From Escherichia phage vB_EcoM_G37-3: 64,000 nucleotides of DNA. A program made the translations under genes and the position numbers. Location of the stretch: the sequence record MK327941.1; one strand, 5' to 3'. Of the stretch, positions 1-64,000 are shown one piece after another. The notes below the pieces were generated by a model. The model was not told where the DNA came from. It did no database searches and worked only from the letters and a program-made list of their open reading frames with translations. Within the stretch, counting starts at the first letter, position 1, and the number at the start of each line of letters is the position of its first letter.

Positions 1-657
1 CTTCGCCAAATTTAACCATTGTCAGGCCGTAACGACTACTAAACAGACGTTTCAACTGTCCAACGATTTTAGAATCAGTGGTTATAATTTCCAATTCTTC
101 TACTTCACGAAAGAATTTTCTATCAGAATCAATAAACCAGCTAGTTCCTTTATGGTCTCTATCTTCGGTTGCGCTCATTAGAGTATGGTCTTTACCATCA
201 ATTTCAATTACATCAATTTGCCCACATGGACTAACATTTTTAACAGTAAAAGGTCTATAATTTATTGCTCGTGCAATAACATAATTAAGGTTAGATACGT
301 TTTCAGCATAATGGCAGAAGTCGGTCATAGCATTCGCATCTTTCCAAGTATAAGTTTTACCAACTTCCCATTTCTGGGGAACTTCTTCAACTTCACGAAA
401 GAATTTTCTATCGAATGGACTAAAGAAATATGTTGCAGTCCAAATGTCTTTTCCTGTAGCAGTTTTCGCCGTATGATAAACACCGTCTAGCTCTATTGCA
501 TTAATCCAACCGTTACCCTCGATCTCGATGATGGTAAATGGCTTGTCACCAATAGCTGCACTAATATCGCTGTTAAGTGGAGAAAGAACACCTTCTCCGT
601 TAGTAATAAACTCAGTTTTAGCGTTTTCATCTTTCCAGGTGTAAGTTTTACCAATTT
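1..657 (-). CDS. Partial ORF (C-terminus beyond window edge), KTYK/FFREV paralog family with two internal repeat units
   Basis: ATG at 655-657 on minus strand (MKWEIGKTYTWKD...), open to window edge; motifs KWE-GKTYTWKD and DRKFFREVEE each occur twice in the translation. Confidence 0.5.
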
Positions 658-679
658 CCCATTTCATAATATATTCCCC

Positions 680-1180
680 TTAACCGATTTTATCAAGTTC
701 GTTTAATGCTTTCTCTGCTTCCTGTATAGCTTGCACTCTTTCCGGCATTTTGTCAAGAAAATCTTTCAACTCTTCAAAACTGGAGATATGACGCAAGGCA
801 TTAGCACCGATAGCCGCATGTGATTTGCATTCAAAGCGGATTTTATAATTATCCATAGCCAATTTGAGAAGGTCTATTAGATCATATTCATGACCAGGCA
901 ATAAAACTTCTTTGAAGCACGCTCGGTCGCCATCGGAAAACCATATATTATCACCAACATCGATAGAACTAATATAATCCCCTTCGTGATTATAGATTGA
1001 ACGTACATTACCCCAACGGTCTACCGTAGCGACAGTAAATGGTTTATCTAGATATGTAAACACACCATCAATATTAGGTTTTTGTTCGTAACGCCAACAA
1101 TCACGCAAAATGCGCTTTTCGTCCTCACCAACCAACTTATATGTCTTCCCTTCTTCCCATTTCATAATATCATCTCTCAT
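680..1180 (-). CDS. Hypothetical protein, KTYK/FFREV paralog family
   Basis: 166-aa ORF starting MKWEEGKTYKL; shares N-terminal and DR-x-FKEV motifs with neighbouring ORFs. Confidence 0.55.
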   Translation of the reverse strand: MRDDIMKWEEGKTYKLVGEDEKRILRDCWRYEQKPNIDGVFTYLDKPFTVATVDRWGNVRSIYNHEGDYISSIDVGDNIWFSDGDRACFKEVLLPGHEYDLIDLLKLAMDNYKIRFECKSHAAIGANALRHISSFEELKDFLDKMPERVQAIQEAEKALNELDKIG

Positions 1181-1704
1181 TTTTGATACGTGATTCTAAT
1201 TGGATCATACGGTCGCGCGTTTGCTTGTATTCTCGAATAGCACCGATCCGGCTAGGCATACCATCAAGCACGCTCTTAATCCCTTCTATGGTAGTGATTT
1301 TAGCAATGCTATTATGTAACCCCATCTTATCGATCAACTGAATGTCGTAGGCTTCCATAAGCAGACCCAGACGTTCTAAAGTTAGGTCTTCTTTTTTCTT
1401 CCGATTCTGGAATCTTAGGTTCAATAGTAACTTCGGTAAAGAAACGGCGCTCACCTGACCAAAACCACACACCGGAACAACCAATAGGGGATTCTTTTAG
1501 CGTCATAGAGTCGTAACCACTGCCGATAATAGTAATTTCTCTAACATCACCATCATCGTCAATGTCTTCTACCATAAAAGGGCGACCAGCCAACAAGTCA
1601 ACAATACATCTGTTAATAGACGACGAAAATTTAGTCAGTTCGGCTTTCGACGCTTCGCATTCAATCTTGTAAGTTTTACCAACTTCCCATTCCATAATAA
1701 TCAC
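1170..1704 (-). pseudogene. Frameshifted member of KTYK/FFREV paralog family (two overlapping ORFs 1327-1704 and 1170-1484)
   Basis: N-terminal part MEWEVGKTYKI in one frame, paralog-like C-terminal part (DGMPSRIGAIREYK) in another; frames switch at homopolymer run 1392-1397. Confidence 0.45.
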
Positions 1705-1705
1705 C

Positions 1706-2209
1706 TCAAATAATTTTCACTGGAATACTATTAACAATCTTGTATTGTACTTGATTGTCAGACCCCCGCCACGGCTTCTTCGTTGGCATATCTTTAATAT
1801 AACGACCATCGATGAACATGTCAACTGATTCTACAATTTTTCTTTGCTCATCATTCAATTGGTCAAGGGTATAACCGGACCATAGCCAAATATCTTTATT
1901 TGGCATCCATGATTTTACTTCATCGATGATCCGCTGTACACCCTTTAAATTGCGTTTATACAGTGGATCGCCACCTAAGAATGTTAGCCCCTGAATAAAA
2001 TCAGGTCTAAGCAGATCCAGAATCAATCCCATTGTATCATCGGTGAATGGTTCCCCGTTCTTAGGATTGAGTATGCTAGCATTAAAGCAACCATCACATG
2101 CGTGTGAACATCCGGTAACGTAAAGGGAGACTCTCACTCCCTCACCGTTAACCATATCACAATCTTTAATATCGGCATAGCGTAGTTTGCCGTATGTATC
2201 AGAACTCAT
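1706..2209 (-). CDS. nrdG: Anaerobic ribonucleotide reductase activating protein NrdG (radical SAM)
   Basis: Translation aligns closely with E. coli/T4 NrdG (VNGEGVRVSLYVTGCSHACDGCFN, GGDPL, IWLWSGY, WRGSDNQ); ATG at 2207-2209, track start 2215 is TTG. Confidence 0.9.
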   Translation of the reverse strand: MSSDTYGKLRYADIKDCDMVNGEGVRVSLYVTGCSHACDGCFNASILNPKNGEPFTDDTMGLILDLLRPDFIQGLTFLGGDPLYKRNLKGVQRIIDEVKSWMPNKDIWLWSGYTLDQLNDEQRKIVESVDMFIDGRYIKDMPTKKPWRGSDNQVQYKIVNSIPVKII

Positions 2210-2215
2210 ATTCAA

Positions 2216-2353
2216 TTACCCCGAACTCGTTTACAATCTGCGCTTTATAGTAACCACCGCGAGATGCCAATAGATAAGCTGGGCTTAGGTATTCGTATTC
2301 ACGGATTTCTACTTGTGCGTTTTCAGTTTCCCAAATCAGTAAAGTCCACATAT
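2216..2353 (-). CDS. Small ORF (about 45 aa) missed by the 60-aa ORF track
   Basis: ATG about 2351-2353 preceded by strong RBS AGGAGA and a PeSL-type promoter; MWTLLIWETENAQVEIREYEY... Confidence 0.3.
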
Positions 2354-2393
2354 TTGATTCTCCTGTAAAGTTGTATCTCGTCTTGATGAATAT

Positions 2394-2422
2394 AGTATAG
2401 GGGATCTCGCGATCCCCGTCAA
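2394..2422 (-). promoter_or_regulatory. Early sigma70-type promoter with spacer palindrome (PeSL-like)
   Basis: Minus strand: TTGACG, palindrome GGGGATCGCGAGATCCCC in spacer, -10 TATACT, then leader and AGGAGA RBS. Confidence 0.55.
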
Positions 2423-2431
2423 GCGTTTATT

Positions 2432-2974
2432 TTAATTTTTTCGAATGTATTCAGACCATTCCTTCCCTGTCAGTTCGGTCCCATTCTGGAAACTGAAATA
2501 TTCATACGGCATCGAGTCAAGATAAAACAGGATCATACATCGCGCCATATAATACCAATCACGATTAAAGTAAACTACGTTATCACCATTACCATCAGCA
2601 CCTTTATCATAACCATCGCGGGTACGGGCAACCCATTGAATAGTATCATTTTTCTCACGGATAATAACAGGTTCCCAATATCCAGCACATCCAGCATGAC
2701 CACACGAACAAGTAAGGAAATATTGACCTTTTGCTTTGTTGTCATCCCATTCACGATGGATTGGTTCGATCTCGTGAAACAATGCCAAGCAATCATGATT
2801 ATGCAACACTGGCTTACCATCAATCAATGCATGGAATGTATACAAACGACCAGTAGACAGATAGCTATCCTCACGCTCAACCAGTTCAATAGCAATCTTT
2901 TTAGCTCGTTCTTTGTGTCGTTGTGCTTTACGCTTACGGTTTAATGATTTCATATTCACCCCACACATTATCAA
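2432..2974 (-). CDS. Hypothetical protein (180 aa)
   Basis: Minus-strand ORF in gene chain, start overlaps stop of upstream gene (ATGA). Confidence 0.5.
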   Translation of the reverse strand: MIMCGVNMKSLNRKRKAQRHKERAKKIAIELVEREDSYLSTGRLYTFHALIDGKPVLHNHDCLALFHEIEPIHREWDDNKAKGQYFLTCSCGHAGCAGYWEPVIIREKNDTIQWVARTRDGYDKGADGNGDNVVYFNRDWYYMARCMILFYLDSMPYEYFSFQNGTELTGKEWSEYIRKN

Positions 2975-3510
2975 AGGTCGCGATATAGTACATTATGAAA
3001 ATGAGAACTTGCATTACCAATATTGTAGATAATAAATTCTTCATCCGGCGCTTGCGCTACAAATTGAGTATGAGCAACCGCCACAACCTTAAAAATACGA
3101 TCCGTGATCTTGTGTTTAATTTCTGCCCCTACTTCCATAGGAACATATTCATTTGTTTCTGTTTCAGTCGCAAAACAGCCATCTTCTTCATAAGCACGAA
3201 TAAATCGGTCGCAATCAGTACGCTTAACAAATTCAAGAGTATATAATTCTCGTGAATTGTCGGTATAGACCAATACAGAATTATTATGATAGCGAATCAC
3301 ATACAGGTTATTATCATCGTCAATTACGCAAAAGCTACGGATTCCTTCGCCTTGACTCCAGCAGATATTAACCACCGTTCCTCTAATAAAAAAACTTTCC
3401 TTTAAATTAAAACTAGCCAATGTGCTAGCGTGCATTTTAACAACAACACCATCACCAATTTCCAGTTTACGAAGTTTAACTTCTTTGCTCAGTACACAAA
3501 ACATCATCAT
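2971..3510 (-). CDS. Hypothetical protein (179 aa)
   Basis: ORF starting MMMFCVLSKE with RBS GAGGA upstream and PeSL-type promoter. Confidence 0.5.
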   Translation of the reverse strand: MMMFCVLSKEVKLRKLEIGDGVVVKMHASTLASFNLKESFFIRGTVVNICWSQGEGIRSFCVIDDDNNLYVIRYHNNSVLVYTDNSRELYTLEFVKRTDCDRFIRAYEEDGCFATETETNEYVPMEVGAEIKHKITDRIFKVVAVAHTQFVAQAPDEEFIIYNIGNASSHFHNVLYRDL

Positions 3511-3539
3511 GTTGTCCTCTCGTTGTTTTCGATGTGAGC

Positions 3540-3567
3540 ATTATACATTAGCTAATCATGTTGTCAA
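3540..3567 (-). promoter_or_regulatory. Early sigma70-type promoter
   Basis: Minus strand TTGACA, 16-nt spacer, TATAAT, followed by conserved leader and RBS. Confidence 0.55.
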
Positions 3568-3576
3568 CACCCCAAA

Positions 3577-3606
3577 ACGAAAAAGCCGACCCTTTCGGAT
3601 CGGCTG
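3577..3606 (-). terminator. Rho-independent terminator downstream of nrdD
   Basis: Minus strand hairpin AGCCGATCC-GAAA-GGGTCGGCT followed by T-rich run. Confidence 0.6.
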
Positions 3607-3610
3607 AAAT

Positions 3611-5473
3611 TTACATGTGCTTAACGCGGTTTACCATCTCGGAGTGTTTCCCGTGGTTGAATGGACGCAGATCAACAGATCCAAGATATCCACTAACGCG
3701 ACGGATAACATTCATCTTTTCCAGATTGTCATTACCGCAATCAGGACAAACAAAACCAGACTCGGTCGCTCTCATTTCCTTAGTGGATCCGCATACATGA
3801 CATACATCAGAAGGAGTATTAACACCGAAGTAGTGCAATTTATCCATTGCATAGTCTACTACAGTTTCAAGACCTTTCAGGTTGTTTTTCATGTCTGGGA
3901 ACTCAACATAAGAGATCATGCCACCGGACGCCAGCCAGTGATAATCTTTCTCAAAGTCGATTTTCTCAAATGGAGTGACTTTCCGGTCTACGTCAAGATG
4001 GAATGAGTTGGTGTACCAGTCTTTATCGGTAGCACCCTTAACAATACCAAATTGCTCTCGGTCCAGTCGATTAAATCGATAGCAAAGGCTCTCGGCTGGC
4101 GTACCGTAAAGACTAAACCCAAGTCCGGTTTCATCCTTCCATTTTTCAGTATAATGACGCAAGATCTTAAGAATATGTTTACCGTATCGCTGCGCATCTT
4201 CCGAATCAAACGGATGAACATCAAACAGGACGCTCAATACCTCATGTAAACCAATATATCCAAGAGAGATACTAGCGCGACCATCTTTCAGAACTTCCAA
4301 AATTTCATCGTTTTGATGAATACGGAAAAATGCACCTTCTGTATACAGTACAGGAGCAACATTGGCTTTAGCCCCTTTTAAAGCGTCTACGCGACTCATG
4401 AGCGCATCAAAGCAAATAGGCATACGATTAGCTAGCTCTTGTTCGAATAGCTCAATTCTGCGCATTACAGACGCTTTACCAGCACGACGCGCGGCAATAA
4501 GGGCAATACGCGGAAGATTTAGAGTCACAACACCTAAGTTATTACGTCCGTCTAATACTTCTTCGCCTTTCTCATTATGCCACACACCCAGGAAGCTACG
4601 ACAACCCATCGGGCTAACCGGAACACTAGATCCGGTGATACTACGGTTATTCTTCGCAGAGATATAATCAGGGTAAAGACGCTTACTCGAACATTCCAAT
4701 GCAAGTTGCTTAATGTCGTAGTTCGGATCTTCCGGTTTAAGGTTTAATCCTTCTTCTAAGAACATCACCAGCTTAGGAAACACCGGAGTGATACCATCTT
4801 TACCTAAACCTTTAGTTCGAACGTTCAGGATCGCTTTCTGAATCAGTTTTTCTTCCCAGCTAGTACCCATACCAAAGGTTAAAGTCACAAAAGGCGTTTG
4901 ACCGTTGGTGGAGAACAAAGTGTTGATTTCATATTCCAACGCTTGATACCCGTCTAAAGTTTCTTTTTCTGTCTTCTCTTGTGCATAGAGAGTATCAGCT
5001 TTGATTCCGTAGGTTTCGGCATCAGCAAGGTGTTTATGATATGTTTTCTCAACATACGGTGCTAACACCTGATCGATGTTTGCGATTGTGGTCCCGCCAT
5101 ATTGATGACTTGCCACCTGTGCGATAATTTGAGCGGTTACAGCACAAGCAACGCCGATTGATTTCGGACTTTCGATTTGTGCGCTACCCAATTTAAAACC
5201 ATTCTCTAACATGTCTTTTAGATTAACAAGACAGCAGTTAGTAAACGGCATAGCGGGTGCATAATCCATATCATGATAATGAATATCACCGTCTACATGC
5301 GCTTTATAGATGTGCTCAGGTAACACGGTTTTAGCAATCTGTTTAGACACAGCACCAGCAATCAGATCTCGACGTGTCGGGAATGTTCGCGCGTCTTTGT
5401 TCGCGTTCTCTTTGCTTACTTCGTTTTCTTTACCCGTTGCGATCTCTGTAATGTCTTTGATTAGTTTTTCCAT
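3611..5473 (-). CDS. nrdD: Anaerobic ribonucleoside-triphosphate reductase NrdD (glycyl radical enzyme), uninterrupted
   Basis: 620-aa ORF collinear with T4 NrdD (FPTRRDLIAGAVSK, PFTNCCLVNLKDMLENGFKLG, C-terminal Cys cluster CHVCGS...CPDCG). Confidence 0.95.
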   Translation of the reverse strand: MEKLIKDITEIATGKENEVSKENANKDARTFPTRRDLIAGAVSKQIAKTVLPEHIYKAHVDGDIHYHDMDYAPAMPFTNCCLVNLKDMLENGFKLGSAQIESPKSIGVACAVTAQIIAQVASHQYGGTTIANIDQVLAPYVEKTYHKHLADAETYGIKADTLYAQEKTEKETLDGYQALEYEINTLFSTNGQTPFVTLTFGMGTSWEEKLIQKAILNVRTKGLGKDGITPVFPKLVMFLEEGLNLKPEDPNYDIKQLALECSSKRLYPDYISAKNNRSITGSSVPVSPMGCRSFLGVWHNEKGEEVLDGRNNLGVVTLNLPRIALIAARRAGKASVMRRIELFEQELANRMPICFDALMSRVDALKGAKANVAPVLYTEGAFFRIHQNDEILEVLKDGRASISLGYIGLHEVLSVLFDVHPFDSEDAQRYGKHILKILRHYTEKWKDETGLGFSLYGTPAESLCYRFNRLDREQFGIVKGATDKDWYTNSFHLDVDRKVTPFEKIDFEKDYHWLASGGMISYVEFPDMKNNLKGLETVVDYAMDKLHYFGVNTPSDVCHVCGSTKEMRATESGFVCPDCGNDNLEKMNVIRRVSGYLGSVDLRPFNHGKHSEMVNRVKHM

Positions 5474-5486
5474 TGTATCACCTATG

Positions 5487-5512
5487 AAAAAGCGGGATTT
5501 TCTCCCGCTCGT
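5487..5512 (-). terminator. Rho-independent terminator
   Basis: Minus strand hairpin GCGGGAGAAAATCCCGC followed by TTTTT. Confidence 0.5.
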
Positions 5513-5518
5513 TGATAG

Positions 5519-6013
5519 TTATTTTACCAGTTCTGCTAATTCTTTTTCCGCCGATTCCAGTTCAGCCTTAAGCTGTTTAATCTCTTGTCGCTTCTTATTA
5601 GCGGCTTCCTGCTTACTATTTCGGATAACCTGATCTAGATACAACTCCCAATCCTGAATATTTTTGATAATGTAACCGTCAACATTAATTGGTCGGAGAT
5701 TCAGTAAAGCTTCCAGTTTAGTCGCAAAAACTTTAATTGCTGGTGTGAAGTATTCATATTCGTTATCTTCAAACCAATAACCTAGACTTGCATTATCAAT
5801 ACGAAGACGAAGTTCAAGATCAAGGTCTTTATCTTCGGTGTAAAGATCTTTCACCTGACCCAGCGAACTAACAACAACTTTAAAACGAATTTTATCTACA
5901 CCACCAAACACATCAGTAAGTATACCAGCAATTGAGCTATTAGCGCAAGATTGGTCGCTGAATGCGTCAAGGTTTTCTTTAGTTACAGTATACCAAACAT
6001 CTTGTACCCACAT
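5519..6013 (-). CDS. Hypothetical protein with C-terminal coiled coil (164 aa)
   Basis: ORF with ATG at 6011-6013, RBS GAGGAT. Confidence 0.5.
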   Translation of the reverse strand: MWVQDVWYTVTKENLDAFSDQSCANSSIAGILTDVFGGVDKIRFKVVVSSLGQVKDLYTEDKDLDLELRLRIDNASLGYWFEDNEYEYFTPAIKVFATKLEALLNLRPINVDGYIIKNIQDWELYLDQVIRNSKQEAANKKRQEIKQLKAELESAEKELAELVK

Positions 6014-6043
6014 AATATAATCCTCTCGTTGTTAAGTGGGAGT

Positions 6044-6071
6044 ATTATAGCATACTCCCTTCGCATGTCAA
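6044..6071 (-). promoter_or_regulatory. Early promoter with palindrome around -10 (PeSL-like)
   Basis: Minus strand TTGACA, spacer, TATAAT embedded in inverted repeat GGGAGTA...TACTCCC. Confidence 0.55.
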
Positions 6072-7246
6072 GCACTAACTTTTTTCTTTACTGCTTTCAC
6101 CTTCTGGCGAATTGCTCGAATCTCTTCGATCTCTTTTTCAGTATCTTTAACAATTTCTTTGCGATTCTGAATATCTTTATCGAGATTATCATCAAGTTTA
6201 GGCAGCATGTCAATCAAGAACTTTTTAAAGTCTTTCAGGTTTCGGATAACAGCACCTTCACCCATTACCGCCACGCCTACACCATCCGGCAGGTCGCCAA
6301 ACAGTTTAACCAGTTCAGACAGATGATCATGATCTTCTAGTGCTTCTTCCGGTTCAGATGGCAGTTCCACAAAGTAATAACGTTCATCATTGCTGATCAG
6401 GTGATACCAGCAAAGCCCAAAAGATTTAGGAGTATATTCTACACCACCAACTTCAACTGCGTCAACACTTCCGAAAGAATCTACTTTAGTTACCTTAAAT
6501 CCATGTTCCAGCGTTTTAATAATTTCAATAACATGACTGGATACGGTTTCAGTATTAAACCAATGAGGCAAATTATGTGGATTTGGCTTGTATCGTTCGC
6601 CTACTTTAAATCTCTGACCACGCTCTTGCATACGGACATATTCAACTCGCGTGATTTCCGCGAAGTATTCAAATTCGCCACCGTCAAACACAGAAGCCCA
6701 TTGATCACAAAAACGATCTGCCTTAACAGTTTCACCTTTCGCGGTGATCATGGTAGCTGATCCGTGCAATTCTTCTTCAACTAAAAAGCCATATTCGACA
6801 AAATCAACAAGTTTCATAGCTTCTTTGTGATCTGGATCATGCTCTCCCCAGAATCGCTTAAATTCTTGCAAACCTTCTGGGGTAAACGAATAACATTTAC
6901 CTTTTTCAAAGTAAGTCGGCATTGCATCCTCTTTCTTGTTCATCGCTTCGTATGCCTCTTTTGAGATGCGTTTAAAGTATTTACGCTCATTGTGCATAAT
7001 CATAGTAGCCCAATAATCAACAATATCATTAGCGGAATAAACTACATCTCCAGCTTCAATAGTAATAACATGACCGTGGTCATCTTTTTCTAATACTTTA
7101 AAGCCCTTTTCTACGATTTCAGCAACACGAATATGACCACGGCGCGAAGCATCGGTCAGAATAATTGAATAGCGAGAAAAGTCTAGAAACTCATCTTTAC
7201 CGCCTTCACGGAATGCATAGTAATGACCTTCAAAGAATTTAGCCAT
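6068..7246 (-). CDS. Hypothetical protein, KTYK/GFKV/ERKYF paralog family, three internal repeat units (392 aa)
   Basis: Repeated GFKV-x-VD-x-G and ERKYFKR motifs shared with ORFs 7303-7887 and 7884-8156. Confidence 0.55.
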   Translation of the reverse strand: MAKFFEGHYYAFREGGKDEFLDFSRYSIILTDASRRGHIRVAEIVEKGFKVLEKDDHGHVITIEAGDVVYSANDIVDYWATMIMHNERKYFKRISKEAYEAMNKKEDAMPTYFEKGKCYSFTPEGLQEFKRFWGEHDPDHKEAMKLVDFVEYGFLVEEELHGSATMITAKGETVKADRFCDQWASVFDGGEFEYFAEITRVEYVRMQERGQRFKVGERYKPNPHNLPHWFNTETVSSHVIEIIKTLEHGFKVTKVDSFGSVDAVEVGGVEYTPKSFGLCWYHLISNDERYYFVELPSEPEEALEDHDHLSELVKLFGDLPDGVGVAVMGEGAVIRNLKDFKKFLIDMLPKLDDNLDKDIQNRKEIVKDTEKEIEEIRAIRQKVKAVKKKVSA

Positions 7247-7276
7247 AATATAATCCTCTCGTTGTTTAGATGGGAG

Positions 7277-7305
7277 TATCTTACTACTCCCGTTTCATCA
7301 TGTCA
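7277..7305 (-). promoter_or_regulatory. Early promoter with palindrome around -10 (PeSL-like)
   Basis: Minus strand TTGACA, 17-nt spacer, TAAGAT within GGGAGTAG...ACTCCC inverted repeat. Confidence 0.55.
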
Positions 7306-7887
7306 AGCGTTAAATGACTTTTGGATCTCTTTCAGTTCAGCTACTTTATCGGCGCTATATTTTGCTTGATGTTCCATGCGCTTAAGCTCACCTTTGATAT
7401 AGGTTTCTAGCTTAGGTTTATTCTCAATCAGAAAATCTTTCAAGTCATCGGCATTTTTAAAGTATAGCTGATTATCAAAGCTAAAATCTTCCAGCGTCAA
7501 TGATACCAAAGAAGACTTCGCAAACAAGTTAATCAGATCTTCCAGAGATTCTTCTTTCTTAATTGGTTTCATTTCTTCAAACTGCTTTTTAGTGATGCGT
7601 TTAAAGTATTTTCGCTCGTTTGCAGCAATCAGAACAGATGCACCTTCATACTCATGAGTTTCTACCAGATACACACGCCCCATCGCATCAACAGTGAGAA
7701 CTTTAAAGCCGTTACAAAGCACGTCATACAAGAACTTATTATGTTGCGGACATCGTTTGATAAATTCTGCGACTGTTTCTGCACTACGGAAAGTATAGTA
7801 ACGACCTCGTTCAAAAACAGCGTCATTGGGTGACTTAACCGAATATACTTTGTATGTTTTCTGTACCATAATATAATCCTCTATCAT
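7303..7887 (-). CDS. Hypothetical protein, same paralog family (194 aa)
   Basis: Contains NERKYFKRITKKQFEEM and GFKVLTVD motifs; C-terminal LKDFL-x-KPKL motif as in ORF 680-1180. Confidence 0.55.
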   Translation of the reverse strand: MIEDYIMVQKTYKVYSVKSPNDAVFERGRYYTFRSAETVAEFIKRCPQHNKFLYDVLCNGFKVLTVDAMGRVYLVETHEYEGASVLIAANERKYFKRITKKQFEEMKPIKKEESLEDLINLFAKSSLVSLTLEDFSFDNQLYFKNADDLKDFLIENKPKLETYIKGELKRMEHQAKYSADKVAELKEIQKSFNA

Positions 7888-8156
7888 TTCACTAATTGAA
7901 CAGCACGGAACAGAATGCGGTCACACGGAAGCAGCATAAATTCCCAACGCGGATCAAAGTCTTTAGCGGTATATGTTTTCCCATCAACCGAGATTTCACT
8001 TACATAACCAATAGGTGACACTTTAAGAACAGTAAATCCATTCTTGATGACTTCGTAGGTATCTTTCAATCCTTCGTAGTCATCCTCTAGGAAGTCTTTA
8101 CGTGCTTGCTCAGATTTAAAAACATAGGCCACACCGGATTTAAACATCTTACGCAT
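7884..8156 (-). CDS. Hypothetical protein, short member of same paralog family (90 aa)
   Basis: GVAYVFKSEQARKDF and NGFTVLKV motifs. Confidence 0.5.
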   Translation of the reverse strand: MRKMFKSGVAYVFKSEQARKDFLEDDYEGLKDTYEVIKNGFTVLKVSPIGYVSEISVDGKTYTAKDFDPRWEFMLLPCDRILFRAVQLVK

Positions 8157-8187
8157 TGTTGATTCTCCTTCTTGATTAGATGGGAGT

Positions 8188-8216
8188 ATTTTACTACTCC
8201 CATTTCATGTTGTCAA
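8188..8216 (-). promoter_or_regulatory. Early promoter with palindrome around -10 (PeSL-like)
   Basis: Minus strand TTGACA, 17-nt spacer, TAAAAT within GGGAGTAG...ACTCCC inverted repeat. Confidence 0.55.
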
Positions 8217-8219
8217 CCA

Positions 8220-8708
8220 CTATCTTAATCTTTGTATGAATTGTTTCTTATACTTCTTCGTGATCTCTTCTCTTGTATCCGCGTCACAGTAATCGAAACC
8301 TTCTGCGTCCATAATAGCAACCATCTCCGCTCGTGTCAAGCGTGAAAATCGTTTTACTTTATCAACAGCATATTGAGGATGTAAATGATTGTTGGTGTAG
8401 TCTCCTTTGATGTAATTAACATAGTTTGTAGCCCAAACAACGAAATCAGCACCTAAAGCACCAACACCAAACCGTTTAAAGTCTCCGGTCAACGATCCTT
8501 CTAGGCGGTTGCAACACGAATGAAGCAATCCCCTTACGCGGCCTTGCCCTTTCCCATCTAGATCGTGGTCGTGGTCAAGATGGTTTTTGCTCATATCCTC
8601 AAAAAGTGGCAATTGACAAAGGGGGCAAATGCCCCCCTGTTTTTCGAATAGTTCTTGTTTGTACTCTTTAGCACTCTTAGCAGTCAGTAACATAAATTCA
8701 CCCTCCAA
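8220..8708 (-). CDS. 49: Endonuclease VII (Holliday junction resolvase), T4 gene 49 homolog
   Basis: Matches T4 gp49 zinc-binding core (CPLCQ...HLDHDH...GKVRGLLHSCCN). Confidence 0.85.
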   Translation of the reverse strand: MEGEFMLLTAKSAKEYKQELFEKQGGICPLCQLPLFEDMSKNHLDHDHDLDGKGQGRVRGLLHSCCNRLEGSLTGDFKRFGVGALGADFVVWATNYVNYIKGDYTNNHLHPQYAVDKVKRFSRLTRAEMVAIMDAEGFDYCDADTREEITKKYKKQFIQRLR

Positions 8709-8717
8709 AGAAGGTAT

Positions 8718-9011
8718 TTAACCATTAATCTTGTTTTTGACTACAAAGGATCGGAACTCATCAAAACCACCGATATAATCACCATCATAGAAAATCTGCG
8801 GCATGGTGGCAATAACTTCTACCCCTGCGCGATCCTGAATATCGGCAATGATAGAATCAATCTTTACCGGACGACCGTTTTCGTCCACACCATCATTAAC
8901 CGGAATGTAGATGTAAGGGATCTTACGCGCTTCACAAAGGCGCTTTGCATTCTGGCAATACTTACAGTTGTAACCTTCAAAACCAAAAATTTCTACCATG
9001 TTATACCTCAA
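8718..9011 (-). CDS. nrdC: Glutaredoxin/thioredoxin-like NrdC
   Basis: CKYCQNAKRL redox motif and MPQIFYDGDYIGGFDE resemble T4 NrdC. Confidence 0.75.
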   Translation of the reverse strand: MRYNMVEIFGFEGYNCKYCQNAKRLCEARKIPYIYIPVNDGVDENGRPVKIDSIIADIQDRAGVEVIATMPQIFYDGDYIGGFDEFRSFVVKNKING

Positions 9012-9820
9012 TCTACGTTAGTTACATAAACTTCTTGCGTATCAGAAGACTTACCACCTGAACGATCTAGGCAATAGGTCTTATTCAACAGGACGCAGTT
9101 TAAATCATTCCGCTTGATAAAGTCAAGGAGATGATCATTTACCTTTCCCTTATGATGCGTGACATTACTGATACCAAACTGAAAACCACGCGCCATAATC
9201 GATTCTACCCACTGATAGAATTTAATCTCTTCCTCGTCACTCCAGAACTTATTATATTCCGCAGAAGTGATAAGGTACGGCGGGTCCAAATAAACGAAAT
9301 CACCTGGCAAGATCTCGATCTCGTCATAGCGACCAGACGTAAAACTGATTCGACCGTCTTTGTTTTCTTCCTTAAAATTCAGGACACGCTCTACCGCGTT
9401 TTCGTTAAAAGTCCGGCGACCAAAATTAGCATTAAATTCTCCCTTCCTGTTATGGCGGTTAATGTTGCTAAAACTGTGCTGAATCAGAACAAACAGAGAT
9501 AGCGGATCTGGATTCTCATTATACTTCTTGCGGAATGCCATATAAGAATCTTTATCATCACGAGACAAACCATTCTCGGCAATAATCAGCTTGATCGTAG
9601 AAACCGGATCAGGACACTCGTCAATCGCTTTGTACGCGTCAATTAAGCGGTGATCATAGTCATTAGCCAGAACACCCCCTTCGACGTACAGAGACACGCT
9701 CAAGCCACCACAAAAGGCATCAACAAAGCGGTTATAGTGCTTAGGGAAATACTTACTAACACTTGGCAATAACTTTTCCTTATTGCCAGTATAGGGAATT
9801 AAACCTAATGCTTTCTTCAT
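9008..9820 (-). CDS. dam: DNA adenine methyltransferase (Dam-like, alpha class)
   Basis: N-terminal FVDAFCGGLSVSL (motif I) and FVYLDPPYLITSAEYNKFW (motif IV DPPY), collinear with T4 Dam. Confidence 0.85.
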   Translation of the reverse strand: MKKALGLIPYTGNKEKLLPSVSKYFPKHYNRFVDAFCGGLSVSLYVEGGVLANDYDHRLIDAYKAIDECPDPVSTIKLIIAENGLSRDDKDSYMAFRKKYNENPDPLSLFVLIQHSFSNINRHNRKGEFNANFGRRTFNENAVERVLNFKEENKDGRISFTSGRYDEIEILPGDFVYLDPPYLITSAEYNKFWSDEEEIKFYQWVESIMARGFQFGISNVTHHKGKVNDHLLDFIKRNDLNCVLLNKTYCLDRSGGKSSDTQEVYVTNVD

Positions 9821-10251
9821 TATCCCTTCCTCAAATAAGTTCGCTCAATCTCTACCAGTTCGAAAAATTCATCCCAATCACACGGAAAATTGCAGTTTCC
9901 AAAATGGTCTTCATTGTAAAGCTCTTTACCGGATGGCAACTTAATATCTGTTACAGTATACCAACCGCAACAATCACAATCACCCTCAACAACAGAAACT
10001 TTCGTCGGAATTTGCATCATTGCCAGATAGGTCGGCACGTCAGACTGTTCAAAGATCATGTAACCTTCATTGTCAAACGAAACAAAATTATCATCGCCCA
10101 AAAAAGGGATATAGTGGTCATAATCGGTTACAGGTTGACCGTGCAATTCCCATTCTACAATTTTAACATTACCACTAAACTTGATACCCATCATATCAAC
10201 CATAAAATGAGTATCGTCAATGTAAATCTTACTAGGAGTTGGATAAACCAT
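9820..10251 (-). CDS. Hypothetical protein (143 aa, Cys-rich segment GDCDCCGW)
   Basis: Minus-strand ORF in tightly packed early gene chain. Confidence 0.5.
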   Translation of the reverse strand: MVYPTPSKIYIDDTHFMVDMMGIKFSGNVKIVEWELHGQPVTDYDHYIPFLGDDNFVSFDNEGYMIFEQSDVPTYLAMMQIPTKVSVVEGDCDCCGWYTVTDIKLPSGKELYNEDHFGNCNFPCDWDEFFELVEIERTYLRKG

Positions 10252-10261
10252 TATATAATCC

Positions 10262-10558
10262 TCATATCTCAGAGAATAGAATCTCTGTTAGCTTCACTGA
10301 CTGCTCTCTGAATGTTAGCGTATACTCGAAAGGAAAGTCAACACCTAATTTCAGAAGAGAATAGCCTACCGCCTCTTTATGCTTATCTGTTAGGGCAATC
10401 CTAACCAATTCCAGTTGAATCTCTTTAGGCGGTGAATGGATAGTAACACGGGTATCATGCAATGTCCAGTCACCATTACGAATCAAGATTAACGGTTTAT
10501 CGTCATTGAAGATCACCGACCCCTTTCCGGTCGGTGAGTGTTTTATACTAATCATCAA
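10262..10558 (-). CDS. Hypothetical protein (98 aa)
   Basis: ORF in minus-strand gene chain. Confidence 0.45.
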   Translation of the reverse strand: MMISIKHSPTGKGSVIFNDDKPLILIRNGDWTLHDTRVTIHSPPKEIQLELVRIALTDKHKEAVGYSLLKLGVDFPFEYTLTFREQSVKLTEILFSEI

Positions 10559-10769
10559 ATTCTAAGAAATATTCTGGAACGATATAACCGTTAAAGTCAT
10601 TGCACTTATAAAAATGTGGTGCATTTAATGCTGGATGAGCGTTTGTAAAGAGTTTACCCTCTAGAAACAGAATGTAATTAATAGGTCTAATACCTACAGA
10701 ATCAGGGTCTAAACCTTTTTCTTTCAGTTCAGCCAGCGTTAAAACTCGTCCAGATCGTAACTTAGCCAT
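10548..10769 (-). CDS. Hypothetical protein (73 aa)
   Basis: ORF in minus-strand gene chain. Confidence 0.4.
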   Translation of the reverse strand: MAKLRSGRVLTLAELKEKGLDPDSVGIRPINYILFLEGKLFTNAHPALNAPHFYKCNDFNGYIVPEYFLEFDD

Positions 10770-11055
10770 GATTTACCCCTAATTCATCAAGATTATGTCG
10801 CAGCATTTCAGAGTATTTTTCTACTTCCTTGATCTTAGTGTGGATCTCCACGATCTCATCTTCACTATCAGAAAGTTTAATAGCAATCGCGAGCGTGCTT
10901 TTACCAGCTTTCATAGTCTCTTTCCGTTCAACCAATAGATCCGCGTGTTTCAATAGCAATTCTTCACGTCGAACATAAGCGACGGTCAAAGCCTCATCAG
11001 CGATTTCTAAAGCATTTTCAGCGACACCAACAACCATTTTACGAGTAGACAGCAT
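10762..11055 (-). CDS. Hypothetical coiled-coil protein (97 aa)
   Basis: ORF in minus-strand gene chain. Confidence 0.45.
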   Translation of the reverse strand: MLSTRKMVVGVAENALEIADEALTVAYVRREELLLKHADLLVERKETMKAGKSTLAIAIKLSDSEDEIVEIHTKIKEVEKYSEMLRHNLDELGVNHG

Positions 11056-11069
11056 AAATTCACCTCACA

Positions 11070-11378
11070 TTATTTCACGTTAACGCCGTCATAAATCCAG
11101 CCGACGCTATTTGGTTTAACAGTTTTACCATAGGATGCATACTTAATCAAGCATGGGTTAACATCATTATCAAATCTTCCTAAACGTACTCCCAAATCAG
11201 GAATATCCATGTATGCGGCTTTATATCCCCATGTGCCATATTCAGAATCAATCTCAACCGGACGGCCTTTAAAAGCATACACTACACCGTGACGGTCAAC
11301 GATAACATAACAATAACCAGCCGGAAGATACACAGTTTCGCCGTAAACTTTAACTGGAGTAGCAGAAGAGATAAACAT
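11070..11378 (-). CDS. Hypothetical protein (about 103 aa)
   Basis: Likely ATG at MFISSATPVKV preceded by RBS GAGGAT and PeSL-type promoter; track start 11414. Confidence 0.5.
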   Translation of the reverse strand: MFISSATPVKVYGETVYLPAGYCYVIVDRHGVVYAFKGRPVEIDSEYGTWGYKAAYMDIPDLGVRLGRFDNDVNPCLIKYASYGKTVKPNSVGWIYDGVNVK

Positions 11379-11413
11379 AATATAATCCTCACATCGTTCA
11401 TTTGATGCGGTCA

Positions 11414-11441
11414 TTATATGATAACCGCATTTTCATGTCAA
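11414..11441 (-). promoter_or_regulatory. Early promoter with palindrome around -10 (PeSL-like)
   Basis: Minus strand TTGACA, spacer, TATAAT embedded in GCGGTTATCATATAATGACCGC inverted repeat. Confidence 0.55.
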
Positions 11442-11447
11442 CAGTTT

Positions 11448-11756
11448 TTAAAAATCTTCTTCCGGTTTATATCGACCGTCATCAACTGGTTTTGGGCTGA
11501 ATCCGGTATGTTTGCGCGGCTTCGCTTCCGGTTTCCCCGCAATCATCAAACCAAAACATTTCAGCCCCTTATAACACATAACAATATCAACCACGGTCCA
11601 CGTTATAGGCCATACGATTGCAGCAATACAAAATGCTCCTGTATCGACCTCTTTGGTGTCCTTGTCGAATCTGGCGTACAAGCAGAATACTAGATACGAG
11701 ATCATTGCACCCGTAGTCCAGATATAAAGCACACTGACAATATCTTGTGTTGTCAC
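11448..11756 (-). CDS. Hypothetical membrane protein (two predicted TM helices)
   Basis: GTG start with RBS GGAGGA at 11761-11766; hydrophobic segments MISYLVFCLYA and IAAIVWPITWTVVDIVM. Confidence 0.45.
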   Translation of the reverse strand: MTTQDIVSVLYIWTTGAMISYLVFCLYARFDKDTKEVDTGAFCIAAIVWPITWTVVDIVMCYKGLKCFGLMIAGKPEAKPRKHTGFSPKPVDDGRYKPEEDF

Positions 11757-11766
11757 GTTATCCTCC

Positions 11767-12045
11767 TTACATGTCTTGCAGTGCATAAAAGCATTTTTCT
11801 TCATAGTCATAGAAAATGTCAAAGTATGCTTTTTCTACATACTCACCATTGATCCAAGCGGCAGTAACAATCAGAGTGGTCCAGTTCGATCCGCTCTCAA
11901 CGGTAAAGGTTTTAATACCCAGCTTCGCTGCCAAGTCGAACGCAAACCGGACGCAACCACGGCAGGAAGTGATATTTGAAGTTTTGATTTTAAAGCCACC
12001 GCGAGTTTTGGTAATTTCTACTTTAGCGAAAGACAGGTTGCTCAT
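11767..12045 (-). CDS. Hypothetical protein (92 aa)
   Basis: ATG 12043-12045 preceded by RBS AAGGAGAATCAA and PeSL-type promoter. Confidence 0.5.
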   Translation of the reverse strand: MSNLSFAKVEITKTRGGFKIKTSNITSCRGCVRFAFDLAAKLGIKTFTVESGSNWTTLIVTAAWINGEYVEKAYFDIFYDYEEKCFYALQDM

Positions 12046-12087
12046 TTTGATTCTCCTTAAGAAAGTGTGTTTCGTTTTGATGTGTGT

Positions 12088-12116
12088 AGTATAGGGGATA
12101 TGTGATCCCCTGTCAA
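12088..12116 (-). promoter_or_regulatory. Early promoter with spacer palindrome (PeSL-like)
   Basis: Minus strand TTGACA, spacer GGGGATCACATATCCCC (inverted repeat), TATACT. Confidence 0.6.
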
Positions 12117-12123
12117 CAACTTT

Positions 12124-12333
12124 TTATGATTTTAGTGAATTAACCACTACATCAAAATGATGTACAGAGTACACCTTATTAAACACATATTCATCGTGTT
12201 TAGGAATAGCCCCTAATCGCTCTATTTCGCTCGCTGACACGATAAACCGTTTATCCGGTGCATTTACCTTATATGCTTCAACAACGCACGGAAAACGCGT
12301 TTTAGCGAGTTCGGGATAGTTTTCTGACTCCAT
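12124..12333 (-). CDS. Hypothetical protein (start uncertain; track ORF 12124-12453 overlaps next ORF)
   Basis: ORF 12124-12453 overlaps 12353-12694 by 100 nt in another frame; internal ATG at 12331-12333 avoids overlap. Confidence 0.3.
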   Translation of the reverse strand: MESENYPELAKTRFPCVVEAYKVNAPDKRFIVSASEIERLGAIPKHDEYVFNKVYSVHHFDVVVNSLKS

Positions 12334-12352
12334 CAGGACAATGAATACCCTG

Positions 12353-12694
12353 TTACATTGATTGTAGAATCCTGTTTTTGATTTCATCAAGTTTTCTTCT
12401 ATGTTCAAGTCGTGCAATCTTCTTTTCATGATTTCGTTGGTTCTTGTCTTCACAGTTTACCCACTCAACAAGATCTTTACCTAACTCGAAAGCCCATTCT
12501 CGGTCTTGCTTTACGTTTTGTAGGTATGGACTTTCTGACACTCTACGAAGTGATGTTGTCGTAACAAGAATGATCCCAGGAATGGTCGGATGTTCCTTTC
12601 CATATACAATCGGACGGGAATCACTTTCGACACCTTGTAAGAAGGTGTATCCTGAATCATTCAGCAACAAATACATTTTCGGTTCGTTCATCAC
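12353..12694 (-). CDS. Hypothetical protein, small-protein family (LLLNDSGYTFLQGV...LVTT)
   Basis: Shares motif pattern with ORFs 12691-12948 and 13979-14200. Confidence 0.45.
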   Translation of the reverse strand: MMNEPKMYLLLNDSGYTFLQGVESDSRPIVYGKEHPTIPGIILVTTTSLRRVSESPYLQNVKQDREWAFELGKDLVEWVNCEDKNQRNHEKKIARLEHRRKLDEIKNRILQSM

Positions 12695-12948
12695 AGATTC
12701 CTCAACCAGTTATTAAAGCGAGCAAAGCATGATTCTTTTCGTGCTTTTTCTGCTTTACGGGCAAATCTATCCAAGAAACACCATTCATAATCATCATTGT
12801 AAATTCCCTCAAAGGAAGCTCCAGCTTTGCGTAATTCTTTGGTTGTTACCAAGAAACTATCATAGAAGGGAGTTCCTCTAACAATGATCGGAAGTTTAAC
12901 ACCTTTCAAGAAAGAATAATCGGCATCATTAATAATTTCAATTTTCAT
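12691..12948 (-). CDS. Hypothetical protein, same small-protein family
   Basis: EIINDADYSFLKGVKLPIIVRG...FLVTTKELRKAG aligns with neighbour. Confidence 0.45.
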   Translation of the reverse strand: MKIEIINDADYSFLKGVKLPIIVRGTPFYDSFLVTTKELRKAGASFEGIYNDDYEWCFLDRFARKAEKARKESCFARFNNWLRNL

Positions 12949-13193
12949 TTTACATTATCTCCATAGATCTTTCCAGCAATATCAATTTCACCAGCACGAA
13001 CATCTAGGATAAGATGCGGTAGGTGTATGCAGTTTTCCCACCCTACGCGCTTCATTTCTTCTACGGTAACGTAAGCCCACCCGTTAGCTGTAATAACGTC
13101 TACTTCAACCTTGAGAGGAAAGCAAGACTTTTCTATGTCTTCGAATCCGACAATATGTTTTGTTGTTGAATATGGAATATATCCTGTGATCAT
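12945..13193 (-). CDS. Hypothetical protein (82 aa)
   Basis: ORF in overlapping (ATGA-type) gene chain. Confidence 0.4.
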   Translation of the reverse strand: MITGYIPYSTTKHIVGFEDIEKSCFPLKVEVDVITANGWAYVTVEEMKRVGWENCIHLPHLILDVRAGEIDIAGKIYGDNVK

Positions 13194-13435
13194 TTTGTGA
13201 TCTCCTTATACTCAACACACCATAAGCGGGTAGCCCATGATAAACGCTCATACCGCTGGCAGAAATCGGACCATAGATATTGTGTACCGTCTTGCATGGT
13301 TGAAATATGCGTTTTCTCACCTACTTTCACGAAAGAAGTATTCGATTTTGTGATCTCGACCGGAGTATATCCGAAAGCTGTCGGTATTACTGATTCGTTG
13401 GTCTTCATTCTATATTCCTCACTCTTCTGTTTCAT
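13190..13435 (-). CDS. Hypothetical protein (81 aa)
   Basis: ORF in gene chain. Confidence 0.4.
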   Translation of the reverse strand: MKQKSEEYRMKTNESVIPTAFGYTPVEITKSNTSFVKVGEKTHISTMQDGTQYLWSDFCQRYERLSWATRLWCVEYKEITK

Positions 13436-13655
13436 TTCTTTTATATGGTACTATAACAGGATTAATACAGCAAGCACCAATTACGTTATGAGCACCACAA
13501 TTTAAGCATTTATAATCATGGAACTTATTAAGGAATCGCCCGAACTCATAACCGACTAACGCCGCGTGTACTTGAGTCTCGATCTCATCCATATCAGCCA
13601 ATGTTTTAACCTTCATAATATAATCCTCAAATACTGGTTTTGCGAAGATGGTCAT
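13419..13655 (-). CDS. Hypothetical Cys-rich small protein (CLNCG...CC)
   Basis: ORF in gene chain; putative zinc-binding cysteines. Confidence 0.4.
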   Translation of the reverse strand: MTIFAKPVFEDYIMKVKTLADMDEIETQVHAALVGYEFGRFLNKFHDYKCLNCGAHNVIGACCINPVIVPYKRNETEE

Positions 13656-13917
13656 TACATGCTTTTAATGCATCAGTCGAGGTGTCATAGCGAGTATTAT
13701 CATAGCACCAGTAACCATCTGTCAACTGATAAATTAATCCATCCTTTTTAGCGTCGATGAAAGACAATTCTTTGAAAGTTTCTACTTTCTTTGCTGATAC
13801 TCCACGGTCACGGCGTTTATAGAGTTTAGCTAAAACGCGTTCAGCTTGTTCCTCTTTATCGCCAGACAGATCCCAGATGACGTTTCTGATATGCTTGATT
13901 AATTGTTCAGTGGTCAT
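13627..13917 (-). CDS. Hypothetical protein (96 aa)
   Basis: ORF with RBS and PeSL-type promoter upstream. Confidence 0.45.
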   Translation of the reverse strand: MTTEQLIKHIRNVIWDLSGDKEEQAERVLAKLYKRRDRGVSAKKVETFKELSFIDAKKDGLIYQLTDGYWCYDNTRYDTSTDALKACNDHLRKTSI

Positions 13918-13948
13918 ATTTGATTCTCCTTAGTTGGTATGGTTATCA

Positions 13949-13975
13949 TTATACGGGGATTTCTCCCCGTGTCAA
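13949..13975 (-). promoter_or_regulatory. Early promoter with spacer palindrome (PeSL-like)
   Basis: Minus strand TTGACA, spacer CGGGGAGAAATCCCCG, TATAAT. Confidence 0.6.
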
Positions 13976-13978
13976 CAA

Positions 13979-14200
13979 TTAAATGATCTCTGCTTCACCG
14001 TTAAGGAAGAAAGACCATGTTTTGTTAGGATAACGAAGCGCCCATGATTCAGCAGTTTTAACACCAGCTTCGAACAATTGACGGCTGGTTACTTTAGCCA
14101 TACCATCTTCGATGGCAACGTTTTCAATAATCATCGGGTACTTAGCACCACGCATGAAACCGAAGCCAGCGGAAGATTTGATAATTTTAACAGTTGCCAT
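13979..14200 (-). CDS. Hypothetical protein, small-protein family (73 aa)
   Basis: ATG at MATVKIIKSSAGFGFMRG with RBS AGGAGAATCAAAA; track start 14254 lies inside promoter. Confidence 0.5.
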   Translation of the reverse strand: MATVKIIKSSAGFGFMRGAKYPMIIENVAIEDGMAKVTSRQLFEAGVKTAESWALRYPNKTWSFFLNGEAEII

Positions 14201-14239
14201 TTTTGATTCTCCTAGAAAGTGTCGTGTTTCGATGGGTGT

Positions 14240-14268
14240 ATTATGCAATAACACCGGATCGCTGTCAA
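14240..14268 (-). promoter_or_regulatory. Early sigma70-type promoter (PeSL-like cassette)
   Basis: Minus strand TTGACA, 17-nt spacer, CATAAT, conserved leader ACCCATCGAAACACGACAC. Confidence 0.5.
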
Positions 14269-14286
14269 CACTTTCTAAGAAAAATT

Positions 14287-14571
14287 TTAAATTAATCGAA
14301 TATAACCAAGAATTTCAGCGCCTTTAGCCAGTCCTAAAACTTCCCATTCAAGGTCGCCGTAGTCATAATTTGCAACCATCAACTGACCATTTTTCATGCA
14401 GCAATCATGAGAGAAAATTTTCCCCGTATAAACTACGATAGTAATAAACTTTCCTGATTCTGGCGGTGTGGAAGACAAAGCGACCATATGACCATTCAGC
14501 TTAGTCACCAGTGATGGAACAATAAAATTCGGGCTTACCTGAATACCGTTAAATTCGTTTGTGTCTTTCAT
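14287..14571 (-). CDS. Hypothetical protein (94 aa)
   Basis: ORF in gene chain. Confidence 0.45.
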   Translation of the reverse strand: MKDTNEFNGIQVSPNFIVPSLVTKLNGHMVALSSTPPESGKFITIVVYTGKIFSHDCCMKNGQLMVANYDYGDLEWEVLGLAKGAEILGYIRLI

Positions 14572-14918
14572 GCCAGACCTCGCAAAACACTAATAGCATA
14601 ATCATGCTGGTTATTCATAATATCAATTGCATTGTGATAACGAGCTAAACCATCAAGGATAAATTCTTGTTTATCCTGTTTCAGTTTTGTATCACGCGCA
14701 GCCATAAGAGCATCAAGAACAGGTCCAAAGTGATTATCTAATTCATCTTCGGTTGCAATGTTTCCTATTGCCTCGTCGATCCGTGATTCTAATGCTTGCT
14801 TTTCGTTGATCACTTGCTGGGTATATTCCAACACATCAAGAATATCGCGGGTAACGTCGCCATGATAAGGTATTCCCGCATGAAAATGATCAATTAATCG
14901 CTGAATATCAATGTTCAT
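14568..14918 (-). CDS. Hypothetical protein (116 aa)
   Basis: ORF in gene chain (ATGA overlap). Confidence 0.45.
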   Translation of the reverse strand: MNIDIQRLIDHFHAGIPYHGDVTRDILDVLEYTQQVINEKQALESRIDEAIGNIATEDELDNHFGPVLDALMAARDTKLKQDKQEFILDGLARYHNAIDIMNNQHDYAISVLRGLA

Positions 14919-15253
14919 TTGTAACCCTCCTCTGAAAGCACATCCCAGATCGTTGCGTCAAGATGCATTAAATTCCACATAATAGAGTCATAACTACCGA
15001 AGCCAGAAGTAAAAATTACATCACACTGGCGATATGTCTTATGAAAATCGGTGGCTGTCTCTGCATCAATCGGCATATCGTCACCGGAAAGCACCAGACA
15101 TTTAAGAATCATAACTCTGTTAGCCGTTGGCGCTTGCTTAGTCTTTTCAGCATATTTTTCGATGATCCGTTTTGCCTTTTCTTCTTTGATACGTCCAGAC
15201 CAAATCCGGTTTCGGTATTGATTCATAATAATTTCAATCACATCATTTTGCAT
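14915..15253 (-). CDS. Hypothetical protein (112 aa)
   Basis: ORF in gene chain. Confidence 0.45.
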   Translation of the reverse strand: MQNDVIEIIMNQYRNRIWSGRIKEEKAKRIIEKYAEKTKQAPTANRVMILKCLVLSGDDMPIDAETATDFHKTYRQCDVIFTSGFGSYDSIMWNLMHLDATIWDVLSEEGYK

Positions 15254-15452
15254 TCTTCACGGTCTCCATAATTGTTTTGTAAGCCAGCTTAAGATGATCA
15301 CCGAAAAACTTTGCAGTGTTACCCTTCGGATCGCGGAGCATGGTTTCTACGATCTCATCGGCAGTAACAATTTCTCCTTTCTTTGCTGCATGTTCTACCA
15401 TATACTTCAAAGTTTCTTCGGAAGCAAGTGCTGCGGCTACTGGATTAATCAT
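15243..15452 (-). CDS. Hypothetical protein (69 aa)
   Basis: ATG 15450-15452 with RBS and PeSL-type promoter. Confidence 0.45.
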   Translation of the reverse strand: MINPVAAALASEETLKYMVEHAAKKGEIVTADEIVETMLRDPKGNTAKFFGDHLKLAYKTIMETVKNAK

Positions 15453-15481
15453 TTTGGTTCTCCTTTGTTGTCGATGTGTGC

Positions 15482-15510
15482 ATTATGCTATACCCTATTC
15501 CTGTTGTCAA
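15482..15510 (-). promoter_or_regulatory. Early sigma70-type promoter (PeSL-like cassette)
   Basis: Minus strand TTGACA, 17-nt spacer, CATAAT, conserved leader. Confidence 0.5.
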
Positions 15511-15520
15511 CACCTAAAAA

Positions 15521-15550
15521 CGAAAAAGCCACCCTTTCGGATGGCTTTTT
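15521..15550 (-). terminator. Rho-independent terminator
   Basis: Minus strand hairpin GCCATCCGAAAGGGTGGC followed by TTTTTCGTTTTT. Confidence 0.6.
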
Positions 15551-15780
15551 GATTATATTTTATTCACGTCCATTTGTATAGTAGTGTTTGAATCGACCTT
15601 TGCTAAACTAGTTAAACATAGTAACCAATTCACCATCCCTTTCCAATGATAACCCTTCCTCGTCTTAGACGGGTCTTCCGATTCGGCAGTAATTGAACAC
15701 GCGAAAGTATGAGGAAGCCAAATAGTTGTGTTAATGCTAGTATTCTTTTACTTCTGGTATGCATCCCACGGTGACTAACA

Positions 15781-16180
15781 TTAAGCCAGTTGAGTGAGTT
15801 TATAAATTGTTTTAAAGCATAGAGCTTTGATATCGTCTAAAACACTCTGTAACGAGCTATCAACATCATTATAAATCTCACTAGCCATTTGCGTTAACTC
15901 TTGCAAATAGGCAATTTCGCTAATCTCCTTGCGGACGACCAACTTTGGCTGATAACGACCAGTGATCCCAATATTGGTTTCAGTGAAATTATCAACCAAT
16001 TCTTGCATTTCAAGATAGAACTCTTCTAGAGCCTTATGTTTTGCATAAGATCCAGGACCAGTTACCCCAAAATGCGCAGAATGCATATAAGTAACACTCA
16101 TCAGACATTCACCGATAAAGCGGTCAACTTTATTAGCCTTTCCCTCTTCGGACGTCTTTAGAAAATCACTGAATTTCATG
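15781..16180 (-). CDS. Hypothetical protein (about 133 aa)
   Basis: Probable ATG at MKFSDFLKTSEEGK with RBS GGAGAA; track start 16278. Confidence 0.45.
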
Positions 16181-16468
16181 TTCTCGATTCTCCATATTAT
16201 GCAACAGAACAAATTGTTGTGCGGCATATCCCCCCATAATAAAACACTGCCTAGAATCCATACATTTACTACGAGCATACATCTTCATAATATGGGCATG
16301 AAATTTCTGGCTGGTTTCAATGGAAGGAGATATTTTGTTTACATATACTATCATTGCGCCGTCGAAATAATCAGTAAAGTCACCAGTTGGATCATATTGA
16401 TCAGCACTGACACTTCCGACCGCAGTCAAGCATATTGCCGCTGTTAGAGTTTTACGAATAAATGACAT
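16166..16468 (-). CDS. Hypothetical secreted protein with N-terminal signal peptide
   Basis: MSFIRKTLTAAICLTAVGSVSA signal-like N-terminus; RBS GGGGGA; TATAAATA late-promoter motif upstream. Confidence 0.45.
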   Translation of the reverse strand: MSFIRKTLTAAICLTAVGSVSADQYDPTGDFTDYFDGAMIVYVNKISPSIETSQKFHAHIMKMYARSKCMDSRQCFIMGGYAAQQFVLLHNMENREHEIQ

Positions 16469-16476
16469 AAGTCATT

Positions 16477-16518
16477 CCCCCAGATTGAAAATATTCAGTT
16501 ATATTTATAATCTGGGGC
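16477..16518 (-). promoter_or_regulatory. T4 late-promoter motif TATAAATA inside an inverted repeat
   Basis: Minus-strand TATAAATA (plus 16502-16509) flanked by CCCCAGATT / AATCTGGGG arms. Confidence 0.45.
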
Positions 16519-16536
16519 TTTATTTATGATTAACTC

Positions 16537-17133
16537 TTATTTGGTAGTACCGTCAATAAAATGTTTACGGCACACAGAAACATATTTATCCTCTGCGCCG
16601 ACTTCTATTTGAGCACCATCGCGAATAACATTACCCTCTTTATCTACACGAAGGACCATTGTTGCTTTCTTGCCACAATGACAAATACCTTTCATTTCGA
16701 CCAGTTTATCAGCAAGTGCCATCAATGCCGCAGATCCTTCAAATAGATTGCCCTGAAAGTCAGTGCGAAGGCCATAGCACAGTACAGGGATATTTGCATC
16801 ATCGACAAGCGCACACAAGCCTAAAACATGCTCTTTAGTCATAAATTGGGCTTCGTCTACAAAAACTGCATCTGGACGCCATCGATCCGGTCTACGTTTA
16901 CCTAACGATTCACGATAAACCAAATCGAAAAGATCATCCGATTTAGTGAAGGTGATCGCTGGAGCACTTAGACCAATTCGGGAAACAACTTCACTTTCTG
17001 AATATCGATTATCAATCGCTGGCTTAAGAATTAATACTCGCATATCACGTTCGGTATAGTTATAAGCACTTTGTAACAGAGAAGTTGATTTGCCAGCGTT
17101 CATAGATGCATAGTAGAAATATAATTGCGCCAT
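16537..17133 (-). CDS. tk: Thymidine kinase
   Basis: ASMNAGKST P-loop, VDEAQF, C-terminal CHCGKKA zinc motif; collinear with T4 Tk. Confidence 0.9.
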   Translation of the reverse strand: MAQLYFYYASMNAGKSTSLLQSAYNYTERDMRVLILKPAIDNRYSESEVVSRIGLSAPAITFTKSDDLFDLVYRESLGKRRPDRWRPDAVFVDEAQFMTKEHVLGLCALVDDANIPVLCYGLRTDFQGNLFEGSAALMALADKLVEMKGICHCGKKATMVLRVDKEGNVIRDGAQIEVGAEDKYVSVCRKHFIDGTTK

Positions 17134-17426
17134 TAATTAATCTCCAAAAATCCAGCAAGACCTAAACCGATATAAGTCCAGATACCAATAAAAAAGATGT
17201 TAATGCTCATGACAAGGATAAACCCTTTTAGCGTTTTAGGATATCCGACCCAATATTCCCGACCATCTTCTAACCGGATCAACTTATTTCCTTGCGAGTC
17301 CATATCAACCACAACATGTTTATTTCGAGATTGCAATAGATATTGTTTTACAATCTCCACACCCGCCATAATAACAATAACGAAAATAAAAGTCCACACA
17401 ACAAGATTAATGATAGTCTCAAGCAT
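17133..17426 (-). CDS. Hypothetical membrane protein (two TM helices)
   Basis: Hydrophobic N- and C-terminal segments. Confidence 0.45.
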   Translation of the reverse strand: MLETIINLVVWTFIFVIVIMAGVEIVKQYLLQSRNKHVVVDMDSQGNKLIRLEDGREYWVGYPKTLKGFILVMSINIFFIGIWTYIGLGLAGFLEIN

Positions 17427-17661
17427 TTTCTATCACCTCCACCCAATCAGGTGTTTCCTGAAAGACTCCTTCACCTTCATGATGGTCGCAACCTTTATTG
17501 CTGCAATACATCCACCAATCCCACATTCCCCACGGTAAACGCTGCATATCGTCGTTACAGCAAGTGAATATAATAGGCCAACCACATCTAACACATCGGC
17601 AGTTTTCCTTCATGTGTGCGGTATTAGGCTTCTTCATAGATGACTCCAATATAATCGACAT
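17419..17661 (-). CDS. Hypothetical Cys-rich protein
   Basis: CRCVRCGW...CCND...CDHH cysteine/histidine cluster. Confidence 0.4.
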   Translation of the reverse strand: MSIILESSMKKPNTAHMKENCRCVRCGWPIIFTCCNDDMQRLPWGMWDWWMYCSNKGCDHHEGEGVFQETPDWVEVIENA

Positions 17662-17864
17662 TTACATTTAGGGCAATGCGGTTCTTTAATATAATACCCG
17701 TCTGTCTTTGGAACACTAACAGGAGCGGTTTTTATATTGTATTCAGTGAAACAACGAAAACAAGTTACGTTTTCTACAGACTGACGTTTCACCCAATCAC
17801 CGGAATATAGATCATTTTTATTTGTCATATTCAACCACCACAATGTTAATGTCTGGAGTAGCAA
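17634..17864 (-). CDS. Hypothetical zinc-ribbon protein
   Basis: CFRC...CPKCKC motif; start probably at internal MTNKND. Confidence 0.4.
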   Translation of the reverse strand: MLLQTLTLWWLNMTNKNDLYSGDWVKRQSVENVTCFRCFTEYNIKTAPVSVPKTDGYYIKEPHCPKCKCRLYWSHL

Positions 17865-18273
17865 TATTAATGATCTCTTCTACACATTCCCACTCAAGGC
17901 CACCGATACCGCAACCGATTTTAGGAATATAGAAAGGCTGTATAGCACCTTCAAAAACATCATTGATAGTCTCAAATCCTTTCAGGATAGCACCATATTC
18001 AGCATTTGGACCCGGTCGGAATTGGGTATAGAGATTCACCCCGCACCAGTTATAACCATTAACTTGATGCGTCCAGACACTAAACCCACCCAGCTTTTCT
18101 ACCTTACCGCGAGAAGTTTGCTTGTCAATCTCTAACGCTTGCGGGAACTCTTTCGCGATCTTTGCAGCAATACCAGCGCCCATAGTATGAAAACAATTAC
18201 AACCATGAATTAAATGACCGTTTCCTTGTTTAAACAGGGCGATGAGATCGCCCTTTACAGTATCAATAATCAT
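17818..18273 (-). CDS. Macro-domain-like protein (putative ADP-ribose binding/hydrolase)
   Basis: GDLIALF...GHLIHGCNCFHTMGAGIAAKI resembles the macro-domain N-x-x-N / GGG-V-A-x-AI signature; assignment by eye only. Confidence 0.45.
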   Translation of the reverse strand: MIIDTVKGDLIALFKQGNGHLIHGCNCFHTMGAGIAAKIAKEFPQALEIDKQTSRGKVEKLGGFSVWTHQVNGYNWCGVNLYTQFRPGPNAEYGAILKGFETINDVFEGAIQPFYIPKIGCGIGGLEWECVEEIINIATPDINIVVVEYDK

Positions 18274-18288
18274 AATATAAACCTCTCA

Positions 18289-18648
18289 TTAGTCACGGGA
18301 AGACAACCCAGCCATAAAACGGCTTAACAGTGTGTCGCGATAAGCAAAGCATAATTGCTTATCAGGGGCAGTATCACAAAGGTTGCGTTTTGTTTTAGCA
18401 AAGCTGGCAATACTCAGATCCCACGCTCGATTTTTTCGTTTTTCGTCTCGACCTTGTTTGTATGCTTCATCAAGTTCGAGCGCGATAAAATCACTACACA
18501 TGTTATCATCATCACAGAAAGTTTTAATGATCTTTTTGTTGATCTCAAATCCTTTGTATTCGAACTTTGGATAAGGGCGCTCATTACTAGCAAGCGCACC
18601 AGCAGAGAACATCATAGCAATCATAGCAATTATTGTCAACTTTTTCAT
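18289..18648 (-). CDS. Hypothetical periplasmic/secreted protein
   Basis: N-terminal MKKLTIIAMIAMMFSAGALA signal peptide. Confidence 0.45.
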   Translation of the reverse strand: MKKLTIIAMIAMMFSAGALASNERPYPKFEYKGFEINKKIIKTFCDDDNMCSDFIALELDEAYKQGRDEKRKNRAWDLSIASFAKTKRNLCDTAPDKQLCFAYRDTLLSRFMAGLSSRD

Positions 18649-18655
18649 ATATTCC

Positions 18656-19246
18656 TCAATAGCGTTTAGTCTTAAGAATGCCTTTACTCTTTAGATGGTT
18701 AGCCTTTTTTAGTACGTCATCAGCATAACCTAATCCGGCTTTATAGTTCCATCCAGCATTGTAAGAAGCTAGCGCGAGTCGGATATTACCGTTTCGAACA
18801 TCCAGCCAGTATGCTAACTCATCCATCGCGTAGAATGCAGAAACCTCGCGATTCATGATAAAGTTGATAGTCTGGCGATCACTCATTTTAACACCGCGCT
18901 TTGCATTTTTCGCTTTCACCGTTTTAAGGTAATTTTGAAATAATCCATAAGCATGATGATTTTTCTTTGGTGCTAAGTTTGCACCCGCGCTTGATTCTTG
19001 CCATGCGATACCCGCCAGGATGTGACCTAAACCCTTTCCGTTATAGCGAATATTCGGATGGTACTTTTTCAACTTACCGCTTTTCTCAAATTGCTCGCCG
19101 TATTGATAGGCGAAATGTAAATTATCTAGTTGGTGTGGTGTAAAGTTGTCTATCGGCGCTTTTTTGATCGGTGCGCTAGTCGATGCGTGTGTAGCACCAA
19201 CGGCTAGTGACAGACTCAATACTATCGCTTTTAGAACTTTTAACAT
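18656..19246 (-). CDS. Putative lytic transglycosylase-like protein with signal peptide
   Basis: Signal peptide then AWQESSAG...YGLFQ...SYNAGW motifs resembling the SLT/lysozyme-like fold. Confidence 0.55.
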   Translation of the reverse strand: MLKVLKAIVLSLSLAVGATHASTSAPIKKAPIDNFTPHQLDNLHFAYQYGEQFEKSGKLKKYHPNIRYNGKGLGHILAGIAWQESSAGANLAPKKNHHAYGLFQNYLKTVKAKNAKRGVKMSDRQTINFIMNREVSAFYAMDELAYWLDVRNGNIRLALASYNAGWNYKAGLGYADDVLKKANHLKSKGILKTKRY

Positions 19247-19281
19247 TAATTTCTCCTGTTTGGCTTAACTTTCTGATTCCA

Positions 19282-19308
19282 TAATATAGCCCTATCACCA
19301 GAAAGTCA
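19282..19308 (-). promoter_or_regulatory. Putative early sigma70 promoter for regB
   Basis: Minus strand TTGACT, 15-nt spacer, TATATT, RBS AGGAGA before ATG. Confidence 0.4.
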
Positions 19309-19332
19309 AGCATTATTTTTAACCAATTTCCA

Positions 19333-19755
19333 TTATTGGTCTACCTTCAAAACAACCGCCGACATTTTACCCGCCAGTCGTTTTGGATTCTCTATAATCA
19401 TTCGGCAGCATAGACCGTGATATGGCTTACCCTCTTCGATTAGATCTACTGTCATCCCGATCCACATGTTACCGTCAGTAATTTCTAATCGATTCGGTCG
19501 GTCTTCCATTTTCAGGAAGTCGAAGATCTCCGGCAAACGAGTTTCTATCTTATTGAATAGTTCCATTGTCTTATGTTCATCGATATGACGATCGGTTAGA
19601 CGGTCGATCATATGCGGACTAAAGCGAATGAAAATATACTCACCATAACCATCATTCAAGCACTTTTCTTTGATCTTCGCATTGGTTTTGCGCATTTCGG
19701 TTTCGAAGAATCTACGCAGCTTACTACGGCGAACATGTACGTTAATTGTTTCCAT
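19333..19755 (-). CDS. regB: Endoribonuclease RegB
   Basis: METINVHVRRSKLRRFFETEMRK...RLEITDGNMW...LCCRMIIENPKRLAGK matches T4 RegB; track ORF extends upstream to 19827. Confidence 0.8.
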   Translation of the reverse strand: METINVHVRRSKLRRFFETEMRKTNAKIKEKCLNDGYGEYIFIRFSPHMIDRLTDRHIDEHKTMELFNKIETRLPEIFDFLKMEDRPNRLEITDGNMWIGMTVDLIEEGKPYHGLCCRMIIENPKRLAGKMSAVVLKVDQ

Positions 19756-19759
19756 TTTA

Positions 19760-20095
19760 TTATCCTTTCTTAAACAAATTGCGAATCCAGTATACAAACG
19801 GGATTTCTTTAAACTTGAACTTGTCAATAGTTAATTCTTTAGTAGCAAGATGAATACCATAAGCATCATGTGTCACGATATGCCATTTTCTATAGTCCAA
19901 ATGTGAACAACCGTCTGGATCTAGGTTAATAAGAGTTTCTCGCTCACTAGGATTATTTTTCCACAATTTTGTAATAGGATCGCACATAATTCGACCTAGC
20001 GTACCATGAATAATCTCACAACGGTAAAGTTTTCCAGCAGTGAGATAGGCGCACCCGTCATAGTCTGTATAAACAAACACTTCTTTAACACTCAT
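19760..20095 (-). CDS. Hypothetical protein, GC(S/A)HLD small-protein family
   Basis: Probable start MSVKEVFVYTDYDGCAYL with RBS and PeSL-type promoter; motif DPDGCSHLD. Confidence 0.45.
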   Translation of the reverse strand: MSVKEVFVYTDYDGCAYLTAGKLYRCEIIHGTLGRIMCDPITKLWKNNPSERETLINLDPDGCSHLDYRKWHIVTHDAYGIHLATKELTIDKFKFKEIPFVYWIRNLFKKG

Positions 20096-20123
20096 TTTAA
20101 TACTCCTTTGTTTCGATGGGGGT

Positions 20124-20152
20124 ATATTACTACCCCCGTTTTGTTGTGTCAA
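20124..20152 (-). promoter_or_regulatory. Early promoter with palindrome around -10 (PeSL-like)
   Basis: Minus strand TTGACA, 17-nt spacer, TAATAT within GGGGGTAG...ACCCCC inverted repeat. Confidence 0.55.
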
Positions 20153-20413
20153 CTACTTTTTCAAGATTTTTTTAATTGCGTTCCAAAGACCTTTATTCTC
20201 AGGTTGTTTTGGTTCTTCGATCAGTGTCCAGGTTCGACCGTCTAAGTGTGCACAATTTTTAAGACAAATAAAAATCTGGTGTCCTTTATCATCACGGATA
20301 TAACCACTATTCGCAAATCTTTCATGTGGTGTATATTCATACAGTGTATTTGGTGTAATATACTTGCGGTTACTATAAGGTGTCATCACATACATCATGG
20401 TACTAACTCCCAT
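20153..20413 (-). CDS. Hypothetical protein, GC(S/A)HLD family
   Basis: Motif NCAHLDGRTW shared with neighbours. Confidence 0.4.
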   Translation of the reverse strand: MGVSTMMYVMTPYSNRKYITPNTLYEYTPHERFANSGYIRDDKGHQIFICLKNCAHLDGRTWTLIEEPKQPENKGLWNAIKKILKK

Positions 20414-20589
20414 TTATCACCGCGAAGATGAGAACATCCACCATCAAGAAGGATCGTAATACGAAACCCCGCATCATCTTCAATATACCCGATAGTCGGT
20501 GGATTTTCGTCGTCTCGTGTCGGGGTAAAATCATACATCTTTCCGGGCGTAATATCTTGTCCTTTATTACTATTGGTATAAACTTGCAT
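20395..20589 (-). CDS. Hypothetical protein, GC(S/A)HLD family
   Basis: Motif DGGCSHLRGDKW shared with neighbours. Confidence 0.4.
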   Translation of the reverse strand: MQVYTNSNKGQDITPGKMYDFTPTRDDENPPTIGYIEDDAGFRITILLDGGCSHLRGDKWELVP

Positions 20590-20610
20590 TTTCTTAATCT
20601 CCTATATTAA

Positions 20611-21309
20611 CTAACCACGGGTATAGTGTTCCAGAACAACGGTCAGATGAATATATTCTAATAAATCCTTCCAAAAGTCAACATCTGGTTCTTCCGGCAT
20701 ACCGTTTTTCTTTGCCTCTTCACGCGCGAGTTTAACACGCTCGTAGAGATCTTTCAATTCTTCCCGCACATTATCAAAGGTTCTTTCTCCTAACTTACAC
20801 GCTAAAATAGAAGAACGTCGCGCGAGCGGGAATTGTAGATCACCAGTTTGATAGATTTCAAGTAGCTGATAACCAACACGCAGAGCATGAGAAAGATCTT
20901 TCCAGTTACTGAAATACTTTTCAGATTTTGCTACCTGCTTTTTGAGATAACCAGACAAACCCCACATCCCAACATGATAGAATTTATCGCGATGTGTTCT
21001 GATGTATTCCCATTCTCTGGAGGATTCAATCAACATGTTACTAGGCGCGTGCACCATGTCAATAGCGCCGATATCGCCTTTACATGCCAGATTGATAAAC
21101 CGTTTTAGACTGAACATATTAACGTCAATATCGTCTTTGGTGTTCTTGATACCTTGACCGCTAGTGCTTTGGTCATAGTGTTCTTTCATCGATCCTAAGA
21201 TAATTTCTTTCGCAGTCGGAACAAAGATACCACGATAATCTTTATCTGAATTTTCAGTATCAAGGCCGTATAAGTGAGATCCGAAGACCATTTTAACCAT
21301 AGTATGCAT
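20611..21309 (-). CDS. Putative nucleotidyltransferase-fold protein
   Basis: N-terminal FGSHLYGLDTENSDKDYRGIF fits the G-S-x9-D-x-D nucleotidyltransferase signature. Confidence 0.45.
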   Translation of the reverse strand: MHTMVKMVFGSHLYGLDTENSDKDYRGIFVPTAKEIILGSMKEHYDQSTSGQGIKNTKDDIDVNMFSLKRFINLACKGDIGAIDMVHAPSNMLIESSREWEYIRTHRDKFYHVGMWGLSGYLKKQVAKSEKYFSNWKDLSHALRVGYQLLEIYQTGDLQFPLARRSSILACKLGERTFDNVREELKDLYERVKLAREEAKKNGMPEEPDVDFWKDLLEYIHLTVVLEHYTRG

Positions 21310-21327
21310 AATTAAACCCTCAGTTGA

Positions 21328-21921
21328 TTAAACGTATTCAGCGACAACATTGTGTTTAAAATTACCACTTCTTTTTGGATTTGGATTTTTCAATCGACTA
21401 TGTATTAAATTTTTGTTATATCCGGTTGCTTTAGACGCTTCTCCAATACTTTGATAAACAACACCATCAACACGAATCGGACGAGACTTATTAAACAGTT
21501 TATTCAATCCGGTATCATATGCATGGTTTTGGTTTTCTTGTCTTGTTGCGATCTCAAGATTCCAAACACAATTACAAGATTTTACCCCACTTTTATGATT
21601 AATTTCAAGCCCTTCACAATCACCTATAAAGTGTTCAGCGACTAGTCTATGAATATAGCGATATTTCTTAGTTTCCCCGTCATGCAAGCATACATTATAA
21701 TAACCATCACCAGCGCGTTTAGGTCGGAGTAGTTTACCTTTAACACGTTTTATAGTAGGGAACTCACCAAATTGATTTCGCTGGATAAAAGGAATCTCTC
21801 GGTCAAGTGAACGGATTCGACCATAGTTAGATACTTGATAAAACCCCCCATAGCCCTTAATCTGCTTCCATATCTCGGGGATTTCAACACCATCAATAAC
21901 AACAAGTTTAAGTTCTTCCAT
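21328..21921 (-). CDS. HNH homing endonuclease (Mob-like)
   Basis: YQVSNYGRIRS (NUMOD4-like) and HRLVAEHFIGDCEGLEINHKSGVKSCNCVWNLE (HNH) motifs. Confidence 0.75.
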   Translation of the reverse strand: MEELKLVVIDGVEIPEIWKQIKGYGGFYQVSNYGRIRSLDREIPFIQRNQFGEFPTIKRVKGKLLRPKRAGDGYYNVCLHDGETKKYRYIHRLVAEHFIGDCEGLEINHKSGVKSCNCVWNLEIATRQENQNHAYDTGLNKLFNKSRPIRVDGVVYQSIGEASKATGYNKNLIHSRLKNPNPKRSGNFKHNVVAEYV

Positions 21922-21933
21922 ATATCACCTCAT

Positions 21934-21962
21934 AAAAATAAAGCCAACCCTTTCGGATTGGC
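21934..21962 (-). terminator. Rho-independent terminator downstream of GrcA-like gene
   Basis: Minus strand hairpin AGCCAATCC-GAAA-GGGTTGGCT followed by T-rich tract. Confidence 0.55.
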
Positions 21963-21969
21963 TTGTGTA

Positions 21970-22386
21970 TTACATAGATTCCGTAAAGGTACGGGTGATA
22001 ATATCAAGTTGCTGTTCGCGTGTCAAGGCATTGAAGCGGGTAGCATAACCACTGATTCGAATTGTAAGCTGCGGGTACTTTTCAGGATTTTCTAACGCAT
22101 CAAGAAGAGTCTCCCGACGCAGTACGTTCGCGTTTAGGTGCATTCCCCCTTCGATAATCGGTTTACCCGCATCGATTTCGCAAATTCGAAAATTGGTCTT
22201 ATGCAGCGCCAGCGAATCGACGTCTTCTGCGGTGATCACATGGTCTTCTGCGAAAGTTTTACTAACAATTACTTTAGCGCCGATCAGTGCTTTCGGTTCG
22301 GATACCAGAATCATAGGCGCGAAGTGTCCACCAATAATAGTACCTTTATGCTCACCTTTCATGATTTGAATTGCTTTAAATTCCAT
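21970..22386 (-). CDS. grcA: Autonomous glycyl radical cofactor GrcA/YfiD-like protein
   Basis: C-terminus [57 protein letters not shown] is near-identical in pattern to E. coli GrcA glycyl radical motif (RVSGY). Confidence 0.8.
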
Positions 22387-22521
22387 AATTCACCTCTTAT
22401 AGATCAGGACGTTCGTCATTAATTTTACCAACCAAAACACCATAGAGTTTATCAGGTTGGATTTTACGATTCTTTTTAATTGTAGCACGAAATCGACGAG
22501 CTACGCTATCTTTATTTTTCA

Positions 22522-23013
22522 TTAGTTGATACCTAAGCCAATGAAAATAGGTTGGTCTTCTACACTACCCCTTCCAACACTAAATCGATTCAATTCTAAA
22601 AACTGCAATACGCTGTCAGTAAATCCGCGCATGGTAGTATCTAGGATAAAAATTGTTTTGTCAAGACTACGACCTCGCCATGTGATCGGATTCAGGAAAG
22701 TTCGGATCGACGTACAATCTACATTTGAAATATTTACATTTTCACCGCGACCGCGATCTCGGATCGTTTTGGCATGTTCCCGCGTCGTTGAAACGATAAA
22801 GACACTATAGCCTTTTCTCGTATAATGGTCATATAACTTGATTGTAGCGTCTGTATGCCCTGTCTGACGTCCTAAATTGATTGAGACAATGGAATCTAGG
22901 TCATCAGCAAAATTGCGTCGCTTACGACGTTCTATGATGCCATTTACGGCAGATACACACGCAGCATAAATCAAATCTTTACTTTCTAATTCTAAATCAA
23001 TGTCAATATTCAT
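22522..23013 (-). CDS. Hypothetical protein (163 aa)
   Basis: ORF with ATG and RBS; no recognised domain. Confidence 0.45.
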   Translation of the reverse strand: MNIDIDLELESKDLIYAACVSAVNGIIERRKRRNFADDLDSIVSINLGRQTGHTDATIKLYDHYTRKGYSVFIVSTTREHAKTIRDRGRGENVNISNVDCTSIRTFLNPITWRGRSLDKTIFILDTTMRGFTDSVLQFLELNRFSVGRGSVEDQPIFIGLGIN

Positions 23014-23021
23014 GGTAAAGT

Positions 23022-23056
23022 CTCCAGTGAACGGGGAGAGATCCTTAGATTGTCTC
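23022..23056. other. Stable GC-rich stem-loop downstream of endolysin gene
   Basis: Inverted repeat AACGGGGAGA...TCTCCCCGTT. Confidence 0.4.
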
Positions 23057-23075
23057 CCCGTTGATGGTTAATATT

Positions 23076-23465
23076 TTATTTTGGATCTGGGTATTTGCTG
23101 TGTGGTAGCTGAAAATGAACACCGTCTTTAAACGATACCCAATCCCCACCCCATTCAACAGGAACACCCAATTCTCGACCAGCTTGTTTAAATGCATCCG
23201 CGATCATGCGGTAGTATTTCATGTTCCATGTATCCTTATCTTTCGGATACGCTACAACATCAACCGCGAAACCGTGAAGATGACGAGATTTCATAGTCTT
23301 AGATTTACCTTCCGCAACATATTTCTTTTGCGTTTCTAGACTACGCACACCTTCCGTAATACCAAAATCGACCAGAGTCAGTTCTAACGCACGATGAACG
23401 ACTTTTACCAGATCAGGATGTACACCAACAAGCCGATCTTTGCTTCTTTGAGATAATTTAAACAT
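23076..23465 (-). CDS. M15-family L-alanyl-D-glutamate peptidase (T5 Lys-type endolysin)
   Basis: Aligns with phage T5 endolysin: KVVHRALELT, SRHLHGFAVDV, DAFKQAGRELG, GGDW, DGVHFQL (zinc-binding H/D residues). Confidence 0.75.
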   Translation of the reverse strand: MFKLSQRSKDRLVGVHPDLVKVVHRALELTLVDFGITEGVRSLETQKKYVAEGKSKTMKSRHLHGFAVDVVAYPKDKDTWNMKYYRMIADAFKQAGRELGVPVEWGGDWVSFKDGVHFQLPHSKYPDPK

Positions 23466-23493
23466 TATTCACCCCCTTTGTGAGTGATAATAT

Positions 23494-23685
23494 TTAGATT
23501 CCGGCGATCCTGCATATAGTTCTTGTATTAGCACCAATCAGGATCGCATTAACGACAACCATTCCCCAATCAACCCACTGATTATTATAAATGCTAAACC
23601 CGTTTGCAAGACCAAATACAAGCATTCCGGTACACATACTCAGAGCAATAATCAACATCACGGTAAAACCAAATGCAAATCTCAT
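23494..23685 (-). CDS. Small membrane protein (2 TM)
   Basis: Hydrophobic 63-aa ORF immediately upstream of endolysin. Confidence 0.4.
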   Translation of the reverse strand: MRFAFGFTVMLIIALSMCTGMLVFGLANGFSIYNNQWVDWGMVVVNAILIGANTRTICRIAGI

Positions 23686-23686
23686 A

Positions 23687-23953
23687 TTATTTTCCTTTTC
23701 TCTGTTTACGTTTATAAAAGTAATACATTACCTCATCGCGTCCGGTGATCCAACATGCTAGGGCGGTAAACAGGTTTACAATTCCCAACACACCTACTGA
23801 CGCGGCGCTGTCAACAGACATAGGAACAGTAAAGGCCATAGCTAACATAGCAACGCCACAAATGACATTAAGCACCATTATAATAAGACCGAAGAAAACC
23901 ATTGTCAATCCTCCGACACAAGAAAACCAACAATCACGCCAGTGATAAGACAT
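23687..23953 (-). CDS. Small membrane protein with basic C-terminal tail (holin-like features)
   Basis: Multiple hydrophobic helices then YKRKQRKGK tail. Confidence 0.4.
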   Translation of the reverse strand: MSYHWRDCWFSCVGGLTMVFFGLIIMVLNVICGVAMLAMAFTVPMSVDSAASVGVLGIVNLFTALACWITGRDEVMYYFYKRKQRKGK

Positions 23954-24096
23954 GATGCACCGCTAATCAGACAACCCGCGCCCATAGTTTCCCACCAGAT
24001 CAGAGAAGCGACAATAACACAGAATCCCCATACTACCGCAATCACAACATAGGCAAGGGTCGCCCAAAACATATATTTGTTCATAATAAATCCCAT
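23905..24096 (-). CDS. Small membrane protein
   Basis: Hydrophobic 63-aa ORF; start may be internal. Confidence 0.35.
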   Translation of the reverse strand: MGFIMNKYMFWATLAYVVIAVVWGFCVIVASLIWWETMGAGCLISGASCLITGVIVGFLVSED

Positions 24097-24269
24097 TCAC
24101 CAAACAAATAAGAAAAAAGCCATATCAACAGAAACGAGGCAATTGATCCGGCAAGCAAAATGATATTAGAGAATCCGCCGTCTATCCAGGCGACAAAACA
24201 GAATACGCCAGTATAGAAGCATAAACCCATTACAAAGCATACTATAAGCAACCATAGACAAAACTCCAT
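24081..24269 (-). CDS. Small membrane protein
   Basis: Hydrophobic 62-aa ORF with RBS GGAGGG. Confidence 0.35.
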   Translation of the reverse strand: MEFCLWLLIVCFVMGLCFYTGVFCFVAWIDGGFSNIILLAGSIASFLLIWLFSYLFGEWDLL

Positions 24270-24330
24270 AGAAAGCCCTCCAGCGAGATAAATTAGTGCG
24301 GGTAGTGGAATGTACTACCCGCTTTGTTAA

Positions 24331-24489
24331 TCAACGCAGAGCTTCTTCTAGCGCGATCCCAAACCATCCACAAACAACGCCCATACAGACAGCTACAAGA
24401 AGATTCATTCTCTCTTTAGGGATCATTGCAATCATAACAACAACCATACAGAAAGCCATTACCATTGAAGTTAACATTTGTTCAACCAT
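24331..24489 (-). CDS. Small membrane protein (about 52 aa) missed by ORF track
   Basis: ATG 24487-24489 with RBS AAGGTG; MVEQMLTSMVMAFCMVVVMIAMIPKE... Confidence 0.3.
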   Translation of the reverse strand: MVEQMLTSMVMAFCMVVVMIAMIPKERMNLLVAVCMGVVCGWFGIALEEALR

Positions 24490-24491
24490 TA

Positions 24492-24830
24492 TCACACCTT
24501 TAAAGTCATAGACGCATAAACATTAATGCCAGGCCAGTTAGGATCGCAATTATACTCAACATCCCACAAATAAAGCGGTTTAGATGTATCAGCCAAGTTT
24601 TTAAAATCTTCTACCCACATTTCAAGGCTATATGATGGATAAACTAGGCTATCATATCCGCCGTAACGTTGGCCTACTGGTCGGTCAGTAAAAACTACCT
24701 CAAGATCCGGTAATTCTTTTTCAAGGATAACCGCCAGCGCATAAATCAGACGGTCTTCCTTGTTACGCTGCCGAAGGACCGTTGTCAATTGGTTTTTCTG
24801 GTTCACTAGCAAGCACCTACACATTTTCAC
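24492..24830 (-). CDS. Hypothetical protein (112 aa)
   Basis: ORF in gene chain. Confidence 0.45.
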   Translation of the reverse strand: MKMCRCLLVNQKNQLTTVLRQRNKEDRLIYALAVILEKELPDLEVVFTDRPVGQRYGGYDSLVYPSYSLEMWVEDFKNLADTSKPLYLWDVEYNCDPNWPGINVYASMTLKV

Positions 24831-25083
24831 AGAATGAAATTTTCACAGACACAATTTTACCATAAGTGAAGAATGAATATACATTATCGAGATATTCAAC
24901 GTCACCTACAATCACATCAAACTGCGGATCAGCCACTGCCGCAACATATTCTACCAGTTCATCAAGAGAATGCAACTTAATTTCATCAATTCGGCTGTAT
25001 TTGGTTGCATCTTTGATTTTAAAACCACGTTCTTTCAGCTTATCAATCAGAATTTCACGCGGAGTTTCAAACAGTTTGCTCAT
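24817..25083 (-). CDS. Hypothetical protein (88 aa)
   Basis: ATG with RBS GAGGAT. Confidence 0.45.
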   Translation of the reverse strand: MSKLFETPREILIDKLKERGFKIKDATKYSRIDEIKLHSLDELVEYVAAVADPQFDVIVGDVEYLDNVYSFFTYGKIVSVKISFCENV

Positions 25084-25104
25084 AATATAATCCTCACATT
25101 AAAT

Positions 25105-25302
25105 CTAAAATTTGTTAACGACGAATTGCATAATTAGACTAATCACAAACATTGCAAACCAAGTATAAATGCAACAGATAAAAGCTACATACAATTCAAT
25201 CTGGTCAGAGAATACACCGGGTAAAAGCATTAGCAAAATAACAACAGTAAAGACGCTAGCGATACCCGCAACAAAACCAATATCATTTTTACTAATCGTC
25301 AT
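25105..25302 (-). CDS. Small membrane protein
   Basis: Hydrophobic ORF; ATG just inside TTG track start. Confidence 0.4.
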   Translation of the reverse strand: MTISKNDIGFVAGIASVFTVVILLMLLPGVFSDQIELYVAFICCIYTWFAMFVISLIMQFVVNKF

Positions 25303-25303
25303 C

Positions 25304-25447
25304 AAGTCACCGTTTTGTAAAGAAACACAATAAAATCCAAGACAAGAAAGACAGTGTAAATGATCATCGTCAAGACAGTAAACACTGTCAAATTTTCATC
25401 GTTAGTTAATTCATAGTCGCCCATCCATACAATCACAAGATATAGCA
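25304..25447 (-). CDS. Small membrane protein (about 48 aa), coordinates approximate
   Basis: MLYLVIVWMGDYELTNDENLTVFTVLTMIIYTVFLVLDFIVFLYKTVT; stop overlaps next start (TGATG). Confidence 0.25.
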
Positions 25448-25502
25448 TTGAAAGAATGGAAGCACCTACGAAGTTAAAAAAAACATATTCTTGAGCGTCA
25501 TA

Positions 25503-25685
25503 TTAACAACCATCGCGGCTTAAGTCAACAGCAATTGCATACAGCATAATGAATATGCTAGCAGATCCGAGAATCAATGCACCATCACATTTTGAAACTC
25601 GCTCATCAAAATGTAACATTATCCATCCGAGGATGTTAAAGGCGCAGACCGCGCCTATGTTCGCTAACCAATTAATCTTTTTCAT
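25503..25685 (-). CDS. Small membrane protein
   Basis: Hydrophobic 60-aa ORF. Confidence 0.4.
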   Translation of the reverse strand: MKKINWLANIGAVCAFNILGWIMLHFDERVSKCDGALILGSASIFIMLYAIAVDLSRDGC

Positions 25686-25693
25686 AATATACC

Positions 25694-26020
25694 TTAGAAA
25701 GAAACAGTTTTCAAGAAATCCAGATTTTTAGTACCGAAAACAGAAAAGTAGTGTTTTCCTTTTTCGGTTTTAGAGAAAGCGATTGTCTTCTCTACATGGT
25801 GACGGAAGCCAGACAGACGATCACCCAGGTCAAGGCGGCAAGCGTAAGTAGTGCCGTTTTCGAAAGTAACCTCGATTTGAGTTTTGTCATATTCGCTTTC
25901 ATAGGCTTTTGCTGCCGCGTCCTGTGCTTTACGCTCGAAGTCTTCGAAGTGGAATACTTCGTTTGCGTTAGCGAATACAGAAGATTCAGAGAAGATAACT
26001 TTAACAGATACTGGTTTCAT
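25694..26020 (-). CDS. Hypothetical protein (108 aa)
   Basis: ATG with RBS AAGGAGTATCAA and PeSL-type promoter. Confidence 0.5.
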   Translation of the reverse strand: MKPVSVKVIFSESSVFANANEVFHFEDFERKAQDAAAKAYESEYDKTQIEVTFENGTTYACRLDLGDRLSGFRHHVEKTIAFSKTEKGKHYFSVFGTKNLDFLKTVSF

Positions 26021-26052
26021 TTTGATACTCCTTAGTAGTTCGTGTTTCGTTT

Positions 26053-26081
26053 CGATGGGTGTATTATGCTATACACCCTCT
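26053..26081 (-). promoter_or_regulatory. Early sigma70-type promoter (PeSL-like cassette)
   Basis: Minus strand TTGACA, 17-nt spacer, CATAAT, conserved leader ACCCATCGAAACGAAACACGAAC. Confidence 0.5.
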
Positions 26082-26099
26082 CGCGTGTCAACAACTTTT

Positions 26100-26288
26100 T
26101 TAGTCTTTTTTCATAATTTCTAGAGCAGTTTCTACAGCACCTTTCCAACCTTCCCACATAATGGACATAGTAAGGAAGTTAAAGCACCCGCAGGAATCAA
26201 CCTTTTTAGAGATAAACCATTCTACAAACGCTTCGCTCATACCATGCTCTTTAGCGGATTCGCGTAATTGTTCAATTTGGTCTTCCAT
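26100..26288 (-). CDS. Hypothetical protein (62 aa)
   Basis: ORF in gene chain. Confidence 0.45.
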   Translation of the reverse strand: MEDQIEQLRESAKEHGMSEAFVEWFISKKVDSCGCFNFLTMSIMWEGWKGAVETALEIMKKD

Positions 26289-26310
26289 AGTATCACCTCA
26301 ACACTTAACG

Positions 26311-26505
26311 TTATTCAAACTCAAACGGTCTATTCAACCTATTGTAAAAGTACATATAACAAGCAAAATTATGCTTTGGCTGTACCGTATCAGATAGACA
26401 CGCTTTTACAGCCTCGCGGTCCGATGGGTCTACACCCTCAGCTTTAAGTAATGCTAAAATCTGGTTATAGCGTACTCTTAGTTGTACTAATGGTTTATCC
26501 CCCAT
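26311..26505 (-). CDS. Hypothetical protein (64 aa)
   Basis: ORF in gene chain. Confidence 0.4.
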   Translation of the reverse strand: MGDKPLVQLRVRYNQILALLKAEGVDPSDREAVKACLSDTVQPKHNFACYMYFYNRLNRPFEFE

Positions 26506-26514
26506 ATTACCCCC

Positions 26515-26742
26515 TTATAGTTGATCAGCAATGTATGCGGTGCATTTGCGGAGTTTAGCCATAGCACCACCTTTCATGTCGCTTGCGCCTACAATGTTCA
26601 TGATCTCTAAGCGATCAGCCGGATTCAGTCTAGTAGCCAAGATCTGGTTAGCCAGTTCCATTTTACCCATCTGCGGTTCCATCTCAAACATTTCACGCTC
26701 AAAGTCGATAATTTCTTTTGCTGCGTCTTTAAAGTTAATCAT
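26515..26742 (-). CDS. Hypothetical protein (75 aa)
   Basis: ATG with RBS GGAGGACCAAA and PeSL-type promoter. Confidence 0.45.
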   Translation of the reverse strand: MINFKDAAKEIIDFEREMFEMEPQMGKMELANQILATRLNPADRLEIMNIVGASDMKGGAMAKLRKCTAYIADQL

Positions 26743-26771
26743 TTTGGTCCTCCCGTTTCGTTGATGGTTGT

Positions 26772-26800
26772 ATTGTAGGGGAGTTATCCTCCCCTGTCAA
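26772..26800 (-). promoter_or_regulatory. Early promoter with spacer palindrome (PeSL-like)
   Basis: Minus strand TTGACA, spacer GGGGAGGATAACTCCCC, TACAAT. Confidence 0.6.
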
Positions 26801-26808
26801 CACTTTTA

Positions 26809-26994
26809 TCAGAAATATGCAATATAGTTTGCCAGTCCTACAGAGTCATCATTCGGCATTGCTTTTACCGCCAGTTCAAACCCTGCTTCAACTTTCTGTT
26901 TAGCGGATTCTTCGTTATAACCCCAGATGACCAGAATAGCTACTACGTTTTCTTTGCTTACTGCTTTCAGTGCTTTAGTGATGCGACGTGCCAT
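26809..26994 (-). CDS. Hypothetical protein (61 aa)
   Basis: ATG with RBS GGAGAATCAAATT and PeSL-type promoter. Confidence 0.45.
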   Translation of the reverse strand: MARRITKALKAVSKENVVAILVIWGYNEESAKQKVEAGFELAVKAMPNDDSVGLANYIAYF

Positions 26995-27040
26995 AATTTG
27001 ATTCTCCGTTTAAGAAAGTGTGTTTCGTTTCGATGGGTGT

Positions 27041-27069
27041 ATTATGCTATAGGCGTGATCTGGTGTCAA
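27041..27069 (-). promoter_or_regulatory. Early sigma70-type promoter (PeSL-like cassette)
   Basis: Minus strand TTGACA, 17-nt spacer, CATAAT, conserved leader. Confidence 0.5.
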
Positions 27070-27094
27070 CAACTTTTTTAAAAAATTTTAGGCA

Positions 27095-27125
27095 ATAAAA
27101 AAGCCACTCCGAAGAGTGGCTTATA
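27095..27125 (-). terminator. Rho-independent terminator
   Basis: Minus strand hairpin GCCACTC-TTCG-GAGTGGC followed by TTTTTT. Confidence 0.6.
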
Positions 27126-27271
27126 GGGAAGGTAGCGAATCTTCCTTATCTCCAACCTGCTAGCGGCCTAGCAAGTGAATGCTTTAGCGTACCGGATCAC
27201 CCCCATACGCTGTAATAAATGCGGCTAGGTGACGTCCAAATCATTCTAACCGCGCTGTCTTTAGTTCACTA

Positions 27272-27490
27272 TTATTTATATCGCTTTCTCTCGCGACGTT
27301 TTTGATCTTCTTCCTTGATAGAGTTAAACGCATCAAAAAGACACATGACACTAATAATAAACATAACCGTATTTTCTACGATATCCCACGGCTTCGCATC
27401 GGTACAGATTCCCCAAACTGTAAGAAATGCAAATAGTGCAGAAGAGATCACAAGCATGATACTTGCTAAGATATAAAAAGTCATTTTCAT
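27272..27490 (-). CDS. Small membrane protein
   Basis: Hydrophobic ORF with basic C-terminus KEEDQKRRERKRYK. Confidence 0.4.
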   Translation of the reverse strand: MKMTFYILASIMLVISSALFAFLTVWGICTDAKPWDIVENTVMFIISVMCLFDAFNSIKEEDQKRRERKRYK

Positions 27491-27681
27491 GGTTTTACCT
27501 CAATTCTTCGATATTCATCACACATCCACGCAGTAAGCAAGAATCCCAACACATAAGCAACAAAATACGTTAATGCTTCTTCTGGTTTCGTGCTATGTAT
27601 CATCAGTAAACCAGCGAGAACGGTCTTAACAATTGCATTTAAAATAATTAACCACGCAAATAATTTCATCGTTTGCCCCAT
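27487..27681 (-). CDS. Small membrane protein
   Basis: Hydrophobic 64-aa ORF. Confidence 0.4.
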   Translation of the reverse strand: MGQTMKLFAWLIILNAIVKTVLAGLLMIHSTKPEEALTYFVAYVLGFLLTAWMCDEYRRIEVKP

Positions 27682-27905
27682 TTCGGTCGAGTCTTTTCAA
27701 ACTTATACATTCCGTAACAATCTCGAATCATCCACGTAACAAGAGCACCAGTCAACACAGACAATACACAGAAGAAGTAAAACGGTCCGGTTGCATTATC
27801 AACATGAGCAAGCCAGGTAAAGAAAACACATGCAAGGAATGTAAAGAACATCATAAAACACAAGAAAGCAAAATATTTTATGCTACTCATAGCGCCACCA
27901 TACAA
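27666..27905 (-). CDS. Small membrane protein
   Basis: Hydrophobic 79-aa ORF. Confidence 0.4.
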   Translation of the reverse strand: MYGGAMSSIKYFAFLCFMMFFTFLACVFFTWLAHVDNATGPFYFFCVLSVLTGALVTWMIRDCYGMYKFEKTRPKWGKR

Positions 27906-27993
27906 CAGATCATAAGAAAACCCAACGCAATAAGAATTGCATCAAATTTAGTGAACTCAGATCCACCTATCAACATCATTCGTTCCTGTTCAT

Positions 27994-28236
27994 TCATAGA
28001 TCACAGAGCCATCTTAAAGCACCACATAAAGCGATCAAAAGACTAGGTATAAACGAGACTAAAACAAGACTACAAAAATCATCTAAGGTAACGCCGGAAT
28101 AGCTACCTACTGTAACAACACCGATCATCAGACACAGAAAGAAAACAAATGCAATCAGAAACAAAGTATTGCTAAACAGTTTAGTGATCATTAGACACCC
28201 CACGACGATCAATTTCAAAAACTTTTTTACCATCAA
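27994..28236 (-). CDS. Small membrane protein
   Basis: Hydrophobic 80-aa ORF. Confidence 0.4.
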   Translation of the reverse strand: MMVKKFLKLIVVGCLMITKLFSNTLFLIAFVFFLCLMIGVVTVGSYSGVTLDDFCSLVLVSFIPSLLIALCGALRWLCDL

Positions 28237-28384
28237 CGAAGCATGTCACAACTGCCTCGTTGACTTCCGCAAATTGTTGTGTTACCCACTTAAGGTCAGA
28301 GCGAAACAATGTTCTATTAATAACAAATGTTTTACCTTTCTTATCCATACCCATAAATTTTGCTTTAACCATATCCAATTCCAT
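28181..28384 (-). CDS. Hypothetical protein (67 aa), overlaps downstream ORF in another frame
   Basis: ORF with ATG; 56-nt overlap with 27994-28236. Confidence 0.35.
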   Translation of the reverse strand: MELDMVKAKFMGMDKKGKTFVINRTLFRSDLKWVTQQFAEVNEAVVTCFVDGKKVFEIDRRGVSNDH

Positions 28385-28552
28385 ATTATCACCTTATTTG
28401 CTAATCGCTAAACCCAATCCGAAGAGAGCACCCGATGCTACAGTATACCCGAAAGTTTCAAAGGAAGTAAAGATATCTAAGCCGCCAGCTAACAGAGTTG
28501 CTGTAAACAGAGTACCAGCTACGAACATAAAAGTTTTACCGATAAATTTCAT
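28385..28552 (-). CDS. Small membrane protein (about 55 aa) missed by ORF track
   Basis: ATG 28550-28552 with RBS AAGGAGAATCAAA and PeSL-type promoter; MKFIGKTFMFVAGTLFTATLLAGG... Confidence 0.35.
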
Positions 28553-28583
28553 TTTGATTCTCCTTTCGTTTGTTTGTGGGGGT

Positions 28584-28612
28584 ATCTTACTACCCCCGTT
28601 TCATGTTGTCAA
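28584..28612 (-). promoter_or_regulatory. Early promoter with palindrome around -10 (PeSL-like)
   Basis: Minus strand TTGACA, 17-nt spacer, TAAGAT within GGGGGTAG...ACCCCC inverted repeat. Confidence 0.55.
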
Positions 28613-28618
28613 CTATTT

Positions 28619-28991
28619 TTAAGAATATTTTACTTCGTCTACAATATCTTTCATGACATTGATTTCCATTCCGGTCAGAACACGTTGGAACATGTGCTGC
28701 ACATACGCTTTCAGGTATTCATTTGATGGCTTGCTATCGAAAGTCTTTTTAGTGTAGTAGTCATCACCGAAAGCTACTGTAATTACATTTTCGTCGTCGT
28801 TCCAAGCGATATAAGCAAATTTGCCGTTATCCCAGAAGCGAGCACTAATTGCTACTTTTGTTGAATCGAATCCTACTTCGCTGTGAGATTCAAGAACTAC
28901 TTGCGTGCCAGTTTCTTTATGAATGTAGTAGCGGGATACTAAGTCAAAGTTACGGGTGTAGTGACATTCAAATTTATCTTTAAACATCATC
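28619..28991 (-). CDS. Hypothetical protein (about 124 aa)
   Basis: Probable ATG at MMMFKDKFECHY with RBS AGGAGAATCAAA; track start 29062 lies in promoter. Confidence 0.45.
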
Positions 28992-29030
28992 ATTTTGATT
29001 CTCCTAAGTGTGTTTCGTTTCGATATGTGC

Positions 29031-29059
29031 ATTATGCTATAGTCGTTTATGGTTGTCAA
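29031..29059 (-). promoter_or_regulatory. Early sigma70-type promoter (PeSL-like cassette)
   Basis: Minus strand TTGACA, 17-nt spacer, CATAAT, conserved leader. Confidence 0.5.
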
Positions 29060-29062
29060 CAC

Positions 29063-29100
29063 CTAAAAACAAAAAACCCCGAAAATTTTTCGGGGTATAA
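29063..29100 (-). terminator. Rho-independent terminator downstream of 57B
   Basis: Minus strand hairpin CCCCGAAAAATTTTCGGGG followed by TTTTTTG. Confidence 0.6.
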
Positions 29101-29102
29101 AA

Positions 29103-29573
29103 TTACAGTTTGGTCGTCCACTCCAGGTCTAGATCTTCGACATACTCATGAGATCGGACAATCTCTAAATCGAACTCTAGGTCAGTGCCAAATTTACGCG
29201 CACCAACATCATAAGAAAGCGTGATATGCGGTACATATTCAGGATAATCCCACGTCGCACCTAAAGCAGTGCCGATATCGTGTCTGAATTGCATGTAGTC
29301 GCTTTCAAATGCCAACACAAGTGCATTAGTACCGGATTGAGTTTCAAACACTTTCAGATGACACAGAGAGCCTAAGAACTTCTCCCCTTCTTCTGGGATA
29401 AACGGAACATAGACACGAGAATATAAGATAGTGCTATGCAGTTTATCACGAGGAACGGCATTAGGCAGATCGTAGAACTCCTGCAATTTTTCAATGCGGT
29501 CTAGTGTATCCTCAGTGAATTTAACCGCCGCATATGTACCTTTAACGGATTCTCTAAACGGGGTCATAATCAA
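29103..29573 (-). CDS. 57B: 2H-phosphoesterase-fold protein, T4 57B/Acb1-like (anti-CBASS cyclic-nucleotide phosphodiesterase)
   Basis: Two H-x-T motifs (LHSTILYS, PHITLSY) typical of 2H phosphoesterases; position next to 57A and gene 1 as in T4. Confidence 0.65.
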   Translation of the reverse strand: MIMTPFRESVKGTYAAVKFTEDTLDRIEKLQEFYDLPNAVPRDKLHSTILYSRVYVPFIPEEGEKFLGSLCHLKVFETQSGTNALVLAFESDYMQFRHDIGTALGATWDYPEYVPHITLSYDVGARKFGTDLEFDLEIVRSHEYVEDLDLEWTTKL

Positions 29574-29836
29574 GCCTCCGTGATCAGTTCTACTTCCTCT
29601 TCTGCGTCTTCCGCTGCTTCGTCTTTAGGGAGAAGTGCTTTCACTTCTTCGACAATAGCATCAAGGGAAACAGTCCCGTTTTCGTCTGGCTGAATACCCA
29701 GAATGCGTACCAGTTCCATCAATACACGCTCACGATCTTTCAGTTGGCCTTCTAAGAATGCGGCCTTTTCTTGAGTGTCAAACAGACGTACTTTCAGGAC
29801 ATTAATCATTTGTTCATGCTGATTGGACATATTCAC
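29570..29836 (-). CDS. 57A: Tail fibre assembly chaperone gp57A-like
   Basis: Small acidic coiled-coil protein, syntenic with T4 57A. Confidence 0.6.
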   Translation of the reverse strand: MNMSNQHEQMINVLKVRLFDTQEKAAFLEGQLKDRERVLMELVRILGIQPDENGTVSLDAIVEEVKALLPKDEAAEDAEEEVELITEA

Positions 29837-29862
29837 ATCTCCTACTTGTTGATAACTTTTTA

Positions 29863-30519
29863 TTAAATGTTCGCGAGAATCGCGCTTTCAAATTCTTCTA
29901 ATGTACCATTATTTATGATAATGGTTTCACCGTCAATAGGCAAAATTCCTTTTTCGGTGGAGTGAGTCGATACAATACCAGTATCACGATGAATATGCAA
30001 CACCTTAGCACCCATAGCACGCATGAGAGCAATTTCAATAGGCTGACGCACATCAACCACTACAAAATACCCTTCTTCATTTTTGCGCTTCATAAACTCA
30101 TTCACGAAGAGATTACACCAATAAAGCGGATTGATCAAGTTAACCATTATATCAGTACCGAGAGTGGTTAACATGAGACGAATAGACCAGACGTTATTAT
30201 GTTTTTCGCCGATCTCATTAACGACCTTGTAAATCTCAGCCAGACGATCACAAGTAAAGGAACTACCGCCATACTTCGAATCTAGCATAAGCAGACACTG
30301 AATAAACCACTTATGCGCGGTATAGGTATCAATACCTAGATCGGCTTCTCTGTCACGCCCCAACCCGTCAAAGTCAAGATAAGTCAGACCTAAGTCTGGT
30401 TGACATTCGCACAATATTTCTTTGATCGGTGCTGCCAGTTGATAACTATGTCCATCAATGATTAACGCGGCAGTGTCTTTTCCTACTCGCTTTTTACCAC
30501 AAAGTGCAATCAATTTCAT
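29863..30519 (-). CDS. 1: Deoxynucleoside monophosphate kinase (gene 1)
   Basis: MKLIALCGKKRVGKDT P-loop and overall collinearity with T4 gp1. Confidence 0.85.
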   Translation of the reverse strand: MKLIALCGKKRVGKDTAALIIDGHSYQLAAPIKEILCECQPDLGLTYLDFDGLGRDREADLGIDTYTAHKWFIQCLLMLDSKYGGSSFTCDRLAEIYKVVNEIGEKHNNVWSIRLMLTTLGTDIMVNLINPLYWCNLFVNEFMKRKNEEGYFVVVDVRQPIEIALMRAMGAKVLHIHRDTGIVSTHSTEKGILPIDGETIIINNGTLEEFESAILANI

Positions 30520-30534
30520 TATATAAGCCTCTTA

Positions 30535-31125
30535 TTACTTTCTAAAAGCAGGGTGCATAGCTTTAATACCTTCCACCCTCTGACGATCCGCCGCCTGAAT
30601 TGCTGGGCGAGGAACGATCAGTTGACCATCACGTTCAATGCTCATTGTTTTAAAGGGAAGAATTGCAGTACACACCAGAGATTCATGCATATCATCGGTG
30701 TATGTTAACTCAAGTTCCCCCAATTGTGAACACCAACAACCATAAAAGTTAAAAGTGCACACAATGTTACGTCGTTCGTTGTCCATCATGTGAACTTGAA
30801 CGGCTTCCGGCATTGAATCCTTCCACGCAGTGGAGTTACCGTTATTGTAGTCTACTATAGAAAGCATCCATGTGTAAAGGTTTAGATAGCTTTCCAAATG
30901 CTCATCGACAATAAACCGGACTACCAACGGGTCAAACTCCACATGACTAGACGGATAATCAGCGACCGCCAAACCATATTGTCCAGCAACTTGCTTAGTC
31001 GGTGGAATGGTTATAGCCGGAAGTGTAACACCTTGAGCATTTAAAGTAAAGCCTTTTGTTAGTTGTCCATCTGGAATATTGATCTGCCAGTTGCTGGGGT
31101 TAGCATAGTTAAAGAGATTAGACAT
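30535..31125 (-). CDS. 3: Tail completion / sheath stabiliser protein gp3 (by synteny)
   Basis: ORF between gene 1 and gene 2 homologs; assignment mainly positional. Confidence 0.55.
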   Translation of the reverse strand: MSNLFNYANPSNWQINIPDGQLTKGFTLNAQGVTLPAITIPPTKQVAGQYGLAVADYPSSHVEFDPLVVRFIVDEHLESYLNLYTWMLSIVDYNNGNSTAWKDSMPEAVQVHMMDNERRNIVCTFNFYGCWCSQLGELELTYTDDMHESLVCTAILPFKTMSIERDGQLIVPRPAIQAADRQRVEGIKAMHPAFRK

Positions 31126-31315
31126 TACTGATTCCTCAAATGAAAATATTTATTAACAATTGTCGCTTTGCGACGTGCCGGAGGCATTGACTACTTTTTA
31201 ACCGAAACAAATTTTCTATTATTCTAAAGATCTTTCTTCGTTTTGGTTATGTTTTAACCAATAACTATATTTTTATACAGTAATAAATAAAACGGGTACT
31301 ATACGAGGACTTCTT

Positions 31316-31570
31316 ATGACAGAAGACATTTTGTTAAAACTCTATGATCGTCTGGATAACGAATTAGCAACATTGCGGGGTGAAGTTCTCTATTTGTCTA
31401 AATGCAATACAGATCTGCTTAAGCAGATTGCAGAAAGGGATGATCAAATAAAATCCCTTTCAGGTGCATTACGTGATCGCGACAAGGCATTAGAGATTTT
31501 ACAGCGTGTTACCAATAAGGAAGAATTAAAAGACTTCTTACATGGTTATGCTCATGCTATCGATCTATAA
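31316..31570 (+). CDS. Hypothetical coiled-coil protein (84 aa), plus-strand gene inside minus-strand block
   Basis: ATG with RBS GAGGA; ends at bidirectional hairpin. Confidence 0.4.
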   Translation: MTEDILLKLYDRLDNELATLRGEVLYLSKCNTDLLKQIAERDDQIKSLSGALRDRDKALEILQRVTNKEELKDFLHGYAHAIDL

Positions 31571-31574
31571 TAAA

Positions 31575-31600
31575 AAAGCCCGTCATTGACGGGCTTAATC
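31575..31600. terminator. Bidirectional hairpin terminator
   Basis: AGCCCGTCA-TTGACGGGCT hairpin; T-run on minus strand side. Confidence 0.5.
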
Positions 31601-32743
31601 TTAACTATTGATCATATCAATGACGTTTTGTAGCTCTGATATGGATAGCGTTTCTGTATATCCATCGGGCATATCTTCTTTACTAACATAGAAACCTTTA
31701 TACTTTTTCTTTATTGCACATTCCATAGAAAGAGCATCATCACCGTTATCGTATTTTTTATAAAATGTCAACTCATGACGAAATATAGATTTTGAAGATT
31801 GGTTTTGTATTCTTTTTATTAATCTGTTGTTGGTTATACCAAATTTTATAGCAACCGCAACATCTTCTTTGTATAAAGTTTGTACATAAATGTATGCAGG
31901 TTTATTCCTCTTAAATCCATGATTGCTACACATAGGGCAACCGCTATTTTTTGATACGTAGTCTCCTAAGTTTGGCGTAAATTCATGTCCGCTACTACAA
32001 CGCATTACCAATTTTGTTTTTAGCATTCCTCTATACTCACCGCCAACAAAATCAACAAATGTATCACCTTTATCAATCGCCTTATCTGTTATTTCCTTTA
32101 CTACTTGCTCAGTTGACTTCTTGTTTTTACCTGAACATAGTTTACATCTAGATCCATTAACTAAAAACGAGTGACCGGATGCAGTATATTCATGTCCATT
32201 AGGGCATTTAACTAAGATATTTCTTTCATAAAAATCTTTATAATCAGACACATAGTCAATGACTTCGTGGTCTTTTTGGTTATTCCTCATCTCTGTTAGC
32301 AACTCTTCGCTATTCCAGCGTTTACCCTTAACGCAGAGACAACCATGACCTTGATAAAGATATATAAATTTCTTAGTAAAGTTTTTGTTGCAATCAGGAC
32401 AATGCATTAGTAATTCTGTCATTTGACCTGTATATCCTTTAGGAATATCGATCAATGTGTATTTTCCGCATATTGTCTTTAATGCATCATCTATTCTTTC
32501 TTTGGTCCAGCGTAAGCGACCAGTGCATTCATGACATTTTACACCCAGTCTAAGAGTATCTAAACTAAATATAGTTGACGTATGTCCTTTATCACATTTT
32601 AACTTAAATCTAGTATCCTTTGCGTTGGTGTATTCTCCGACTAGACCATACCATTCATAACCACATGGGATATGTTCTTTTACCTTCTCTAGATATACAC
32701 CGAACGGTCTAGGAACTGAATTAGGTTTTCTTTCTTTAGTCAT
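31601..32743 (-). CDS. Multi zinc-ribbon protein with C-terminal GIY-YIG-like (T5orf172-type) domain; putative homing-endonuclease-like selfish gene
   Basis: At least six C-x2-C ... GH pairs; C-terminal AYIYVQ...IKFGITNN...GYTETLSIS resembles the T5orf172 motif pattern; inserted between gene 3 and gene 2. Confidence 0.55.
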   Translation of the reverse strand: MTKERKPNSVPRPFGVYLEKVKEHIPCGYEWYGLVGEYTNAKDTRFKLKCDKGHTSTIFSLDTLRLGVKCHECTGRLRWTKERIDDALKTICGKYTLIDIPKGYTGQMTELLMHCPDCNKNFTKKFIYLYQGHGCLCVKGKRWNSEELLTEMRNNQKDHEVIDYVSDYKDFYERNILVKCPNGHEYTASGHSFLVNGSRCKLCSGKNKKSTEQVVKEITDKAIDKGDTFVDFVGGEYRGMLKTKLVMRCSSGHEFTPNLGDYVSKNSGCPMCSNHGFKRNKPAYIYVQTLYKEDVAVAIKFGITNNRLIKRIQNQSSKSIFRHELTFYKKYDNGDDALSMECAIKKKYKGFYVSKEDMPDGYTETLSISELQNVIDMINS

Positions 32744-32761
32744 ATTTTTATATCCTGTAAA

Positions 32762-32785
32762 TTAAAGCGCCGTCACCAGCGGCGC
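32762..32785. other. Hairpin between gene 2 and inserted gene
   Basis: Inverted repeat AGCGCCG-TCACCAG-CGGCGCT. Confidence 0.4.
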
Positions 32786-32799
32786 TATTTTTATAATCA

Positions 32800-33621
32800 T
32801 TAAAACAATTTCCACACCTTACGAGCATCATATTTCTTGTCTTTGCTCATAAACTGGTAGGTCGGAAGATACACAACCGTGCTCCAATCTTTTGGTGCGA
32901 TCTCAATCAGTTTTGTTTGGATGTGTCCAGGCAAATATGCTTTGATCATGTGGTCTGCGCCTCTCATACCTTTAACATCACTCCATTTAATTTTTAAACG
33001 AGTTTTATTACTAAGAGTAGGTGTACTCGCGTATTGTCGCAACAACGCTTCTAAGAACTGCTGGCGAGCTTTAGGTGGCGCATAGTGCAAGTTCAAACCT
33101 AGCATAATCTCGTTTCCCGCTTTAGATGTACCAAATCCTAGACAGATAATCAAGGGGTATCGGTCAAAGAATGGCAAAGAATCCCGATATTTTGGGTTAT
33201 ACGCATAAGTATAGATCCGTCCCACTTGTGGTTTTACTACCTGATGACCTTTTACACCATCCTTGATGGTCTTCATAAACCACTCCTGTGATTTTTCTTT
33301 AGGACGACTCTTTGATACAGCACGCATAGACGCACGAAAATCATTAATCATCATCATTGCGCGTTGCTGCTTATTGAGACCCTTTGCGCCTTTCCCTTTT
33401 AGTTTTTCAACTTCTATTGCTGTTTTAATTTCGCTGGCATAACGAGACATACTTTTAGTGAAAGTCGCATAGGCTATTCCCTTAGAATCTGCAAATGCTT
33501 TAGCTGTCATTCCTTTGGCTTTTGCTTTCGCAAATTCTACACCCAATTCGACCCACTGTTTAGACTTTCGTTTTTTGGGAGACGGCTTTTCGTCTTCTGT
33601 GATTATTTCAAATACGCTCAT
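32800..33621 (-). CDS. 2: DNA end protector protein gp2
   Basis: 273-aa basic protein, syntenic with T4 gp2 (between genes 3 and 4). Confidence 0.7.
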   Translation of the reverse strand: MSVFEIITEDEKPSPKKRKSKQWVELGVEFAKAKAKGMTAKAFADSKGIAYATFTKSMSRYASEIKTAIEVEKLKGKGAKGLNKQQRAMMMINDFRASMRAVSKSRPKEKSQEWFMKTIKDGVKGHQVVKPQVGRIYTYAYNPKYRDSLPFFDRYPLIICLGFGTSKAGNEIMLGLNLHYAPPKARQQFLEALLRQYASTPTLSNKTRLKIKWSDVKGMRGADHMIKAYLPGHIQTKLIEIAPKDWSTVVYLPTYQFMSKDKKYDARKVWKLF

Positions 33622-33632
33622 AATATTATCCT

Positions 33633-34106
33633 CTATTTGTTAAGCCCTTTAAAGCCAAACACTTTCTTTAATGCATGTTCGGTGATGATCTTAAACTCCA
33701 TGTTATGCTTTTGGCATAATTTCACGGCAGCTAACCATTTTTCAGTATTTTTTGTGTATGTCCATACTTCATGCATATATCGTTGCTTTGTCTTCGCGGT
33801 CATTCTTTTTGGCTTTTCCGGTGGCCTTGTCTCTTTAGCTGGTTTAACTTCCCATAAATGCTCCTTGCCATCATCAAACTTAACGTAAAAATCCATAAAG
33901 TATCTGTGTCTTTTCCCGTCTGTTGATGACTCATAAGGAATTACTACGGTCTCAGATCCCCATTTTGAAACTCTAGGATTGCGGTCTAGCCACTGCATGA
34001 TCCATCTTTCCCAGCTTGAACGGTATGTGATCTTACGTATATCCCCTTTATACTTTTCCTTATTCTCAGGAACATACTTGCCCTTATAAGTGTTAGATCC
34101 TCCCAT
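33633..34106 (-). CDS. 4: Head completion protein gp4
   Basis: Aligns with T4 gp4 (GKYVP, YRSSWERW, VVIPY, DGKRHRYFMDFY, FKIITEH). Confidence 0.8.
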   Translation of the reverse strand: MGGSNTYKGKYVPENKEKYKGDIRKITYRSSWERWIMQWLDRNPRVSKWGSETVVIPYESSTDGKRHRYFMDFYVKFDDGKEHLWEVKPAKETRPPEKPKRMTAKTKQRYMHEVWTYTKNTEKWLAAVKLCQKHNMEFKIITEHALKKVFGFKGLNK

Positions 34107-34110
34107 TTTA

Positions 34111-34157
34111 GCACCCTTTATTATAAATACATAATACTATTTATCAATTGAGGGTGC
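34111..34157 (+). promoter_or_regulatory. T4-type late promoter TATAAATA (34122-34129) flanked by inverted repeat, upstream of gene 53
   Basis: Exact TATAAATA; arms TAGCACCCT / AGGGTGCTA. Confidence 0.6.
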
Positions 34158-34161
34158 TAAA

Positions 34162-34716
34162 ATGCTCTTTTCTTTCTTCCCTGCCATTGAATACAACGGC
34201 AAGATGATTACTGACATTGTGCGCAATTACCGCGCCTATTTCAACGCAATAATTTCTGATTATAACATACAAACATATTACATTCAAGGTAGTCCACGAC
34301 CGGAACAAGTTGCATATGAAGTATACGGAAACCAACAACTTTATTGGATCTTGCTGATGCTTAATGACGTATACGATCCGTTCCATGACTGGATCACCGA
34401 TCAAGAGACAGCATATGAATCAGCCGAACAGCGATATGCAAATGTAGGAGGAAATCAAGTATTATACCACGTTGATATTGACGGAAACAAGTATTGGAAT
34501 CTTACCGAATATCCGAAAGGATCAAGCAATTGGTATGATAAAGGGGATATTCATCATCGTCATTTGCAGTTTCAAGGTGCACTATCGGCAGTAGACACAC
34601 TGGAAGATGCGATCCTCCGTAATGAGGAACGACGCAAGATCAAGATCATAGATCCTACACAAATTAAACAATTTATTAACGCATTCATTCGAGAAATGGA
34701 AAAGGCTGATGTGTAA
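34162..34716 (+). CDS. 53: Baseplate wedge protein gp53
   Basis: Aligns with T4 gp53 (YYIQGSPRPE, QLYWILLMLND, WYDKGD, GALSAVDT). Confidence 0.8.
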   Translation: MLFSFFPAIEYNGKMITDIVRNYRAYFNAIISDYNIQTYYIQGSPRPEQVAYEVYGNQQLYWILLMLNDVYDPFHDWITDQETAYESAEQRYANVGGNQVLYHVDIDGNKYWNLTEYPKGSSNWYDKGDIHHRHLQFQGALSAVDTLEDAILRNEERRKIKIIDPTQIKQFINAFIREMEKADV

Positions 34717-34727
34717 GGTGATTAATT

Positions 34728-36527
34728 ATGCTAATGTTTAATAACTCCGTTAAATGGTTTACCGGAATTGTAGAAAACAGGGAAGACCCATTAATGCTGG
34801 GTCGTGTTCAGGTTAGGATTCATGGTATACATCCCTCGCTATCCGCACACGGTGACATTCAAGGTCTTCCAACCGAAGATCTATTATGGATTACGCCAGT
34901 ACAAGATATTACAAGCGCGGCGATCTCCGGTATAGGTCAAAGCCCTACTGGTATTGTTGAAGGTTCAATGGTATTTGGTTTGGCTTTAGATGAACGTTAT
35001 TTAAACTGCGTTATTCTTGGTACTATTGCCGGACAATATACAGAGAAACCACTCACTACAGAGGGTTTTTGTGACCCTTCTGGTGCATATCCTCGTTATA
35101 TTGGTAATGATGTTAATATTCTTGCTCGTGGCGGTATTAACCCAGAAACCGGACAAACAACAAAACCTGATAGTGTCTATATTCGAGATGAAAACACTGG
35201 AGTTGCAGTAAATCCAGACGACGAGCCATTAGACCAAATTCCGGTTGATGATAATCCTGATTTTACAATAGAAAAAATGCTGCGGGGCGATGAGGGATAT
35301 CGCGAGAAATGGTATCTTGATTCAGAAGGATATCCGACAATAGGCATCGGGCATTTGATCATTTATAAGAAAACCAGTGATCTTGGTATTATCAATAATG
35401 AACTTTCTAAGCTGGTAGGGCGTGAAGTTACAAACGGAAGACTTACCGCCGAAGAAGTTAGTAAAGTATTTGCCGACGATATAGAAAAGACTCGTCGTGA
35501 TATGCGCAAACATCCACGAATTGCACCTGTCTATAATAAATGTAATGCCTCTCGTCGCATGGCATTAGAAAATATGGCGTTTCAAATGGGTGTTGGTGGA
35601 TTGGGTAAATTTAAGAATAGTCTTGCTGCGATGTTAGCGGAAGAATGGAAACAAGCCTATGATGGATTACGTCAATCGGTATGGGCTAACCAAACTCCAG
35701 GACGCTCCAGCCGTGTTTCTAAAATTATTTTAACTGGTAACTTAGAATCATATGGCGTAATTGCTCCAAAGAAAGAGGAATCAATTTCTGATGATCCGCG
35801 AGAACGTTTGAGAAATGCCCGTATTGCTGCCTATAAGACGCAGAGAGCAGAAGAAGACCCAGAAGCACCGTTTACCCCACAAGACACACGAATCATGTTT
35901 AAAGAGCCTAAGAGTTCGTATTCTGCAAGGTATCCATATAACCATGTGTACGAGTCAGAGAGCGGTCATATTATCGAGATTGATGATACTCCTTCTCATG
36001 AGCGATATCATCGTAAACATCCTTCTGGTACATTTGAAGAAACCAGACCGGACGGAACGAGGGTAGAAAAGATTGAAGGCGATGATTATCTGATCGTTAA
36101 ACAAGGCCGGAAAGTAAACGTCAAGGGTAATTTGCAAGTTGTTGTTGAAGGTGACGCGCAAGTTTATTATATGGGTAATGTGATGCAAACCGTTGATGGT
36201 AACGTCACTGAATTTATTCGTGGCAATGTTAATCAGACCGTTGAAGGTACTGCTAACATGCATGTTGTTGGTGATGTTATCGCACAGCTTGACGCTAATT
36301 TGACGGCTAACGTCAAGGGTAATGCTGAATTAATGATCGAGGGTAACACTACCGAAACAATTAAAGGTAACTATGATTTAACCGTTGAGGGTAATTTTAA
36401 TATGACAGTCAATGGCACTAAATCAGATCAGGTTAATGGTGACTGGTCCCGTAATTGTGGTGCAAGCGTTAAAGATATTGCATCTGGTACAGTTAAAATT
36501 GATGGTAGCCGTATTGATCTTGGGTGA
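34728..36527 (+). CDS. 5: Baseplate hub + tail lysozyme gp5 (cell-puncturing device)
   Basis: OB-fold N-terminus, lysozyme domain GYPTIGIGHLI..., C-terminal beta-helix VxGxxxxx repeats. Confidence 0.95.
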   Translation: MLMFNNSVKWFTGIVENREDPLMLGRVQVRIHGIHPSLSAHGDIQGLPTEDLLWITPVQDITSAAISGIGQSPTGIVEGSMVFGLALDERYLNCVILGTIAGQYTEKPLTTEGFCDPSGAYPRYIGNDVNILARGGINPETGQTTKPDSVYIRDENTGVAVNPDDEPLDQIPVDDNPDFTIEKMLRGDEGYREKWYLDSEGYPTIGIGHLIIYKKTSDLGIINNELSKLVGREVTNGRLTAEEVSKVFADDIEKTRRDMRKHPRIAPVYNKCNASRRMALENMAFQMGVGGLGKFKNSLAAMLAEEWKQAYDGLRQSVWANQTPGRSSRVSKIILTGNLESYGVIAPKKEESISDDPRERLRNARIAAYKTQRAEEDPEAPFTPQDTRIMFKEPKSSYSARYPYNHVYESESGHIIEIDDTPSHERYHRKHPSGTFEETRPDGTRVEKIEGDDYLIVKQGRKVNVKGNLQVVVEGDAQVYYMGNVMQTVDGNVTEFIRGNVNQTVEGTANMHVVGDVIAQLDANLTANVKGNAELMIEGNTTETIKGNYDLTVEGNFNMTVNGTKSDQVNGDWSRNCGASVKDIASGTVKIDGSRIDLG

Positions 36528-36535
36528 GGTAACTA

Positions 36536-37105
36536 ATGGTTGAAATTCTTCCGATGAGTTCAAAATTGGAGGATATCAGCGAGCGAGAAATCTTTGAGGT
36601 GGTGTTCTCTTATAAAGCAACGCCACCGGATGCAAATACCACATACACGATTAAAGAGTTTAAGATCAGCGAGTATCGCCCTAATAAGGGCGTTACCGTT
36701 GAAGAAACTAAAATATCTGGTGAGTATCGGGATAGTTTTTCGCTTGGCGCGGATTCTCTTAAATATATAACGAAAGATAGAATTAAAAAATCTGCCGGAA
36801 GTTTTGATGATTTACCAGATCCAACTACCGCAGATCTATATTATTTTAACGCTCCTACACGTCTACAGGAGGTTTATACTTATAAAGTAACCCTAACCTA
36901 TATCCAATCTGTTTCAGAGTCTTCTGGTGGTTCTGGTGAAGGAAATAGTGGTGGTTCCAGTAGCCGAGAGGGTGCTGGTGAAACTAATCCGCCTCCGGTA
37001 GTAACCGAGCACACAATAGAGAAAGTTTATACTCAAACCGTTTTTGGAAATTGGGATGTGTGGAGTAAACAGTTAAGAGATTATGTTAGAAGAAGTGAGG
37101 GATAA
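36536..37105 (+). CDS. Hypothetical protein (gene 5.1 position)
   Basis: 189-aa ORF with Gly/Ser-rich linker; positional analog of T4 5.1. Confidence 0.45.
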   Translation: MVEILPMSSKLEDISEREIFEVVFSYKATPPDANTTYTIKEFKISEYRPNKGVTVEETKISGEYRDSFSLGADSLKYITKDRIKKSAGSFDDLPDPTTADLYYFNAPTRLQEVYTYKVTLTYIQSVSESSGGSGEGNSGGSSSREGAGETNPPPVVTEHTIEKVYTQTVFGNWDVWSKQLRDYVRRSEG

Positions 37106-37106
37106 T

Positions 37107-37646
37107 ATGATTGAAGTAATTCATTACACCAAAGAAGATGAAATTTTATATAATAGACTACATGAACTATTTTATGAAGTTGACGGAAAGGTTTATAGAA
37201 GGTTCTCTCGTGGACGTTCTAAAGCCGGAAGTCTAGTTGGTGGATTGAAGATAAATCCATGTGGATATAGATATTGGAGACTTGCTGTTGATGGTAAAGA
37301 GTTTCAGAGGTCTCATGTTGTTTATCATATGCATCACGGACACACTCCAAAAAAACCACTACAAATAGATCATATTAACACAAACTCCCTTGACGACCGA
37401 GTTAGCAATTTAAGACCAGTAACAGTTACTCAACAAATGTACAACCAAAATAAACAATCCGATTGCACATCTTCATATATTGGTGTTAATTGGAATAAAA
37501 ATTCCAAAAAATGGGAAGCTAGAATTAGAGCTAATGGAAAACGAATCCGTTTAGGTCTATTTGATAATGAAATTGACGCTGCGATTGCCTATAACACCGC
37601 TGCATTATCTAGAGATTCAAAAGTTAACAAATTAAACGATGTATGA
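37107..37646 (+). CDS. HNH homing endonuclease with AP2-like DNA-binding domain
   Basis: HVVYHMHHGHTPKKPLQIDHINTNSLDDRVSNLR (HNH) and YIGVNWNKNSKKWEARIRANGKRIRLGLF (AP2-like); ATG at 37107 with RBS GAGGGA. Confidence 0.75.
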   Translation: MIEVIHYTKEDEILYNRLHELFYEVDGKVYRRFSRGRSKAGSLVGGLKINPCGYRYWRLAVDGKEFQRSHVVYHMHHGHTPKKPLQIDHINTNSLDDRVSNLRPVTVTQQMYNQNKQSDCTSSYIGVNWNKNSKKWEARIRANGKRIRLGLFDNEIDAAIAYNTAALSRDSKVNKLNDV

Positions 37647-37661
37647 GGATGGGGGTGTTTA

Positions 37662-37955
37662 ATGGCTGGATTATCCTACGATAAAGCTAAAACTACAGGG
37701 CACGGAAACTACCCACCTACTGTAATTAATGCAACTCAATCGAAGGTATTTGTTGAGGGTATCCCTGTATTAGTAGAAGGAGACCCAATTACACCACACA
37801 CAAAAACAACAAAGCCTTATGATACACACGGGGGAACTACGGTCGCCAGTACCCCGAAAGTCTTTGTTACCGGAAAGAAAGCAATTCAAATGGCAGATCG
37901 TATTAGCTGTGGCGATACCGTCGCTATGGCATCACCGAAGGTTTATATCAAATGA
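37662..37955 (+). CDS. 5.4: PAAR-repeat spike tip protein gp5.4
   Basis: 97-aa protein directly upstream of gene 6, as T4 gp5.4. Confidence 0.75.
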
Positions 37956-39601
37956 CAAAGCAAAAGATTACACAAATTCCTGATATTTTTAATGCTGCTA
38001 CATTCGATGAAATTAAAAGCGCATTAACAGACTGGATGAGAAACCAGGAAGAATTTAAAGATTTTGATTTTAATGGTGCTGGTATTAACGTATTGATGGA
38101 CTTGCTCGCATATAATACCCTTTATATTCAGCAATTCGCCAACGCCGCGCTATATGAATCTTTTATCAGAACGGCAATTAAGCGTAGTTCAGTTGTTCAA
38201 GCCGCGCAAGATTTAGGATATTTGCCAGCAAGTAAAACTAGTGCATCAACTACAATTATGTTGCATGTATCACATCCACGAAATCCGGCAAGTATTCGAA
38301 TCCCACGAGGAACTAAATTTATTGCAAGTGTGGACCGCCAGACGTCTTATCCGTTTGTTACTACAGAAGACGTTGTGAGCGTTTTAGGTTCAAATGGTTT
38401 ATATACTCCTATGCTTAAAGTCGCACAAGGTCGTATTGTTCGTACAGAAATGTTATTTGATCCGAAGAAACAAATTCTGATCCGCGATCCTGATATTGAC
38501 CGCGCTCAGGTTAAATTGTGGGTGGATGGGGCTGAATGGAAAGACTGGACGCGAGAAAGTATTGTTAATGCAACTGGCGCCAGTAATATTTTCTATATGC
38601 GTGAAACCGTAGACGGTCATACAGAAATCTTCTTTGGTGAAGGTGAATCAACTTTATCTGCTGCTGGCGGTGCACTGGAAGCAAATTATATTGGTGGACT
38701 TAAGCCGTCAACTGGTGCTAATATTGTTATTGAATATATTAGCACTAAAGGCGCGGAAGCAAACGGATCTGTCAATTTCACATACGCGGATACCCTTGCA
38801 TCTATCTCTATTGTTAAAATTATTGAGAATCCGACAAATGATCGTGATTATGTCGGTGCAGATGGTGGTGGTGATCCTGAATCAATCGAACGTATTCGTG
38901 AACTTGCTCCGGTAATGCGTGAATCTCAGCGTCGTTGTGTTACTGCTTCCGACTATGAGGCTTTTGTATCTAGCCGTTTTGGTAGTATTGTTCAGGCGGT
39001 ACAATGTTTCACCGATCGAGAAAAACCAGGTTATGCTTTTGTTGCTGTTAAGCCTAAATCTGGTTTGCGATTGACAACTATTCAAAAAGAAGATATGCGG
39101 GATTATCTGGCAAAATATAACCTTGCCCCTATCACACCGAGCATCATTGACCCTAACTATCTGTATATTAAACAGAATATTAAAGTTTCCTATTCAATCA
39201 ATGACTTATCAGAATCAGAGCAGTGGTTGCGCGGTGCGGTTATTGATCAGATTGATGCATATTATACCGACGAAGTGGAAATTTTTAACCAGACCTTTAG
39301 TAAGTCTAAAATGCTTGCGCGTATTGACAAAGCTGATGTATCTGTGATAGGTTCTAGTGCAGAAATAGAGATGGTTCGAGAGATCGACAACTTCTATAAA
39401 GCACCTATGGCGGGAATCAAGTTTTTAAACCAGTATAAGAGCGGAATCAAGTCTAGTTCGTTCAACTTCGAAAAGGACGGTAAACAATACCCGATCCATT
39501 ATGTAAGTACAGAAATGAACAAAGAATCCGGTTTAGCTAAATTGCTGGTTGGACCTTTCCCTGTTGATTCTACAATCGCTTTACCGCACTTCCGGCACTG
39601 A
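37952..39601 (+). CDS. 6: Baseplate wedge protein gp6, N-terminal frame (interrupted by frameshift)
   Basis: 549-aa ORF at gene 6 position; terminates prematurely at 39599-39601. Confidence 0.75.
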
Positions 39602-39854
39602 TTTTGATAAAGAGGTTATTGACGGTGCGGACCTATACTTTGAGGTTGGAGAGGTTCAGCATTATGACGACCTTATTTCATGGGATCTGGGTAAACTGAA
39701 TATCAATAGCGATCGCTTTACTGGTTCATATATTGAGTTGACAGCTAAACCGATTGCTGATAACATCTTTACTAAAGACGGTTCTTTGATCGTGTTTGAA
39801 AACGATCTCCGTCCTCAGTACACAACTATTAGTCTGGAGGCAATTGCTCAATGA
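39537..39854 (+). CDS. 6: gp6 C-terminal segment in +1 frame (ends with ATGA overlap onto gene 7)
   Basis: Open frame from 39537; stop TGA overlaps gene 7 ATG at 39851. Confidence 0.55.
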   Translation, partial: LNCWLDLSLLILQSLYRTSGTDFDKEVIDGADLYFEVGEVQHYDDLISWDLGKLNINSDRFTGSYIELTAKPIADNIFTKDGSLIVFENDLRPQYTTISLEAIAQ

Positions 39855-42800
39855 TTAAAGCGCCTAGTGTAACTAGCTTGACAATAGAAAAATTGTCTGC
39901 TAATCAGGCGTATATCACATGGGATGACGTAGGCGAAAACTTCTTTTATTTTGTGGAGTTAGCCGAAACCAGAACACGAGACGGGGAGATCATCCCCGTC
40001 GATGAGTTAAGCTGGGTAAACCTGGGATATACTGCCGAACAAAACTGGTTTGAGGATAAAAACCTTTTTCCAGAATATTATTACAAGTTTCGTGTAGCAG
40101 TAGCCGCAGAAGGATTTGAACAAAGTAAATGGGTTGAGACAGAAGAGTTTCAGACATTTAAAACAAACGCATATAATTTTTCTATGATGCGAGAGTTCAA
40201 CCTTGCAAACGAGTTTATAAAGGAAAAATTTACATACGATAATCGAGAGTATGTCAAGTTTAATACCGACCTTATTCAAGCATCATTGATGAAGGAAGAT
40301 TTTGTCTTTAGTCCTGAATATGCAAACATGACAAATATCTCAAACTACATTGTAGTTGATGAGAACTTTCATGAAATACAGGACCACATAGAAAAAGTTT
40401 GTACTGATATAAACCACACTATGTTAGCGGAAATGAACGGTGTTTTGTACCTTTTCGAACGGTTCCAGCCGATCGTGAAAGTGTCAAATGATAAAGGCCA
40501 ATCATGGAAGGCATACAAGGCTTTTAATGACCGTGTAGGCAATCCGGTTTCCCGTACATGCGTTTATCAGTCTAAAACCACTACTTACGTTTTAGGATAT
40601 GACCGAATCTTTTACGGACGACAAGCGAGCGATACTCGATGGAGCGCGGACGATGTTCGATTTAGTGATGATACGATCACTTTTGCAAAGGTCGGTGACG
40701 AAAACGATTTAGGCTTTGACGTTGAGGTCTTTGGTGTATTTTCCAGATTAACAGGTGATACCACAAAATACGCCGAAGCTATGGCGTGTAGTGATGACTA
40801 TTTGTGGGTTGGTGCTAAAGATGTTATTCGCCGGATTCGTCTTAAGAATACTCCTGTTGATACCGTACAGGGTTCGCCTACGTTTGGAGAAAAAATATTC
40901 GATCCTGATGTTATCCGAGTAACAGGAAATGATAAAGCTGTCATTCAGAAAATGGATGTGGTCGACGGTAAATTGCTTGTATTTGTTACGGGTGAAGTTA
41001 AACAGCGTTATCAAGATCCAACTAAACCAGAAAACGTTGTTCCGTCAGATGATGCGGGTGTATACTTAATAGGGAGTGATGGTCTGTCTTTTCAGAGAGT
41101 ATTTGGCAACACTCCGCAGGAAAGGGAATATATTCAGCATGGGTTCAGTAATATGTCAACCAATGGTGATGAGGTGTTCATAAGCCATTATAATCATCAC
41201 TTCGAAAGCATTTTACCTGATCCAGAAACTGCCGAGAAATATGAATTGGGAGAAGCTGTAAAATATTCTCATGAGCCAACTTATCTAACTGATAAGAAAA
41301 TACATCAAACTACTTTCAGAGCAAGTTATGATGATTTGCGTATTTGGGAGTTAGGACCGCAAGCGTATTATAATGAGGCCGATTATACATGGATGCGTCG
41401 AAACGGTGTCCGTGTGTGGATCACAAATGATAATCGCCCGTTGGTTGTTTATCCAGAGGTTATCTATACTCAAGAAGTTGATACATCTGGCATTCTTGAC
41501 CAAAATAGGATCAACCGAGAAGTTTATGATAAAGGGACCGTGACCTGTTATCTTAACAATGTTAAATTTGAAGGATTCAAACAATATGCATCCGGTGTAA
41601 TGTTCCATAAAAACACAGGAGAGATCATAGGATTCTATCAATTTAATTATCGTGTTCGTGATCAGGTTGGTGTATATTGGAAACCTACAAATGTAGCATT
41701 TGTTGCTGAATTGCAAAATCAGGTTCGAGAGGTTCCCTGGGTTCCGGTTCACTACGATCGAGAGCAAGATCCAGATTTGCGGCCTTTACTGAATAAGATG
41801 ACCCCTGATAGCTTTTTACTTGAGAACGAAAATTTCAGAAAATTCTCTGAATATTATCTGCAATTCTTAAGCGATGGTTCAGGAACATATTATAATAAAC
41901 TAAAAAATCTGATTAAAAACAAATATCCACGCGAGAAAGATGCATATGAGTATCTTTGGTCAGAGATGAACAAACGAAACATCTATGCAGATAAAAACAA
42001 GCGAGATGCGGTAGTAAGATTCTTTGAATCCCGCAAATCAGATTTTTATTCCACTAAGGGCGTGGAGGCTTCTTATAAGTTCTTGTTTAAGTTACTTTAT
42101 AATGAAGATGTGGAAATTGAGGTTGAATCACAAGCCGGACTAGAGTATGATATTGTTGTTAGTTCAACGAACATTGACGAGGATATCGTAGGTCGCACGA
42201 TTTATACTCCAACCGGACGGGCTAACGTGACGTATCTTGAAAGGGAATATGAAGGTGGTCGCCTACGCTGGCGAGTAACCATTCATAACCTGATCGGGCG
42301 GTTCGAAGAAGGTCAAGTGATCAAATCAGAGAAAACAGCGTTTGAAGGGATGATCCTTGTTGGTGTACGTGGTAAAGAGTTGTTGAGTAGTTCAATCGAC
42401 TATATCAACCGCTCACGAAGCCAATACACCATGAAGATTAAAAGTGCATTGCCAGTTTCGCGCTATGCAAATGATGTAATGCGATTCGTTCATCCTGTCG
42501 GCTTTGGGTTTATCGGTGTTACCCTGCTTACGATGTTCATTAACAGCGGGTTGAGCATGAAGCACACCGAGACGATAATTCAATCTCTGAAAAATTATAA
42601 GTTTGACAGCGGATTGCCTAGCGTGTATCCTGATCGGGTGGCAGACCTTGACGTTGACGGAAACATTAAGAAAGACCCGCTTACCGGAAAAGCATTATAT
42701 TTGACTTCACCTTTAATCGGTGATGAATTTCCGGTTCCTCCTGAATATGATCAGGAGAACAGCGAATTGTTCCACGGACTTAAAGCAAGCGAACGAAGAT

Positions 42801-42937
42801 TTGCAATGAGTCCACTGTTTGACCAGTCGGCGGTAACATTCTCTATGTTCCGTGAGCTTGTGGATAAACGGTTGAAGGATAATATAGGGAATCCACGCGA
42901 TCCGAAGAATCCGACACAGAGGAAAATTAATGGCTAA
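39851..42937 (+). CDS. 7: Baseplate wedge protein gp7
   Basis: 1028 aa, collinear with T4 gp7 (IKAPSVTSL, YLFERFQPIVKVSNDKGQSWKA, NPRDPKNPTQ). Confidence 0.92.
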   Translation: MIKAPSVTSLTIEKLSANQAYITWDDVGENFFYFVELAETRTRDGEIIPVDELSWVNLGYTAEQNWFEDKNLFPEYYYKFRVAVAAEGFEQSKWVETEEFQTFKTNAYNFSMMREFNLANEFIKEKFTYDNREYVKFNTDLIQASLMKEDFVFSPEYANMTNISNYIVVDENFHEIQDHIEKVCTDINHTMLAEMNGVLYLFERFQPIVKVSNDKGQSWKAYKAFNDRVGNPVSRTCVYQSKTTTYVLGYDRIFYGRQASDTRWSADDVRFSDDTITFAKVGDENDLGFDVEVFGVFSRLTGDTTKYAEAMACSDDYLWVGAKDVIRRIRLKNTPVDTVQGSPTFGEKIFDPDVIRVTGNDKAVIQKMDVVDGKLLVFVTGEVKQRYQDPTKPENVVPSDDAGVYLIGSDGLSFQRVFGNTPQEREYIQHGFSNMSTNGDEVFISHYNHHFESILPDPETAEKYELGEAVKYSHEPTYLTDKKIHQTTFRASYDDLRIWELGPQAYYNEADYTWMRRNGVRVWITNDNRPLVVYPEVIYTQEVDTSGILDQNRINREVYDKGTVTCYLNNVKFEGFKQYASGVMFHKNTGEIIGFYQFNYRVRDQVGVYWKPTNVAFVAELQNQVREVPWVPVHYDREQDPDLRPLLNKMTPDSFLLENENFRKFSEYYLQFLSDGSGTYYNKLKNLIKNKYPREKDAYEYLWSEMNKRNIYADKNKRDAVVRFFESRKSDFYSTKGVEASYKFLFKLLYNEDVEIEVESQAGLEYDIVVSSTNIDEDIVGRTIYTPTGRANVTYLEREYEGGRLRWRVTIHNLIGRFEEGQVIKSEKTAFEGMILVGVRGKELLSSSIDYINRSRSQYTMKIKSALPVSRYANDVMRFVHPVGFGFIGVTLLTMFINSGLSMKHTETIIQSLKNYKFDSGLPSVYPDRVADLDVDGNIKKDPLTGKALYLTSPLIGDEFPVPPEYDQENSELFHGLKASERRFAMSPLFDQSAVTFSMFRELVDKRLKDNIGNPRDPKNPTQRKING

Positions 42938-43925
42938 TGAAAATAGTGTGATCTATCGCTCAATCATTACTAGTAAATTCAGAACGGAAAAACTTCTGAA
43001 TTTCTATAATTCTGTAGGCGATGGGGCAAATCAAATTACAATTTATGGAACGTTTGGACGTTCGGAGCCGTGGTCAGAAAACGAAAAAGAGGTGGGCTTT
43101 GCCCCACCTTATCCGACCGATTCAACGGCTGGTGTTGTTGACATGTGGACCCATATGATGGGGGCGGTTAAGATTAACAAATCACTTCTTGATGCGGTTA
43201 TCCCTCGTAAAGATTGGGGTGATACCGGACAGGATAACCCGCGCACATTCTTTATCAATGACATTGTTGTTGTCAACTCAGCACCATATAACCGAACTGA
43301 TGTTGGTAGCGGCTGGATGGTGTATCGCGTAACCGATGTTCCTGATCGCGGTTACTGCTCGATTTCAAGCATTGACGCTAAAGTAGAGTGTTTGAAGTTG
43401 GGCGGAAAGTGGACACCCACTCATGAATCAATTGCGCCACCTGTAGGAAAGGGCGATTCTATTGATATGGGTGATGGGTATCGTTGGGAATATCTGTACA
43501 CAATTCCACCTGATGCGGCGATCAACCGTTGCACCAATGAACATATTGTTGTACCGTTCCCCGATGAACTGCGACAAGATCCGGCGCGTTGGGGTTATGA
43601 CAATGTGATCACCTGGTATAATGACTATAATCTGCTTTATCGGCTGAAAGTAGTAACTTTGCGTTTTCAGGCTTATATGGACTCTGCGCAATTCCCAACT
43701 ACCGCGTTAGTGGGTAATACTGGTTTCCGTCAGTTAAGCATTATCCTTAACCCATTGGAAAAGAAAGCACGCCCTAGCGATCCAGACGTTAAAGCGGTTG
43801 AAGATAAGTACCGACCGCAAGACTTAGAGCCACACTCAGGCGAAATGATCTACATGGAAAACCGACAACCTATCGTTCGGTCATTAGATCAAACAGAACT
43901 TGTTTCTGTATTGTTTGAGTTCTAA
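42930..43925 (+). CDS. 8: Baseplate wedge protein gp8
   Basis: VIYRSIITSKFRTEKLLNFYNS, FGRSEPW matches T4 gp8. Confidence 0.9.
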   Translation: MANENSVIYRSIITSKFRTEKLLNFYNSVGDGANQITIYGTFGRSEPWSENEKEVGFAPPYPTDSTAGVVDMWTHMMGAVKINKSLLDAVIPRKDWGDTGQDNPRTFFINDIVVVNSAPYNRTDVGSGWMVYRVTDVPDRGYCSISSIDAKVECLKLGGKWTPTHESIAPPVGKGDSIDMGDGYRWEYLYTIPPDAAINRCTNEHIVVPFPDELRQDPARWGYDNVITWYNDYNLLYRLKVVTLRFQAYMDSAQFPTTALVGNTGFRQLSIILNPLEKKARPSDPDVKAVEDKYRPQDLEPHSGEMIYMENRQPIVRSLDQTELVSVLFEF

Positions 43926-43941
43926 GTGTATGATTTAAAAA

Positions 43942-43966
43942 GCCAATTCTAGAGAGTTGGCTTTTT
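43942..43966 (+). terminator. Rho-independent terminator after gene 8
   Basis: Hairpin AGCCAA-TTCTAGAGAG-TTGGCT followed by TTTTT. Confidence 0.6.
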
Positions 43967-43969
43967 CTA

Positions 43970-43997
43970 TTTTGGGTGTTGACAATCTTGTCTGATA
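43970..43997 (+). promoter_or_regulatory. Sigma70-type promoter driving inserted cassette
   Basis: TTGACA (43970-43975), 16-nt spacer, TATAAT (43992-43997); RBS GGAGGA before ATG 44036. Confidence 0.65.
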
Positions 43998-44035
43998 AGG
44001 TATAATGCTCACATCTAAACAACGGAGGATAAATT

Positions 44036-44293
44036 ATGGCACGTCGTAAATTTACAGATAATTGTGAAGCAATTCAGGTATCCCCTTGCGGTTGGGATGT
44101 GATCGCGAACGGTGAAAAGATCGGAGAGATCATCGATCATACTCATTCATCACTAGCCGATTACACCGATGAACTATGGGAGGGTATCAACTTCATGAAT
44201 GACACTAAACGATTCAAGACTATCGACGAAGCTATCTATTTTGTGTATAATCCAACTTTCGGTATGTGGGGAACTAGAAAATGGCACGCGTAA
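44036..44293 (+). CDS. Hypothetical protein (85 aa), cassette gene 1
   Basis: ATG with RBS GGAGGA; no recognised domain. Confidence 0.5.
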   Translation: MARRKFTDNCEAIQVSPCGWDVIANGEKIGEIIDHTHSSLADYTDELWEGINFMNDTKRFKTIDEAIYFVYNPTFGMWGTRKWHA

Positions 44294-44613
44294 ACATTAA
44301 ACTACACTACACAATGGGTAAAGCTAAGTTCCCAATGCAAAAGCATTACTATGGTCTACGTGCACAAGATCCAAAACTCTATGGTACTCATTGGTTTTGT
44401 AAACATGATAACCAATGGCACACATACGAAGAAATGCACGAGATGATGAAACAGGGTATTGAATTGAGTTATTCTAATTATGACCATCGTATAACTTGCA
44501 TTCGAAAATTGAAACGATGGATTCGTAAGAATCCGCAATTTAAAAACTTTGTGTTCTTTATGTCTCATGTTTATTTGGGACATAGCGTTACCGTCACAGC
44601 AAAGGTTAAATAA
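44281..44613 (+). CDS. Hypothetical protein (110 aa, His/Trp-rich), cassette gene 2
   Basis: ORF overlapping upstream stop; no recognised domain. Confidence 0.5.
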   Translation: MARVNIKLHYTMGKAKFPMQKHYYGLRAQDPKLYGTHWFCKHDNQWHTYEEMHEMMKQGIELSYSNYDHRITCIRKLKRWIRKNPQFKNFVFFMSHVYLGHSVTVTAKVK

Positions 44614-45452
44614 TGGCACGACTTTCTAAACAAGAACAAAAATTACACGATCGGGTGATGGAGTTGATTAATTCAGATCGCCCATTGACATATGAAGAAA
44701 AAGAATTTTGCTATAATAACTATCATGGCGATGGTCTAGGCGGTTCAGGTGCATTCTTTACCCCAGAAGGGCTTGCATGGGATTTTACCATCGATGCACA
44801 TTGCACAGGAAAAGTATTAGATCTTTGTGCTGGGATCGGTCGCTTATCTTTTTGTATGTTACATCGTTGTAAGCCAGAAAAGATCGTATGCGTCGAACTC
44901 AATCCAGAATTTGCGCGGATTGGCAAGCGACTATTACCGGAGGCAGAATGGATCACCAGCGATGTATTCGAATTTGAGTCAAACGAAAAATTCGATGTGG
45001 TGATCAGCAATCCACCCTTCGGGAAAATCAATACAACCGACACAAAGGATGTATTTGAGTACACTGGTGGCGAATTTGAATTTAAGGTTATGACATTAGG
45101 CCAGAAGTTTGCCGATGTAGGTTATTTTATTGTTCCTTCTGGTTCCGCTGGTTTTGCCTATTCCGGCAGACCTTATTATGACGGGACCATGAAGTCTAAT
45201 AAATATCTAAAATGGAGCAAACAAACTGGTTTGGTGACTTATGCCGGATGTGGGATCGATACATCAATCTATCGTGATGAATGGCATAGTACCAACGTTT
45301 TAACAGAAGTGGTTGAGGTTCGGTATTACGAGAAAGAAGCCGTAGAAGCGCCTAAATCACGTCCTAACGAACAAATAGAAGAAAGTAAGGAGATTACCTT
45401 ACCGAAACAGGAAAGCGAGTCTGGGACGCTCTCAGATTTGTTTGACATTTAA
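44613..45452 (+). CDS. Putative gamma-class amino-methyltransferase (N6-adenine-type, NPPF motif), cassette gene 3
   Basis: FFTPEGLAWDF (motif X), VLDLCAGIGRLS (motif I), DVVISNPPFGK (motif IV) in order X-I-IV. Confidence 0.65.
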   Translation: MARLSKQEQKLHDRVMELINSDRPLTYEEKEFCYNNYHGDGLGGSGAFFTPEGLAWDFTIDAHCTGKVLDLCAGIGRLSFCMLHRCKPEKIVCVELNPEFARIGKRLLPEAEWITSDVFEFESNEKFDVVISNPPFGKINTTDTKDVFEYTGGEFEFKVMTLGQKFADVGYFIVPSGSAGFAYSGRPYYDGTMKSNKYLKWSKQTGLVTYAGCGIDTSIYRDEWHSTNVLTEVVEVRYYEKEAVEAPKSRPNEQIEESKEITLPKQESESGTLSDLFDI

Positions 45453-45454
45453 TT

Positions 45455-45482
45455 ATAAGCCGTCCTTGTGGACGGCTTTTTT
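45455..45482 (+). terminator. Rho-independent terminator after cassette
   Basis: Hairpin AGCCGTCC-TTGT-GGACGGCT followed by TTTTTT. Confidence 0.65.
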
Positions 45483-45492
45483 GTATGTGTTT

Positions 45493-45500
45493 TATAAATA
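45493..45500 (+). promoter_or_regulatory. T4-type late promoter TATAAATA upstream of gene 9
   Basis: Exact TATAAATA about 27 nt before gene 9 ATG. Confidence 0.6.
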
Positions 45501-45527
45501 ATACATCATAACATGAGGAATTAAACA

Positions 45528-46382
45528 ATGGCACAAGTTCCAAAGAAAAGAATAGACACAGGTACTGTCGGCAATCCATCGACTGGCGATATCTTATATG
45601 ATGGCGGTAATAAAATTAACGATAACTTTGATTCAATATATGACGCATTTGCTGATCAACGTCTAAAAGAGATTGATCATGGTGCTGGTCGAATGGTTAT
45701 TCATGCCACGGGATACTATCAGAAACACCCACGACAAAGCTATGCAGGGTCGGCGGTAGAGATTGGTAGCTTACATGATATTGACACAACTCAAGGCGCA
45801 TTAATAGCAATTCTTCCTAAAGCTAAAGTCGGTGAGGGTGTTGTGTTCATAAATAGTAACGGTAGCTTTTCGGCAACAACACCACTAAACATTAGAACTC
45901 AAGCAGGAGATTCTATTAGCGGGTATTCCGGTGACGCGGTAATAACTCAACCTTTCTCAAAAGTCACCGTCTGGTGTACTGCCGTCGAAGGTAGTAGAGT
46001 TACCTGGCGGCTAGGCATCGAAAGTATGTTTACCGACACAACCACACCACTAGATAGGACAGTTAATGTAACTGGAGTTGCAACCAACGTTGCTATTGCA
46101 GCAAAAACAGAATATGTATCAATTAAACTATTAACAACCGCTAGCAATACGACGGGTTCAAAAATGCGCTCAAGCGAAACTCTATTGATGATTGATGCCA
46201 GAGCCGGAAAAGTTTACGCGACAGAATATGCGGTTTTACAGAAAACAGAAGACGAATTATACACGGTTCGTTATTTCATTGGTTCCGGCGATAAAGTATA
46301 TGCAGAGTATAAGGCTACTGGCGAAAATATTCGTTTAGCAGTTAAAGCCACAGACACTATTAAAATCGGGGTTGCTACATGA
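45528..46382 (+). CDS. 9: Baseplate wedge / long tail fibre socket protein gp9
   Basis: KKRIDTGTVGNPSTGDILYDGGNKINDNFDSIYDAF matches T4 gp9. Confidence 0.9.
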   Translation: MAQVPKKRIDTGTVGNPSTGDILYDGGNKINDNFDSIYDAFADQRLKEIDHGAGRMVIHATGYYQKHPRQSYAGSAVEIGSLHDIDTTQGALIAILPKAKVGEGVVFINSNGSFSATTPLNIRTQAGDSISGYSGDAVITQPFSKVTVWCTAVEGSRVTWRLGIESMFTDTTTPLDRTVNVTGVATNVAIAAKTEYVSIKLLTTASNTTGSKMRSSETLLMIDARAGKVYATEYAVLQKTEDELYTVRYFIGSGDKVYAEYKATGENIRLAVKATDTIKIGVAT

Positions 46383-48181
46383 AACAATTAATTAATATCG
46401 GTAACGTTGTAGATGACGGTACTGGTGATTATCTAAGAAAAGGCGGTCAAAAGATCAACGACAACTTTTCTGAACTTTATACTAAGCTGGGGGATGGAGA
46501 TACCCCCCACGCATCCGGTGCATGGAAAACGCATACAGATCCATTATTAAAGCCTAATTTTGGTGATGCGTGGGCTATCAATACAACAAACAACGCGGTG
46601 TCGGTAGAGCTTCCTAAAGGTGGCGTTGGTGATTATAACAAGACAATTAAACTTCGTGATGTTTGGCGCTCGTGGGCGTCTCATAACGTAACACTTAAGC
46701 CAGCACAAGGTGATACCATTAAGGGATCTCCAATCGACCGTGAGTTGTATAAAGATTTTATGGATGTTGAATTGGTTTATTGTGCGCCTGGACGCTGGGA
46801 ATATATCGAAAATAAGCGAGTTGACACGATCACCACGTCTGACCTAAGCACAGTAGCTAAGGAAGTTTATATTGCCACAGAAGGGCAAACAGATTTCCCT
46901 AATGTATTTGGTTCTAACACATATAACACTCGAAATGTTGAAGTATATTATCGAGGAAACCTTTTATATTATGGCAAGTCTTTTAGTAATGACTCTAACT
47001 ACGGTTCAATCGGTGAGGATGGATCACTTGTTGAACTTGATGGCAAAAGCATAAAACTTCGTTTTCCTTGTTCGGCTGGGGACACCGTTCAAATTATTAC
47101 ATATATGGACGGAATTGCATCATTCCGGTCTAGTTATATCACACACACAATTAGAGTGTATGATACCGGAATGACAGCACTAGAAACTATTCCGGGTGAA
47201 GTGTGGGTAGGTGATTTATCGACGAAAAAAGAATTTACCAATGCTGATTTGGGAGTTAGTAAACGTGATATAATTAACCCAAATTCATTTGAGTTATTAA
47301 TAAATGGTACTCAAATGATTAAAGCTGGTGATGCTGATCTTCCTTCGTTTGTTTGTGAAGGTGCTGACGGAGAAACCGAAGAGAGTTGCGCACTTGCTGG
47401 CGGTCAGTGGGTACAGTCTGGAGAAGATTATTCACTGGTATTTGATGAGAATAGCATTGTAACAGGGATTAAATTAGCTAAAGCGTTGGACAATAGAGAT
47501 ACTATCACAATTCGTTGGTTTAATAACGATATCGGAACTCTATTAGAATGGGATGGTGTCGGCGGAATTAAAGAAAAAGCAGACAAGATTTATCTCAATA
47601 ACGAAGACGAAGTTAATTTAACAAAACAAATTGAATATACCGACTTCCAGAATCCCAGCCAGAAAAACACTCGTCCGGCAGAAGAGTATTCAGGTCGAAT
47701 TATGGATATATATGCACTGTTTGATATTTTCCATCCGATCGGCACGATATACGAAAACGCACATAACCCAGCTAACCCAGCGACCTATATGGGTATTGGT
47801 ATCTGGGTTCGGTATGCGGAAGGAGAATTTCTTGCTGGTTGGTCTTCCGATGCCAGCGACCAGAATTTTGCATTAAACAATAACGATCTTGATATTCATG
47901 GACAACCTACACACACCGCTGGTGGTACTGGTGGTGAAGTTGCCTATCAAATCAAGAAAGATATGATTCCTGAATTACAATCCAGCGATCGTGTTTTGGT
48001 GAAAGACGATACAGGGTCAATTATCATTGGTGGTTGTCAAGTTGATCCCGATGCGGCAGGTCCAGCGTTTACGAAATATAGAGAGGATATCGTAAAAGTT
48101 AATTCTGGAAATGCTGATCCATCAATGATGGGCATTCTTCCTCCATATCGCACCGTTCATCGCTGGTTAAGGGTAGGTTAA
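46379..48181 (+). CDS. 10: Baseplate wedge protein gp10
   Basis: MKQLINIGNVVDDGTGDYLRKGGQKINDNF matches T4 gp10. Confidence 0.9.
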   Translation: MKQLINIGNVVDDGTGDYLRKGGQKINDNFSELYTKLGDGDTPHASGAWKTHTDPLLKPNFGDAWAINTTNNAVSVELPKGGVGDYNKTIKLRDVWRSWASHNVTLKPAQGDTIKGSPIDRELYKDFMDVELVYCAPGRWEYIENKRVDTITTSDLSTVAKEVYIATEGQTDFPNVFGSNTYNTRNVEVYYRGNLLYYGKSFSNDSNYGSIGEDGSLVELDGKSIKLRFPCSAGDTVQIITYMDGIASFRSSYITHTIRVYDTGMTALETIPGEVWVGDLSTKKEFTNADLGVSKRDIINPNSFELLINGTQMIKAGDADLPSFVCEGADGETEESCALAGGQWVQSGEDYSLVFDENSIVTGIKLAKALDNRDTITIRWFNNDIGTLLEWDGVGGIKEKADKIYLNNEDEVNLTKQIEYTDFQNPSQKNTRPAEEYSGRIMDIYALFDIFHPIGTIYENAHNPANPATYMGIGIWVRYAEGEFLAGWSSDASDQNFALNNNDLDIHGQPTHTAGGTGGEVAYQIKKDMIPELQSSDRVLVKDDTGSIIIGGCQVDPDAAGPAFTKYREDIVKVNSGNADPSMMGILPPYRTVHRWLRVG

Positions 48182-48182
48182 T

Positions 48183-48827
48183 ATGATTTCTAAAACACGT
48201 TCTAAAGCAAGCGTATTTTCTAGCGACGCAGCATTCATTTCATACGATCCGGGGTCGAAAGACCCCATTATTGGTGACATTCGCCCAATTGGTGGATTAA
48301 ACGTAGACCAATCTCGCAAAGGTTCTTTTATTAACAACGTACAATCAGCCATTGATGATTTGTATAGCATTTCTATGCTTAATGTCGGTGATGTATTGGT
48401 AACTACAAATTCAACTCCACCGGAAGCGGCTGGACAAATAGAAACTCTTTCTTTCACTGGAACGGTAACAAATAAACACGATCCAGCCGCGACAAAAGTT
48501 GTAATTGAAGTTTTGGGTTATCCATTTGTTGTTAATGTTGGAACATCGAATGTTGCATTATGCGAAATGGTCACAACAAAATTTACTGAATTGAAAGACA
48601 AAAGTATCTTATTCTCTAAAGTTGAGAGGAAAGGTACTGGCAACGATAAAATAGAGATTCAGTATATTGATTCAAACGCACACGAAGCAACGGTCGTAGA
48701 AAAATATGGTATTAGCGTTCGTGGGGAAATAAATTCCCCTGCTCGTTATGGTTATGGTGCATGGTCCAGATTGGGAACGGAAGAAAAATTTGATTCAACA
48801 CTATTTTATTTTAAGCGTATTGCGTAA
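48183..48827 (+). CDS. 11: Baseplate wedge protein gp11
   Basis: C-terminus GYGAWSRLGTEEKFDSTLFYFKRIA matches T4 gp11. Confidence 0.88.
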   Translation: MISKTRSKASVFSSDAAFISYDPGSKDPIIGDIRPIGGLNVDQSRKGSFINNVQSAIDDLYSISMLNVGDVLVTTNSTPPEAAGQIETLSFTGTVTNKHDPAATKVVIEVLGYPFVVNVGTSNVALCEMVTTKFTELKDKSILFSKVERKGTGNDKIEIQYIDSNAHEATVVEKYGISVRGEINSPARYGYGAWSRLGTEEKFDSTLFYFKRIA

Positions 48828-48838
48828 GGTGTAAAATT

Positions 48839-50242
48839 ATGAATAACACTATTAATCACGTAAAAGACGATGCACAGTATGTTAAGTTTGACCCTACCGG
48901 AAATTGGCCTAGCAATATAAAAAACGTACAAGCGGCATTAGCCGCTATTCAGGGATTTGCGATTGCAGGTCTTCCAACGGCAACCGAAGAAACAGCGGGT
49001 ATTGCTGAAATTGCTACTCAACAAGAAGTAGATGATGGGTTGGATGGAACGAAAATTGTTACCCCAAAAACATTGGCTGTTAAGCTGTCAAGACCGGACG
49101 CAACAAAACTTGTCAAAGGGATCACTCGCTATGCTAATAACGATGAAGCTATGGGCGATACTCCAAATATTGCAATTGGTCCTGATACATTAACCCATGT
49201 ATTCGAGAACAAGAAAGCAACGGAAACCGTACAGGGTACAATTAAAATCTGTTCTATGGATGCGGCAAAAATAGGTAGCGATGACACTATGGCAGTAACG
49301 CCTAAAAAGATGCACGCTGCTATTGCTCAGATTGTTCCAGGGTTGATTCCAGAACAAAACACGGCGACCGAGTCCCGTGAGGGTTTAGTTAGACTGGCGA
49401 CAAGCCAACAAACGCTTGCTGGTACTATCAGAGAAGGATTTGCCGTTAGTCCATATGCATTTTCCAACGCAAGAGCCAATGAAAATCAGGCGGGTACTGT
49501 TAAAATTGCCTCATCCCAACAAATGATTGACGGCAATGACAACACAGTAGTAGTATCAGCACAAAAATTTGCGAACACTAAAGCAACCACTGGACAATTC
49601 GGTGTTGTTAAGCTAACAGATAACCCAGGATCAGGCGAGGCAAACACAGCACTGTCGGCAAACGCTCGTGTATTGCCTCTAAGTGGTGGTGTCGTTACTG
49701 GTGATGTGTATCGTCATAGCGGAGGCGACGGAAACCAGTTTATCATTAAAAATGAACTGGATGGTCTTTGTATGCCTATTGGTGGCATCATTCTTACAGC
49801 ATTTAACAGTTTCGACCACGCACAATTCAAAATCTGTAACGGTCAATGGTTAAATAAACACCAATATCCAGTATTATTTTCACGAATCGGTTTCACTTAT
49901 GGCGGAGATGGTGGAGACAACTTTGCTCTACCCGATATGCGAGGGCTTGTTGCTAGAGGATGCGACCACGGTCGAGGACTAGACCCAGGTCGTGGATTTG
50001 GTACTTATCAAGACGACACCATGCAACATATGACAGGTAACTTCCCTGTAGCTAACCGTTGGCGCGGTTGGACTGGTGGTGCATTTGCCATCACAGGCGG
50101 TCAATGGAGCACGAACTATAAAAACGGTGGTGGCGATGATTGGGGTAGTATTGTTAACTTTGACAGCGCAAGACAGGTTAGAACGTCTGGCGAAACTCGC
50201 GTTAAAAGCCTTGCATTAAACTACATGATAAGGGTACAATAA
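48839..50242 (+). CDS. 12: Short tail fibre protein gp12
   Basis: YVKFDPTGNWPSNIKNVQAALAAI and repeated GT-x-KIA / GVVKLT motifs as in T4 gp12. Confidence 0.88.
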   Translation: MNNTINHVKDDAQYVKFDPTGNWPSNIKNVQAALAAIQGFAIAGLPTATEETAGIAEIATQQEVDDGLDGTKIVTPKTLAVKLSRPDATKLVKGITRYANNDEAMGDTPNIAIGPDTLTHVFENKKATETVQGTIKICSMDAAKIGSDDTMAVTPKKMHAAIAQIVPGLIPEQNTATESREGLVRLATSQQTLAGTIREGFAVSPYAFSNARANENQAGTVKIASSQQMIDGNDNTVVVSAQKFANTKATTGQFGVVKLTDNPGSGEANTALSANARVLPLSGGVVTGDVYRHSGGDGNQFIIKNELDGLCMPIGGIILTAFNSFDHAQFKICNGQWLNKHQYPVLFSRIGFTYGGDGGDNFALPDMRGLVARGCDHGRGLDPGRGFGTYQDDTMQHMTGNFPVANRWRGWTGGAFAITGGQWSTNYKNGGGDDWGSIVNFDSARQVRTSGETRVKSLALNYMIRVQ

Positions 50243-52011
50243 TGATCGAACAGTTAAACATTCGAAAGATCCCTAACGTCGATGGTGTCCCTGGAGAGGG
50301 ACAGCATTCTATTAGCTGGATTAAAAATGGTGAATGTCTAAGCGCAGCAACCACAGAAACAGGACACGAGGGGACGCTTAACCGCGCCCCTTATGCGATT
50401 CAAGAAAATATTGTTCGTCTGGATGAAAATTCTAAGACAACGGTAACAAAAGTTAACGAAGTTGTTACAGCAGTTAATGATATTAAAACTACTTTAGGCG
50501 CGGTTGCTGATGGTAGTATTATTGATATTGTCAATCAAACTATTGCAAAGGTTGAGTCTGTAGAAGAAAATTTAGGAGAAACTTCAAGGACATTACAAAC
50601 CACAGTAGATGAACTGGCGGAGACAGGAAAGAAAATTGGTGTTCGTCCGGCAGCAGATCCGAGTACACGAACAATATATGATGATATTTCTTTCATCAAA
50701 CAAGAATTGGGCGCTTTCCCTAACTTCAATATCAACGGTTCTCCAGATCCGGGTAGTTCCGGTTCCGGTATCAAATATCGAGTTATCCAGAATACGGAAG
50801 CATTAAACAACCACGGTCAGCGAATCCGCCAACTAGAAAACGACTGGCAAGATTCTGACGTTGGAGAGCTAACAAAACAAGTTAACAAAATGCGAAGCGA
50901 GCTAGGCGATACATCACTAGCAACACAGGACAATGTTTATCTTCGTCTTCGCACAAATACTCGCAATATCGCTAGTATATCAAACGAAGTTCAGGAAGTA
51001 AAGAAAGCGATTCTATTTGAATCAATTCCTGATATCGGGACTAAAGTAACTAAGCTACAATCTGATTATACACAGCTTAATGATGAAGTCAACGGCGTTG
51101 ACGCTGGTATCCGTCCTCGTTTAACTCTTCTGGAAAATAATATTGGCAATCCTCAAGCCGCTGGAAGTATTGATTATCGATTGACTAATCAAGAACGGGA
51201 ATGTGTAGATCTTAAATCTGTTGTCGGTGTTAGTGGTGCTGATGGCCTACGTGGTGAGGTTGCACGAATATCTAACACAGTTGGTACTGATAGTGAGCGT
51301 CATACTATCGCAGGTCGTCTAAAAATTGTAGAAAACACACAGGGACGACTAGAAGCTAGCGTACAGGATATCGAGCAAATGATCGGCGATCGAGATTCCG
51401 GTCTAACCGCCGGGGTTATTAAGCTGTCAAGCGACATGTACGGTAATCCAGAAGGAAGCACGCAGCTTGAACAAGATGGGATCGTGAAAACTGTTAAGGA
51501 ATTGAGCACATCCAATGCAAGTAAGGTAACAGACGTTCCTGATGATGGTTTCCATTATCTACGTAAGCACGGGGAATGGGTTCAGGTCGCATGGGCGGCT
51601 GGTGCATTTAAAAACACCGCTCAGATTGATATTACTCTCGACGGACAAGATCAATACAAAGGAATCCCGCTAAACGATATGACCGAAGAAGTTCCTGCGC
51701 GTGGAATGGTTAAGAGCGAATCTATTGTTACGGTTAACGACAAAGGCTTATTCCGTTGTGTTTTCCGTTGTTCTGTACATGCTGCACATAACGCTACTTT
51801 CGTAGTCGGTATTGCTAAAAATGGTCAGATTGTACATGAGGTACGAAATGGTCAGTATGGAACTGATGATTTAATTAGCTATTCTACCAGTGCTTTCCTA
51901 AATATTGAAAAGGGCGACCGGATCGATATTCGCATTAAGGGCGTATCCGAAGAAACATTAGCGCAACAGCTACAAATTAAAGAGTTCCTCTTTGGAATTT
52001 CTCCGGTATAA
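50242..52011 (+). CDS. wac: Fibritin (whisker antigen control) Wac
   Basis: N-terminus VDGVPGEGQHSISWIKNGE matches T4 fibritin; coiled-coil body. Confidence 0.85.
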   Translation: MIEQLNIRKIPNVDGVPGEGQHSISWIKNGECLSAATTETGHEGTLNRAPYAIQENIVRLDENSKTTVTKVNEVVTAVNDIKTTLGAVADGSIIDIVNQTIAKVESVEENLGETSRTLQTTVDELAETGKKIGVRPAADPSTRTIYDDISFIKQELGAFPNFNINGSPDPGSSGSGIKYRVIQNTEALNNHGQRIRQLENDWQDSDVGELTKQVNKMRSELGDTSLATQDNVYLRLRTNTRNIASISNEVQEVKKAILFESIPDIGTKVTKLQSDYTQLNDEVNGVDAGIRPRLTLLENNIGNPQAAGSIDYRLTNQERECVDLKSVVGVSGADGLRGEVARISNTVGTDSERHTIAGRLKIVENTQGRLEASVQDIEQMIGDRDSGLTAGVIKLSSDMYGNPEGSTQLEQDGIVKTVKELSTSNASKVTDVPDDGFHYLRKHGEWVQVAWAAGAFKNTAQIDITLDGQDQYKGIPLNDMTEEVPARGMVKSESIVTVNDKGLFRCVFRCSVHAAHNATFVVGIAKNGQIVHEVRNGQYGTDDLISYSTSAFLNIEKGDRIDIRIKGVSEETLAQQLQIKEFLFGISPV

Positions 52012-52018
52012 GAAATTA

Positions 52019-52041
52019 AAGGGGCGTTAAGCCCCTTTTCC
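52019..52041 (+). terminator. Rho-independent terminator after wac
   Basis: Hairpin AGGGGC-GTTA-AGCCCCT followed by TTTT. Confidence 0.6.
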
Positions 52042-52057
52042 GTTTATAGGTGATATT

Positions 52058-52990
52058 ATGTCAGGATATGTAACCAATAACCCAAGAGAATTAAAAGACG
52101 CTATTCTGCGTCGTTTAGGCGCACCAGTAATTAACGTAGAAGTCACAGAAGACCAGATTTACGATTGTATTCAGAGAGCACTAGAACTCTATGGGGAATA
52201 TCATTTCGATGGTGTGAATAAAGGATATAAAGTATTTCGTGTTAGTGCAGAGCAAGCGCAACACGGGGTATTTGATTTAAGCGATTCTGGAGTATTCGCA
52301 GTAACTAAAATAATTCGAACAAACGTAGGTAGCGCGGCTACGATGGATGGTACTGCCGTTTATCCGTGGTTTACTGACTTTCTGTTGGGTTTAGCGGGTG
52401 TAAATGGCGGTTTAGGATCTGGCTGTAGTAAATTTTATGGTCCAAATGCAATGGGCGGTGATCTGGGATATTTCGAACAGCTTATGAGCTATCGCGCAAC
52501 TATGCAAAATATGCTCAATCCGCTTCCAGATTATTGGTATAATAGCGCAAACGGACAACTTAAGATTACAGGAAACTTCCGAGAAGGTGATCTCATTGTT
52601 GTTGAATTATATGTTAAAAGCTATATAGACGTTCCTGATATGATCGGTGCGGTTGCTGGTTATGCTCATGCGGGAGGATGTTCTACCGCTGGCGGGATTA
52701 GCGCCGTTTATGATAACCCAACTGCTGGTTTAAGCGGGATTGTTGCTGGCATGGGACCGATCCGTGATAACAAGCAGGGCGCATATAATAACCGTTGGGT
52801 TAAAGACATGGCAACCGCTTTCACTAAGGAGGTGTGGGGGTCCATCATGGCTAAACATCAAGGTCTGCAATTACCCGGAGGTGTCACTGTTGATGGTATC
52901 CGAATCATTGAAGAAGCACGCGCCGACATTGAGAAATTGCGACAAGAACTACTTGACTTAGATCCACCATTTGGTATACTAATGATTTGA
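52058..52990 (+). CDS. 13: Neck protein gp13
   Basis: 310-aa ORF at gene 13 position after wac. Confidence 0.8.
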
Positions 52991-53007
52991 TTTATTGGGG
53001 GAGTATT

Positions 53008-53652
53008 ATGAAAAGACGAAACACATTTTTACGATTGTATGTTACCGAATTTTTATCATCCTCCGGCAAAAAGATATATGGAGGGAAACGACACTCTCCA
53101 TATAAAAATTTCGAATCAGACCCGTATGTCGGGTCTGGAGTGATTATAAAACGAGCAATAGAAAAATATGGAAAGGATTGTGTAATTTCCATATCTTGGT
53201 CAAAACCATTTGAAACACCAGAATTATTGAAAGAGGCCGAAGAATTATTAATAGACGAACTCAAAGACAAATATTCCTATTTTTGCGCTAATTTGGTTAA
53301 AGGTGGACAAGGTGGTTCATATTATGACAAAGACAAAAATCCACGCGTAGGAAAAAAGAGAACTAAAGAAAGTCGAAATAAAATGTCAGAGGCAGCAAAA
53401 AATAGAAAATGGACAGAAGAAGGGTTGAAACGTAGAATCGAAGCAACAATTAAAATGAAAAAAACAGCAAAAGTCCCAGATTTTTCTGGCGACAAAAATC
53501 CAGCCGCAAAGAAAATACAGGTAGGAGATCTTATTTTTAATACTGGAAAAGAATGCGCGAAATATTTTAATATATGTCAAGCAACGGTCATAGATAGGTG
53601 CAAAAATCAACGTCCTAAATGGAAAGAATGGAGATATTATGATTCAATATAA
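53008..53652 (+). CDS. GIY-YIG homing endonuclease (Seg-like)
   Basis: [24 protein letters not shown] (GIY-x10-YIG) and C-terminal basic DNA-binding region; ATG at 53008 with RBS GGGGGA. Confidence 0.7.
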
Positions 53653-54385
53653 TTCTAACTTATTCGCAAGACTAGAAAATGGTAGCGGATATGATAAAAC
53701 ATACGCGACGGAGATTTTAAATCCGTGGGTGAATTTTAATTCACATACAAACACCCAGACGTTAGCCGACGTTATGGTCGCCGAAGCTATTCAGATGCGA
53801 GGTGTAGAATTATATTACATCCCTCGTGAATTTGTCAAACCAGATATGATATTTGGTGAGGATGTTCAAAGCAAATTTACTAAAGCATGGAAATTTGCGG
53901 CTTATATTAACTCATTTGATGGGTATGAAGGAGCGGGTAACTTCTTCTCTAGTTTCGGTTATCAAGCCAATGATGAACTAACTTTTACGGTTAACCCCAA
54001 CCTATTCAAGCATCAAGTAGATGATCAAGAGCCAAAATCAGGTGACTTGATTTATATTCCAATGAGTAATGATTTATTTGAAATCTCATATGTAGAGCCA
54101 TATCAGCCGTTTTTTCAGGCTGGCAAAAATGCCATGCGTAAAATTATTGCAGAGAAATTCGTGTATAGCGGCGAGGAATTGCGACCAGAATTACAACGCA
54201 ATGAGGGAATTAATGTTGATGAGTTTGCGGATCTGGACCTTGCACCGATCACTAATCTGGACGGATTAACAGATATCAACTTAGAACAGTACAAAGAAGA
54301 TAAGCAATTCAGAAGCGAAGGACAAGATTTTATTGACCCGTTTGATCCTATTAATGGCAAGGGTTCACCTTTTGCTAATTTTTGA
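53639..54385 (+). CDS. 14: Neck protein gp14
   Basis: 248-aa ORF at gene 14 position. Confidence 0.8.
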
Positions 54386-54411
54386 TAAATACTCATAAAC
54401 AAGGGGGTCAA

Positions 54412-55245
54412 ATGTTCGGTTGGCACTATAATTCGTCAATTAGACGGTATATTGTATTGCTGGGTAATTTATTCTCCGGCGTACAAATTAAAAGGGTGCG
54501 TAGTGACGGTGAGCGTTTTATTAAAGTTCCTATCACCTACGCAAAGAAAGAAAAATTCATGATGAGTCTGGACAAATATAACAATATCTCAAGCGAGGAA
54601 GACGTAGCAAAGGTAGAAACTATTTTACCGCGTATGTGTCTTTCTTTGATTGATATGACATACGCCCAGAACTTTAAAACAAATATTGCAAATAAGACAG
54701 TACCAAAATATACGGCTGATGGAATCAGGAGTGTGACACAATATAATCCTGTACCATATAAGTTTACTTTCGAGTTGGGGATTTATACACGTAACGAAGA
54801 TGATATGTTTCAGATAATTGAACAGATTCTCCCTTACTTCCAGCCTCATTTTAACTGTAAGATTAAAGAACTACACGGCAATGATGTATGGATTGATCGA
54901 GATATTCAGGTCACAATTAGTTCTATTACTCCAGATGAACAGGTAGGCGAAGATAAGTTTTCTCGTCGTCGTCTTGAGTGGACCATCATGTTTGAGTTCA
55001 TCGGGTTTATCTATCCTCCAGCTACCGACGTTAAGGGGGAAATCAGAACGATTTATCTCGATTTTCATGCTAATTCTCGTGAATTAAATCCTAGCGGTAA
55101 TTTTGAATCTGTGGATCATGAGGTCGTTAAACGTGATGTTGAGCAAGAAGAATGGGATGGAACAATCAAAGAATCATATTCTAGTGATATTCCAATACCA
55201 GTTGCACCAACTCCACCGGGTCCACGTATTGTAAGAGAATTTTAA
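54412..55245 (+). CDS. 15: Tail sheath stabiliser / tail terminator gp15
   Basis: MFGWHYNSSIRRYIVLLGNLFSGVQIKR matches T4 gp15 N-terminus; ATG at 54412 with RBS AAGGGGG. Confidence 0.85.
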   Translation: MFGWHYNSSIRRYIVLLGNLFSGVQIKRVRSDGERFIKVPITYAKKEKFMMSLDKYNNISSEEDVAKVETILPRMCLSLIDMTYAQNFKTNIANKTVPKYTADGIRSVTQYNPVPYKFTFELGIYTRNEDDMFQIIEQILPYFQPHFNCKIKELHGNDVWIDRDIQVTISSITPDEQVGEDKFSRRRLEWTIMFEFIGFIYPPATDVKGEIRTIYLDFHANSRELNPSGNFESVDHEVVKRDVEQEEWDGTIKESYSSDIPIPVAPTPPGPRIVREF

Positions 55246-55258
55246 GAGGTAATTTATT

Positions 55259-57576
<2,318 letters not shown>

Positions 57577-57610
57577 ATACGATAATGCATAAAAAGATGA
57601 GGAAATTCTA

Positions 57611-59608
57611 ATGACTCTATTATCACCGGGTTTCGAAACGAAAGAAACTACTCTCTCCACTACCATTGTGCAATCTGCGACTGGTCGCGCGGCACTGGTG
57701 GGTAAATTCCAATGGGGTCCAGCTTTCCAGATTGTTCAAGTAACTAATGAAGTTGAATTAGTTAATAAATTTGGTCAGCCGGATAATAACACCGCAGACT
57801 ATTTCATGAGCGGGGCTAACTTCCTCCAGTATGGCAATGACCTGCGTGTTGTTCGTGTACTCAATAAAGAAAAAGCAAAAAACGCAACTGTCCTAGCTGG
57901 TAACGTAGAGTTTGAAATCACAAACGAAGGTTCTAACTACAAAGTAGGCGATTCAATTAAAGTAAAATACAATCGTCAGGATGTTGAAACCGCTGGCAAA
58001 GTAACCAAAGTAGATACCGAAGGTAAAATTAAAGGTATTTTCATCCCAACCGGGAAAATCATTTCTCTGGCTAAATCCATTGGTGTTTACCCTAATCTGG
58101 ATGGGTTTACCGTAGAAATCACTTCCGGCACTGGTAACTCAACTGCGGCAATTACCATTTCCAAAATTGTAACCGATTCCGGTCTTCTCTTAACGGATCT
58201 GGAAACTTCCCGTGCCAATATCACAAATCAAACTTTCTTGACTAAACTCAAGAAATATGATATGCCAGCGGTAAGTGCAATCTATGCGGGTGAGATCGGG
58301 GACTCTCTGGAAGTCGAGATCCTAGCACGTAGTGCGTTTAAGAACACCGCACCGGATCTGACAATGTATCCTTACGGCGGTACTCGCACCGCAGCACGCA
58401 ACCTGATTCCATATGCACCGCAGAATGATAATCAATATGCGTTTATTGTTCGTCGTGATGGTGTTGTGGTAGAATCCTATGTACTGTCTACTCTGAAAGG
58501 GGATAAAGACGTATACGGCAATTCTATCTATATGGACGACTTCTTTGCTCGTGGTTCTAGCCAGTACATCTATGCAACCGCTCAGGGCTGGGTAGATGGT
58601 TTCAGTGGTATTATCTCTCTTGCTGGTGGTGTGTCTGCTAACGAAGCAACGATCGGTGGAGTTGGTGCTGATCCGTTCATCGGTGCGATGATGCAAGGTT
58701 GGGATCTGTTTGCTGAACGAGAATCTATTCACGTAAACCTGTTGATTGCTGGTGCATGTGCTGGCGAAGGCGATGCGTTCTCTACCGTACAGAAACATGC
58801 TGTTTCCATCGGTGATGAGCGTCAGGATTGCTTAGTAATGGTTTCTCCGCCGCGTAGCACTGTTGTTAATATTCCGGTGACTACTGCAATTGATAACCTG
58901 ATTGCATGGCGCGAAGGTTCAGGAAACTATAATGAAAACAACATGAACATTAATACCACTTACGCGGTTATTGATGGTAACTACAAATATCAGTATGACA
59001 AATACAACGACGTAAACCGTTGGGTTCCGTTGGCTGCTGATATTGCTGGTTTGTGCGCTCGTACTGATGCTGTATCCCAGCCGTGGATGAGTCCGGCAGG
59101 TTATAACCGTGGTCAGATCATGAACGTGGTTAAACTGGCAATTGAGCCTCGTAAGGCGCACCGCGATCGTCTGTATCAGGCCGCAATTAACCCGGTAATC
59201 GGTGCTGGCGGTGAAGGGTTTATCCTAATGGGTGATAAAACCGCTACGACTGTTCCTAGCCCGTTTGACCGCATTAACGTTCGTCGTCTGTTTAACATGC
59301 TGAAAAAGAATATCGGCGATTCAAGCAAATACAAACTGTTTGAAAACAACGATAACTTTACTCGCGCTTCCTTCCGTATGGAGGTTTCGCAATATCTCAG
59401 CACGATTCGCTCTCTGGGTGGCATTTATGACTTCCGAGTACAATGCGACACCACGAATAACACGCCGGATGTAATTGATCGTAACGAATTTGTTGCTAGT
59501 ATGTTCATCAAACCAGCAAAATCGATCAACTATATCATGCTCAATTTCACTGCTGTTGCAACTGGTTCTGATTTTGACGAAATTATCGGTCCAGCTAACC
59601 AGGCATAA
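57611..59608 (+). CDS. 18: Tail sheath protein gp18
   Basis: MTLLSPGFETKETT... and extensive identity blocks with T4 gp18. Confidence 0.95.
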   Translation: MTLLSPGFETKETTLSTTIVQSATGRAALVGKFQWGPAFQIVQVTNEVELVNKFGQPDNNTADYFMSGANFLQYGNDLRVVRVLNKEKAKNATVLAGNVEFEITNEGSNYKVGDSIKVKYNRQDVETAGKVTKVDTEGKIKGIFIPTGKIISLAKSIGVYPNLDGFTVEITSGTGNSTAAITISKIVTDSGLLLTDLETSRANITNQTFLTKLKKYDMPAVSAIYAGEIGDSLEVEILARSAFKNTAPDLTMYPYGGTRTAARNLIPYAPQNDNQYAFIVRRDGVVVESYVLSTLKGDKDVYGNSIYMDDFFARGSSQYIYATAQGWVDGFSGIISLAGGVSANEATIGGVGADPFIGAMMQGWDLFAERESIHVNLLIAGACAGEGDAFSTVQKHAVSIGDERQDCLVMVSPPRSTVVNIPVTTAIDNLIAWREGSGNYNENNMNINTTYAVIDGNYKYQYDKYNDVNRWVPLAADIAGLCARTDAVSQPWMSPAGYNRGQIMNVVKLAIEPRKAHRDRLYQAAINPVIGAGGEGFILMGDKTATTVPSPFDRINVRRLFNMLKKNIGDSSKYKLFENNDNFTRASFRMEVSQYLSTIRSLGGIYDFRVQCDTTNNTPDVIDRNEFVASMFIKPAKSINYIMLNFTAVATGSDFDEIIGPANQA

Positions 59609-59641
59609 TCAGTAAATTAGCATAGATTAAAAGTTAAATCA

Positions 59642-59661
59642 AGCGGGGAGAAAATCCCCGC
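59642..59661 (+). other. Conserved stem-loop between genes 18 and 19
   Basis: AGCGGGGAG-AAAA-TCCCCGCT hairpin. Confidence 0.5.
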
Positions 59662-59681
59662 TCTATTAAGGAATATCAATT

Positions 59682-60176
59682 ATGGCACTCGATTTGAATG
59701 ATATTACACGCGGTTTCGAGTCTGGCGATTTTGCTCGTCCTAACCTGTTTGAAGTTGAGATACCGTATCTGGGGCAAAACTTTAAGCTGATGTGTAAGGC
59801 TGCGACTGTCCCGGCTGCTACCGTAGAAAAAATTGCTGTAGGCTATCAAAACCGTAAAATTAACATCGCTGGCGACCGTGTATACGACGACTGGACCATC
59901 ACTGTATTCAACGATGACGCACACAAGATCCGTGATGCTATCGTTGCATGGAGCGATCAGACACACGGCACTGGTTCGGCGATCACTGGTGCAACTCCTG
60001 CACAATATAAGAAACAAGCTATTGTTCGTCAACTTAACCGTAACACCGAATCAACTAGCGAAAAAACATTGTACGGTATTTTCCCAACCAACGTTGGTGA
60101 AGTAACCCTCGATTGGGAACAAAACAACGAAGTTGAAACGTTTGAAGTTACTTTTGCTATCGATTGGGTAGAATAA
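59682..60176 (+). CDS. 19: Tail tube protein gp19
   Basis: 164-aa ORF between sheath and portal genes, size and position as T4 gp19. Confidence 0.88.
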   Translation: MALDLNDITRGFESGDFARPNLFEVEIPYLGQNFKLMCKAATVPAATVEKIAVGYQNRKINIAGDRVYDDWTITVFNDDAHKIRDAIVAWSDQTHGTGSAITGATPAQYKKQAIVRQLNRNTESTSEKTLYGIFPTNVGEVTLDWEQNNEVETFEVTFAIDWVE

Positions 60177-60188
60177 ATATATTATCAT

Positions 60189-60207
60189 GCGGGGAGAAGT
60201 TCCCCGC
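60189..60207 (+). other. Conserved stem-loop between genes 19 and 20
   Basis: GCGGGGAGAAGTTCCCCGC hairpin, near-identical to hairpin at 59642-59661. Confidence 0.5.
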
Positions 60208-60234
60208 CTAATTTCTCCCAATTCGAGGTGAATA

Positions 60235-61800
60235 ATGTTTAGTAGATTAAAAATGCTTGCGCGTTGGGCTGATTTTGACAACGACAAATACGAAGAACAA
60301 ATTAAAGATAAAGCAGAGTCTATCGCCGCACCTAAAAACAATGATGGTGCTACGGAAGTAGAAATTAATGATAATTCACCTGCTAGCTCGTGGAACTCTC
60401 TTACCCAGCAATTTTACAGCACCGACCAGAAAATCAGCACAACTAAGCAATTAGTTAACACATATCGCGGTTTGATGAATAACCATGAAGTCGAAAACGC
60501 TGTACAAAATATCGTTAACGATGCGATTGTATTTGAAGAAGGTCATGAAGTTGTTTCATTAAATCTTGAGGCGACTGGCTTTAGTGAATCTGTAAAAGAG
60601 CGCATTCATGAAGAATTTAAAGATCTTTTAAACACTATCCAGTTTGATAGACGCGGTCAGGATATGTTCCGTCGCTGGTATGTCGATTCTCGTATTTTCT
60701 TCCATAAAATCATCGGCAAAAATCCAAAAGATGGTATCATAGAATTACGCCAGCTTGACCCACGTAATCTTGAATACGTTCGAGAGATCATTACAGAAGA
60801 CACACCGGAAGGTAAAATTTATAAAGCAACGAAAGAATATTTCATTTACACTGTAGGCAATAGCTCTTATTGCGCAGGTGGTCAAGTATTCTCTCCTAAT
60901 AGTCGCGTTAAAATCCCGCGTAGTGCTATTACATACGCTCACAGCGGCTTGATGGATTGCGATGATAAATATATCATTGGTTATTTGCATCGGGCTGTTA
61001 AGCCAGCAAACCAGCTTAAATTGTTGGAAGACGCAATGGTCGTTTATCGTATCACGCGTGCACCGGAACGCCGAGTGTTCTTTATTGATACCGGAAACAT
61101 GAACAACCGCAAGGCTGCACAGCACATGAACTCAGTGGCACAGTCTTTTAAAAACCGCGTTGTTTATGATGCATCGACTGGTAAACTTAAAAACCAGCAA
61201 GCAAATCTATCAATGACAGAGGACTACTGGTTACAGCGTCGAGATGGTAAAGCAATCACCGACGTTACTACTTTACCAGGTGCATCCGGTATGAGTGATA
61301 TCGATGATATTCGCTACTTTAACCGTAAATTGTATGAAGCGTTGCGTGTGCCATTGTCACGTAGCAATCTCTCCGATGCAAATATGGTGATCGGTGGTGA
61401 CGGTTCAGAAATTACTCGCGATGAGTTGGAATTTTCGAAATTCATTAGAACTCTGCAATCACAGTTTTCGGAAGTATTGCGCGATCCGCTTAAATATAAT
61501 CTGATTCTCAAAAATGTAATTACGGAAGACGATTGGGATCGTGAAATAAATAATATCAAGGTGGTTTTCCATCGGGACTCTTACTATACAGAAGTTAAAG
61601 ACGCGGAAATTTTAGAGCGTCGAATCGGTCTAATCGAACGTATTACACCTTACATTGGTAAATATTTCTCTAACCAGACAGTGATGCGTGACATTCTGAA
61701 ATATACCGATGACCAGATGGACACCGAGAAGAAACAGATCGAAGAAGAAGCGAACGATCCGCGCTTTAAACAAACTCCCGATGAAATAGAGGATTTTTAA
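60235..61800 (+). CDS. 20: Portal vertex protein gp20
   Basis: Identity blocks with T4 gp20 (RRWYVDSRIFFHKII, GYLHRAVKPANQLKLLEDA, MTEDYWLQRRDGKA). Confidence 0.92.
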   Translation: MFSRLKMLARWADFDNDKYEEQIKDKAESIAAPKNNDGATEVEINDNSPASSWNSLTQQFYSTDQKISTTKQLVNTYRGLMNNHEVENAVQNIVNDAIVFEEGHEVVSLNLEATGFSESVKERIHEEFKDLLNTIQFDRRGQDMFRRWYVDSRIFFHKIIGKNPKDGIIELRQLDPRNLEYVREIITEDTPEGKIYKATKEYFIYTVGNSSYCAGGQVFSPNSRVKIPRSAITYAHSGLMDCDDKYIIGYLHRAVKPANQLKLLEDAMVVYRITRAPERRVFFIDTGNMNNRKAAQHMNSVAQSFKNRVVYDASTGKLKNQQANLSMTEDYWLQRRDGKAITDVTTLPGASGMSDIDDIRYFNRKLYEALRVPLSRSNLSDANMVIGGDGSEITRDELEFSKFIRTLQSQFSEVLRDPLKYNLILKNVITEDDWDREINNIKVVFHRDSYYTEVKDAEILERRIGLIERITPYIGKYFSNQTVMRDILKYTDDQMDTEKKQIEEEANDPRFKQTPDEIEDF

Positions 61801-62043
61801 ATGAAACAATTTATCGAAGCAATTGAAACTCGCGATCTAACGCTGATCGAAAAAGAATTTGATAAGATCATGGAGGCTAAAAAAGCCCAGATCATCGAAT
61901 CCCAGCGTGTCGAAATCGCATCCAGTATCATGATCGAAGGTGAAGAAGAAAAAGACCGCGATGATGAAAAAGATATGGATGATGAGGACGACGAAGACGA
62001 AGATCGCAAAGACGATAAAAAAGACAAAGAAGACGACGAATAA
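61801..62043 (+). CDS. 67: Prohead core protein gp67
   Basis: 80-aa protein with highly acidic C-terminus, position as T4 gp67. Confidence 0.7.
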   Translation: MKQFIEAIETRDLTLIEKEFDKIMEAKKAQIIESQRVEIASSIMIEGEEEKDRDDEKDMDDEDDEDEDRKDDKKDKEDDE

Positions 62044-62055
62044 TAGGAAGCCAAC

Positions 62056-62463
62056 ATGATTAAAGATTTTACTCCTAAAGCTGACTTAGAAACTTTTCTG
62101 CCGGAAGCACAGGAAAAATTGGACATGTTGGCTATGTTTGAGTCAGAAGAACTATTGAAAATCGTTGAAGGTATCTCCGAGGATGAGCCGGAACTGGCGG
62201 TAGCAATGCTGTCTATCATCGACGGAATTACTGTAAATGAAGCAATGGTTAAACATGTAAACGCACGCGGGGAAGTTGCACGTAAGAAAGATCGCAAAAC
62301 CCGTGAGCGTAATGCTTACATGACTACTGGCCTAAGCAAAGCTAAACGCCGTCAAATTGCCCGTCGTGCTGCAAAAACCAAACGCGCAAATCCATCTATC
62401 GAACGTCATGCGGAACGTAAGCGCAAAAAAGCAATGCGTAAACGTAAGGCGTTAGGATTATAA
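62056..62463 (+). CDS. 68: Prohead core protein gp68
   Basis: 135-aa protein with basic C-terminus between gp67 and gp21. Confidence 0.65.
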   Translation: MIKDFTPKADLETFLPEAQEKLDMLAMFESEELLKIVEGISEDEPELAVAMLSIIDGITVNEAMVKHVNARGEVARKKDRKTRERNAYMTTGLSKAKRRQIARRAAKTKRANPSIERHAERKRKKAMRKRKALGL

Positions 62464-62474
62464 CAGGAAACAAC

Positions 62475-63170
62475 ATGGAAAAGAACGAATTACTGATCGA
62501 ACAATGGGGCGTTCCTGGTGCTCGCGGTAGTTCGTCATTGCTTGAATCATTTGATGATAAGGCTACAGGAAATCTCTATATTCAAGGGATTTTCCTGCAA
62601 GCCGAAACGGTAAACCGCAATAAACGCTGGTATCCTCGCAGTGTTCTAGAAAATGCGGTTACTAAATACATACATGAACAAGTTGAGACACATCAAGCTC
62701 TAGGCGAACTTAATCACCCAGCAAGAGCAATGCCAGATCCATCTAATGCTTGCATCATAATTGAAAAATTATGGTGGGAAGGTAATAACGTGATGGGTAA
62801 AGCCCGTGTTATTGAAGGGGATAAAGGCGCAGGTGATAAACTTGCGGCACTGATTCGCGCTGGCTGGATTCCTGGCGTTTCCTCCCGTGGGTTGGGTCGG
62901 TTGAAAGACTCTGGTCGCGGATACAATATTGTACAGGAAGGTTTTGTGTTGACGGTTGGTGTTGATGTTGTATGGGGTCCGAGCGCACCAGATGCGTGGG
63001 TAACTCCGGTGGTTGAGTCAACGGATAGCGATTCTAGCGCGTCAGACGCACCAGAAATCGATAAAACCGAAAAAGTGACTAACCCTACAGCCTCACAACA
63101 AAACATCGTAGAATTGAATAATAGCGCGTTTATGGCGCTCGCAGAAGCGTTATCTAAACGCTATAAATAA
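62475..63170 (+). CDS. 21: Prohead core scaffold protease gp21
   Basis: 231-aa ORF at gene 21 position; assignment by position and memory of T4 gp21 pattern. Confidence 0.85.
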   Translation: MEKNELLIEQWGVPGARGSSSLLESFDDKATGNLYIQGIFLQAETVNRNKRWYPRSVLENAVTKYIHEQVETHQALGELNHPARAMPDPSNACIIIEKLWWEGNNVMGKARVIEGDKGAGDKLAALIRAGWIPGVSSRGLGRLKDSGRGYNIVQEGFVLTVGVDVVWGPSAPDAWVTPVVESTDSDSSASDAPEIDKTEKVTNPTASQQNIVELNNSAFMALAEALSKRYK

Positions 63171-63201
63171 TAACGTCGTTATCAACAAGAAGGTTATAAC
63201 C

Positions 63202-63996
63202 ATGCTTAAAGAAATGCTGCTCGAAGAAGCAAAACAGATCACCGTAGACGTTGCTCTCGATGACCTGTTTGAATCCGTCGAACTGTCGCCGGAAGTAAAA
63301 GAAAATTTTGGTACTATCTACGCTCAGGCGGTAAAAGCTAATGCTGTTGCTCTGGCAGAAAGCCACATTGAAAAAATCGCCGCTAAAGCCGATGAACTGG
63401 TAGAATCAAAGGTCGAAGAAGCACGCACCGAGATTGAAACCAAACTGTACGAAGATGCAGATAAATTCCTGAATCACTTAGGCGCTAAATGGCTGGCAGA
63501 AAATAAAGAAGCCGTTACCCGTAATATTAAAGCGGATCTGTGCGAATCCCTGATTGGTTCTCTGAAAGATGTTTTCGTTACTCACAATGTTGTAGTACCG
63601 GAAGAATCTGTAGACGTTGTTGCTGAACTTGACGAAGCACTCAAAGAAGAAAAAGAAAAAACCTCTGAACTCTTTGATGCCAAACTGCAACTTGAAAGCG
63701 AAATTCGTGGCATGAAGCGCGAACAAGCGATCAATGAAAGCACTCGTGATCTTTCCGATACTCAGAAAGAAAAAGTAACCGCGCTGATTGAAGGTCTGGA
63801 ATATAGCGAAACTTTCGATAAGAAATTAACTGCAATTGTCGAAATGGTTGCTAAGAAAGAAGACAAACCAGCGAAGATTGAAGAATCACTAAATACTGAT
63901 GCCGACAAGCTGAATGTTATTGCAGAAGCTGTCGAAGAATCAGAGAAAAAGGCAACTGTAGATTCCGGCGTATCCCGCTACCTGAATTTCATCTAA
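63202..63996 (+). CDS. 22: Prohead core scaffold protein gp22
   Basis: 264-aa acidic coiled-coil protein following gp21. Confidence 0.8.
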   Translation: MLKEMLLEEAKQITVDVALDDLFESVELSPEVKENFGTIYAQAVKANAVALAESHIEKIAAKADELVESKVEEARTEIETKLYEDADKFLNHLGAKWLAENKEAVTRNIKADLCESLIGSLKDVFVTHNVVVPEESVDVVAELDEALKEEKEKTSELFDAKLQLESEIRGMKREQAINESTRDLSDTQKEKVTALIEGLEYSETFDKKLTAIVEMVAKKEDKPAKIEESLNTDADKLNVIAEAVEESEKKATVDSGVSRYLNFI

Positions 63997-64000
63997 TGTA

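What the first reader, a model, noticed from the sequence alone, without database searches (positions are those of the whole stretch)
29103..29573. 57B/Acb1-like 2H phosphoesterase (anti-CBASS) is conserved next to 57A
The ORF upstream of 57A has two H-x-T motifs (LHSTILYS, PHITLSY) characteristic of the 2H phosphoesterase fold. It occupies the position of T4 gene 57B, which I recall has been characterised as Acb1, a nuclease degrading cyclic oligonucleotide immune signals. It has its own terminator (29063-29100) and a PeSL-like promoter region nearby.
Basis: partly seen in the sequence, partly recalled or inferred. Interest (0 to 1): 0.45.

Follow-up and report, generated by a model that had tools for sequence, protein, structure and literature searches.

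The report
Known Acb1 anti-CBASS gene, RB49-like phage

Summary
The minus-strand ORF 29567..29103 encodes 154 aa from an ATG, not from the TTG at 29573. It matches the Pfam Acb1 model over its full length (E 1.5e-51). It matches the crystallised phage FBB1 Acb1 (PDB 7T26, E 1.8e-43) and is 47% identical to T4 gp57B/Acb1 (E 3e-47). Both catalytic H-x-T motifs are present, and so are the equivalents of the T4 base-contacting residues. The predicted structure superposes on 7T26 at 0.9 Å. The gene order 3, 1, 57A, 57B is the same as in T4. The window is a Krischvirus, 99.5% identical to phage AV108 over 2 kb. The protein is identical in JSE and GEC-3S despite 10 nucleotide changes, all synonymous. 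It is 153/154 identical in vB_EcoM_G2494, an RB49-like phage that was in the lysate screen of the paper that discovered Acb1. The "terminator" and the "PeSL-like promoter" are two halves of one PeSL cassette at 29096..29031. That cassette ends the acb1 transcript and starts transcription of the next gene. It does not drive acb1. Enzyme activity was not tested here. The finding is already known and of low interest.

The parts
29103..29567 (-). acb1 (gene 57B homologue) CDS, 154 aa from the ATG at 29567 to the TAA stop at 29105..29103
   Evidence: Pfam Acb1 E 1.5e-51 over residues 9-152. PDB 7T26 E 1.8e-43. T4 57B 47% identity. The same 465-nt CDS is annotated in JSE, GEC-3S and G2494.
29430..29438 (-). 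First catalytic H-x-T motif, H44-S45-T46
   Evidence: H44 and T46 are invariant in alignments of 32 and 56 sequences. They align with T4 H44/T46, which form part of the active-site tetrad.
29220..29228 (-). Second catalytic H-x-T motif, H114-I115-T116 (T4 H113/T115)
   Evidence: H114 and T116 are invariant. The alignment with T4 is, and their role in acid-base catalysis is described.
29575..29579 (-). GGAGG Shine-Dalgarno sequence for acb1, inside the last codons of 57A and 7 nt upstream of the ATG
   Evidence: Read directly from the sequence.
29570..29830 (-). Gene 57A (tail-fibre assembly chaperone). Its TGA stop at 29572..29570 lies 2 nt before the acb1 ATG.
   Evidence: PHROG 1002 'tail fiber chaperone' E 2.1e-26 and Pfam GP57 at 27.5 bits. 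JSE annotation.
29066..29096 (-). Intrinsic-terminator-like hairpin (ACCCCGAAA/AAT/TTTCGGGGT) plus T-run. This is the stem-loop half of a PeSL cassette and ends the 3, 1, 57A, acb1 transcription unit.
   Evidence: Terminator scan. RNA fold -14.3 kcal/mol, z -2.7. Annotated as a terminator in GEC-3S and G2494. Conserved in JSE and GEC-3S, with the only difference in the loop.
29031..29059 (-). Early sigma-70-type promoter (TTGACA, 17 nt, CATAAT). This is the promoter half of the PeSL cassette and drives the downstream ORFan, not acb1.
   Evidence: Promoter scan, 11 of 12 matches. It belongs to a repeated 61-nt cassette family with copies at 26042, 27020 and 29010. Annotated as a promoter with -35 and -10 signals in GEC-3S. 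PeSL definition from PMC2839356.
28619..28993 (-). Downstream ORFan (124 aa, PHROG 15253, function unknown). First gene of the PeSL-rich variable region that also contains dmd.
   Evidence: PHROG E 2.7e-87, with no Pfam hit above the cut-off. JSE annotation.
29863..30519 (-). Gene 1, dNMP kinase. Synteny anchor.
   Evidence: Pfam DNMK E 5.3e-68.
30535..31125 (-). Gene 3, tail completion / sheath stabiliser. Synteny anchor.
   Evidence: PHROG 45 'tail tube' E 4.9e-43 and Pfam gp19 family. Annotated as gene 3 in JSE.

Best explanation
The ORF 29567..29103 (minus strand) is the Krischvirus (RB49/JSE/phi1 group) orthologue of T4 gene 57B, which is acb1.

Its product is a ~17.5 kDa single-domain 2H phosphoesterase. 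By homology it should bind 3'-5'-linked cyclic di- and trinucleotides that contain at least one adenosine, such as 3'3'-cGAMP, cUA, cAAA and cAAG. It should stack the bases on Y12, F74, Y108 and W150, read adenine N6 with E144, and close a C-terminal lid over the ligand.

The H44/T46/H114/T116 tetrad should then catalyse metal-independent attack of the 2'-OH on the 3'-5' phosphodiester. This proceeds through a 2',3'-cyclic phosphate intermediate and yields linear products with a 3' phosphate. Destroying the second messenger keeps CBASS effectors, and possibly cA3-dependent type III CRISPR effectors, inactive, so the phage can finish its cycle.

The gene is the last cistron of the conserved 3, 1, 57A, acb1 block. 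It is probably translationally coupled to 57A, because the 57A stop and the acb1 start are 2 nt apart and the SD lies inside 57A. Its transcript ends at the hairpin of a PeSL cassette, whose promoter restarts early transcription into the variable region of ORFans and dmd.

Shown here: family membership, the catalytic and ligand-contact residues, the predicted fold, synteny, purifying selection, and the terminator/promoter sequence anatomy. Inferred: enzymatic activity, substrate range, anti-CBASS phenotype and timing of expression.
For: **Family membership**
- Pfam PF23474 Acb1: 174.4 bits (cut-off 27), E 1.5e-51, profile positions 1-143 of 144.
- phmmer against PDB finds only FBB1 Acb1 (7T26/7T27), E 1.8e-43, query residues 10-153.
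- BLASTP against T4 NP_049750 (57B): 47% identity, E 3e-47, full length.
- All 64 database homologues carry PF23474.

**Functional residues**
- G10, Y12, H44, T46, S50, H114, T116, L117, Y119 and E141 are invariant in 56 diverse homologues. E144 is conserved in at least 90% of them.
- Mapped on T4 numbering: Y12=Y12, H44=H44, T46=T46, W74->F74 (FBB1 also has F here), F107->Y108, H113=H114, T115=T116, E141=E144, W147=W150.

**Structure**
- AlphaFold2 model, mean pLDDT 91.0, pTM 0.84.
- Foldseek best hit 7T26: rmsd 0.9 Å over 138 columns, target-normalised TM 0.97. LigT and CPDase structures reach only TM about 0.5-0.6.

**Genomic context and conservation**
- Gene order 3, 1, 57A, 57B is identical to T4.
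- The window is a Krischvirus. 58 phage records match the 2-kb region at 95% identity or more, with AV108 best at 99.5%.
- The 10 nucleotide differences from JSE and the 10 from GEC-3S are all synonymous, 9 of them at third codon positions.

**Experimental background**
- T4 Acb1 function, mechanism, the H44A/H113A loss of function and the >300-fold defect of T4 Δacb1 on CBASS are published, and 9 further homologues were all active (PMC9117128).
- The RB49-like phage vB_EcoM_G2494, whose protein is 153/154 identical, was one of the 57 phages in that paper's lysate screen. The paper states that T4-related phages degrade CBASS signals.
Against: - No biochemical or genetic test of this particular protein was found. 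No paper in the library holds both 'Acb1' and 'RB49' or 'Krischvirus'.
- The per-phage result for G2494 is in a figure that is not held, so I cannot say it was positive.
- Two base-stacking positions differ conservatively from T4 (W74F, F107Y), so the substrate preference could be shifted.
- No exact T4-type late promoter (TATAAATA) lies upstream of genes 3, 1, 57A or acb1, so the timing and source of transcription are unresolved.
Confidence: 0.93

Rival explanations
1. It is a LigT-type 2'-5' RNA ligase or 2',3'-cyclic nucleotide phosphodiesterase that acts on RNA ends, for example in tRNA repair. This is what the 'RNA ligase' label in many phage records and in PHROG 755 implies.
For: PHROG 755 is labelled 'RNA ligase'. 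Many RefSeq phage records call the orthologue 'RNA ligase'. There are weak Pfam hits to 2_5_RNA_ligase2 and LigT_PEase. LigT structures appear among the distant Foldseek hits.
Against: The LigT-family Pfam scores are below their cut-offs (19.4 against 27; 14.1 against 23.3), while Acb1 scores 174. LigT structures match at only 10-12% identity, with TM about 0.5 and rmsd 6-8 Å, against 0.9 Å for Acb1. T4 gp57B itself carries the 'RNA ligase' label and was shown experimentally to be a cyclic-oligonucleotide nuclease. The label is inherited from the superfamily and is not evidence of ligase activity.
Confidence: 0.02
2. It is an Acb1-family enzyme whose substrate range has diverged from T4 Acb1. 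It might prefer trinucleotides or some other signal, or be tuned to avoid decoy-nucleotide guard systems such as Panoptes. It would then be a family member that does not work like T4 Acb1 in detail.
For: It is only 47% identical to T4 Acb1. Two base-stacking residues differ, W74F and F107Y. Recent work shows selection on acb1 from Panoptes systems that sense cA3 depletion.
Against: The substitutions are aromatic for aromatic, and F at position 74 also occurs in FBB1 Acb1, which binds and cleaves 3'3'-cGAMP. The adenine-reading Glu and the lid Trp are retained. All 9 additional homologues tested by Hobbs et al. cleaved both 3'3'-cGAMP and cAAA.
Confidence: 0.05

Closest known systems
T4 gp57B = Acb1 (NP_049750.1), anti-CBASS 2H phosphoesterase (Hobbs et al., Nature 2022, PMC9117128)
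   Same: Similar length (154 against 152 aa) and 47% identity over the full length. Identical HxT/HxT tetrad, Y12, adenine-reading Glu and lid Trp. Same genomic slot, immediately after 57A in the 3, 1, 57A, 57B block. In both phages the gene is followed by an early promoter combined with a stem-loop.
   Different: W74->F and F107->Y at two stacking positions, plus one- and two-residue indels. The downstream neighbour in T4 is ipI followed by the tRNA cluster. Here it is a PeSL cassette, an ORFan, a 52-aa ORF and dmd, and the window has no tRNA genes.
Erwinia phage FBB1 Acb1 (PDB 7T26 apo, 7T27 with 3'3'-cGAMP product)
   Same: 52% identity. The predicted model superposes at 0.9 Å rmsd with TM 0.97. 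F occupies the position equivalent to T4 W74 in both.
   Different: Different phage genus and host. The structure here is only predicted, and the lid residues 151-154 have low confidence.
Krischvirus gp57B orthologues (JSE YP_002922201, GEC-3S CEO90730, vB_EcoM_G2494 QBO63089, Skers, SAP)
   Same: 99-100% identical in protein, with the same flanks, the same terminator and the same promoter.
   Different: Essentially nothing. These records label the protein 'hypothetical protein', 'gp57B conserved hypothetical protein' or 'RNA ligase' rather than Acb1.
LigT / 2'-5' RNA ligase / CPDase branch of the 2H phosphoesterase superfamily
   Same: Same superfamily fold and the same two H-x-T/S motifs.
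   Different: Pfam scores are below the cut-offs, identity is 10-17% and TM about 0.5-0.6. These enzymes are larger (about 170-185 aa) and lack the Acb1 lid and stacking residues.
PeSL (promoter-early stem-loop) regulatory cassettes of RB49/phi1 (Arbiol et al. 2010, PMC2839356)
   Same: The 29096..29031 element has a stem-loop in the AT/T-rich stretch upstream of the -35 box, a strong sigma-70-like promoter, then an SD and ATG. Its promoter and leader half is repeated at 26042, 27020 and 29010.
   Different: It sits at the edge of a conserved core block rather than between two ORFans. Its promoter and terminator activity was not tested here.

Membership tests
Acb1 (Pfam PF23474, anti-CBASS protein 1) | Full-length match to the family profile above the curated threshold | tested here: met
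   174.4 bits against a cut-off of 27, E 1.5e-51, profile positions 1-143 of 144.
Acb1 (Pfam PF23474, anti-CBASS protein 1) | Active-site HxT/HxT tetrad (T4 H44, T46, H113, T115) | tested here: met
   H44, T46, H114 and T116 are present and aligned with the T4 residues. They are invariant in 56 homologues. They are the only H-x-[ST] triplets in the protein.
Acb1 (Pfam PF23474, anti-CBASS protein 1) | Nucleobase-stacking aromatics (T4 Y12, W74, F107, W147) and adenine-specific Glu (T4 E141) | tested here: met
   Y12, F74, Y108, W150 and E144 occupy these positions. All stacking positions are aromatic, F74 matches FBB1, and the Glu is conserved in at least 90% of the family.
Acb1 (Pfam PF23474, anti-CBASS protein 1) | Compact 2H phosphoesterase fold of about 150 aa with a C-terminal lid | tested here: met
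   AF2 model with pLDDT 91. Foldseek against 7T26 gives rmsd 0.9 Å and TM 0.97 normalised to the target. This rests on a predicted structure, not a solved one.
Acb1 (Pfam PF23474, anti-CBASS protein 1) | Position in T4-like genomes directly after 57A (order 3, 1, 57A, 57B) | tested here: met
   Searches compared with the T4 annotation.
Acb1 (Pfam PF23474, anti-CBASS protein 1) | [quoted passage not shown] | not testable with these tools
   Shown only for T4 Acb1, FBB1 Acb1 and 9 other homologues. A phage with a 153/154-identical protein was in the lysate screen, but its individual result is not readable.
Acb1 (Pfam PF23474, anti-CBASS protein 1) | Protects the phage from CBASS in vivo | not testable with these tools
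   Shown for T4 Δacb1, with a >300-fold defect. No Krischvirus data were found.
LigT / 2'-5' RNA ligase (PF02834, PF13563) | Match to the family profile above the curated threshold | tested here: not met
   14.1 bits against 23.3 and 19.4 bits against 27. Structural TM is about 0.5.
PeSL regulatory cassette (RB49/phi1) | Strong sigma-70-like promoter combined with a stable stem-loop in an intergenic AT-rich region, followed by SD and ATG, and repeated in the genome | tested here: met
   Hairpin at 29096..29076 and promoter at 29059..29031. Repeated cassette family D1 has 3 copies, and its leader motif has 4 matches against 0.1 expected. Definition.
PeSL regulatory cassette (RB49/phi1) | Demonstrated terminator and promoter activity, and recombination between copies | not testable with these tools
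   Shown for other PeSLs in PMC2839356, not for this copy.

The most novel reading that the evidence does not exclude
The PeSL cassette directly 3' of acb1 may mark the start of a PeSL-shuffled anti-defence island. On this reading the uncharacterised ORFans between acb1 and dmd (PHROG 15253 at 28993..28619 and PHROG 16462 at 28552..28394), and perhaps those beyond dmd, would be new counter-defence genes. This would mirror the acb1-ipI adjacency in T4. Alternatively, the Krischvirus Acb1 may have a shifted substrate range that changes how it interacts with CBASS and with Panoptes guard systems.
Probability: 0.12. Interest if true: 0.4.

Novelty: already known. Interest (0 to 1): 0.08.

Why it matters
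It matters little beyond correct annotation. Most Krischvirus records call this gene 'hypothetical protein' or, misleadingly, 'RNA ligase'. It should be named acb1 (anti-CBASS protein 1, cyclic-oligonucleotide phosphodiesterase).

In practice, RB49-like phages, which include candidates for phage therapy such as phi1 and JSE, are predicted to resist many CBASS systems. By the same token they may be sensed by cA3-decoy guard systems such as type II Panoptes, which restrict Acb1-expressing T-even phages.

The neighbourhood of acb1, a PeSL cassette, ORFans and dmd is a reasonable place to look for new anti-defence genes.

Tried and rejected
- **NCBIfam scan of the protein:** no family. These models cover bacterial and archaeal annotation and do not include Acb1.
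- **Literature on a Krischvirus Acb1:** searches for 'Acb1' with 'Krischvirus', 'Acb1' with 'RB49', and 'Bas46' with 'Krischvirus' found nothing.
- **The phage BCSR5 phosphodiesterase** (PDB 9q2y, third-best structural hit, 17% identity): no paper found.
- **Per-phage screen result for vB_EcoM_G2494 in Hobbs et al.:** only the phage list is held. The result is in a figure.
- **A T4-type late promoter (TATAAATA) upstream of genes 3, 1, 57A or acb1:** none between 27281 and 34121. The window-wide count of 6 is no more than chance. The nearest sequence upstream of gene 3 is AATAAATA. Expression timing is therefore left as an inference.
- **Structure prediction with T4 57B in the alignment:** It was repeated without T4.
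- **Rfam and tRNA scans of the whole window:** nothing.
- **The TTG at 29573 as the start codon:** rejected. It overlaps the 57A stop, has no suitably spaced SD, and all annotated orthologues start at the ATG.

Full report
**1. What is in the sequence**

The ORF listing reports a minus-strand ORF at 29103..29573, 156 aa from a TTG. Two codons further in there is an ATG at 29567. A GGAGG sequence lies at 29579..29575, 7 nt upstream of that ATG. The TGA stop of the preceding ORF is at 29572..29570, so stop and start are 2 nt apart.

The orthologous CDS in phages JSE, GEC-3S and vB_EcoM_G2494 is annotated as 465 nt, which corresponds to the ATG start and 154 aa.

LHSTILYS covers residues 43-50 (29441..29418) and PHITLSY covers residues 113-119 (29231..29211). 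They contain the only two H-x-[ST] triplets in the protein.

**2. Source of the window**

Megablast of 28600-30600 against the phage collection finds 58 records. All cover the whole query at 95% identity or more. They are Krischvirus phages and close relatives: RB49, JSE, GEC-3S, AV108 and others. The best is AV108 at 99.5%.

**3. Family assignment**

| Test | Result |
|---|---|
| Pfam PF23474 'Anti-CBASS protein Acb1' | 174.4 bits (cut-off 27), E 1.5e-51, profile 1-143 of 144 |
| Pfam LigT-type families | below their cut-offs |
| PHROG 755, labelled 'RNA ligase' | E 9.8e-55 |
| phmmer against all PDB chains | one sequence only, FBB1 Acb1 (7T26/7T27), E 1.8e-43 over residues 10-153 |
| BLASTP against T4 57B (NP_049750) | 47% identity, 64% positives, E 3e-47, full length |
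| tblastn against the phage collection | 1475 records across T4-like phages of many hosts |
| Search of 5.8 billion proteins | 64 homologues, all with PF23474 |

**4. Functional residues**

Hobbs et al. (PMC9117128) describe Acb1 as a 2H phosphoesterase. It has an H44/T46/H113/T115 tetrad, base-stacking residues Y12, W74, F107 and W147, an adenine-N6 contact from E141, and a C-terminal lid.

| T4 Acb1 | This protein | Note |
|---|---|---|
| Y12 | Y12 | same |
| H44, T46 | H44, T46 | same |
| W74 | F74 | the crystallised FBB1 enzyme also has F here |
| F107 | Y108 | aromatic retained |
| H113, T115 | H114, T116 | same |
| E141 | E144 | same |
| W147 | W150 | same |

The mapping comes from the pairwise alignment.

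In alignments of 32 and 56 diverse homologues, G10, Y12, H44, T46, S50, H114, T116, L117, Y119 and E141 are invariant. E144 is conserved in at least 90% of sequences.

**5. Structure**

An AlphaFold2 model built from the 56-sequence alignment has mean pLDDT 91.0 and pTM 0.84. Only the termini are uncertain.

Foldseek against the PDB ranks 7T26 first, with rmsd 0.9 Å over 138 columns, TM 0.97 normalised to the target and 52% identity. 7T27 is second. A Burkholderia phage phosphodiesterase is a distant third at 17% identity. LigT and CPDase structures follow at TM about 0.5-0.6.

**6. Synteny and selection**

On the minus strand the order is:
- gene 3 at 31125..30535 (tail completion);
- gene 1 at 30519..29863 (dNMP kinase, Pfam E 5.3e-68);
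- 57A at 29830..29570 (tail-fibre chaperone);
- acb1 at 29567..29103.

This is exactly the T4 order 3, 1, 57A, 57B.

Against JSE and against GEC-3S the acb1 CDS differs at 10 of 465 nucleotides. Nine are at third codon positions and one at a first position. None changes an amino acid. That is the pattern expected for a gene under purifying selection.

**7. The terminator and the 'PeSL-like promoter'**

A hairpin lies immediately after the TAA stop at 29096..29076 (ACCCCGAAA-AAT-TTTCGGGGT; 9 pairs, 5 of them G-C) and is followed by TTTTTTGTTTT. As RNA it folds at -14.3 kcal/mol, z = -2.7, and 1 of 200 shuffles folds as well. GEC-3S and G2494 annotate a terminator at the same place.

Sixteen nucleotides further on there is a TTGACA, 17 nt, CATAAT promoter at 29059..29031 (11 of 12 matches). 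It is annotated with -35 and -10 signals in GEC-3S.

The promoter and its leader belong to a repeated 61-nt cassette with copies at 26042, 27020 and 29010. The leader motif GTGTTTCGTTTCGAT occurs 4 times in the window against 0.1 expected.

This combination of stem-loop, strong sigma-70-like promoter, SD and ATG is what Arbiol et al. defined as a PeSL in RB49 and phi1.

The cassette's hairpin ends the acb1 transcript. Its promoter serves the next gene (28993..28619, PHROG 15253, function unknown), not acb1.

T4 has a comparable arrangement after 57B: an early-promoter-like sequence with an embedded stem-loop in front of ipI.

**8. How it most likely works**

By homology, the protein binds adenosine-containing 3'-5' cyclic di- and trinucleotides and closes its lid over them. 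The two His/Thr pairs then cleave the substrate through a 2',3'-cyclic phosphate intermediate, without metal. This removes the CBASS second messenger before effectors fire.

T4 Acb1 activity appears about 15 minutes into infection. Here the 2-nt gap from 57A, the SD inside 57A and the absence of any terminator between the two genes suggest co-transcription and translational coupling with 57A.

I found no exact TATAAATA late promoter upstream of the block. Timing of expression therefore remains an inference.

**9. Experimental proximity**

The supplementary phage list of Hobbs et al. includes 'vB_EcoM-G2494 (Escherichia phage RB49)' among the 57 phages screened. The G2494 orthologue is 153/154 identical to the window protein, differing only at D129N.

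The paper states that T4-related phages degrade CBASS signals. The per-phage result is in a figure that I could not read. No paper in the library mentions Acb1 together with RB49 or Krischvirus.

**10. Rival explanations**

The 'RNA ligase' label in PHROG 755 and in many RefSeq records is inherited from the 2H superfamily name. T4 57B carries the same label and is experimentally a cyclic-oligonucleotide nuclease. LigT profiles and structures fit far worse than Acb1.

A shifted substrate range cannot be excluded at 47% identity. However, the differences at contact positions are conservative, and all 9 extra homologues tested in the original paper cleaved both cGAMP and cAAA.

**11. Verdict**

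The gene belongs to a characterised family that already has a Pfam entry. It sits in the expected place, in a phage group whose genomes are public, and a near-identical representative was in the discovery screen.

Novelty: already known. Interest: low. The useful outputs are a corrected start codon, the correct reading of the terminator and promoter as a single PeSL that bounds the conserved block, and a note that the common 'RNA ligase' annotation is misleading.

Noticed in passing
window 28181-28384 (-): A dmd homologue (Discriminator of mRNA degradation, the antitoxin against RnlA/LsoA; Pfam Dmd E 8.4e-15, PHROG 2102 E 1e-29) lies three genes downstream of acb1. Two anti-defence genes therefore sit within about 1.4 kb. 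In T4, as far as I recall, dmd is elsewhere in the genome, near rIIB.
   Followed up: partly
window 28619-28993 (-), 28394-28552 (-), 27994-28191 (-), 27666-27890 (-), 27487-27681 (-): A run of small ORFans (PHROGs 15253, 16462, 17225, 15290, 15717; all of unknown function and without significant Pfam hits) follows acb1 in a PeSL-rich stretch. Several look hydrophobic or membrane-like by eye. They are candidate accessory or anti-defence genes.
   Followed up: partly
window 26042-26102, 27020-27080, 29010-29070 (also 12067-12081): A repeated promoter-plus-leader cassette of about 61 nt (on the minus strand: TTGACA, 17 nt, TATAAT-like, then CGAAACGAAACAC), 69-87% identical between copies. This matches the PeSL elements proposed to mediate modular shuffling in RB49 and phi1.
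   Followed up: partly
window 31601-32743 (-): A 380-aa endonuclease-like gene (PHROG 681 'endonuclease' E 4e-81; Pfam CapR homology domain, treble-clef zinc finger, weak T5orf172) is inserted between gene 3 and gene 2, which are adjacent in T4. It is probably a homing-endonuclease-type mobile gene. A small plus-strand ORF (31316-31570, PHROG 17832) lies next to it.
   Followed up: no
whole window 1-64000: There are no tRNA genes and no Rfam matches at gathering threshold, although T4 has its 8-tRNA cluster about 1.5 kb downstream of 57B. Exact TATAAATA late-promoter motifs occur 6 times, no more than chance (6.6 expected).
   Followed up: yes
window 29908-29936 (-): A sigma-70-like promoter match (TTGACG, 17 nt, AATAAT; 10 of 12) lies inside the 3' end of gene 1, about 70 nt upstream of 57A. 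It could give 57A and acb1 transcription independent of genes 3 and 1. This is a consensus match only.
   Followed up: no
PDB 9q2y/9q2g (external): A 'phosphodiesterase from Burkholderia phage BCSR5' with open and closed lid conformations is the next-closest solved structure after FBB1 Acb1 (TM about 0.7, 17% identity). It is probably a distant Acb1-like enzyme. No paper was found in the library.
   Followed up: partly

What the first reader, a model, noticed from the sequence alone, without database searches (positions are those of the whole stretch)
31126..32799. Insertion between tail genes 3 and 2: multi-zinc-ribbon protein with a GIY-YIG-like domain plus a divergent small gene
Between gene 3 (30535-31125) and gene 2 (32800-33621) lies a 380-aa minus-strand ORF with at least six Cys-x2-Cys ... 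Gly-His modules and a C-terminal T5orf172-like region (AYIYVQ...KFGITNN...GYTETLSI). Next to it is a plus-strand 84-aa coiled-coil ORF (31316-31570) and a shared bidirectional hairpin (31575-31600). From memory, genes 1-3-2-4 are contiguous in T4. This looks like a selfish homing-type element or a DNA-binding regulator.
Basis: partly seen in the sequence, partly recalled or inferred. Interest (0 to 1): 0.6.

Follow-up and report, generated by a model that had tools for sequence, protein, structure and literature searches.

The report
Free-standing homing endonuclease beside gene 2
A selfish "homing endonuclease" gene (four zinc-finger DNA readers fused to a GIY-YIG-type nuclease) sits just after the DNA-end-protector gene of an RB49/JSE-like T4-type coliphage, dragging 480 bp of foreign gene-2 sequence with it; it is a clear but ordinary example of a recently described class.

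The parts
31601..32743 (-). Free-standing homing endonuclease gene (380 aa plus stop). Same gene as JSE EpJSE_00134, annotated 'endonuclease'.
   Evidence: ORF. PHROG 681 'endonuclease' 4e-81. Pfam CapR 3.5e-12 and DUF4379 3.3e-8. Present in 4 of 63 related records. RefSeq annotation.
31919..32716 (-). DNA-binding array: four tandem CapR-type treble-clef zinc modules (aa 10-76, 77-141, 142-206, 207-275). Window coordinates are 32516-32716, 32321-32515, 32126-32320 and 31919-32125.
   Evidence: Four CapR stretches in Pfam. Ligand pattern. In-register alignment of the four modules. Repeated helix plus beta-hairpin units in the AF2 model, pLDDT about 80-86. CapR cysteines are required for DNA binding (PMC8096241).
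31604..31918 (-). C-terminal nuclease domain (aa 276-380), T5orf172 branch of the GIY-YIG superfamily. Family-invariant residues: Y286, K300-F-G-I-T-N305, R311, G334, E341, K345, K355, G361-Y-T-E-T365.
32744..32799 (-). Leader carried by the insert: Shine-Dalgarno AGGA (32753-32756, 9 nt before the ATG) and a GC-rich hairpin (32766-32786) just after the gene 2 stop. The hairpin is a terminator-like element that would limit read-through from gene 2.
   Evidence: Sequence. Terminator scan. Fold of the 71-nt stretch is not significant on its own, z -1.5. Absent from RB49. An unrelated hairpin occupies the same relative position in the FL37-type cassette.
31576..31596 (.). Backbone hairpin and the left boundary of the insertion. 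It terminates the minus-strand transcript: gene 2 in RB49, the endonuclease gene here. It also lies just after the 84-aa ORF.
   Evidence: Identical in RB49, FL37, AV108 and JK32.
32800..33275 (-). Foreign (co-converted) tract: codons 116-273 of gene 2. It is strictly linked to the endonuclease gene.
   Evidence: 58-86% identity to RB49 per 50-bp bin, against 98-100% on both sides. 144 nt differences in 498 nt, against 4 in 321 nt in the 5' part of the gene; 67 synonymous and 34 non-synonymous codon changes. Only the 4 endonuclease-positive records carry it at 99% or more; the next best is JK32 at 78.8%.
32800..33621 (-). Gene 2 (DNA end protector), chimeric. The presumed target gene of the endonuclease lies in endonuclease-free relatives.
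   Evidence: PHROG 429 6e-70. 88% aa identity to RB49 gp2, with all but 1 of the 35 amino-acid changes after residue 115.
31316..31570 (+). 84-aa coiled-coil ORF. This is flanking backbone, NOT part of the mobile element.
   Evidence: Present at 95% aa identity or more in 58 records, all RB49-like coliphages (organism names Escherichia, Enterobacteria, Shigella, Krischvirus). PHROG 17832, unknown function. 100% nt identity to RB49.

Best explanation
The 380-aa ORF is a free-standing (intron-less) homing endonuclease gene. An array of four CapR-type zinc-finger modules reads an extended DNA site. A C-terminal T5orf172-type GIY-YIG nuclease, attached to the array, cuts nearby.

Proposed mechanism: in a cell co-infected with a relative that lacks the gene, the enzyme cuts that genome in or near the 3' part of gene 2. 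T4-type recombinational repair then uses the endonuclease-carrying genome as template. Repair copies in the endonuclease gene together with adjacent gene 2 sequence. The carrier is immune because its own gene 2 3' part differs at about 29% of positions. The gene is probably expressed at a low level by read-through of the gene 2 late transcript past a small hairpin, from its own Shine-Dalgarno sequence.

Shown: domain architecture, fold, conserved catalytic-type residues, the presence/absence polymorphism at a precise site, and the linked foreign tract. Inferred: cleavage activity, target location, current mobility and the expression route.
For: Architecture: CapR x4 plus DUF4379. The four modules align in register.

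Homology: BLASTP E 7e-18 over 351 aa to ICP1 Gp130/TcgB. Gp130 passes the Pfam T5orf172 and CapR thresholds and is treated as a homing endonuclease in PMC8096241 and PMC10448857.

Catalytic residues: Y286, G302, R311 and E341 are invariant in 31 homologues. They align to Y127, G140, R148 and E180 of Odn. Odn's nuclease activity is abolished by E180A (PMC8263062).

Mobility: the ORF is present in 4 of 63 records. The empty site in RB49 is precise. A 27%-identical paralogue occupies the same site in 11 records, with its own tract of about 70 bp. The 476-bp foreign tract is strictly linked to the gene. GC content is 0.33-0.35 in the ORF, against about 0.37-0.45 in the flanking genes 1, 3, 2 and 4.
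Against: No cleavage or homing experiment exists for this protein.

The Pfam T5orf172 score is just below the gathering cut-off: 17.1 bits full length and 19.8 bits for the domain alone, against 20.

Profile comparison with T4 I-TevI and SegG finds nothing. The Odn alignment is statistically weak (E 0.022).

Close alleles differ by 9 non-synonymous and 3 synonymous codons, which is about neutral. The gene may therefore be drifting rather than maintained.

No exact late promoter (TATAAATA) lies upstream of the ORF.

The foreign tract could come from an ordinary recombination event that merely ended at this junction. JK32 has a 1.3-kb divergent gene 2 plus gene 4 tract starting at the same boundary without any endonuclease gene.
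Confidence: 0.8

Rival explanations
1. It is a domesticated or regulatory DNA-binding protein. Like PLE CapR, it would use the zinc-finger array to repress or tune transcription, for example of late genes 2/4 or 3, and the C-terminal domain would no longer cut DNA.
For: CapR itself is a repressor derived from this endonuclease lineage (PMC8096241). The ORF sits among late structural genes. Its Pfam T5orf172 score is below threshold.
Against: CapR lacks the nuclease domain, whereas here that domain is complete. The residues aligning to the catalytic Arg and Glu are invariant in 31 homologues. The gene is dispensable: it is absent from most relatives, which otherwise share the same flanking genes and upstream regions. 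Presence/absence at one site plus a linked foreign tract is not expected of a regulator.
Confidence: 0.05
2. It is a decaying endonuclease gene. The ORF arrived by homing or recombination but the enzyme is now inactive or has no remaining targets. It would be a passenger awaiting loss.
For: Substitutions among close alleles are near neutral (9 non-synonymous: 3 synonymous). The gene is found in only 3 isolates plus one metagenome contig. Homing endonuclease genes commonly decay after fixation (established knowledge of the homing cycle).
Against: The ORF is intact in all 5 copies examined: the window, JSE, AV108 and contig L012 by direct codon comparison, and PTE-Eco09 by 99.4% identity over the whole 3.4-kb query. 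None of the 9 substitutions touches a zinc ligand or an invariant nuclease residue. Most relatives still have empty sites, so targets remain available.
Confidence: 0.1
3. Its main role is as an exclusion or defence nuclease. Like ICP1 Odn, it would be kept because it cuts competitors (co-infecting relatives or satellites), and its own spread would be secondary.
For: Odn shows that this nuclease family can be repurposed (PMC8263062). T4 homing endonucleases cause partial exclusion of T2 markers (PMC2993671).
Against: No separate target is evident. The site polymorphism and the linked tract are what homing itself produces. Marker exclusion is a by-product of the same mechanism rather than a distinct one.
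Confidence: 0.05

Closest known systems
ICP1-type CapR/T5orf172 homing endonuclease genes (e.g. ICP1 Gp130/TcgB; Netter 2021 PMC8096241; Barth, Dunham and Seed 2023 PMC10448857)
   Same: Same domain order: an N-terminal repeated CapR/DUF4379 zinc-finger array and a C-terminal T5orf172 nuclease. End-to-end homology (E 7e-18). Free-standing, next to an essential virion gene, and sitting at a boundary of allele exchange.
   Different: The host lineage is a T4-type coliphage. Barth et al. note that T4 itself has no T5orf172 genes, and JSE/Krischvirus does not appear in their supplements. There are four zinc modules. Three of the four zinc sites use C-x3-H...C-x2-C rather than the CxxC...CxC of CapR. 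The T5orf172 score is just under the Pfam threshold.
T4 Seg proteins (SegA-G) and I-TevI: GIY-YIG homing endonucleases of T-even phages
   Same: GIY-YIG-fold nuclease tethered to a separate DNA-binding region (fold). By analogy, intron-less homing with co-conversion of flanking markers of an essential gene; this mechanism is established for SegF/SegG but not tested here.
   Different: The domain order is reversed: Seg proteins and I-TevI have the nuclease at the N terminus. No detectable sequence similarity to I-TevI or SegG by profile comparison. The DNA-binding part here is a zinc-finger array rather than a helix-turn-helix with a minor-groove helix.
ICP1 Odn (Gp88), a T5orf172 nuclease with proven activity (PMC8263062)
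   Same: The T5orf172-type domain aligns over its whole length, and Y, G, R and E coincide; E341 corresponds to catalytic E180.
   Different: Odn's DNA-binding part is a RepA_N domain, and it acts as an anti-satellite weapon rather than a homing element. The similarity is weak (E 0.022).
PLE CapR (capsid repressor of the Vibrio cholerae satellite)
   Same: Shares the CapR zinc-finger DNA-binding module (Pfam PF21817, 46.8 bits).
   Different: CapR has one module and no nuclease domain, and it is a transcriptional repressor.

Membership tests
CapR homology domain proteins (Pfam PF21817) | Score above the Pfam gathering cut-off (24.2 bits) | tested here: met
   46.8 bits, E 3.5e-12, four stretches.
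CapR homology domain proteins (Pfam PF21817) | Four zinc ligands per module (CxxC...CxC in CapR), needed for DNA binding | tested here: met
   All four modules have four ligands. Module 2 is CxxC...CxC; modules 1, 3 and 4 are C-x3-H...C-x2-C. Ligands are invariant or more than 90% conserved in the family. Zinc and DNA binding were not assayed.
T5orf172 domain (Pfam PF10544) | Score above the Pfam gathering cut-off (20 bits) | tested here: not met
   17.1 bits full length; 19.8 bits for the domain alone. 5 of 10 family members hit T5orf172 and 7 of 10 hit MUG113 below or near threshold.
T5orf172 domain (Pfam PF10544) | Homology to bona fide T5orf172 proteins | tested here: met
   BLASTP E 7e-18 to ICP1 Gp130, which passes the T5orf172 cut-off at 21.2 bits. 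tblastn of the domain alone gives E 7e-6 against ICP1 tcgB in a 2.3-Gb database.
GIY-YIG nuclease superfamily | Three-stranded sheet flanked by helices (beta-beta-alpha-beta-alpha core) | tested here: met
GIY-YIG nuclease superfamily | Motif residues: Tyr in strand 1, Gly in strand 2, catalytic Arg in helix 1, catalytic Glu | tested here: met
   Y286, G302, R311 and E341 are invariant in 31 sequences, lie on the matching secondary-structure elements, and align with Odn Y127/G140/R148/E180. The second Tyr of 'YIG' is Phe301, as in the K-I/F-G form of T5orf172. The alignment itself is statistically weak.
GIY-YIG nuclease superfamily | Metal-dependent DNA cleavage | not testable with these tools
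   Needs a nuclease assay with an E341A control.
Homing endonuclease genes (functional class) | Presence/absence polymorphism at one precise site among otherwise collinear genomes | tested here: met
   4 records have it, 11 have a paralogue, and the listed remainder are empty. The RB49 junction is precise.
Homing endonuclease genes (functional class) | Co-conversion of flanking sequence, or target-site divergence in the carrier | tested here: met
   A 476-bp tract is about 71% identical to RB49 within a 98-100% background. It is carried at 99% or more only by the endonuclease-positive genomes.
Homing endonuclease genes (functional class) | Cleavage of the endonuclease-free allele and super-Mendelian inheritance in crosses | not testable with these tools
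   Requires experiments.
T4 Seg family (seg-like GIY-YIG) | N-terminal GIY-YIG domain recognisable by sequence, with a C-terminal DNA-binding region | tested here: not met
   The nuclease is C-terminal. hhalign against T4 SegG and I-TevI gives probability below 1%.

The most novel reading that the evidence does not exclude
The 3' end of gene 2 in Krischvirus may be a contested homing site. Two anciently diverged CapR/T5orf172 endonucleases (JSE-type and FL37/Phi1-type, 27% identical) would compete for it. Each carries its own immunity tract in gene 2 (476 bp and about 70 bp). This traffic would actively diversify the C-terminal domain of an essential virion protein. In addition, the family may keep a near-constant nuclease half while swapping zinc-finger modules. 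That would amount to a natural, modular, re-targetable DNA-recognition array.
Probability: 0.3. Interest if true: 0.5.

Novelty: new member of a known kind. Interest (0 to 1): 0.3.

Why it matters
The case extends the CapR/T5orf172 homing endonuclease class, characterised in Vibrio phage ICP1, T5-like phages and Aeromonas phages, to RB49-type relatives of T4. It is a clean natural example. There is a precise empty site, two rival paralogues at that site, and sharply bounded foreign tracts inside an essential gene. JSE and RB49 are culturable E. coli phages that are about 98% identical elsewhere. The pair would therefore be a convenient system for measuring homing, co-conversion length and the DNA code of CapR zinc-finger arrays. 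For annotation, the ORF should be called a putative homing endonuclease, and gene 2 of JSE-type phages should be recognised as chimeric.

Tried and rejected
1. A Foldseek search of the full-length model against the PDB gave only noise (best E 0.07). The model is a string of loosely connected domains (pTM 0.35). This was solved by modelling the C-terminal domain alone.

2. Sequence and profile searches against PDB sequences found nothing meaningful.

3. hhalign of the C-terminal profile against T4 I-TevI and SegG gave no similarity. The gene is therefore not a seg-type gene.

4. NCBIfam gave no hit.

5. The afdb50 fold library was unavailable.

6. A search for paralogues in the 64-kb window found none. 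The weak tblastn hits near 61.7 kb lie on the opposite strand within the span of a 521-aa ORF and are noise. The region has no second copy in the window.

7. No exact T4 late promoter (TATAAATA) lies between 31100 and 33700. The sigma-70-like scan is at chance level: 11 found against 10 expected.

8. I could not find the donor of the foreign gene 2 tract. The best non-carrier match is JK32 at 78.8%.

9. A look-up of the exact window protein in assemblies returned nothing. The 98% variant P0001 gave one short contig with the same arrangement.

10. The target site could not be pinpointed, because the tract is too uniformly divergent. Only two identical runs of 21 nt or more exist: 32935-32955 and 33276-33300.

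Full report
**What is there.** On the minus strand lie gene 1 (dNMP kinase, 29863-30519), gene 3 (30535-31125), a 380-aa ORF (31601-32743), gene 2 (DNA end protector, 32800-33621) and gene 4 (33633-34106). An 84-aa ORF lies on the plus strand at 31316-31570. The window is a Krischvirus, that is an RB49-like relative of T4. It is 99.6% identical to Escherichia phage JSE over 3.4 kb. In JSE's RefSeq record the 380-aa ORF is EpJSE_00134, annotated 'endonuclease'.

**The protein: DNA-binding half.** Pfam finds the CapR homology domain (E 3.5e-12, four stretches) and DUF4379, a treble-clef zinc finger (3.3e-8). By direct reading there are four zinc sites, not six or more:
- C50/H54/C70/C73
- C115/C118/C135/C137
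- C180/H184/C200/C203
- C249/H253/C269/C272

The sites are spaced 65, 65 and 69 residues apart. The four roughly 65-aa modules align in register. The full-length AlphaFold model (pLDDT 80.9, pTM 0.35) shows the same helix plus beta-hairpin unit four times. The units are loosely connected.

- T5orf172 scores 17.1 bits full length and 19.8 bits alone, against a cut-off of 20.
- MUG113 hits 7 of 10 family members.
- GIY-YIG hits 3 of 10.

All three families belong to one clan.

**Homology to characterised relatives.** The whole protein aligns with ICP1 Gp130/TcgB (E 7e-18 over 351 residues). Gp130 passes the Pfam thresholds for both CapR and T5orf172. It is one of the putative homing endonucleases discussed by Netter et al. 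2021 and Barth et al. 2023. Across 31 homologues, Y286, K300-F-G-I-T-N305, R311, E341 and G361-Y-T-E-T365 are invariant. A weak but full-length profile alignment to ICP1 Odn places Y286, G302, R311 and E341 on Odn Y127, G140, R148 and E180. E180A abolishes Odn's nuclease activity (PMC8263062). Profile comparison with T4 I-TevI and SegG finds nothing, and the nuclease is C-terminal. The protein is therefore not a seg-type enzyme.

**Mobility: the insertion site.** Of 63 related phage records, only JSE (two records), PTE-Eco09 and AV108 contain the ORF. A metagenome contig adds a fourth independent copy at 98% identity with the same junctions. In RB49 and most others the gene 2 stop codon lies a few bases from the hairpin at 31576-31596. 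The insert is therefore 31601-32799: the ORF plus a 56-bp leader. The leader contains a Shine-Dalgarno sequence (AGGA, 32753-32756) and a second GC-rich hairpin (32766-32786). The ORF has lower GC (0.33-0.35) than the flanking genes 1, 3, 2 and 4 (about 0.37-0.45).

**Mobility: the linked foreign tract.** The window is 98-100% identical to RB49 for kilobases on both sides. The exception is 32800-33275, the last 158 codons of gene 2. There, identity per 50-bp bin falls to 58-86%. That tract has 144 differences in 498 nt, against 4 in 321 nt in the 5' part of the same gene. Synonymous changes predominate: 67 codons against 34. The resulting gp2 is intact and 88% identical to RB49 gp2. This allele occurs at 99% or more only in the four endonuclease-carrying records. 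The next best match is 78.8%, in phage JK32. A foreign tract that starts exactly at a homing endonuclease gene and runs one way into an essential gene is the classical footprint of intron-less homing with co-conversion. It fits the rule described by Barth et al. that nuclease genes occupy boundaries of genetic exchange.

**The site is contested.** Eleven records carry a different 350-aa ORF at exactly the same junction. They include FL37, FL38, ELT3, ECD7, Cognac, Skers, G2248, pEJ01 and, in an 85%-identical form, Phi1. This ORF is a distant paralogue: 27% identity, E 4e-25, three CapR modules and the same C-terminal motifs. It is linked to its own, shorter divergent tract, with 21 substitutions in the last 70 nt of gene 2. 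AV108 additionally carries an HNH-AP2 endonuclease gene between gene 3 and the 84-aa ORF. JK32 has no endonuclease gene, but it has a 1.3-kb divergent gene 2 plus gene 4 tract starting at the same boundary.

**The 84-aa ORF.** It is not part of the mobile unit. It is present at 95% amino-acid identity or more in 58 records, all RB49-like coliphages and nowhere else at E < 1e-3. It is 100% identical in nucleotide sequence to RB49 here. Its function is unknown (PHROG 17832). Relative to T4 it is an extra gene. Relative to the genus it is backbone.

**Mechanism and confidence.** The most likely reading (0.8) is a free-standing homing endonuclease. The zinc-finger array binds an extended site in or near the 3' part of gene 2 of endonuclease-free relatives, and the GIY-YIG-type domain cuts. 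Recombinational repair then copies the gene and adjacent gene 2 sequence from the carrier. The carrier's divergent gene 2 tract gives it immunity.

The architecture, fold, conserved residues, site polymorphism and linked tract are shown. Cleavage, target position, present-day activity and the expression route are inferred. The proposed route is read-through of the gene 2 late transcript past the small hairpin; no exact late promoter was found.

Several cautions apply:
- The T5orf172 score is just below threshold.
- The Odn alignment is weak.
- The close alleles differ by 9 non-synonymous and 3 synonymous codons, roughly neutral, with five of the nine in residues 15-36. The gene may be drifting, although no change touches a zinc ligand or an invariant nuclease residue.

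The rival explanations are a decaying endonuclease gene (0.1), a domesticated regulator (0.05) and a primarily exclusionary nuclease (0.05).

**Novelty.** The class was described by Barth, Dunham and Seed 2023 (PMC10448857): T5orf172 nucleases with repeated CapR/DUF723/DUF4379 zinc fingers, placed next to essential genes at exchange boundaries. That paper states that T4 has no T5orf172 genes, and its supplements do not mention JSE, RB49 or Krischvirus. Petrov et al. 2010 counted one 'seg-like GIY-YIG' putative endonuclease gene each in JSE and Phi1. These are probably the genes discussed here, though the table does not say so. The domain family is widespread, occurring in 430 phage records including T5-like, ICP1-like and jumbo phages, RB16 and other Krischvirus loci. 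The finding is real and cleanly interpretable, but it is a new member of a known kind. Interest: 0.3.

Noticed in passing
L004:2702-3754 (FL37); also FL38, ELT3, ECD7, Cognac, Skers, G2248, pEJ01, Phi1: A 27%-identical paralogous CapR/T5orf172 ORF occupies exactly the same junction between gene 2 and the hairpin in 11 records. It has its own divergent tract of about 70 bp in gene 2. Its annotated ATG overlaps the gene 2 stop (ATGCTTAA), which suggests translational coupling. A GC hairpin lies just inside its 5' end.
   Followed up: partly
L003:2257-2790 (AV108): AV108 carries an extra 177-aa HNH_3 + AP2 homing endonuclease gene. It is inserted between the gene 3 start and the conserved region upstream of the 84-aa ORF, so this 2-kb stretch holds two unrelated endonuclease genes.
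   Followed up: partly
L005:3001-4300 (Shigella phage JK32): JK32 has no endonuclease gene. All of gene 2 and gene 4 (1.3 kb) is 54-86% identical to RB49 apart from one 96% bin. The tract starts at the same hairpin boundary, and flanks are 96-100% identical. Its gp2 ends in KLF like the JSE-type allele. It may be a relative of the donor lineage, or an endonuclease-loss derivative.
   Followed up: partly
window 31316-31570 (+): The 84-aa coiled-coil ORF is restricted to RB49-like coliphages. It is almost invariant: 99% aa identity or more in 52 of 58 records. It is transcribed against the surrounding late genes. Its function is unknown.
   Followed up: partly
Alignments A1/A2 (homologues P0002-P0024); L011:1676-2854 (GEC-3S): Many homologues share a nearly identical C-terminal stretch of about 70 aa (KFDHEIFYELTLQDGQKILELENKIKEAMKGKTSYISKEDMPDGYTETVAPSEL...). 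Their zinc-finger arrays are only about 30% identical and vary in module number (up to 6 CapR stretches in JEP8_086). In GEC-3S a family member sits just downstream of gene 32. In T4, SegG flanks gene 32 on the other side.
   Followed up: partly
window 33633-34106 (-): Gene 4 (head completion) matches the Pfam TnsA-like endonuclease N-terminal domain (PF08722, E 5.7e-21). This is a nuclease-like fold in a virion completion protein.
   Followed up: no
L001:3901-4647 vs window 32800-33621: The JSE RefSeq record annotates gene 2 as 747 nt, with an 87-nt gap to gene 4. The window, RB49 and AV108 have an 822-nt ORF and an 11-nt gap. This is probably a start-site or sequence difference in the JSE record near the 5' end of gene 2.
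   Followed up: no
window 31145-31152 (-): The minus-strand sequence AATAAATA, one mismatch from the T4 late promoter TATAAATA, lies about 20 nt upstream of the gene 3 start. The AV108 HNH insertion begins right at this spot.
   Followed up: no

What the first reader, a model, noticed from the sequence alone, without database searches (positions are those of the whole stretch)
34111..34157. Late promoter TATAAATA presented between inverted-repeat arms at the gene 4 / gene 53 divergence point, with a second similar case at 16477-16518
At the switch from the minus-strand early block to the plus-strand late block, the exact late promoter motif (34122-34129) lies inside an inverted repeat TAGCACCCT ... 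AGGGTGCTA. A second late motif on the minus strand (16502-16509) lies inside CCCCAGATT ... AATCTGGGG upstream of a secreted-protein gene. Together with the PeSL early promoters this suggests a general architecture in which promoter elements are embedded in stem-loops, possibly as recombination or regulatory modules.
Basis: seen in the sequence. Interest (0 to 1): 0.4.

Follow-up and report, generated by a model that had tools for sequence, protein, structure and literature searches.

The report
Late promoters inside ribosome-site-masking hairpins
In this RB49-like T4-type phage, two late promoters sit inside hairpins whose arms are the ribosome-binding sites of the genes they drive. This is a new example of a T4 timing device that is already well known, and it is not a new promoter or recombination architecture.

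Summary
Both observations are real. The window is a Krischvirus (RB49/Phi1 group).

**Site 1:**
- The repeat is longer than reported: a perfect 14-bp repeat, CATTTTAGCACCCT / AGGGTGCTAAAATG.
- Its arms are the Shine-Dalgarno, spacer and start codon of divergent late genes 4 and 53.
- The loop holds two crossed late promoters: TATAAATA for gene 53 and GATAAATA for gene 4.
- Crossed late motifs at this junction are ancient (33 of 36 junctions that carry both motifs).
- The long arm complementarity is found only in Krischvirus. It varies without compensation: RB49 itself has a mismatch.

**Site 2:**
- The hairpin lies between tk and rI (antiholin).
- Its 3' arm is the rI Shine-Dalgarno sequence.
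- The late promoter sits so that late transcripts lack the 5' arm.
- No terminator separates tk from rI.
- Both stems are invariant in six haplotypes, and variation falls only in unpaired positions.

**Reading:** this is the classic T4 device known from e, soc, 49 and I-TevI. Read-through RNA masks the ribosome site, and late-promoter RNA frees it. The case is well grounded for rI and plausible but unproven for genes 4/53.

**Not supported:**
- It is not general: three of six exact late motifs lack it.
- It is not PeSL-like.
- Gene 4 is a late gene, not an early one.

The parts
34104..34117 (-). Site 1 left arm. On the minus strand it reads AGGGTGCTAAAATG, which is the Shine-Dalgarno, spacer and AUG of gene 4.
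   Evidence: Sequence. Inverted repeat. Gene 4 start is at 34106. P(unpaired) is 0.07 in read-through RNA and 0.61 in late-promoter RNA.
34151..34164 (+). Site 1 right arm, AGGGTGCTAAAATG. This is the Shine-Dalgarno, spacer and AUG of gene 53.
   Evidence: P(unpaired) is 0.01 in read-through RNA and 0.51 in late-promoter RNA. Position 34158 is C/A polymorphic and uncompensated in RB49, JSE, ECD7 and ELT4.
34122..34129 (+). Exact late promoter motif TATAAATA for gene 53. The predicted +1 is about 34135.
   Evidence: The rule that the motif spans -13 to -6 comes from PMC1524935. An equivalent gene-53-direction motif is present in most T4-like junctions.
34138..34145 (-). Candidate late promoter GATAAATA for gene 4. 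The predicted +1 is about 34132. It is crossed with the gene 53 promoter.
   Evidence: G at -13 recurs at this position in 8 independent lineages. Position -13 is poorly conserved in RB49-type late promoters (PMC1524935), and variant promoters are used in T4 (PMC2988020). Not mapped experimentally.
34120..34147 (-). σ70-like match TTGATA-N16-TATAAT (11 of 12), overlapping both late motifs. Probably a by-product.
   Evidence: Unlike the 19 minus-strand early-region promoters of the window, it lacks an exact TTGACA, and it lacks the leader that many of them share.
33633..34106 (-). Gene 4 (head completion / head closure), a late gene.
   Evidence: phrog_218, E 7.5e-61.
34162..34716 (+). Gene 53 (baseplate wedge subunit), a late gene.
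   Evidence: phrog_232, E 1.7e-64.
16509..16517 (-). Site 2 5' arm (RNA CCCCAGAUU). It lies upstream of the predicted late +1, so it is present only in read-through RNA from tk.
   Evidence: Invariant in 6 haplotypes, including JK32 where the adjacent flank has diverged.
16478..16486 (-). Site 2 3' arm (RNA AAUCUGGGG). It contains the rI Shine-Dalgarno G-run, which ends 8 nt before the AUG.
16502..16509 (-). Exact late promoter motif TATAAATA for rI. The predicted +1 is about 16496.
   Evidence: T4 has an exact TATAAATA at the equivalent place after tk, and it is documented as the rI-operon late promoter (PMC2962797).
16521..16528 (-). Second late-like motif CATAAATA, just after the tk stop codon. 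Its transcripts would still contain most of the 5' arm.
   Evidence: Absent in JK32.
16460..16477 (-). Small second hairpin GAAUGAC-UUAU-GUCAUUU that presents the rI AUG.
   Evidence: Analogous hairpins with different sequence occur in T4, VP8 and WSPA.
16166..16468 (-). rI (lysis-inhibition antiholin).
   Evidence: phrog_1246, E 2.7e-25.
16537..17133 (-). tk (thymidine kinase), an upstream gene on the same strand. It is the source of read-through transcripts.
   Evidence: No canonical terminator lies between tk and rI.
15482..15550 (-). Genuine PeSL used as a comparator. It consists of terminator stem-loop 15550-15523 followed by TTGACA-N17-CATAAT (15510-15482), and it ends the tk-rI-rI.-1 unit.
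   Evidence: PeSL definition from PMC2839356.

Best explanation
Both elements are instances of the T4-type device in which a late promoter sits inside a hairpin that masks the ribosome-binding site.

**How the device works**
- The 3' arm of each hairpin is the Shine-Dalgarno region of the downstream late gene. At site 1 the arm also includes the start codon.
- The gp55-type late promoter (TATAAATA, spanning -13 to -6) lies between the arms.
- RNA that enters from upstream contains both arms and folds. This hides the ribosome site.
- RNA that starts at the internal late promoter lacks the 5' arm and can be translated.

**Site 2**
- The device gates rI (antiholin). Early transcripts running through tk would not make RI.
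- Only late transcripts, starting at about 16496, would make RI.

**Site 1**
- The device is doubled and symmetric. Two crossed divergent late promoters sit between two identical 14-nt initiation regions: TATAAATA for gene 53 and GATAAATA for gene 4.
- Each gene's initiation region is therefore the other's masking strand. Any transcript crossing the junction in either direction would be untranslatable for the gene it enters.

**Shown versus inferred**
- Shown: the anatomy, the folding energetics, the identity of the arms as initiation regions, the position of the promoters, the absence of a terminator after tk, and the conservation pattern.
- Inferred: the transcription start points, the existence of read-through RNA at site 1, and the translational effect itself.
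For: **Arms are the initiation regions**
- The arms coincide with SD, spacer and AUG of genes 4 and 53, and with the SD of rI.

**Folding**
- Read-through RNAs fold strongly: z -6.9, -3.7 and -4.8.
- In read-through RNA, mean P(unpaired) over the TIR is 0.01 (gene 53) and 0.07 (gene 4). In RNAs started at the predicted late +1 it is 0.51 and 0.61, and those RNAs fold no better than shuffles (z -0.6 to -1.0).
- For rI, the G-run of the SD is 0.0 unpaired in read-through RNA and 0.1-0.6 in late RNA.

**Read-through at site 2**
- No canonical terminator lies between tk and rI. The unit ends at a real terminator plus early promoter at 15550-15482.
- In T4 the rI operon is documented to be transcribed both from a late promoter between tk and rI.1 and from an early promoter 3.3 kb upstream (PMC2962797).
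- T4 has an exact TATAAATA at that place.

**Conservation at site 2**
- In 6 haplotypes, 15 of 15 hairpin pairs never vary. All five substituted columns upstream of the SD fall in unpaired positions.
- JK32 keeps both arms, the promoter and the SD although its flank and loop have diverged.

**Site 1**
- The 14-bp repeat is unique in the window.
- It is a large outlier among 45 independent junctions: duplex -21.8 kcal/mol against -11.5 or weaker elsewhere.

**The mechanism is established**
- It has been shown for T4 e, soc, 49, I-TevI/II/III and segB, and for Aeh1 mobE (PMC3014915, PMC2988022).
- In MIZ6-type relatives an HNH homing endonuclease gene uses the site-1 arm as its own initiation region. 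Homing endonucleases are the gene class best known for this device.
Against: **No direct or covariation evidence**
- No compensatory change was seen at either site.
- No transcript 5' ends or translation data exist for these phages in what I could search.

**Site 1**
- The arms vary without compensation in the type phage RB49 and in JSE, ECD7, ELT4 and phiS.
- The long arms are absent from the nearest outgroups and from T4.
- It is not shown that any transcript crosses the junction. Upstream of each gene lies only antisense of late genes, with candidate terminators on the way.
- GATAAATA as the gene-4 promoter is inferred.

**Site 2**
- Most paired columns are also constrained by the promoter or the SD. 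Only the eight 5'-arm columns outside the TATAAATA motif (16510-17) give 'pure' structural evidence.
- The start codon is held in a second small hairpin in both RNA forms.
- Other genera manage rI without this hairpin.
Confidence: 0.6

Rival explanations
1. Site 1 only. The palindrome is a by-product with no hairpin function. Two divergent late genes each need a late promoter, an SD and an AUG, and packing these into 55 nt automatically gives an imperfect palindrome. Mutational processes then extended it to perfect 14-bp arms. Candidates are an inverted duplication of a 'promoter + TIR' module, or the templated quasi-palindrome correction known from T4 mutagenesis (my own background knowledge, not tested here).
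For: - Crossed divergent late-type motifs are the rule at this junction: 36 of 56 junctions have both motifs, and 33 of those are crossed.
- T4 shows the same layout with only a 5-bp SD-SD complement.
- Within-phage TIR similarity only slightly exceeds cross-phage similarity: 5.3 against 4.5 of 14 positions.
- The arms tolerate an uncompensated substitution and an indel in many isolates.
- The closest outgroups lack long arms.
- Read-through RNA across the junction is not demonstrated.
Against: - The 14-nt identity goes well beyond what an SD and an AUG require, and it is shared with no other gene start in the window.
- A perfect repeat of 14 bp or more is expected about 0.03 times per window.
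- The region is almost invariant in 58 records, even where gene 4 next to it is only 77% identical.
Confidence: 0.35
2. Site 2 only. The hairpin is an intrinsic transcription terminator ending the tk unit, as annotated in two GenBank records. The late promoter then simply restarts transcription for rI.
For: - ARNOLD-based annotation in vB_EcoM_G5211 (minus strand, -11.16) and a terminator feature in TB34 (plus strand).
- Klebsiella phage KP15 has a true terminator followed by TATAAATA before rI.
- PeSL stem-loops in RB49 and Phi1 do terminate transcription (PMC2839356).
Against: - On the transcribed (minus) strand the stem is followed by GAAUGACUUAUG, with no U-tract.
- The consensus scan does not call it, but it does call the real terminator at 15550-15523.
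- The T-rich tail exists only on the plus strand, which carries no gene here.
- The two annotations disagree on strand.
Confidence: 0.12
3. These are late-promoter counterparts of PeSLs: mobile or recombinogenic promoter-stem-loop cassettes that mediate modular shuffling.
For: - A homing endonuclease ORF is inserted exactly at the inner edge of the site-1 arm in MIZ6, PTE-Eco09 and ELT4.
- Divergent gene-4 alleles switch from about 100% to about 80% identity within 50 nt of the palindrome.
Against: - The arm sequences are unique in the window. PeSLs are a repeated family with σ70 consensus promoters and terminator stem-loops (PMC2839356).
- Neither PeSL paper mentions late promoters.
- The mosaic boundary and the insertion are more simply explained by homing-endonuclease-driven gene conversion at gene 4.
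- Site 2 shows no associated rearrangement.
Confidence: 0.1
4. Site 1 only. The element works at the DNA level. It is either an early σ70 promoter (TTGATA-N16-TATAAT) for gene 4, or a symmetric operator for a regulatory protein such as the neighbouring homing endonuclease, as with I-TevI autorepression.
For: - It is the best σ70-like match in 30-40 kb, at 11 of 12.
- I-TevI binds an operator overlapping its own late promoter (PMC2988022).
Against: - Its -35 is TTGATA, whereas all 19 minus-strand early-region promoters have an exact TTGACA. It also lacks the leader that many of them share.
- Both hexamers are sub-strings of the two late motifs.
- Its predicted start would remove the SD.
- The palindrome is identical in phages with and without the endonuclease.
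- The arm centres are 47 bp apart, which is atypical for a dimer operator.
Confidence: 0.05

Closest known systems
T4 translational gating by an RBS-sequestering hairpin with an internal late promoter (genes e, soc, 49; I-TevI/II/III, segB; Aeh1 mobE)
   Same: - The SD, or SD plus AUG, is paired in a stable hairpin on longer transcripts.
- A TATAAATA-type promoter is placed so that late RNAs lack the 5' strand.
- The gated genes are late genes.
- For rI, the gene lies downstream of an early unit on the same strand.
(PMC3014915, PMC2988022)
   Different: - rI has not, to my knowledge or in the papers I searched, been listed among such genes. T4 itself has the late promoter after tk but no masking hairpin.
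- At site 1 the masking strand is not anonymous leader sequence. It is the initiation region of the divergent neighbour, so one palindrome would serve two genes.
- At site 1 the source of read-through RNA is unknown.
Divergent late promoters at the gene 4 / gene 53 junction of T4 and other T4-like phages
   Same: Two late-type motifs in opposite orientation, usually crossed, lie between the two start codons. This holds for T4, Pseudomonas, Vibrio, Aeromonas, Acinetobacter and many marine relatives.
   Different: Elsewhere the complementarity is limited to the promoter motifs and short SD cores. Only Krischvirus has 14-nt identical initiation regions and a hairpin of about -27 kcal/mol.
PeSL (promoter-early stem-loop) cassettes of RB49/Phi1
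   Same: They occur in the same phage group, and an intergenic promoter is associated with a stem-loop ahead of an SD and a start codon.
   Different: - PeSLs use σ70 TTGACA/TATAAT promoters with an AT-rich upstream region.
- Their G/C-tract stem-loops act as terminators.
- They are repeated, and they flank ORFans in hyperplastic regions (PMC2839356).
- The present sites use gp55-type motifs, have unique arms made of the TIR, and lack a U-tract.
Rho-independent terminators (as site 2 is annotated in MK327947 and OX001802)
   Same: A stem-loop with four G-C pairs directly after a stop codon.
   Different: There is no U-tract on the transcribed strand, the 3' arm is the next gene's SD, and a late promoter is embedded in it.

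Membership tests
T4-type late promoter within an RBS-sequestering hairpin | A stable hairpin pairs the Shine-Dalgarno sequence and/or the AUG of the gene on longer transcripts | tested here: met
   - Site 1: 15-16 of 17 TIR bases are paired; -27 to -28 kcal/mol; z -8.3 and -6.6.
- Site 2: the SD G-run is paired in the 9-bp outer stem; z -5.6. The AUG is not in this stem.
T4-type late promoter within an RBS-sequestering hairpin | A late promoter is positioned so that late transcripts lack the 5' strand of the hairpin | tested here: met
   - Met by sequence geometry only.
- The motifs lie at 34122-29 (+), 34145-38 (-) and 16509-02 (-). The predicted +1 sites are about 34135, 34132 and 16496, all 3' of the respective 5' arms (-13 to -6 rule from PMC1524935).
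- RNAs from these starts are unstructured.
- The start sites are not mapped, and the gene-4 motif is a G(-13) variant.
T4-type late promoter within an RBS-sequestering hairpin | The gene is also carried on longer transcripts initiated upstream (site 2, rI) | tested here: met
   - tk lies directly upstream on the same strand.
- No canonical terminator occurs until 15550-15523.
- The T4 rI operon is documented to have an early promoter 3.3 kb upstream as well as the late one (PMC2962797).
- In silico and by homology only.
T4-type late promoter within an RBS-sequestering hairpin | The gene is also carried on longer transcripts initiated upstream (site 1, genes 4 and 53) | tested here: inconclusive
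   - Upstream of each gene lies only antisense of late genes.
- Strong σ70-type matches exist on the minus strand inside the late block (53838->53809 at 12 of 12, and others).
- A 10 of 12 match lies at 34287->34259.
- Candidate minus-strand terminators intervene.
- A bidirectional hairpin at 32766-32786 guards the plus strand.
T4-type late promoter within an RBS-sequestering hairpin | Stem maintained in relatives (conservation or compensatory change) | tested here: inconclusive
   - Site 2: 15 of 15 pairs are invariant in 6 haplotypes, variation falls only in unpaired columns, and there is no compensatory change. The hairpin is absent outside the genus.
- Site 1: 24 of 25 pairs are invariant. 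One pair is broken without compensation in 2 of 5 haplotypes, and there is an indel in phiS. The long arms are absent outside the genus.
T4-type late promoter within an RBS-sequestering hairpin | Translation is repressed on long transcripts and relieved on late transcripts (experimental) | not testable with these tools
   This needs reporter fusions or ribosome profiling in infected cells.
PeSL (promoter-early stem-loop) | σ70-consensus early promoter with an AT-rich upstream region | tested here: not met
   - Site 2: no match of 9 of 12 or better overlaps the hairpin.
- Site 1: one match at 11 of 12, but its -35 is TTGATA, it is built from the two late motifs, and it lacks the conserved PeSL leader.
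PeSL (promoter-early stem-loop) | G/C-tract stem-loop acting as terminator or attenuator for upstream transcription | tested here: not met
   There is no U-tract after either stem on the coding strands, and the terminator scan does not call them. The site-1 stems are largely A/U plus GCACCC.
PeSL (promoter-early stem-loop) | Member of a repeated sequence family flanking ORFans in hyperplastic regions | tested here: not met
   The arm sequences have no other copy in the window at 2 mismatches or fewer (site 1) or at 0 mismatches (site 2). The flanking genes are conserved core or LIN genes.
Rho-independent terminator (site 2 as annotated) | G+C-rich stem immediately followed by a U-run on the transcribed strand | tested here: not met
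   On the minus strand the stem is followed by GAAUGACUUAUG, and the scan does not detect it. A T-rich tail exists only on the gene-free plus strand.
Known RNA families (Rfam 15) | Match reaching a family's gathering score | tested here: not met
   No hit at site 2. At site 1 there are only generic hairpin matches of about 20 bits against thresholds of 35-100.

The most novel reading that the evidence does not exclude
The site-1 palindrome is a bidirectional translational insulator. The initiation regions of two divergent late genes have been made mutually complementary. Any RNA crossing the junction from either side therefore folds into a hairpin of about -27 kcal/mol that hides the SD and the AUG of the gene it enters. 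Such RNA could include early 'anti-late' transcripts from σ70-type promoters inside the late block. Only RNAs born at the crossed late promoters inside the loop would be translated. One element would then do for two genes what the T4 e-type hairpin does for one.
Probability: 0.25. Interest if true: 0.45.

Novelty: new member of a known kind. Interest (0 to 1): 0.3.

Why it matters
**Annotation.** The site-2 hairpin is currently annotated as a terminator in public Krischvirus records. It is better read as a translational gate on the antiholin gene rI. That would restrict RI synthesis to the late period, when its partner, the holin T, is made.

**Evolution of the device.** T4 keeps the orthologous late promoter without the hairpin, and KP15 uses a terminator instead. 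Related phages therefore solve the same timing problem in different ways.

**Site 1.** If it is functional, it would be a compact two-way version of the device at a junction whose crossed late promoters are conserved across the T4 superfamily. RB49 (mismatched arms) and Phi1 (perfect arms) already provide natural variants for a test.

**Limits.** None of this changes the understanding of late transcription. The mechanism class has been known since the 1980s.

Tried and rejected
- **Rfam.** Searches at both sites gave nothing above threshold.
- **PeSL membership.** Rejected on promoter type, stem type and uniqueness (PMC2839356, PMC4122927).
- **Covariation within Krischvirus.** The intergenic regions are almost invariant, so no compensatory change can be scored.
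- **Covariation across genera by within-phage versus cross-phage TIR pairing.** The effect was small but significant (p 0.002-0.006). It is explained by lineage-specific SD usage plus the Krischvirus outlier, so I do not take it as evidence for selected pairing.
- **Search for further haplotypes.**
  - The loop-anchored metagenome scan found one contig with the same perfect haplotype.
  - A degenerate viral-contig pattern for site 2 returned essentially only chance AT-rich hits.
- **Extra candidates.** gp15 (54384) and gp20 (60172) looked similar in one MFE screen but are not significant (z -1.4 and -2.3).
- **T4 records.** They carry no promoter features in the local copy.
- **Literature.**
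  - The T4 genome review (PMC150520) is not held.
  - A search for 'anti-late' RNA found nothing relevant.
- **σ70 promoter inside the site-1 loop.** Considered and judged a by-product.
Full report
**Identity of the window.** Megablast of both sites places the window in Krischvirus, the RB49/Phi1/JSE group of T4-like coliphages. Identity is 99-100% to vB_EcoM_G5211, Phi1, RB49 and about 55 other records. Curated records and profile searches identify the following genes:
- gene 4 (head completion), 33633-34106 (-)
- gene 53 (baseplate wedge), 34162-34716 (+)
- tk, 16537-17133 (-)
- rI (lysis-inhibition antiholin), 16166-16468 (-)

The genes next to site 1 on the minus strand (4, 2, 3) are late virion genes.

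**Observation check.**
- *Site 1.* TATAAATA is at 34122-34129 (+), and the stated 9-bp arms are present. The repeat is actually CATTTTAGCACCCT (34104-34117) / AGGGTGCTAAAATG (34151-34164), which is 14 bp perfect and extends to 19 nt at 89%. It is the only perfect inverted repeat of 12 bp or more with a loop of 45 nt or less in the window. About 0.03 such repeats are expected at 14 bp or more. It folds far better than shuffles on both strands (z -8.3 and -6.6).
- *Site 2.* TATAAATA is at 16509->16502 (-). The arms are CCCCAGATT (16478-16486) and AATCTGGGG (16509-16517), and the motif overlaps one arm by 1 nt. An inner A/U stem gives 17-nt arms at 88%, with fold z -5.6.
- *Chance.* Exact TATAAATA is not enriched as a word: 6 found against 6.6 expected. 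Its meaning therefore comes from position.

**What the arms are.**
- *Site 1.* Read on each gene's own strand, both arms are AGGGTGCTAAAATG. That is the Shine-Dalgarno sequence, a 7-nt spacer and the start codon, of gene 4 on one side and gene 53 on the other. No other gene start in the window resembles this 14-mer at 2 mismatches or fewer.
- *Site 1 loop.* The loop contains the exact late motif for gene 53. On the other strand it contains GATAAATA (34145->34138), pointing at gene 4. The two promoters are crossed, so each lies next to the other gene's start.
- *Site 2.* The 3' arm (AAUCUGGGG, followed by G) is the rI Shine-Dalgarno region, 8 nt before the AUG. The 5' arm lies just after the tk stop codon.

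**Mechanistic test in silico.** T4-type late motifs occupy -13 to -6 (PMC1524935). Late RNAs should therefore start near 34135 (+), 34132 (-) and 16496 (-). Each of these points is 3' of the respective 5' arm.
- RNAs starting there fold no better than shuffles (z -0.6, -0.8, -1.0).
- RNAs entering from upstream fold strongly (z -6.9, -3.7, -4.8).
- Partition-function accessibility of the initiation region falls from 0.51 to 0.01 for gene 53, and from 0.61 to 0.07 for gene 4.
- For rI, the SD G-run is fully paired only in the read-through form.

**Is there read-through RNA?**
- *Site 2: likely.* tk is directly upstream on the same strand. No canonical terminator occurs before 15550-15523, where a genuine terminator plus TTGACA-N17-CATAAT early promoter (a PeSL) ends the unit. 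In T4 the rI operon is reported to be transcribed from a late promoter between tk and rI.1 and from an early promoter 3.3 kb upstream (PMC2962797). T4 carries an exact TATAAATA at that spot but no masking hairpin.
- *Site 1: open.* Upstream of each gene is antisense of late genes. Strong σ70-type matches exist on the antisense strand of the late block (12 of 12 at 53838->53809; also 51092 and 55991), and another lies 150 nt upstream of the junction (34287->34259). Candidate terminators lie in between. T4 is known to transcribe both strands at several sites at different times (PMC2988020).

**Comparative evidence, site 1.**
- *Conservation within the genus.* Among 58 Krischvirus records the 101-nt region is 98-100% identical. 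This holds even where gene 4 is only 77-92% identical at the protein level.
- *Haplotypes.* Three exist. The first is the perfect palindrome (this window, Phi1, G5211 and others). The second has C->A at 34158 in the gene-53 arm (RB49, JSE, ECD7, ELT4; -19.9 against -26.6 kcal/mol). The third has a 1-nt insertion in the gene-4 arm (phiS). Neither change is compensated.
- *Beyond the genus.* I collected about 100 gene-4 loci. In 56 distinct junctions, 36 carry late-type motifs in both directions, and 33 of these are crossed. G at -13 on the gene-4 side recurs in 8 lineages. The crossed promoter pair is therefore ancient.
- *The long arms are not ancient.* Krischvirus is the outlier, at 12 of 14 identity and -21.8 kcal/mol, against -11.5 or weaker in the other 44 junctions. 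T4 has only CCTCC/GGAGG.
It is also not excluded, because the hairpin survives the observed changes.

**Comparative evidence, site 2.**
- Six haplotypes were compared: window, TB34, RB49, JEP8, JK32 and Skers. All 15 pairs of the hairpin are invariant. All five substituted columns upstream of the SD are unpaired (flank, loop, bulge).
- JK32 is the most informative. Its tk-proximal flank and loop have diverged, yet both arms, the late motif and the SD are intact.
- There is no compensatory change. Many paired columns are also promoter or SD, so this is evidence of constraint and not proof of structure.
- Other genera lack the hairpin. T4, PG7, VP8, WSPA and Acj61 couple rI to an upstream rI.1-like gene. 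KP15 has a terminator followed by TATAAATA.

**Generality and PeSLs.**
- *Exact motifs.* Of the six, those at 45493, 57572 and 63162 show no pairing of the initiation region to sequence upstream of +1. The one at 27280->27273 precedes no ORF.
- *All gene starts.* Across about 100 gene models, 5 of 9 starts preceded by NATAAATA have a distally paired TIR, against 18 of 91 others.
- *Extra candidates.* The two extra candidates (gp15, gp20) are not significant.
- *PeSLs.* In this window they are a different thing: 19 near-consensus TTGACA/TATAAT promoters on the early strand, many sharing a conserved leader, next to terminator stem-loops (PMC2839356). Neither PeSL paper mentions late promoters.

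**Recombination.**
- In MIZ6, PTE-Eco09, ELT4 and Brandy-type phages, a 231-aa HNH endonuclease ORF is inserted exactly at the gene-4 ATG. It takes over the arm as its own initiation region and supplies a new SD for gene 4.
- Divergent gene-4 alleles change from about 100% to about 80% identity within 50 nt of the palindrome.
- This fits endonuclease-driven gene conversion at gene 4. It gives only circumstantial support to a 'recombination module' reading.

**Comparison with known systems and verdict.**
- The anatomy matches the T4 device described for e, soc, 49, I-TevI/II/III, segB and Aeh1 mobE (PMC3014915, PMC2988022).
- Site 2 meets every feature testable in silico. I file it as a new member: rI in Krischvirus. 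It is currently mis-annotated as a terminator, on opposite strands in two records.
- Site 1 has the same geometry in a symmetric, two-gene form. Its function rests on unproven read-through RNA, and its arms vary without compensation. A by-product origin is a serious rival.
- Overall this is a real feature, largely explained by a known mechanism, and of modest interest.

Noticed in passing
window 16460-16477 (minus strand); L037 (T4), L032 (VP8), L033 (WSPA): A small hairpin presents the rI AUG in its loop. The stem pairs the bases just 5' of the AUG with codons 2-3. It is kept with different sequences in different genera: GAAUGAC/GUCAUUU here, GGAGGCC/GGCCUU in T4, GGGAC/GUCCC in VP8 and GGGCC/GGUCC in WSPA. 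This looks like compensatory covariation.
   Followed up: partly
L020 (MIZ6) 506-1201; L021 (PTE-Eco09); L122 (ELT4); window 34104-34106: A 231-aa HNH (mob-like) homing endonuclease ORF is inserted exactly at the gene-4 start codon in some Krischvirus isolates. It uses the palindrome arm as its own ribosome site and brings a new SD for gene 4. Divergent gene-4 alleles begin within 50 nt of the palindrome.
   Followed up: partly
about 100 loci L004-L117; T4 L028 1151-1197: Crossed divergent late-type motifs between gene 53 and gene 4 are conserved across the T4 superfamily: 36 of 56 distinct junctions have both, and 33 of those are crossed. In some marine phages they overlap the start codons themselves, for example CATATAAATTGTATTTATATG in L041.
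   Followed up: yes
window 27100-27280 (minus strand): The sixth exact TATAAATA (27280->27273) overlaps the stop codon of a 72-aa ORF. It is followed by about 170 nt with no ORF. That stretch is strongly structured (z -4.2) and ends in a canonical terminator, followed by an early promoter. This is a candidate small RNA driven by a late promoter. There is no tRNA and no Rfam family above threshold.
   Followed up: partly
window 53809-53838, 51065-51092, 55964-55991 (minus strand); 43937-44006 (plus strand): σ70-type promoter matches of 11-12 of 12 lie antisense inside the plus-strand late-gene block and are possible 'anti-late' RNA promoters. A complete PeSL-like unit (terminator plus TTGACA-N16-TATAAT) also lies on the plus strand inside the late block.
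   Followed up: no
window 31601-32743 (minus strand): A 380-aa endonuclease-family ORF (phrog_681, E 4e-81) lies between genes 2 and 3. It is absent from RB49 and is flanked by the hairpins 31576-31596 and 32766-32786. It is probably another mobile endonuclease insertion.
   Followed up: no
window 34120-34147 (minus strand): The best σ70-like match of the 30-40 kb region (TTGATA-N16-TATAAT, 11 of 12) lies inside the site-1 loop and is built from the two late motifs. Its predicted start would remove the gene-4 SD.
   Followed up: partly
L119 (phage Skers), rI start: A 12-nt deletion removes the normal rI start codon and fuses the upstream out-of-frame AUG (GGGGGAAUG) in frame to rI. It is either a natural variant or an assembly error.
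   Followed up: no
window 54339-54415 and 60160-60240 (plus strand): Late-like motifs GATAAATA (before gp15, tail sheath stabilizer) and AATAAATA (before gp20, portal) are enclosed by stems that pair the downstream initiation region in the MFE fold. Neither fold is significant (z -1.4 and -2.3).
   Followed up: yes
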